Below, piece by piece: positions 1-20,722 of a DNA stretch of 20,722 nt; positions within the stretch are counted from its first letter, which is position 1, and each line of letters starts with the position of its first letter. Where the stretch lies: positions 1 to 20,722 of the forward strand of contig JBDRVN010000031.1 in assembly GCA_039801885.1 (NCBI GenBank). The letters run 5' to 3'. The notes beneath the pieces are model-generated. The model saw only the letters and a program-made list of their open reading frames with translations, did not search any database and was not told the DNA's origin. The DNA is from a candidate division WOR-3 bacterium. Lineage in GTDB: Bacteria; Hydrothermota; Tepidihabitantia; Tepidihabitantales; DTDR01. The position numbers were made by a program, and so were the translations under genes.

Positions 1-614
1 ATATAGATAACATCTTCGCCGATATTGGTAGAGAGATCGGCAATTCTTTCTAAGTTCTGGGTGATTCTAATTAAATGAAAAGCCCTTTCAATTGTTCTTG
101 GGTCAGAGAGCATATAGGTAAATAGTTCCCGAAAAATTTGGTCACGCAGATTATCAATTAAAAAATCTCTTTCGCAAACATTTTTTGCTAAGATTGAATT
201 TTCCTCCATAAAAGCCCTTACCGCATCTTTTAGCATCTTACTTGCCTCATTAGCCATTCTGGGGATATCAATCAAAGGTTTTACCGGCTCTCTTTCAATA
301 AGAAATTCTGCACTCTGGGCAATATTTACAATGTGGTCACCAATCCTTTCAAAATCATTATTCATCTTTAAAATCATAAGGATTGTTCGCAAATCCTTTG
401 CTTTTGGTTGATAAAGGGCAATCAAATCGATACAAAGTTCATCAATTTCAATCTCTAAATCATTTGCCTTCTTTTCGTCTTCTTCAATAACTGTTTTTAA
501 AATCTCCTTTTCTTTATCCAATAATCCTTTCATTGCCTTTTCCAACATTTTTTCAATATGGGTTGCATATTCAATAATCTTCTCCTTCAAAATTGTCAAC
601 TTTTCTTCTAACAT
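1..614 (-). CDS. phoU: Phosphate signalling protein PhoU (3' end runs off the window)
   Basis: Not in the ORF track. Manual translation from ATG 614 gives MLEEKLTILKEKIIEYATHIEKML...ALYQPKAKDLRTILMILKMNNDFERIGDHIVNIA...RTLERIADLSTNIGEDVIYI, with both PhoU ER(I)(G/A)D repeats. Lies directly after pstB. Confidence 0.95.
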   Translation of the reverse strand, partial: MLEEKLTILKEKIIEYATHIEKMLEKAMKGLLDKEKEILKTVIEEDEKKANDLEIEIDELCIDLIALYQPKAKDLRTILMILKMNNDFERIGDHIVNIAQSAEFLIEREPVKPLIDIPRMANEASKMLKDAVRAFMEENSILAKNVCERDFLIDNLRDQIFRELFTYMLSDPRTIERAFHLIRITQNLERIADLSTNIGEDVIY

Positions 615-619
615 GTTTA

Positions 620-648
620 ATTATAGAAAATTTTAAGAAAATTGTCAA
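620..648 (-). promoter_or_regulatory. Sigma70-type promoter of phoU (leaderless)
   Basis: Perfect TTGACA (648-643), 17-bp spacer, TATAAT (625-620), then 5 nt to the ATG at 614. Confidence 0.8.
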
Positions 649-650
649 TA

Positions 651-1397
651 TTAACCATATTTTCCCAAAAGGAAATCTTCGGTTCTTTTATCTTTTGGTC
701 GGACAAAGATATCTTCGGTTTTGCCAAACTCGACGAGTTCACCCAGATACATAAAGGCACAATAGTCAGAAACTCTTGCCGCTTGTTGCATATTATGGGT
801 AACGATCACAATCGTATAATCTTTCTTTAATTTATGGATAAGTTCTTCCAACTTGGCAGTGGCGATTGGATCTAAGGCGCTGGCGGGTTCGTCTAATAAG
901 ATAATCTCAGGTTCAATGGCAATCGCCCGAGCAAGACATAGTCTTTGTTGTTGACCACCGGAGAGGTTTAGGGCGCTGTAAAGGAGATTATCTTTAACTT
1001 CCTCATAAAGATTGGCATCCATTAAGGCTTTGATTACCCTCTCTTTGATATTTTTAAACTTATGAACTTTTAAACCAAAGGCAATATTTTCGTAGATTGA
1101 TTTAGGAAAAGGATTTGGTTTTTGGAAAACCATACCAACTTTTTTTCTTAAAGCCAAAAGGTTGACATATTCACTATAAATATTTTCGTCGTCAATAAAA
1201 ACTTTTCCGCAGGTTTTTACATTGGGAATTAAATCATTCATTCGGTTTATAGAGCGTAAAAGGGTTGTTTTTCCGCAACCAGAAGGTCCCATAATGGCGG
1301 TTACATTCTTTTCGGGAATTTCTAAATTGATGTTTTTTAAAATTACCTTTTCTCCAAACCAAAGAGAAAAGTTCTCAAATTTGATCTTTGTTTTCAT
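651..1397 (-). CDS. pstB: Phosphate ABC transporter ATP-binding protein
   Basis: Walker [21 protein letters not shown], signature LSGGQQQRL, Walker [25 protein letters not shown]. Confidence 0.97.
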
Positions 1398-1398
1398 C

Positions 1399-2238
1399 TT
1401 AATAATATTTTTTTATTTTCATTCTTAAAATATAAGCAATAATTCCGAAGAAAAGAGCGAAGAAAAGTAAAATAAGCGAGGAAGCAAAGGCGATTGGTCT
1501 TACTTTTAAAATCTTCTCGTGTTGGGTAGCAAGAATATAAATATGATAAGGAAGAGCCATAAATCGATCTAAAGGAGAAAGAGAAACTTTCTTTAAATAG
1601 AAGGCAACACCGGTAAAAAGAATTGGTGCGACTTCACCAACCAACCGAGCAAAGGCGAGAAAAATTCCGGAAAGTAAGATTGGTTTTGATTCGGGCAAGA
1701 TTATTTTTCTAATTGCTGTCCATTTAGGTATACCCAAAGCAACTGCTGCTTCGTAAAAAGTATGGGGAACACTTAAAAGACCCTCTTCGGTAGTGGTAAT
1801 TAAATAGGGGATAGAAAGAATTGATAAGGTTAATGAAGAAGCAAGTAAAGAGAGGCCAATATTTAAAGTTCGGACAAAAAAGGTTAAACCAAAAAGACCA
1901 AAGACAATAGAAGGTAAACCACTTAAACTTTTTATTAAAGTTCGCAGAGTAAAAGTTAAAAGGTTATCCTTAGCATAATAAGCAAAATAAATTCCTGATA
2001 AAAGAGAAGGGACGATGGCAAAGAGAAAGGCAAAAATCGTAAGATAAATTGAGCCAAAAATTGCTGGGAAAATACCTCCCTGGGTCATTTGCTCTTCCGG
2101 ATAAGAAAATAAGAAACGGAATTTTAAAACGGGATAACCATTGGCAATTAAATAAACAGTGATAAAGATAATTATAAAAAGAAAGAGAAACAAAGGAATT
2201 GCTAAAAGATAAAAATAAAAAGAACTTCTTAACTTCAT
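1399..2238 (-). CDS. pstA: Phosphate ABC transporter permease PstA
   Basis: [23 protein letters not shown] loop, [20 protein letters not shown]; lies between pstC and pstB. Confidence 0.93.
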
Positions 2239-3116
2239 ATTACTACCTTTATCCTTTTTTGAGCAAAATAGTTACCAATTAAATTAACAATAAAAGAGAT
2301 AATAAATAAAATTACTCCGAGCATAAATAGAGCAAAGAAATGAGGGGTATTTTTTGCGGTTTCGCCCATTTCGATAGCAATCGTGGTTGTTAAAGTTCTT
2401 GTTGGTTGAAAGAGAGATTTGGCAATTATTGGAGAATTTCCTAACACCATTAACATCGCCATTGTTTCACCAATTGCTCGACCAAAACCTAATAAAATTC
2501 CTGCGATTATTCCTGATTTTGCTGCGGGTAGGACAATTTTTAAAGCGGTCTGGAAGCGGGAGACACCTAAGGCATAACTGGCTTCTTTATAAATTAAAGG
2601 AACCTGAGAGATACTTGCTTCACAGATAGAAATAATTGTTGGTAAACACATTAATGCCAGGATAATTCCGCCATTTAAAACACATAAACCACTTGGTAGG
2701 GAAAAAATTTTTTGAATTAAAGGTGCTAAATAAACTAAACCAAAAAAGCCAATAATTACCGAAGGAAAAGCAGCAAAAAGTTCAATTATCCCTTTTACAA
2801 AATTATATAACCAGGGAATCTTTTTTAGTTCTTCACTTAAGAAAATTGCTGAGAGAATACCGAAGGGAACAGCAATAATCAATGCTAAGAAGGTAACTAT
2901 AAAACTTCCCCATAAATTTGGTAATAAACCATAATCGTTTTTAAAATATCCTGTAGGATTCCAAATAGAATTGAAAAAGAAATCTTTAAAAGAAACAAAT
3001 TTGAATAATCTTAAACCCGAAGATAATAAAAAAAATAGTATAAAGATAATCAATAAAGAAGTTATTAATGCTGAAAGAAAGAGAATAAAGTTGATGATTT
3101 TATGAGATTCTTTCAT
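2235..3116 (-). CDS. pstC: Phosphate ABC transporter permease PstC
   Basis: WNP..YGLLP, AFPSVIIGFFG, EASYALG, GRAIGETMA, IAIEMGE; ATGA overlap with pstA. Confidence 0.95.
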   Translation of the reverse strand: MKESHKIINFILFLSALITSLLIIFILFFLLSSGLRLFKFVSFKDFFFNSIWNPTGYFKNDYGLLPNLWGSFIVTFLALIIAVPFGILSAIFLSEELKKIPWLYNFVKGIIELFAAFPSVIIGFFGLVYLAPLIQKIFSLPSGLCVLNGGIILALMCLPTIISICEASISQVPLIYKEASYALGVSRFQTALKIVLPAAKSGIIAGILLGFGRAIGETMAMLMVLGNSPIIAKSLFQPTRTLTTTIAIEMGETAKNTPHFFALFMLGVILFIISFIVNLIGNYFAQKRIKVVI

Positions 3117-3159
3117 TAATTTTAAATTTTAATTTTCTCACGGTAATTTCAAACAAAAG

Positions 3160-3187
3160 ATTATAATTAAAAATATTTTAAAATCAA
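3160..3187 (-). promoter_or_regulatory. Putative sigma70 promoter of pstCAB
   Basis: TTGATT (3187-3182), 16-bp spacer, TATAAT (3165-3160). The AT-rich context lowers specificity. Confidence 0.5.
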
Positions 3188-3206
3188 GGAGATAAAAAAA
3201 ACAAGT

Positions 3207-3244
3207 GTGTTAAGACATTGTTACCAGGTTAATAAAGGTGTTAA
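3207..3244. promoter_or_regulatory. Possible Pho-box-like direct repeats
   Basis: TGTTAA (3208), TGTTAC (3219, 11-bp period), GGTTAA (3227), TGTTAA (3239), upstream of the pst promoter. Resembles PhoB/PhoP half-sites but the phasing is imperfect. Confidence 0.35.
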
Positions 3245-3536
3245 AATAGAAGATGTATGGAAATTATCAACAAGTTTCTTAATTTAATAGGCTTCCCAAA
3301 AAGAGTTAAAAAGAATTAAAAAGAATAGGAAAATTAAAAAGGGACACCTATGTTTCTATACAAAGGATTATAAAATAATAATGAATAAAGAAGCATATAA
3401 CCAAGGAAAAACTATAAGCCAAATTAGGAAGAGGACTTCTTAAAAAATCAAAGAAAAAACTGGAATTATATAAGAAAAATAATCGGAGAAAGAGAGAAAA
3501 GAAAGGAAAAAAGGTTTTACCAAGGTATGTTAAAAG

Positions 3537-3693
3537 TTATAGCAGACATTTTTTACAATCCCGTTGAGGAAAAGCACAAAAGATTTTTCTTAGGGCATAA
3601 CCGAAAGCACCCCTTAATACTGAGCCTTTATAAACTGGTAAAACAAGATTCTCCTCTGCTTTAAGAATAAACCTTAACTTCCAAAATTTTCAT
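3537..3693 (-). pseudogene. cas6: Cas6 crRNA-processing endoribonuclease, frameshifted and truncated N-terminal relic
   Basis: ATG at 3693 with AAGGA upstream. Removing one A from ATGAAAATTTTGG gives MKFWKLRFILKAEENLVLPVYKGSVLRGAFGYALRKIFCAFPQRDCKKCLL*. The LPxYKGSxLRGAFGxAL..C....C..C pattern is the N-terminus of a Cas6 (RAMP) family. Adjacent to the array and co-oriented with it. Confidence 0.8.
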
Positions 3694-3798
3694 TTTAAAT
3701 TCCTTACTTGTCAAATTATATTTATAATTTAAAAAAAACCAACCGGCTATTAACTTCCCTAAAAAAATATCTTAAAATCCCTTTTTAATCAGGGAAGG

Positions 3799-3955
3799 GT
3801 TAACAAATGCGGAATGCGAAATTAAGAATTAAGATTACTAATATTATTATCACCCTTTCGCTTTGCTGTTTTGCTACTGGCTATATGAAGATAGCAAGAA
3901 GTTGATTTGCAATTTTTCCCACATTCCGCATTCGACATTCCCAATTTGTATAACC
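3799..3955. mobile_element. 157-bp MITE-like element with heptamer-repeat inverted ends, inserted in the trailer CRISPR repeat
   Basis: Left end GTTAACAAATGCGGAATGCGAA vs reverse complement of the right end GTTATACAAATTGGGAATGTCGAATGCGGAATG. Exact 11-bp IR at 3806-3816/3922-3932. Flanked by an exact 23-bp direct repeat (3776-3798, 3956-3978). Confidence 0.55.
3822..3910 (-). pseudogene. C-terminal remnant resembling a four-helix-bundle (TIGR02436/IVP-like) protein
   Basis: Removing an extra TA at 3882-3883 gives ANQLLAIFIASSKTAKRKGDNNISNLNS*, similar to the EANELxAIFxASxKTAK terminal helix of that family (recognised from memory; short match). Confidence 0.5.
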
Positions 3956-4175
3956 AATCCCTTTTTAATCAGGGAAGGAATTTTGACTAAAGAATGACTT
4001 TGCGACAGGAAATCTAAAACCTTTTGAGACATATGAAAATATTTTAAAAAGTCGCAATCCCTTTTTAATCAGGGAAGGAATTTTGAAGAAAAACAAATTC
4101 CAACTCCCACAGAAATGGGGTCCCTACACCAGCGTTCGGTCGCAATCCCTTTTTAATCAGGGAAGGAATTCTGAC

Positions 4176-4484
4176 TCTTGGCTTTTTATCCTTTTGATTT
4201 TTCTTGACTTAAACTGCCTTTTTGTATCTTCTCCCATTTTCTTACTGATACTGCCAATTTATTTATTGATATAAATTACTAAATTTTAATATAAATCATT
4301 ATTTTTAAAAGGTTTAGCAATTTTGTATCATCCCCCCTATTTTTTAAGCCTTTTGAGATTATACAAAATCTTCTTTTCCTAATTCAGTAATTTGACCTAC
4401 GAAACTTTCCTTTTTAAATCGCTCCCAATTTTCAAAGAGCAAAAATCTCTTTTTATATAATAATTAAAAATAATTAAAAGTCAA
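4176..4484 (-). promoter_or_regulatory. CRISPR leader with sigma70 promoter and boxA-like antitermination site
   Basis: AT-rich non-coding DNA next to the intact repeat. TTGACT (4484-4479), 16 bp, TATTAT (4462-4457). TGCTCTTTGAAAA at 4441-4429, just downstream of the predicted start. Confidence 0.65.
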
Positions 4485-4492
4485 TAATAAAA

Positions 4493-4533
4493 AAAGTGGT
4501 AACCTTTAGGGTTGTTTTTTCGTATTATATATA
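4493..4533 (+). promoter_or_regulatory. Putative ECF-sigma promoter, copy A
   Basis: AAAGTGGTAAC, 17 bp, CGTATTATATATA. A close counterpart lies at 13851-13890 (minus). Confidence 0.45.
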
Positions 4534-4958
4534 TGGGGGAAATAGATAAATTAATAAAAGATATTAGATTTAGAATTTTGGGAATTAAAATAAAATACTG
4601 GTGTTATATAATAAAGATGTTATTAGACTTAGAAAAAAGTCTAAAATGGAGGTGCTTAACGCTTGTTATCCTATTTATTTAGTGGCTAAATAATTATCCC
4701 TTTTATATATTTTCAAAGCGTTAGATTTATAGAACAGGGGGATTTTACACTCTTAGAAGAAGGGAGCTGTATAGGAGATAGTATAGTATTTAGTCTCTCT
4801 TATTGATAAGATAAATGATTAGAACTAAGAATTCGATAAACTCTCAATATTAGTTTCTAAAAATAAATAAGATAATTTTCTAAAGGGTGGTTTCGGTTTT
4901 ATGAGGTATTTAATTTTAAAGAGTGAGTATTTATTAATTAATCATAATAACTCAATTA

Positions 4959-4986
4959 TTGACGAAAAGGCAAAATTTATTATAAT
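4959..4986 (+). promoter_or_regulatory. Sigma70 promoter of the radical SAM gene (near-leaderless)
   Basis: TTGACG (4959-4964), 16 bp, TATAAT (4981-4986), then 8 nt to ATG 4995. Confidence 0.7.
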
Positions 4987-4994
4987 TTTTTGAA

Positions 4995-6431
4995 ATGAAA
5001 AGAGAGGAGAATTTAATAATTAGAACAATTAAATTAGGGGCAAATTTAGACCGGTTGATTCCTCTTTCGGCAATAAGGGGATTTTCTAAACTTATTTTTA
5101 ACCTCTTTTCACCGAAGTTAAAAGAAGTTTGTTTGAATAAAGAGCACACGACTTCTTATCAAGTTGGTTTAGACCTCTATTATATGATTTATGCGATGTT
5201 AAATTCGGCTCTCAGGGTTTCTTGGTCAATAAATTCTTTGAATACTTTCTTAAGAGCGATTTTCCAAAATAAGGATGGTCCAAGAATTAAACAAGAATGG
5301 CGAGAAAAATATGGAGAAGGACCGCCGGGCTTTTTAGTTATCTCGCCAACGAAGGCGTGCAATTTAAGGTGTTATGGTTGTTATGCGGATGCGGCAAAAG
5401 AGACTGATAAATTGCCCAAAGAGGTATTTGAGAGGATAATAAAAGAGGCTTTTAATCTTTGGGGGGTGAGGTTTTTTGTTATTTCTGGTGGAGAGCCATT
5501 GATGTATAAAGATAAGGGAGAGGACCTACTTTCTCTTTTGAGCAAATTTCCTGATGCTATCTTTTTATTTTATACGAATGGTTTATTGATAGATGAGGAG
5601 AAAGCGAGAAGGATGGCGGAGATAGGGAATGTGACGCCGGCGATATCAGTGGAAGGTTTTAAAGAGACGACCGATAAAAGGAGGGGAGAAGGTGCTTTTG
5701 AGAAAATCTTAGGGGTGATGGAGAGGTTAAAGAGGAACAAGGTTTTATTTGGTATTTCATTAACGGCGACGCGGTATAATTGTGAGGAGATACTTTCGGA
5801 TGAGTTTATTGACTTTTTCTTTTTCAAGATGGGAGCGGCTTATGGTTGGTTATTTCATTATATGCCGATTGGACGGGATGCTGATCCTGGTTTAATGCCG
5901 AGTCCAAATCAGCGGGTATGGATGTGGCAGAGGAGTTGGGAGATAGTGAAAAAGAAAAAGGTAATGCTTGCTGATTTCTGGAACCACGGAACAGTATCTT
6001 ATGGTTGTATTGCTGGTGGTAGGGAGGGAGGATATTTTCACATTAATTGGCATGGTGATTGTGCGCCTTGTGTCTTTTTCCCTTATGCGGTGAGTAATAT
6101 AATTGATATATATAATCAGGGTGGCACGATAAACGAAGTTTTATTTACACCTTTTTTTAAGAGAATAAGGGAGTGGCAGAAGAGGTATGGGTTTTTATCT
6201 GGTGGTAAAGCGAGTGGTGATTGGTTAAGACCTTGTCCGATAAGGGATCATTTTTTGACTGCCAAAAAAATGATTGAAGAATATGGGGCAAGACCAATTG
6301 ATTATGCTCCGGAGGAAAATTTACGTGCCGAAGAGTATGTAGAAAAAATGGCAAATTACGATAAGGAACTGGAGAATCTTACAAAACCGATTTGGGAAAA
6401 TATCTATTTAAATCACCGAATTAAAAGATAA
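4995..6431 (+). CDS. Radical SAM protein with SPASM/twitch-like C-terminal domain
   Basis: CNLRCYGC motif, SGGEP, FYTNG, GCIAGG...HINWHGDCAPCVF, RPCP. Confidence 0.9.
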   Translation: MKREENLIIRTIKLGANLDRLIPLSAIRGFSKLIFNLFSPKLKEVCLNKEHTTSYQVGLDLYYMIYAMLNSALRVSWSINSLNTFLRAIFQNKDGPRIKQEWREKYGEGPPGFLVISPTKACNLRCYGCYADAAKETDKLPKEVFERIIKEAFNLWGVRFFVISGGEPLMYKDKGEDLLSLLSKFPDAIFLFYTNGLLIDEEKARRMAEIGNVTPAISVEGFKETTDKRRGEGAFEKILGVMERLKRNKVLFGISLTATRYNCEEILSDEFIDFFFFKMGAAYGWLFHYMPIGRDADPGLMPSPNQRVWMWQRSWEIVKKKKVMLADFWNHGTVSYGCIAGGREGGYFHINWHGDCAPCVFFPYAVSNIIDIYNQGGTINEVLFTPFFKRIREWQKRYGFLSGGKASGDWLRPCPIRDHFLTAKKMIEEYGARPIDYAPEENLRAEEYVEKMANYDKELENLTKPIWENIYLNHRIKR

Positions 6432-8862
6432 TAATTTTTTTTGCCCCTTTGGAAATCTTATCTTTGAGGAAATAAATTCCCTTAGGGATTTTACTTAAAT
6501 TTTCAAATTTTAATAGATTTCCATTTTTATCATAAATCTCAGCAAAAGCGAAATAATTTTTAATAATTTCTATATCTTTCTTTTTTAAGAAGATCGTACG
6601 TTTTTTAAAAATGTTTTCATTAATATTTGTTTGATGAGAGGTTAATTTGAAATAAACATCCCAACTTCTTAAATTTCTATTGTCTATCCAAGCGTAAGCT
6701 ACATAATTAGAATTTGCTGCACAACTTTGCCAAGCCCATTGATGAACATAAGGATAAGGGTCAGAATGGATACAGTAATTCCCACCAATCTTTCGACCGC
6801 TAATATGAAACTTTTGTGCCATTACATTTAAATTCCCTTCTTCTCGGAAATCAGTAAAAGTGATATATAAAGTAGTGTCACCGTCATAACTCCAAATGGG
6901 AAACCAATGTTCACAGATAATATTATCGTCGTTGATTTTAAATTCTTGACCAATTATTCCATTTTCATTACACCGACAGCCGTAAATTTCCCAGGCACCT
7001 CCCCGTATATCCATCCAAGAAATCCATACCACATTATTTTTGTCTTTTATAATAAAAGGTCCAGAAACATTGGGATGATGAGTAATTCTGATTGGTGGTG
7101 TTAATGGTTGATAAAGGGAATCAAACTTTCTTAAGTAAATATATTCGTCATCCCAACAAACCCAAAAACTTTTATCATTGTTTAAGTAAGGAAAAGGACG
7201 ATAACCTCTTTCACTAACCCGAAAGTTTCTGCCAATTGGTTCACCATTTTTTCTATAAAGTTGACAATAAGGAATAACTTCATTAAGGGGGCTCCAAGTA
7301 ATAATGAAATCACCGGAATCGTTTATTGAAACAAAAGAAGGTGGCCAAGGTCCGGAAAAGGAATTTTCACTTACTCTAATATTTAAACCAACCCGCTCTC
7401 TATTCTCATCAAAGATTTGATAATAAACATTATAATTTCCTTCCCGATTATCGTTCCAAACAACTGCTGTTCTACCTTTTTTGTTAACCGCCAAAAAAGG
7501 AAAGGTATTATCATTTCCTTTTCCCTCATCATTTACTCGGAAATTATTGCCAATTTTGTTTCCTAAATTATCAAAATATTGTCCATAAATATCCGTATCC
7601 CAAAAACCATTACGCTTATCAACCCAAACGACCAAGGAAATTCCTCTTTCATCAATTCCGACGCACATAAAATCTTGAATAGAGGAGGCAAAATCGTCGT
7701 TAACCTTAAAATCTCTTCTTAGCGGATGGAAGGCATAAATATCAGGATTATTCTCTCGGGAATCTTCCCAAACTGCTAAATAGATCATTTCATTTACCAA
7801 AGCCACTTTGGGAGTTATTTGACCAGTTGAAAGGTTAGAGATAGGAAAATTGTTGCCGATTTTATTACCTAAGGAATCGATAAATTGACCATAAATCTTA
7901 CAACCTTCACGGGTATCACACCAAACAACGATTGTTTTTCTTCGATCAGGTAAAGTAGCAATTGCTGGTTGTCTATCCCAATTTATTGGAAAGGTATCGT
8001 TAATAAGAATTGGTGAAGTCAGAGGTTGACCAGTAGAGTCAAAAAGAATAAGATAAATATTTCGGTAAGCACCGGTTTCTTCTTCACCACCAACAAAGAA
8101 GTTGCCCTTTTTATCCATTGCGCAAAAAGAATTTTTGGCAGAAAAAGGGAAAATAGGAAAACTGTTTCCTAAAGGTGTGCCGGTTTTAGAAAACCTTCTT
8201 CCATAAAGATAACAATTATTCCCAATCTTTTGCGTCCAAGTAACAAGAAAACCTTCCTTATAAGCGGTGATTGCTGGTTGAGATTGTTCATCACCGCTTA
8301 TTTCACTTATCCGAAAATTTGTTGAAATAAAATTAAAATAGGCATCTAAAATCTGACCATAAATTGTTCGTAATCCTTCTCGCCAATCTTCCCAAACGAA
8401 GAGATAATAATTTTGTGCGATTGCTACTTTTGGAAAATCTTGATTTAAATTTAGCCGGTCATCATTTAAAATAATCATTGGAGAAACAGGTTCTAAATTT
8501 AAATTAAAAAACTGACAATAGATATCTAAATCTCCTCTTCTTCTGTCAGAATAGACAATAACAATTTTATCTCGAGTAATAGCTATATCAGGTGCACCAT
8601 TACTATAATTCCAAATATTTCTTGATGGCTGGTCTTCAATAAGATTGATATTTCTACCAATTTTATTTCCGAAGATATCTAATTTTTGTAAGTAGATATC
8701 ACTATCATAATCATTTGTCCGATAATCCAACCAAACGACATAAAAATTGGAAAAACTATCAATAGCAACTGCTGGATAATATTGGAGAGTGCCGCCAATT
8801 GTGTCATCATTTACTAAGATTTCTTTATCAATTTGGAAGAAAAGAAGGAAGAGAAAAATCAT
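6421..8862 (-). CDS. Secreted repeat protein (probable tandem beta-propellers) with T9SS type-A-like C-terminal domain
   Basis: Short hydrophobic N-terminus. About 14 repeats of P.(V/I)A...VVW.D.R....DIY.Q..D..G..IG.NF. Tail reads EIYDKNGNLL...IPKGIYFLK...KKIIIF. Confidence 0.75.
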   Translation of the reverse strand: MIFLFLLFFQIDKEILVNDDTIGGTLQYYPAVAIDSFSNFYVVWLDYRTNDYDSDIYLQKLDIFGNKIGRNINLIEDQPSRNIWNYSNGAPDIAITRDKIVIVYSDRRRGDLDIYCQFFNLNLEPVSPMIILNDDRLNLNQDFPKVAIAQNYYLFVWEDWREGLRTIYGQILDAYFNFISTNFRISEISGDEQSQPAITAYKEGFLVTWTQKIGNNCYLYGRRFSKTGTPLGNSFPIFPFSAKNSFCAMDKKGNFFVGGEEETGAYRNIYLILFDSTGQPLTSPILINDTFPINWDRQPAIATLPDRRKTIVVWCDTREGCKIYGQFIDSLGNKIGNNFPISNLSTGQITPKVALVNEMIYLAVWEDSRENNPDIYAFHPLRRDFKVNDDFASSIQDFMCVGIDERGISLVVWVDKRNGFWDTDIYGQYFDNLGNKIGNNFRVNDEGKGNDNTFPFLAVNKKGRTAVVWNDNREGNYNVYYQIFDENRERVGLNIRVSENSFSGPWPPSFVSINDSGDFIITWSPLNEVIPYCQLYRKNGEPIGRNFRVSERGYRPFPYLNNDKSFWVCWDDEYIYLRKFDSLYQPLTPPIRITHHPNVSGPFIIKDKNNVVWISWMDIRGGAWEIYGCRCNENGIIGQEFKINDDNIICEHWFPIWSYDGDTTLYITFTDFREEGNLNVMAQKFHISGRKIGGNYCIHSDPYPYVHQWAWQSCAANSNYVAYAWIDNRNLRSWDVYFKLTSHQTNINENIFKKRTIFLKKKDIEIIKNYFAFAEIYDKNGNLLKFENLSKIPKGIYFLKDKISKGAKKIIIF

Positions 8863-8868
8863 TAATTA

Positions 8869-8896
8869 AATATATTTTAAAAAAATTTTTAGTCAA
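8869..8896 (-). promoter_or_regulatory. Sigma70 promoter of the 813-aa gene (leaderless)
   Basis: TTGACT (8896-8891), 16 bp, TATATT (8874-8869), then 6 nt to ATG 8862. Confidence 0.6.
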
Positions 8897-8938
8897 ATAA
8901 AAAACTGGCTTCCAACCCCACCCTTGTTGGAAGCCAGT
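8897..8938 (-). terminator. Intrinsic terminator
   Basis: Perfect 13-bp stem ACTGGCTTCCAAC (8904-8916) / GTTGGAAGCCAGT (8926-8938), 9-nt loop, followed on the minus strand by a T-run. Confidence 0.8.
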
Positions 8939-8972
8939 AAACGAATCATTTAGACAATTAACTTCTCAGATT
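8897..8972 (-). ncRNA. Candidate ~75-nt small RNA or attenuated leader
   Basis: Bounded upstream by an extended -10 promoter (8978-9006) and downstream by the terminator. No known RNA family recognised. Confidence 0.45.
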
Positions 8973-8977
8973 GATTA

Positions 8978-9006
8978 ATTATAACATAATTTAGAAAAAA
9001 AATCAA
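8978..9006 (-). promoter_or_regulatory. Sigma70 promoter with extended -10
   Basis: TTGATT (9006-9001), 17 bp, TG-n-TATAAT (-10 at 8983-8978). Confidence 0.65.
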
Positions 9007-9018
9007 GATATCTTTCTT

Positions 9019-9047
9019 TTGACTTTAATCTTTTTTAGGTTTATAAT
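9019..9047 (+). promoter_or_regulatory. Sigma70 promoter of the B12-radical SAM gene (near-leaderless)
   Basis: TTGACT (9019-9024), 17 bp, TATAAT (9042-9047), then 8 nt to ATG 9056. Confidence 0.75.
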
Positions 9048-9055
9048 TGAGTGTT

Positions 9056-10396
9056 ATGAAATTATTATTAGTAGTGCCAGCGATGGAAGATGAGAAAGAG
9101 CGAAGGTTAAAAGGAAAAGCCTTTCGGATGCCCCAAATCTCTTTAGGAATTCTTGCCTCTTTGACACCAGAAGATGTTGAGGTTTCTTATGTTGATGAAA
9201 ATTTAGAAGATATCAACTATGAATGTGGTGCCGATTTAGTTGGAATTACTGTGATGACCGCCACTGCTCCGCGGGCTTATAAGATTGCTCAGAATTTTAA
9301 AAAAATTGGTGCCAAGGTTATCTTTGGTGGTATTCATCCTTCAATATTGCCGCAAGAGGCATTAAGATATGGTGATTGTGTGGTAGTTGGTGAGGCAGAA
9401 TATGTCTGGCGAGAAGTAATCGAAGATTTCAAAAGAAACGAATTAAAACCAATCTATTACGGAAAAAGAGTAGATAGCAGAGATATTATCTCTCCGAAAA
9501 GGGAGGTTTTTAAAAATAAAGGTTATTATTTCACTTCTATCTTGCAGGCAACGCGTGGCTGTCCTTATGATTGTGATTTCTGTTCGGTTTCTCTTTTCTT
9601 TGGTCGTTCCTTTCGTAATCGCGAGATAAAAGATATTATTAAGGAGATCGAAGAGATAAAACATCCCTTAATTGGTTTTTTAGATGATAATCTTATGGGT
9701 AATAAAAAATTTGCTAAGAAATTGTTTTATGAACTTATCCCTTTAAAAATTAGGTGGCTTGGCCAGGCATCGTTAACAATTGCTGATGATTTGGAATTAT
9801 TGAGATTAGCAAAAAAAAGTGGTTGTTCCGGACTTTTTATTGGTATTGAAAGTATTAGTGAGAGCGGTTTAAAAGAGGTGAATAAAAGATACCAAAAGGC
9901 AAAAGATCTTTTAGAGAAGATAAAAAGAATTCAAGAAGAAGGGATTTTGATTGAAGGAAGTTTTATCTTTGGTTTGGATAGCGATACACCAGATGTTTTT
10001 GATGAAACATTAGATTTTGTTTTTAAGTCTAAGATGGCATTAGCCAGTTTTGGAATATTAACACCCTATCCGGGAACAAAATTACAGAAAAGATTAATGG
10101 AAGAAAATCGGATTATTACTTATGATTGGCGACTTTATGATTGTGGCCACGCGGTATTTAAACCGAAGAATATGACGATTGAAAGATTACAAGAAGGTCT
10201 TGACTATTGCTGGTATAAATTTTATTCTTATAAAAATATCTTTAAAAGGGTATTTTCTTTGGGTTATCGTTTCCCTTTATTAGGACTGCCGGTATTAATC
10301 TTAAATCTTTCTTATAAGAGAATGCTTTTTAAGACTACCGATATTTCTTCTTGGTTTTCTTCTAAAAATTACGGGTTTTTGCCAGAAACTGCCTAA
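9056..10396 (+). CDS. B12-binding domain radical SAM protein
   Basis: N-terminal cobalamin-binding motifs (DLVGIT, GGIHPS, VVGEAE), TRGCPYDCDFC, FLDDN, GIES, TPYPGT. Start placed at ATG 9056 because the track's TTG 9047 overlaps the -10 box. Confidence 0.9.
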   Translation: MKLLLVVPAMEDEKERRLKGKAFRMPQISLGILASLTPEDVEVSYVDENLEDINYECGADLVGITVMTATAPRAYKIAQNFKKIGAKVIFGGIHPSILPQEALRYGDCVVVGEAEYVWREVIEDFKRNELKPIYYGKRVDSRDIISPKREVFKNKGYYFTSILQATRGCPYDCDFCSVSLFFGRSFRNREIKDIIKEIEEIKHPLIGFLDDNLMGNKKFAKKLFYELIPLKIRWLGQASLTIADDLELLRLAKKSGCSGLFIGIESISESGLKEVNKRYQKAKDLLEKIKRIQEEGILIEGSFIFGLDSDTPDVFDETLDFVFKSKMALASFGILTPYPGTKLQKRLMEENRIITYDWRLYDCGHAVFKPKNMTIERLQEGLDYCWYKFYSYKNIFKRVFSLGYRFPLLGLPVLILNLSYKRMLFKTTDISSWFSSKNYGFLPETA

Positions 10397-11124
10397 TCTC
10401 TTTTAACAAAGATAGTAATTCTATCATCCGTTTGGGAAGAGAAATGGCCGTAACCATGATATAAGGTATCAAGTTCGCTTCTCTTTATTGCCCATTGATA
10501 ACGGTTATAATCCCAAGCATAAACTTTTAACTCATAAAAACCAGTCGTATCAAATAGCCCTTCTTTAATTTCTCTTATTTCTAAAAAGGTATCTTGTGTA
10601 AATAAGGGAAAATAATCGGTTAGAGTATCTTTTGGTAATTTAAAGACAAAAAGAACATAGGCATAGGCACTTTTACTTTTATGCCAATAAATATAATTAA
10701 AGGTATCATAAAAAAGAGTATCTTTATCTTTCGGAAAGATAAAAGAGAAGGTATCAGGGATTTTTGTTGTCTTTGTTAAGGTATCCTTTTGGAAGATTAC
10801 CCAAAGGGAATAAGTGTTTAAAGGCTTGACAAAATTATTATTTTTGCCATAATAATAACCTTCTTTATCATTATTATAAGTAAGATAGATGAACTTTAAG
10901 GTTTCTTTCTCATCTTCGTTAATAAGAAATACCGAGGCATCGGCAATTCCTTTCTTTTCTATCTTTCTCTCAATAGAATAATTGCTATCAACAAAACATT
11001 TGATATGAATATCTTTTGGATTGAGAATAGAAAAAGCATAAATTTTTCTCTGCCATTTTTCTATTTCTATTTTTTTACAGAATAATAATAATAAAACAAA
11101 GATATAAAATTTTCTAAAAGGCAT
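10393..11124 (-). CDS. Putative lipoprotein partner of the TonB-dependent receptor (DUF4249-like)
   Basis: MPFRKFYIFVLLLLFC signal peptide ending in Cys; C-terminal GYGHFSS; overlaps the receptor stop codon. Confidence 0.6.
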   Translation of the reverse strand: MPFRKFYIFVLLLLFCKKIEIEKWQRKIYAFSILNPKDIHIKCFVDSNYSIERKIEKKGIADASVFLINEDEKETLKFIYLTYNNDKEGYYYGKNNNFVKPLNTYSLWVIFQKDTLTKTTKIPDTFSFIFPKDKDTLFYDTFNYIYWHKSKSAYAYVLFVFKLPKDTLTDYFPLFTQDTFLEIREIKEGLFDTTGFYELKVYAWDYNRYQWAIKRSELDTLYHGYGHFSSQTDDRITIFVKRD

Positions 11125-13300
11125 ATTCAATTGATAATGATGGAATTATTGGTAGTTGATAAAACACTTTTCTTACCGGTGGCTCATATTTGTAATCATA
11201 ATAGTAAAATAAGAAGTTCTTTTGGTTATATAAGTTAAAGATATCAATTCTTATTTTAAATCTTTTTAATTCTTTTTGCCAAGTTAAATCTAAACGATGA
11301 TAATTGGGATAGCGAGCTGCATTCTTTTTTCCATATTCTTCAAACCAGAAATAGCGCCAATCTTCAATTAAGTAGCGATAAAAATAATAGCGATAGCGGG
11401 AAAGAACTTCGGTATAAGGTGTGCCCGTATAAAAGGCAAAACGGAAAGAGAGATTACTATTAAGAAAGAAAGGTAAAATAATTATTAAGTTTAAATTATG
11501 ACGGCGGTCATAAAAAGGATGATAAGATAAGTTGTTGAAATAGTTTTTTACCCAACAATAAGAATAGGTAAGATAGGCTAAGAAGTTACCGGCTTCTCTT
11601 TTGATTGAGATATCAAGACCATAGGTTTTTGTTTTACCTTTTTTAAATAAAGTTGGTTCAATATTAAAGGGGTCAGAATTTTCGTTATATTCATAAATTA
11701 AGGGATAATATTTATAATAGGGTTCTATACTAAAATAGATATTTTCTAACAGATAGGTTTCAAAACCAAGAATATAGTGATATGCCTTTTGGGGTGAATA
11801 TGGTCCAAAGGTTGGTATCCAGATATATAAAAAGGGAATTGGTTGAAATTCGGGTAATAAAGCGGTAATCAATTGGGAATAAGAACCAAAAGATAATTTT
11901 AATGATGTCAATTCCAAAAGAAAATATTTTAAGGATACACGAAAATCAATCGGCTTATACCATCGGTTACCATAATAACTGGTAAATTGATTATCTTGTC
12001 TTAAACCAGTTTCTAAAATCAGTTTATTATTATATAACCCACTCCGCTCACTAAGATAAAAAGATAAAATTCTTGGTTTCCCTAATATATCATATCTTAT
12101 GCCACCCATCATCTTAGTGTCATAATAGAAATCGCTTATCTTTCCTTCTGTGCCAAATTTTAATGTGTGATTATGGGCAAGATAATAATTGAAATCACTT
12201 TTTAATGAAAACTCTCTTACCCAGTTATTAACATAGACAAAGTTATTATAAAAATTGATGTAATAATTATAATAAGAAAAAGTTAAAAAAGACTTCACAA
12301 AAAGTTTTGGTGAGAAACTATAAAGATAAGAGAGCGAAGATAGATAATTACCCCATTTAAAATATAATGATAAATCAGAGTAGTTAAAATTGTCATAGGT
12401 TAAGAAGTTAGTAAAAAATAATTTTCCCTTTTGGCTTATTTCATAGTTGGTCTTCAAAAATCCTTCTAAAAAATAATAAGGAAAATTGATTTTAAGTAAT
12501 TTTAGAAATTGGTCAAAATAGGTTCTTCTAAAGGCAAAGATATAGCTACTCTTCTCTTTGATAATTGGTCCTTCAAAAATTATTTTTGTTAAAAGGTTAT
12601 TTATTTCTAAGTTTAGATTTCTTTTATATTTATTACCTTCTTTTAAGGCGATATCTAATACTGAAGAAAGTCTTTGACTATATTCAGTTGAAAAGCCGCC
12701 AGTATAAAAATCGGCTTGTTTGATAATCTCATTAGGCATAGTTCCTAAAAAGCCACCAAGATGATAGGGATTATAGAAATTTATCCCATCAACCAAGATT
12801 AGATTTTGGTCAGCACCACCACCCCGAACATATAATGCCGAAGAGAAATCGGTTGCCATCAAGACACCAGGAAAAACCTGTAAAGAGCGAAAGAAATCAG
12901 AAGAGAAAAGTCGGGGAAAGAATTTTATATCTTTATCCGAAATTTCAACCTTGCTAATCCCGACCTCTTGTTTTATCCTTGCTTTTCTACTTTCAACAAC
13001 AACTTCTTTTATTGTTAAGGGACTTCTTTTTAAATAGATATTCAACTTCAAAACTTCTTGTTTATTTATCTCAACCTCCTTTTTCTCTTCCAGATAGCCA
13101 ACATAAGAAAAAGTAATTTTATACTTTCCTTCAGGAATTTGTAAGATATAATAACCTTCTTTATTAGTGGTTGTGCCATAAATTGTATTTTCCAGATAGA
13201 TATTGGCACCAATTAAAGGTTCTTTTGTCTCATAATCATAGACATAACCCGAGATTATTCCATTAGAAAAAAAGAGAGAGAACAAAAAGATTCCTACCAT
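11114..13300 (-). CDS. TonB-dependent receptor with N-terminal carboxypeptidase-regulatory-like domain
   Basis: ISGYVYD..T.EPLIGANI..GTTTN.EGYY, plug motif LYVRGGGADQNLILVDG, YHRLDL, IFNLYN, terminal Phe. Confidence 0.9.
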   Translation of the reverse strand: MVGIFLFSLFFSNGIISGYVYDYETKEPLIGANIYLENTIYGTTTNKEGYYILQIPEGKYKITFSYVGYLEEKKEVEINKQEVLKLNIYLKRSPLTIKEVVVESRKARIKQEVGISKVEISDKDIKFFPRLFSSDFFRSLQVFPGVLMATDFSSALYVRGGGADQNLILVDGINFYNPYHLGGFLGTMPNEIIKQADFYTGGFSTEYSQRLSSVLDIALKEGNKYKRNLNLEINNLLTKIIFEGPIIKEKSSYIFAFRRTYFDQFLKLLKINFPYYFLEGFLKTNYEISQKGKLFFTNFLTYDNFNYSDLSLYFKWGNYLSSLSYLYSFSPKLFVKSFLTFSYYNYYINFYNNFVYVNNWVREFSLKSDFNYYLAHNHTLKFGTEGKISDFYYDTKMMGGIRYDILGKPRILSFYLSERSGLYNNKLILETGLRQDNQFTSYYGNRWYKPIDFRVSLKYFLLELTSLKLSFGSYSQLITALLPEFQPIPFLYIWIPTFGPYSPQKAYHYILGFETYLLENIYFSIEPYYKYYPLIYEYNENSDPFNIEPTLFKKGKTKTYGLDISIKREAGNFLAYLTYSYCWVKNYFNNLSYHPFYDRRHNLNLIIILPFFLNSNLSFRFAFYTGTPYTEVLSRYRYYFYRYLIEDWRYFWFEEYGKKNAARYPNYHRLDLTWQKELKRFKIRIDIFNLYNQKNFLFYYYDYKYEPPVRKVFYQLPIIPSLSIEYAF

Positions 13301-13395
13301 TTTAAATTATTTATTTTTCGCTTAACAATCTTTCCCTTCTCATTTTCATAACCATATTTGCTATTTTTACCCTTCTTATAAATTCACCGTCTTTA

Positions 13396-13423
13396 ATTTT
13401 AATTAGTTTATAAATTATGTCAA
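13396..13423 (-). promoter_or_regulatory. Sigma70 promoter of the receptor operon
   Basis: TTGACA (13423-13418), 16 bp, TAAAAT (13401-13396), giving a ~90-nt leader. Confidence 0.55.
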
Positions 13424-13554
13424 TTATTTTACAAATTTCCATAGATTATAATCTCTTATTATTTATTATATATTGTGGTAATCCTGTTAAAATCCATTTT
13501 TAAATACCTTCCGGTTATCAAATAGGAATTGATAACTTTTAATTATATTAGTTT

Positions 13555-13773
13555 TTAGTTTAATATTCCATTTTGCTCTATCAGGCAAAAGAATAAGCGT
13601 AATTCCTCTATAATGGTTGGAAGTTCCACCCAAATCTTAGATTGAAGTTTATGATAAATCGCTGATAAAAGTTTATTATCAATCATATATTTAGGTTTAT
13701 TTAAAATCATCTGCCATAGTTCTACCCTATAGGACTTACCTCCACCTTCATTTTCCTTATTCTTCTCTTCCAA
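13555..13773 (-). pseudogene. Possible decayed gene fragment of unknown family
   Basis: 72-codon frame downstream of ECF-like promoter B. An upstream AAGGGA-preceded ATG (13828) stops after 11 codons, and an overlapping open frame continues to about 13487. Confidence 0.25.
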
Positions 13774-13850
13774 TTCGTTAAGTAACTGATTATTATTTTG
13801 TGGTGGAATAGAAGGTAACTTTTTTCATAATATCCCTTTTTATTTCTTTC

Positions 13851-13890
13851 TATATATAAGACGAAAAAGTCTCATTTAGATTACCACTTT
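13851..13890 (-). promoter_or_regulatory. Putative ECF-sigma promoter, copy B
   Basis: AAAGTGGTAAT, 16 bp, CGTCTTATATATA; matches 4493-4533. Confidence 0.45.
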
Positions 13891-13973
13891 TATAGTGAAA
13901 AAATAAAGTTAATAAAAGTTGAGAAAACTATAATGCTTCCAATTGATTAAAAGAATTTGAGGAATATTTTTCC

Positions 13974-14001
13974 TTGAATTTATCTTATAAATTAATATAA
14001 T
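13974..14001 (+). promoter_or_regulatory. Sigma70 promoter of the hdr operon (near-leaderless)
   Basis: TTGAAT (13974-13979), 16 bp, TATAAT (13996-14001), then 8 nt to ATG 14010. Confidence 0.65.
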
Positions 14002-14009
14002 TTAAAATT

Positions 14010-14405
14010 ATGGAGATTAATGTTTTGGAGGAGTTTTTTAATATTTGTGATGAACCGATTTTGAAGTGTATTAATTGTGGTGTCTGTAGTGCCAGTTGTC
14101 CGATTAGTAAGTTTATGGAATTAAGTCCCCAGAAGCTTATCTTTTATTTGGTTAATAATAAGAAAGAAGTATTAGAGAAGAATACTATTTGGCTTTGTGC
14201 TTCTTGTCTTAACTGTCAGGCAAGATGCCGGAAAAATATTGACTTTTCAAGGATTGCCGATGCTTTAAGGCATATCTATCTAAGAGAGATGGCAAAGAAG
14301 AAAGAACCGTTAGAATTGGAAATTGATAAGATTAAAATTGAGAAACTTACAAAAAGTCCCCAACAACTATTTATTGCTCTTCAGAGAAAATTTGCTTATT
14401 ATTGA
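14010..14405 (+). CDS. hdrC: Heterodisulfide reductase subunit C-like 2x[4Fe-4S] protein
   Basis: CINCGVCSASCP and IWLCASCLNCQARC; precedes hdrB and hdrA. Confidence 0.88.
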   Translation: MEINVLEEFFNICDEPILKCINCGVCSASCPISKFMELSPQKLIFYLVNNKKEVLEKNTIWLCASCLNCQARCRKNIDFSRIADALRHIYLREMAKKKEPLELEIDKIKIEKLTKSPQQLFIALQRKFAYY

Positions 14406-14407
14406 TT

Positions 14408-15178
14408 ATGAGGTATTTATATTATCCAGGTTGCACCTTAAAAACTACTGGTAAAATTTTTGATGATAGTATTCGAGAGCTCTCTAAGATTTTGGATGTT
14501 GAGTTAGTTGAACTTGCTAATTGGTATTGTTGTCAGGCAATTTATACTTCTTTAAATGATACCCCTTCTTTGATTTTGGGACCAATAAGAAATCTGCTTG
14601 AGACACAAAAGGAAGATAACAAATTGGTTACTGCCTGTGCGGCTTGCTATAATGTGCTTTTAAGGTCGCAGGATAGTTACTTTAAAGATGAAGGATTAAG
14701 AGAAAGGATTGACGCCTATTTAGAAGAGCCGTTAAGAGAAAGAATTAAAATTATCCATTTTTTTGAACTGTTAGAAGAAAAGTTTGATATATTAAATTCT
14801 CTTTTAAAGAAAAGGAATTCTTTTTCTTTGGCTTGTTATTATGGTTGTCTATTAACAAGACCAAAAGGGATTGCCTTATTTTCTGAAGATATTAATCCCC
14901 AAAGGTTGGAAAACCTTTTTAATAAACTTGGTTTTAATATTATTGATTTTGGTTTCAAAACCCGTTGTTGTGGTTCCTATCTTACTTATACGAAAGAAGA
15001 GGCAGTGAAAGATTGTGTGGAAAAGATTGTTTTGTCGATAGAAGAAAGAGCAGGAAATAATAATTGTCAAATTTTAACAACCTGCCCCTTATGTCAATTT
15101 AATTTAGAGAATTACCAAAGTAAGTATCAGGTTTTTTATTTTACCCAATTTTTATTATCTTTAATAAAAGGAGAATAA
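14408..15178 (+). CDS. hdrB: Heterodisulfide reductase subunit B-like protein (two CCG domains)
   Basis: YYPGC..WYCCQ..CAACY and YYGCLL.RP..CCGS..CPLCQFNL. ATG 14408 preferred over TTG 14402. Confidence 0.9.
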   Translation: MRYLYYPGCTLKTTGKIFDDSIRELSKILDVELVELANWYCCQAIYTSLNDTPSLILGPIRNLLETQKEDNKLVTACAACYNVLLRSQDSYFKDEGLRERIDAYLEEPLRERIKIIHFFELLEEKFDILNSLLKKRNSFSLACYYGCLLTRPKGIALFSEDINPQRLENLFNKLGFNIIDFGFKTRCCGSYLTYTKEEAVKDCVEKIVLSIEERAGNNNCQILTTCPLCQFNLENYQSKYQVFYFTQFLLSLIKGE

Positions 15179-15179
15179 G

Positions 15180-17117
15180 ATGGCAGATATTAGAATTGGT
15201 GTTTATGTTTGCCATTGTGGGACAAATATTGCTGGTATGGTTGATGTGCAAAAAGTGGTAGAGGAGATAAAGAAAATGAAGAATGTGGTTGTTTCTCGGA
15301 ATTATCTTTATATGTGTTCGGATCCCGGACAGGATTTGATTAAGAAAGATATTAAAGAGTATAATTTAAATCGAGTGGTTGTTGCTTCTTGTTCACCAAG
15401 AATGCACGAGCCTACTTTTCGGAATGCGATAAAACAGGCGGGTCTTAATCCCTATCTCTTAGAGATGGCAAATATAAGAGAACAGGATTCTTGGGTTACT
15501 GAAGATAAGGAAGAGGCAACAAAGAAAGCGATAAGTTTAGTAAGGATTGCGGTTTTAAGGGCTTCTTTATTAGAAGAGCTTTATGAAAAAGAGGTTGCCG
15601 TAATGCCCAAGGCATTAGTGATTGGTGGTGGTATTAGTGGAATTCAGGCGGCTTTAGATATTGCTGATAGTGGTTATGAAGTTTATTTAGTAGAAAAAGA
15701 ACCATCGATTGGTGGTCATATGGCACAATTGGAAAAGACCTTTCCCACTTTGGATTGTTCTGCTTGTATCCTGACACCGAAGATGGTAGAACTTACTCAA
15801 AAGAAAAATATAAAATTATTAACTTCTTGCGAAGTAGAAGAGGTTTTGGGATTTGTTGGTAATTTCAAAGTAAAGATTAGACAAAAGGCTACGGGTGTGA
15901 ATCGAGAGATCTGTACCGGTTGTGGTAAATGCTCGGAATTATGTCCTATTTTTATCCCTAATGAGTTTGATGGTGGTTTATCTTATCGGAAAGCAATTTA
16001 CCGACCTTTTCCCCAGGCGGTACCTAATGTGTTTACCATCTCTTTCAAAGATTGTGTCAAATGTGGTTTATGCGAATGGAATTGTGAAAATATGGCGATA
16101 AATTTAAATGACCAAGACGAAATTTTTGAGATTAATGTCGGCGCAATTATTGTTGCTACCGGTTACGACGAATTTGACCCACGTCTAAAGCCGGAATTTG
16201 GTTATGGTCGATATCAAGAAGTTATTACTGGTTTAGAATTTGAAAGGATATTAAATGCTGGCGGACCAACTTATGGAGAAATCAAAATAAATGGTAAGGT
16301 GCCAAAGAGTATTGTTTTTATCCATTGTGTTGGTTCCCGAGATGAGCAAGTGGGTAATCCCTATTGTTCAAGAGTCTGTTGTATGTATATCGCCAAGCAG
16401 GCACATTTGGCAAAAGAAAGACTTCCCGATTGTAAGATAACCGTCTTTTACATCGATGTCCGTGCCTTTGGCAAAGGTTTTGAAGAGTTTTATACCCGAG
16501 TGAAAAATGAAGGTGTTATCTATCGGCGGGGAAGTCCTTCGGAAATTTATAAGAGAGGAGATAAATTAGTTGTGAGAAGTGAAGATACAATTTTAGGAGA
16601 AATCATTGAAGAAGAAGCAGATTTAGTTGTTTTGGGAACCGGTTTAGTGCCAAGAAAAGAGACATTAGAACTGGCAAAGAAATTAAAGCTATCTCTTTCG
16701 GCTGATAATTTTCTTTTGGAAGCCCATCCGAAATTAAGGCCGGTTGATTCTAATATTGATGGTGTTTATCTTTGTGGTTGTTGTCAGGGACCAAAAGATA
16801 TTCCCGATAGTGTTGCCCAAGCAAAGGGAGCCGCGAGTAGTGTTATTGCCTTATTCAATAAACGAGTAGTAACGGTTGAGCCAATCCAAGCTTATGTAAG
16901 AGAAGATTATTGTTCGGGTTGTCATATTTGCGAAGGACTTTGCCCTTATTCGGCATTAGAATTTGATAGTGAGAAACGAATAATGAGAGTTAACGAAGCA
17001 TTATGTCGAGGATGTGGAGTTTGTCCATCGGCTTGTCCCAGCGGAGCAATTGTGATGAGACATTATACTGACGAACAGATTGAAATTCAAGTCGGAGGTT
17101 TATTATGGGAAGAATAA
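15180..17117 (+). CDS. hdrA: Heterodisulfide reductase subunit A (FAD / Fe-S)
   Basis: RIGVYVCHCGTNI, CSPRMHE, GGGISG, KTFPTLDCSACIL, CVGSRD..YCSRVCCMY, EAHPKLRP, GPKDIP, C-terminal ferredoxin domain; SD AAGGAG. Confidence 0.97.
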   Translation: MADIRIGVYVCHCGTNIAGMVDVQKVVEEIKKMKNVVVSRNYLYMCSDPGQDLIKKDIKEYNLNRVVVASCSPRMHEPTFRNAIKQAGLNPYLLEMANIREQDSWVTEDKEEATKKAISLVRIAVLRASLLEELYEKEVAVMPKALVIGGGISGIQAALDIADSGYEVYLVEKEPSIGGHMAQLEKTFPTLDCSACILTPKMVELTQKKNIKLLTSCEVEEVLGFVGNFKVKIRQKATGVNREICTGCGKCSELCPIFIPNEFDGGLSYRKAIYRPFPQAVPNVFTISFKDCVKCGLCEWNCENMAINLNDQDEIFEINVGAIIVATGYDEFDPRLKPEFGYGRYQEVITGLEFERILNAGGPTYGEIKINGKVPKSIVFIHCVGSRDEQVGNPYCSRVCCMYIAKQAHLAKERLPDCKITVFYIDVRAFGKGFEEFYTRVKNEGVIYRRGSPSEIYKRGDKLVVRSEDTILGEIIEEEADLVVLGTGLVPRKETLELAKKLKLSLSADNFLLEAHPKLRPVDSNIDGVYLCGCCQGPKDIPDSVAQAKGAASSVIALFNKRVVTVEPIQAYVREDYCSGCHICEGLCPYSALEFDSEKRIMRVNEALCRGCGVCPSACPSGAIVMRHYTDEQIEIQVGGLLWEE

Positions 17118-17506
17118 AAATAGTTGGTTTTGCTTGTAATTGGTGTTGTTATGCTGGTGCTGATTTGGCCGGTACTTCCCATTTAAAATATGCTCCGGAA
17201 ATGAGACTTATCAGGGTTTTATGTTCCGGAAGAATAGACCCCAAATTTATATTAGAGGCTTTCAAAAATGGTGCTGATGGTGTTTTTATTGGCGCCTGTC
17301 ATCCGGGTGATTGCCATTACCAAAGTGGTAACTTAAAAACAATAAAAAGGGTAATGCTCTTAAAAAAATACTTAAAAGAAATAGGTATTGAAGAGGATAG
17401 GCTTTGCTTAGAATTTATCTCGGCTTCGGAAGGCGAGCATTTCCAAAAGAAAGTAAACCAATTTGTTGAGAGAATAAAAAGTTTAGGTTCCCTCAATTGG
17501 AAGTAA
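17105..17506 (+). CDS. mvhD: Hydrogenase iron-sulfur subunit MvhD/FlpD
   Basis: FACNWCCYAGADLAG, IRVLCSGRIDP, GADGV..ACHPGDCHY, ISASEG. Confidence 0.95.
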   Translation: MGRIKIVGFACNWCCYAGADLAGTSHLKYAPEMRLIRVLCSGRIDPKFILEAFKNGADGVFIGACHPGDCHYQSGNLKTIKRVMLLKKYLKEIGIEEDRLCLEFISASEGEHFQKKVNQFVERIKSLGSLNWK

Positions 17507-17779
17507 ATGAGGGAAATTACTTATGAAGATTATCTTAATTTTCTAAAAGAAAATGATTATGTTATAATTGGTAAAAATAAAATAAAATTACACAAGGAAT
17601 GGAAGATAAAAAACTATTCACCCGAAAGAGATTATCAATTAGAAGGGACAACCGTTTGGAGTTTTAAAGATCGAGGAGATTGGGCAAGTTATAGGATAGA
17701 GTTATTAAATGAGCCACTAGCTGATTTAAAAATTTTGTTTAGTAATTATGAATTATTTTTTGATTTCCGTGTCAAATAG
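17507..17779 (+). pseudogene. Truncated N-terminus of an N4-C/N6-A DNA methyltransferase
   Basis: LEGTTVWSFKDRGDWA matches the TTVWSF..RG.WATH lead-in of N6_N4_Mtase proteins. Similarity stops at about 17686; no SAM-binding or catalytic motif follows. Confidence 0.65.
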
Positions 17780-18728
17780 ACAAAACTTAGACTTATGCAT
17801 TAAATATGCAAGGGCAGGGTTTACTAATAGTATTAATGGTGCATGGACCTTTTTAGAAGTTAATAATGGTGATTATATTTCATTTTTGTATGGAGCTCAA
17901 GTTTTTAATCTTTACGAAGTTGTAGAAAAAAAAGCAATTAAAAATGCCGAGAATATCGGACCATGGCCTCCTGTTACATTTAGTATGTCTAGGCGTACCT
18001 ATTATTTTCCCTTTAGAGTTTATCTCAAACCGCTTCGTGAATTTACAGAACCAATGGTGAGATCAGAGTTTTCTTATGTGGCTGAGAACTTACTTTTAAG
18101 GGGTGGTTACCGAAGAACACATTTTCAAGCCGATAGAACTACTTTACAAGTAGTTTCTCAGATGGGAAATATTTATAATAAACCAATAGATTTCTTTCGG
18201 GATAACTCTCAAACTTTTGAAGTGTTATTTATTTTTAAAAATAATAAAAATAAAGATTCACCACCAGAAATATTTTTCTTCCAAGAAATAATATTACACT
18301 CTCTAATTAGACAACATCTCTCCATTCCTCAAAATCTTCAAGATTTTTTTGGTAAAATAGGTTTAAATAACCTTTGTAGCAAGGATTTTGAGGTATTAGG
18401 AGAAAAAGCATTGCCAGAGGGTCATGTAGACATTTTAATCAAAGAACATTCTCCACGAGGACATTGTAAGAAAATAATAATTGAAATAAAAACAGGAAAA
18501 CTACAGAAAAAAGATCTTACTCAAATAAAAAAATATATGGATGAGCTTGGGGAGGAATGTATAAAAGGGGTGTTAATAGGTAAAGATGCTTCAAGAATAT
18601 TATTAAAATTATTAAATAAAAATAAAGAAAATATTACTTGTTTGAAATACTCTTTTGAAGGATTAGATAATAATAAAAATTACAGTTTTGAAAAATTAAA
18701 ATCTTGTCTCACAATTACTCAGTTATGA
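17748..18728 (+). CDS. EVE/PUA-like domain fused to a NucS-like PD-(D/E)XK endonuclease
   Basis: N-terminus YFLI...NLDLCIKY..G...GDYISFLY..YEV is EVE-like. C-terminus E.IL...GHVDILIK...IIIEIK...QIKKYM. Confidence 0.7.
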   Translation: MNYFLISVSNRQNLDLCIKYARAGFTNSINGAWTFLEVNNGDYISFLYGAQVFNLYEVVEKKAIKNAENIGPWPPVTFSMSRRTYYFPFRVYLKPLREFTEPMVRSEFSYVAENLLLRGGYRRTHFQADRTTLQVVSQMGNIYNKPIDFFRDNSQTFEVLFIFKNNKNKDSPPEIFFFQEIILHSLIRQHLSIPQNLQDFFGKIGLNNLCSKDFEVLGEKALPEGHVDILIKEHSPRGHCKKIIIEIKTGKLQKKDLTQIKKYMDELGEECIKGVLIGKDASRILLKLLNKNKENITCLKYSFEGLDNNKNYSFEKLKSCLTITQL

Positions 18729-18879
18729 ATGAAGTTAAGGTTTTTTATAATATTATAAGCTATGTGTTTTCTAAGAAGATATTTATAATTATCAATGACC
18801 TGGTAAAGAGATATCAAGGAGAAATTTTATAAATGTGGTTTTATTTTTATCAAAGAATTTATTTAAATGGATATTAAAA

Positions 18880-19326
18880 ATGAATAGAAAAAAATTTTAT
18901 AAACTTAATTATACTCATCTCCCTATTGACCTATACGGAAAATATTGTTTTGACAAAGAAAAGGCGAGATTAGTATTTGATGCCATTATTGAAATTTGGA
19001 ATAATAAAGAGGTTAAAGAGGTTTTGAAAGAATATGAAGAAAAAGTAAAAGGTTTGCCTGGTTATGATTTGGAATATATATTGTATGCCTTAAAATGGAT
19101 TTTAGAGCAAGAGGATATAAATTTTAAAAGCCGACCTGAAGAAAAAGAGAAAGAGCTAAATGAAATATTTGAGAAATTAAAGATTAATATCCCCAAAAAT
19201 AGAAAAGGAAGTGAGCTTGCTGTTTCTTTATTAGGAAATATAATTTTAGGACTTCATCCGATAGAAGCAATGCTAAAAGCAAATATTGATGTTTTACCAA
19301 TCAAAAGAGGGAAGGGTGCTATTTAA
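18880..19326 (+). CDS. Hypothetical protein (possibly restriction-related; start uncertain, GTG 18835 or ATG 18880)
   Basis: Open frame of 148-163 codons with protein-like composition, ending 3 nt before the next gene. No family confidently recognised. Confidence 0.6.
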   Translation: MNRKKFYKLNYTHLPIDLYGKYCFDKEKARLVFDAIIEIWNNKEVKEVLKEYEEKVKGLPGYDLEYILYALKWILEQEDINFKSRPEEKEKELNEIFEKLKINIPKNRKGSELAVSLLGNIILGLHPIEAMLKANIDVLPIKRGKGAI

Positions 19327-19329
19327 TTT

Positions 19330-19884
19330 ATGAAAGTTCTGGCATTAATCGGTAGTGCAAGGAAAGAAGGAAATACCGCAGTAATTGTTAATAAGATATT
19401 AGAAGGAATGAAAGCAAAAAATAAAAAGGTAAAGATAAACTCTTACTTTTTACACGAACTTAATATTAATCCTTGTCAATCTTGCTATTCTTGTATAAAA
19501 ACTGGTAGATGTGCCCAAGATGATGATATGCAAAAGATTTATAAATTTTTAAAGGACGTTGATGTTTTAATATTAGGTTCGCCCATCTATATGGATTATG
19601 TGAGTGCCCAAACAAAACTATTTATTGACCGTCTTTTCCCTTATATCCACGAAAAAGCACCAGAAGTAAACAAAAATTTAAAAGCAATTTTAGTAATTAC
19701 CTGGGGATGGGATAAAGAAGATGCTTATGATTATGTAATTAAAAATATTGAAAAAGTTTTAAAATGGCATAAGATTAATGTTAAAAAAGTAATAAAAGGT
19801 TATGGTTATCAATATGAGAAAACCGAAGTATTAGAAGATAAAGAATTGCTTAACTATGCTTATCGGATTGGTTATAATATTTAA
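19330..19884 (+). CDS. Flavodoxin-family iron-sulfur flavoprotein / NADPH-dependent FMN reductase-like protein
   Basis: GSARKEGNT, CQSCYSC.....C.QDDM, GSPIY, KLFIDR. Confidence 0.9.
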   Translation: MKVLALIGSARKEGNTAVIVNKILEGMKAKNKKVKINSYFLHELNINPCQSCYSCIKTGRCAQDDDMQKIYKFLKDVDVLILGSPIYMDYVSAQTKLFIDRLFPYIHEKAPEVNKNLKAILVITWGWDKEDAYDYVIKNIEKVLKWHKINVKKVIKGYGYQYEKTEVLEDKELLNYAYRIGYNI

Positions 19885-20722
19885 TCTTTTTTCTTATCTT
19901 AATATCAAAGTTAATCATGATTTAACAACCCAATTACAAAATGAATGTCAGATTGTTGTCAATCCTTTAAATCATAATAATCTCTGTTGTATTTGGCGGG
20001 ATTTTCGGCTTGGTTATCGGCAGGTTGGTATTGGCTATTCTTTTGATGGTGGTTTAACTTGGTATGATACTTTATTGTACGAACCAACCTATCCTTATCA
20101 ATCGGATCCAGCATTAACAATTGATAAAGATGGCAATTTTTATGCCTGCGTTTTGTCTTTTATTTCTACTTCCCAACCAAATGGTCTATTTGTCTATAAA
20201 TCAACCGATGGCGGCAGGACTTGGTCAGAGCCGGTTCCTGTTGTGAATGGTGTTCCCAATGTTTTTGAAGATAAAGAATTGATTGCCTGTGATCGAACAA
20301 ACTCACCTTTCCAAAATAATTTATATGTTTTTTGGACAAGGTTTTATGATACAAAAATAATGATTTCCCGTTCTACCGATCGGGGAGCAAGTTGGTCTTC
20401 ACCAATTCAGGTAAGTGATGGCAGCGCTTCGGTTCAATGGCCCGTCTGTGCGATTGGTCCGAATGGCGAAGTTTATGTTAGTTGGATAAGATTATCTTCA
20501 CCAATCTCAATTAGGATTGATAAATCAACTGATGGCGGATTAACTTGGCGAAGCGATATCACAGTCCAAAATGTTCGCTTTGGTTATGGTTATATTAATC
20601 CCGATATTTTGGTATTCTCTTTTCCAGCAATGGATGTTGATATTAGCAATTCACCTTATTCGGGAAATATTTATATTGCCTATATGGATTATGAGCCCCA
20701 AACCCAAGCAATGGATATCTAT
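19856..20722 (+). CDS. Secreted BNR/Asp-box (sialidase-like) beta-propeller protein, partial
   Basis: Not in the ORF track. The frame from ATG 19856 (MLIGLVIIFNLFS...) stays open to the window end and has Asp-boxes SFDGGLTW, STDGGRTW, STDRGASW and STDGGLTW. Confidence 0.88.
   Translation, partial: MLIGLVIIFNLFSYLNIKVNHDLTTQLQNECQIVVNPLNHNNLCCIWRDFRLGYRQVGIGYSFDGGLTWYDTLLYEPTYPYQSDPALTIDKDGNFYACVLSFISTSQPNGLFVYKSTDGGRTWSEPVPVVNGVPNVFEDKELIACDRTNSPFQNNLYVFWTRFYDTKIMISRSTDRGASWSSPIQVSDGSASVQWPVCAIGPNGEVYVSWIRLSSPISIRIDKSTDGGLTWRSDITVQNVRFGYGYINPDILVFSFPAMDVDISNSPYSGNIYIAYMDYEPQTQAMDIY

Follow-up and report, generated by a model that had tools for sequence, protein, structure and literature searches.

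A probable PF05635 cassette remnant in a terminal CRISPR repeat and the recurrence of the split-repeat signature in related genomes

Results

A terminal repeat split by a 157-bp insert

The 157 bp at positions 3799-3955 of the window (the whole 20,722-nucleotide stretch of DNA from a candidate division WOR-3 bacterium that was analyzed) are probably a dead, internally deleted PF05635 cassette with heptamer arms, inserted in the terminal, type III-A-like repeat of a CRISPR array with a long target duplication of variable length that keeps the Cas6 hairpin on both sides. As the cas genes and every intact cassette gene have been lost in this genus, the locus is a fossil, the copy in the window included, and its interest lies in the pattern to which it led.

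The small CRISPR-like array that holds the insert (3770-4175) consists of two full 37-nt repeats and a split third, with spacers of 51 and 63 nt, and lies to the right of a phosphate-transport (pst) operon and to the left of radical SAM genes. No cas genes were found within the 20,722 nt and, since neither Cas1 nor the Cas10 palm domain nor Cas6 had a match in the assembly of the source genome (G000, 91% complete), the array is an orphan. Comparison with those arrays of relatives that follow cas genes places its transcription on the minus strand, and its features in that direction are as follows:

4457..4484, minus strand: promoter-like sequence in the array leader (TTGACT, 16 nt, TATTAT), directed leftwards towards the repeats; highest consensus score within 3650-4600 (10/12)
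4139..4175, minus strand: leader-proximal full 37-nt repeat, transcribed form GTCAGAATTCCTTCCCTGATTAAAAAGGGATTGCGAC
4088..4138, minus strand: spacer of 51 nt
4051..4087, minus strand: second full repeat
3988..4050, minus strand: spacer of 63 nt, long for this repeat family (approximately 74-88 nt start-to-start in the intact arrays of relatives)
3956..3987, minus strand: upstream half of the split terminal repeat, nt 1-32, comprising the 5' part, the hairpin CCCTGATTAAAAAGGG and then ATT (right-hand match 4/8, then GGTTATAC)
3917..3955, minus strand: cassette arm beside the upstream repeat half, with the end GGTTATACAAAT and then heptamers of the GGAATGT, CGAATGC, GGAATGT type
3854..3910, minus strand: remnant of the last approximately 20 codons of a PF05635 four-helix-bundle gene, in crRNA direction (alignment to the L043 cassette; BLAST to G012)
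3799..3833, minus strand: downstream cassette arm, with heptamers complementary to the other arm and the end ATTTGTTAAC
3776..3798, minus strand: downstream half of the split repeat, a second copy of repeat nt 10-32 (23-bp duplication)
3770..3775, minus strand: degenerate 3' end of the terminal repeat, TTAAG vs. GCGAC in the full repeats; same end in the single repeat of G005

The stretch at 4457-4484 is conserved at a paralogous locus of the same genome (G000:C2) and in the sister genome G005, and its consensus match suggests a role as promoter. The hairpin and 3' end of the repeat (ATTGCGAC) are shared with arrays located behind cas6-cas10/csm-cas1 in G007 and G016; G033 has ATTACGAC. The 63-nt spacer contains TTGCGAC, the 3' end of the repeat, on the wrong strand. 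Adjoining the leader, a motif of approximately 50 bp (4485-4540) reads CCCCATATATATAATACGAAAAAAG..CC.AAAGGTTACCACTTTTTTT on one strand, and its opposite strand ends in ATG followed by short MG(E/R)IDK frames. At least eight copies are dispersed in G000 (the others at C7:1736-1813, C7:32467-32531, C27:2627-2691, C27:20358-20419, C19:7944-8014, C28:4825-4873 and C2:49564-49700) and many more in sister genomes; a small-gene family may have this motif as its common promoter or 5' leader.

The initial annotation had described 157 bp lying between two exact 23-bp copies of the repeat interior. Both copies of this 23-mer (AATCCCTTTTTAATCAGGGAAGG) were located, at 3776-3798 and 3956-3978, and the same letters recur inside the full repeats (4056-4078 and 4144-4166), with start-to-start spacings of 180, 100 and 88. 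The junction letters also read as claimed, the two copies lacking opposite ends of the repeat: the left core copy runs on as GTTAAC... where AATTTTGAC would be expected, and the right one is preceded by TAACC in place of GTCGC. Both repeat halves keep 23/23 core bases, and what is lost is exactly the ends that face inward. The ends of the insert are indeed built from inverted heptamer runs (plus strand, 3805-3833 and 3919-3946), which pair in a stem of 13-14 bp. Folded alone, the insert was no better than its shuffles (z -1.38); folded together with the flanking cores it reached a z of -2.89, and 0/200 shuffles were as good. The non-chance arrangement of the insert rests on homology and recurrence, not on the fold.

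The insert as a deletion derivative of a gene cassette

A metagenome contig very close to G012 (L043) carries an intact array whose terminal repeat is cut after GGGATT and followed by two tandem 485-bp cassettes, with a 19-22-bp copy of the repeat hairpin behind each. Each cassette comprises a heptamer arm, a 122-codon gene in crRNA direction and a complementary arm. The encoded protein belongs to PF05635 (65.7 bits vs. a cut-off of 33.8), as do all cassette proteins tested (6/6 above the cut-off). At L043:1435-1850 (minus strand), the cassette gene has no stop before the downstream arm, and its frame continues through the heptamers and the repeat core.

The insert aligns end to end with the 485-bp cassette of L043 except for an internal gap of approximately 310 bp. 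Common to both are the junction GGGATT/GGTT, the two arms and the last approximately 20 codons of the gene, which are all that is left of a PF05635 gene between the arms of the insert. Homologues of the arm at 3917-3955 are the upstream arm of the L043 cassette and sequences in G007, G004 and G000:C2, and in BLAST searches G012 matched window positions 3806-3910 with 77% identity (E 6.8e-18). Since the alignment holds at the arms and the gene end with approximately 310 bp missing, the insert appears to be an internally deleted derivative of a gene cassette, and we file it as such and not as an intact member. Thus, its non-autonomous character and its insertion into a CRISPR repeat with the interior duplicated, both proposed in the initial annotation, were borne out, and the idea of a mini-element of its own kind gives way to that of a deleted PF05635 gene cassette.

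Further copies with the same ends, which had been expected, were absent from the source genome; in relatives, copies with the same junction were found in G004, G007 and the G012-like contig. In the source genome itself, BLAST of the 157 bp returned the insert only (next best match 23 nt, E 0.0175), a heptamer-dimer search with up to 2 mismatches gave eight matches, three within the insert and the others isolated, and no PF05635 gene was detected anywhere in the assembly. Across the order, 5/66 genomes matched the 157 bp at E <= 0.001, and only G012 covered more than 35 nt. A metagenome scan with a 20-mer from the centre of the insert yielded eight stretches, three of them relevant (L038, L040 and L043); the other five were rejected as chance matches in unrelated G+C-rich DNA. 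Likewise discarded were the two matches of a genome-collection scan with the junction pattern, both of them chance matches inside coding DNA, with the known relatives not among them. No Rfam match was obtained in window positions 3100-5000.

At G000:C2:50096-50285, the whole structure is found again as a paralogue in a more decayed state, with its second core. The surrounding region (G000:C2:49700-50285) has the same leader and a small RHH-like ORF (49860-50070) between two repeats; the third repeat is followed by a cassette remnant with a degenerate second core and then by a tRNA gene.

Alleles of the locus

As predicted, removal of the insert and of one core copy gives a single repeat, which in near-identical form, one base off, is present at the locus of the sister genome G005 (C19) and in one contig of the public run X4, where 3775 is joined to 4144 through 23 shared letters with a skip of 368 bp. 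Both spacers are missing in these two alleles as well, so that they are uninformative on the 157 bp and fit recombination between the outer repeat copies. Indeed, their repeat is best read as a product of repeat-repeat recombination, since it agrees with the leader-proximal repeat in its 5' part and with the terminal repeat in its 3' part. No contig without just the 180 bp was found among the contigs of four public runs, in which missing coverage carries no weight as evidence. None of the public runs with the locus is recorded as RNA. The search for an empty site therefore gave a partial answer: the sole alternative allele lacks the whole array interior, and a clean empty site for this copy of the insert was not found.

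One contig of the run X2 joins 4476 to 3919 through 28 other letters, which implies that a cassette arm and repeat core adjoin a leader-like stretch in another strain or locus. Variant copies of the insert were also seen in X2 material, e.g., with 2 nt fewer at 3882, as in G012.

Split repeats across the order

A search of 66 genomes of the order for the hairpin pattern, with 0 matches for a control pattern, identified 27 loci in 17 genomes, and all loci were classified by eye:

Repeat stopping 2-6 nt past the hairpin, with a heptamer-type element or a PF05635 gene flanked by repeat arms directly beside it (19 of 24 assessable loci): G000:C31, G000:C2, G004:C9, G019:C31, G016:C4, G016:C7, two on G016:C15, G023:C18, G023:C25, G023:C72, G007:C7, G007:C9, G012:C89, G028:C199, G033:C1, G034:C4, G037:C80, G017:C20
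Ambiguous (2/24): G013:C28, G007:C46
No element (3/24): G005:C19, two G030 arrays
Not assessable (3 loci): G007:C17 and G026:C26, which run off their contigs, and G060:C57, which contains N

These counts overstate the number of independent events, as the genomes are kin and several loci per genome are paralogous. A second hairpin copy beyond the element was present at 13 of the 19 loci (degenerate in three of them), and the remaining six show the upstream junction only. The recurrence of the split-repeat signature at 13 loci of related genomes agrees with the initial suggestion that this site bears on how heptamer-flanked cassettes move. Regarding the genomic context, the intact arrays are of type III-A, with cas6, cas10/csm1, csm2, RAMP genes and cas1 in three genomes and csm6 in two of these three.

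All intact genes within arrays (7/7; G034, G037, G017, G016:C4, two in L043, and G019) run in crRNA direction. In a maximum-likelihood tree of 35 PF05635 proteins of the order, built without a broken gene that lies in two pieces, the six CRISPR-embedded proteins require five changes, at least four of them forced by well-supported branches, and show no clustering when compared to shuffles. Hence, the embedded genes come from at least four separate protein lineages, which argues for independent insertions; a CRISPR-specialised protein clade was rejected, as the embedded genes are scattered on the tree. The closest relative of the L043 protein is that of G019 (77% identity), and the others are at most 57% identical and mostly found in genomes without this repeat. 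At least six different heptamer families occur at the repeat site, both the heptamers and the element ends differ between loci, and the duplicated core is always the local repeat variant. Empty hairpins are ORF-less cassette derivatives; in G019, an 81-bp empty unit and the gene-bearing cassette next to it have a downstream arm in common.

The initial annotation had offered an oversized spacer between two independently decayed repeats as an alternative, to which a trailer module that was always part of the array may be added as another version without insertion. Terminal repeats often decay, the spacers are long here (51 and 63 nt) and six loci have a single junction. However, both halves retain every core base and are missing precisely their inward-facing ends, the interior has a homologue in a protein-coding cassette from elsewhere, the cassettes that fill this position differ from genome to genome and are unrelated, and the two G030 arrays have no such module. 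We consider this explanation very unlikely.

Duplication geometry and targets outside CRISPR arrays

The duplication in CRISPR loci measures 18-29 bp and, unlike the duplications made by most known transposases, is not constant, even within one array: in G033, where the elements lie between repeat nt 1-32 and nt 8/9-37, duplications of 25, 29 and 26 bp were observed. Because these halves overlap, removing the element and one copy restores a perfect repeat. Throughout the loci, the hairpin is followed by a further 2-6 nt in the upstream copy and preceded by 0-9 nt in the downstream copy, and the inserts range from 81 to 490 bp.

The flanks of cassettes outside CRISPR arrays (27 + 26 rows) were compared with shuffled controls, and four clear cases were read in detail. 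Here, the duplications abut the arms: two at the 3' end of an hsdS-like gene (26 and 14 bp), one at a tRNA 3' end (16 bp) and one at another site (15 bp); L110 and L116 are further candidates. Most non-CRISPR cassettes have no flanking direct repeat above the shuffles, so that a universal duplication is not demonstrated. Nevertheless, at least some insertions of this cassette type come with a long duplication of variable length that depends neither on CRISPR nor on Cas1.

In L098 (G044:C7) and L096 (G051:C388), the cassette lies near the 3' end of the hsdS-like gene (frame ...LLPKLMSGEI), the last codons of which are duplicated on both sides; the same target is thus used in two genomes. In L117 (G045:C65) and L116 (G038:C138), the cassette has a tRNA gene as its target, the final 16 bp of which are duplicated at the 3' end, and its GCAGATT-type arms resemble the empty elements of the G033 array.

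These results bear on the use of Cas1, which had been proposed for the locus in the window. An aberrant Cas1-Cas2 reaction would consist in the type III-A adaptation integrase placing cassette DNA at off-register sites around the inner palindrome of the repeat. Consistent with it, the element-carrying arrays of G007, G016 and G033 adjoin cas1 (in G007 only, the end of a cas2-like ORF was also read by eye before the array), the palindrome is always spanned by the duplication, and a figure legend in Altae-Tran et al. 2023 (PMC10910872) lists '23S rRNA IVP' among new CRISPR adaptation module associations, the text passages of that paper containing no discussion of IVP. Nonetheless, the duplication matches the repeat borders in 0/13 loci, the distance between cuts varies from 18 to 29 bp, the inserts are unlike spacers in size, no Cas1 was found in the 91% complete source assembly, and the Cas1 proteins checked are plain, 330-residue proteins without a fused domain. 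Moreover, the duplications of 14-26 bp at non-CRISPR targets, among them the ends of the hsdS-like and tRNA genes, indicate that Cas1 is not required. An adaptation-type origin is therefore improbable, and the proposed use of Cas1 gains no support. Involvement of an RT-Cas1 was also rejected, as the Cas1 proteins checked match the Cas1 family only.

Discussion

A possible route of entry

According to the cassette insertion that we favour, the element in the window would have entered the terminal repeat 3-4 nt past the hairpin, duplicating 23 bp. A staggered break, varying in width (14-29 bp), would be the point of entry, and the target would be copied when the break is filled in after joining. 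Intact cassettes encode only the approximately 120-residue PF05635 four-helix-bundle protein and no transposase.

Cas6 of type III systems binds the hairpin of the repeat and cuts at its 3' base, leaving an 8-nt tag. Since the copied piece always spans this hairpin, the upstream crRNA would keep its hairpin and the downstream crRNA both the hairpin and the 8-nt tag, so the series may describe how a CRISPR array can be invaded without being disabled. With a Cas6 site left on each side, the cassette RNA would be cut out of the pre-crRNA as an RNA of its own, a release that would parallel the way in which RNase III excises intervening sequences with PF05635 genes from 23S rRNA.

Neighbouring repeats give the uninterrupted target to the base, which makes CRISPR repeats ideal for recording insertions. 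The arrays thus record the target duplication, its variable width and its strict relation to the Cas6 hairpin, providing a concrete footprint for the insertion mechanism of PF05635 intervening-sequence-type cassettes, a question open since their discovery in 23S rRNA.

Relation to known systems

Among degenerate or orphan CRISPR arrays, the locus resembles others in its three repeats, its degenerate terminal repeat and the lack of Cas1, Cas6 and Cas10 matches in the assembly, its repeat family being of type III-A in relatives. It differs in that the terminal repeat is split by an insertion with a duplicated core and not merely decayed.

MITEs and insertion sequences make a short target duplication of fixed length. 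The insert shares with them its nature as a non-autonomous derivative with inverted ends and flanking direct target duplications. In contrast, the cassettes have no transposase-bearing parent, their duplications are long and variable (14-29 bp), and their ends are not conserved between families, which share only the heptamer-arm design. The Cas1-based reactions, namely spacer acquisition, in which the whole repeat is duplicated, and the integration of casposons, which encode Cas1 themselves, likewise take place in or beside a repeat with a long duplication, yet here the whole repeat is not duplicated and Cas1 was found neither in the element nor in the genome assembly.

Target-primed retroposition of the LINE/SINE type generates long target duplications of variable length. 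The cassettes have in common with it the variable duplication, the unconserved termini and the non-autonomous copies, and their protein falls in the family of Avd, the accessory protein of DGR reverse transcriptases (family placement as given in the relevant passages of PMC10053308), with bAvd matches that are weak and below the cut-off. However, this is a resemblance only: the cassettes show no linked reverse transcriptase, no 3' tail and no 5' truncation pattern.

Together with orphan arrays, the closest known counterparts are the ORF-bearing 23S rRNA intervening sequences (IVS) of Coxiella and Leptospira, whose S23p protein is of the same family (PF05635). As described in passages of the Coxiella study (PMC4990558), the IVS similarly carries its gene in the loop of a terminal-inverted-repeat stem, its ORFs tend to decay, heptameric repeats lie beside the Coxiella ORF, and the element is part of a host RNA precursor, cut to either side of it by a host nuclease. 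In these passages, the origin and mobility of the IVS are called unclear. The cassettes differ in their host, a CRISPR repeat and not rRNA helix 45 (a location in helix 25 or 45 does not apply), in their direct target duplication of 18-29 bp, of which those passages report none for the IVS, and in the putative releasing nuclease, which would be Cas6 rather than, or besides, RNase III.

A wider reading that joins these strands is put forward tentatively, as one that may well prove wrong. Heptamer-armed PF05635 cassettes would form a distinct mobile class that parasitises host RNA-processing sites. In this order, their preferred target would be the type III-A repeat immediately 3' of the Cas6 hairpin, which they would duplicate on entry, so that Cas6 frees the cassette RNA and both neighbouring crRNAs survive, which would make them the CRISPR counterpart of the RNase III-processed 23S rRNA IVS. 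Their long, variable duplications (14-29 bp), unconserved ends and Avd-like cargo would fit a target-primed, possibly RNA-mediated insertion. If this were true, the link between '23S rRNA IVP' and CRISPR adaptation modules would reflect an insertion preference and not a shared function.

Insertion at array ends beside cas1-cas2 would produce such an association signal, and it would offer a plain explanation for the CRISPR association of the protein family listed in the figure legend of PMC10910872. In the papers searched, nothing pertinent to insertion into CRISPR repeats or to heptamer-armed four-helix-bundle cassettes was found; what is new here is the CRISPR targeting, the census and the duplication series. 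As a practical warning, what looks like an oversized "spacer" or an unusual trailer end of an array could be a cassette.

Recombination between repeat cores

A further explanation dispenses with most of the insertions. A unit of cassette plus core would have arisen once or a few times and spread, from array to array as well as inside arrays, by homologous or Campbell-type recombination in the 18-29-bp cores, as a circle or by replacing a spacer, the 23-bp copies being the crossover homology and not newly duplicated target. Tandem units of element and core are in line with this (three identical 99-bp periods in G019 and the two 485-bp cassettes of L043), as are the paralogous leader-repeat-element-trailer loci within genomes (four each in G016 and G007, three in G023 and two in G000) and the recombination between repeat copies that is evident at the locus itself from the single-repeat allele of G005 and run X4. 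On the other hand, the at least four unrelated protein lineages and at least six heptamer families, each flanked by the local repeat variant, would demand many de novo events even so. The junctions also vary within one family and array (25, 29 and 26 bp in G033), and similar duplications are found at single-copy targets, namely the hsdS-like gene end and the tRNA end, where no homology is on offer. We regard block transfer as a minor but real possibility.

Recombination between cores surely reshuffles units, and the tandem units of element and core in G019, L043, G034 and G028 could stem from unequal crossing-over and not from repeated insertion. As the sole process it is insufficient, given the many unrelated cassettes and the targets that are not repeats. 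The insertion of separate cassettes, with later reshuffling of the units, is accordingly the reading that we retain.

On the reverse strand of L084 (G019:C31), positions 1-310 contain at least three letter-identical periods of 99 bp (81-bp hairpin plus 18-bp core) that run to the contig end, which points to a recent tandem amplification or to an assembly-collapsed longer array. A different arrangement was seen in L086 (G016:C15:19000-22400), L085, L087, L088 and L090, in each of which a conserved leader, just one repeat and one or two heptamer hairpins precede a conserved trailer, and spacers are lacking altogether. Several genomes have three or four such spacer-less leader-repeat loci each, and on G016:C15 two of them bracket an ORF of approximately 190 codons.
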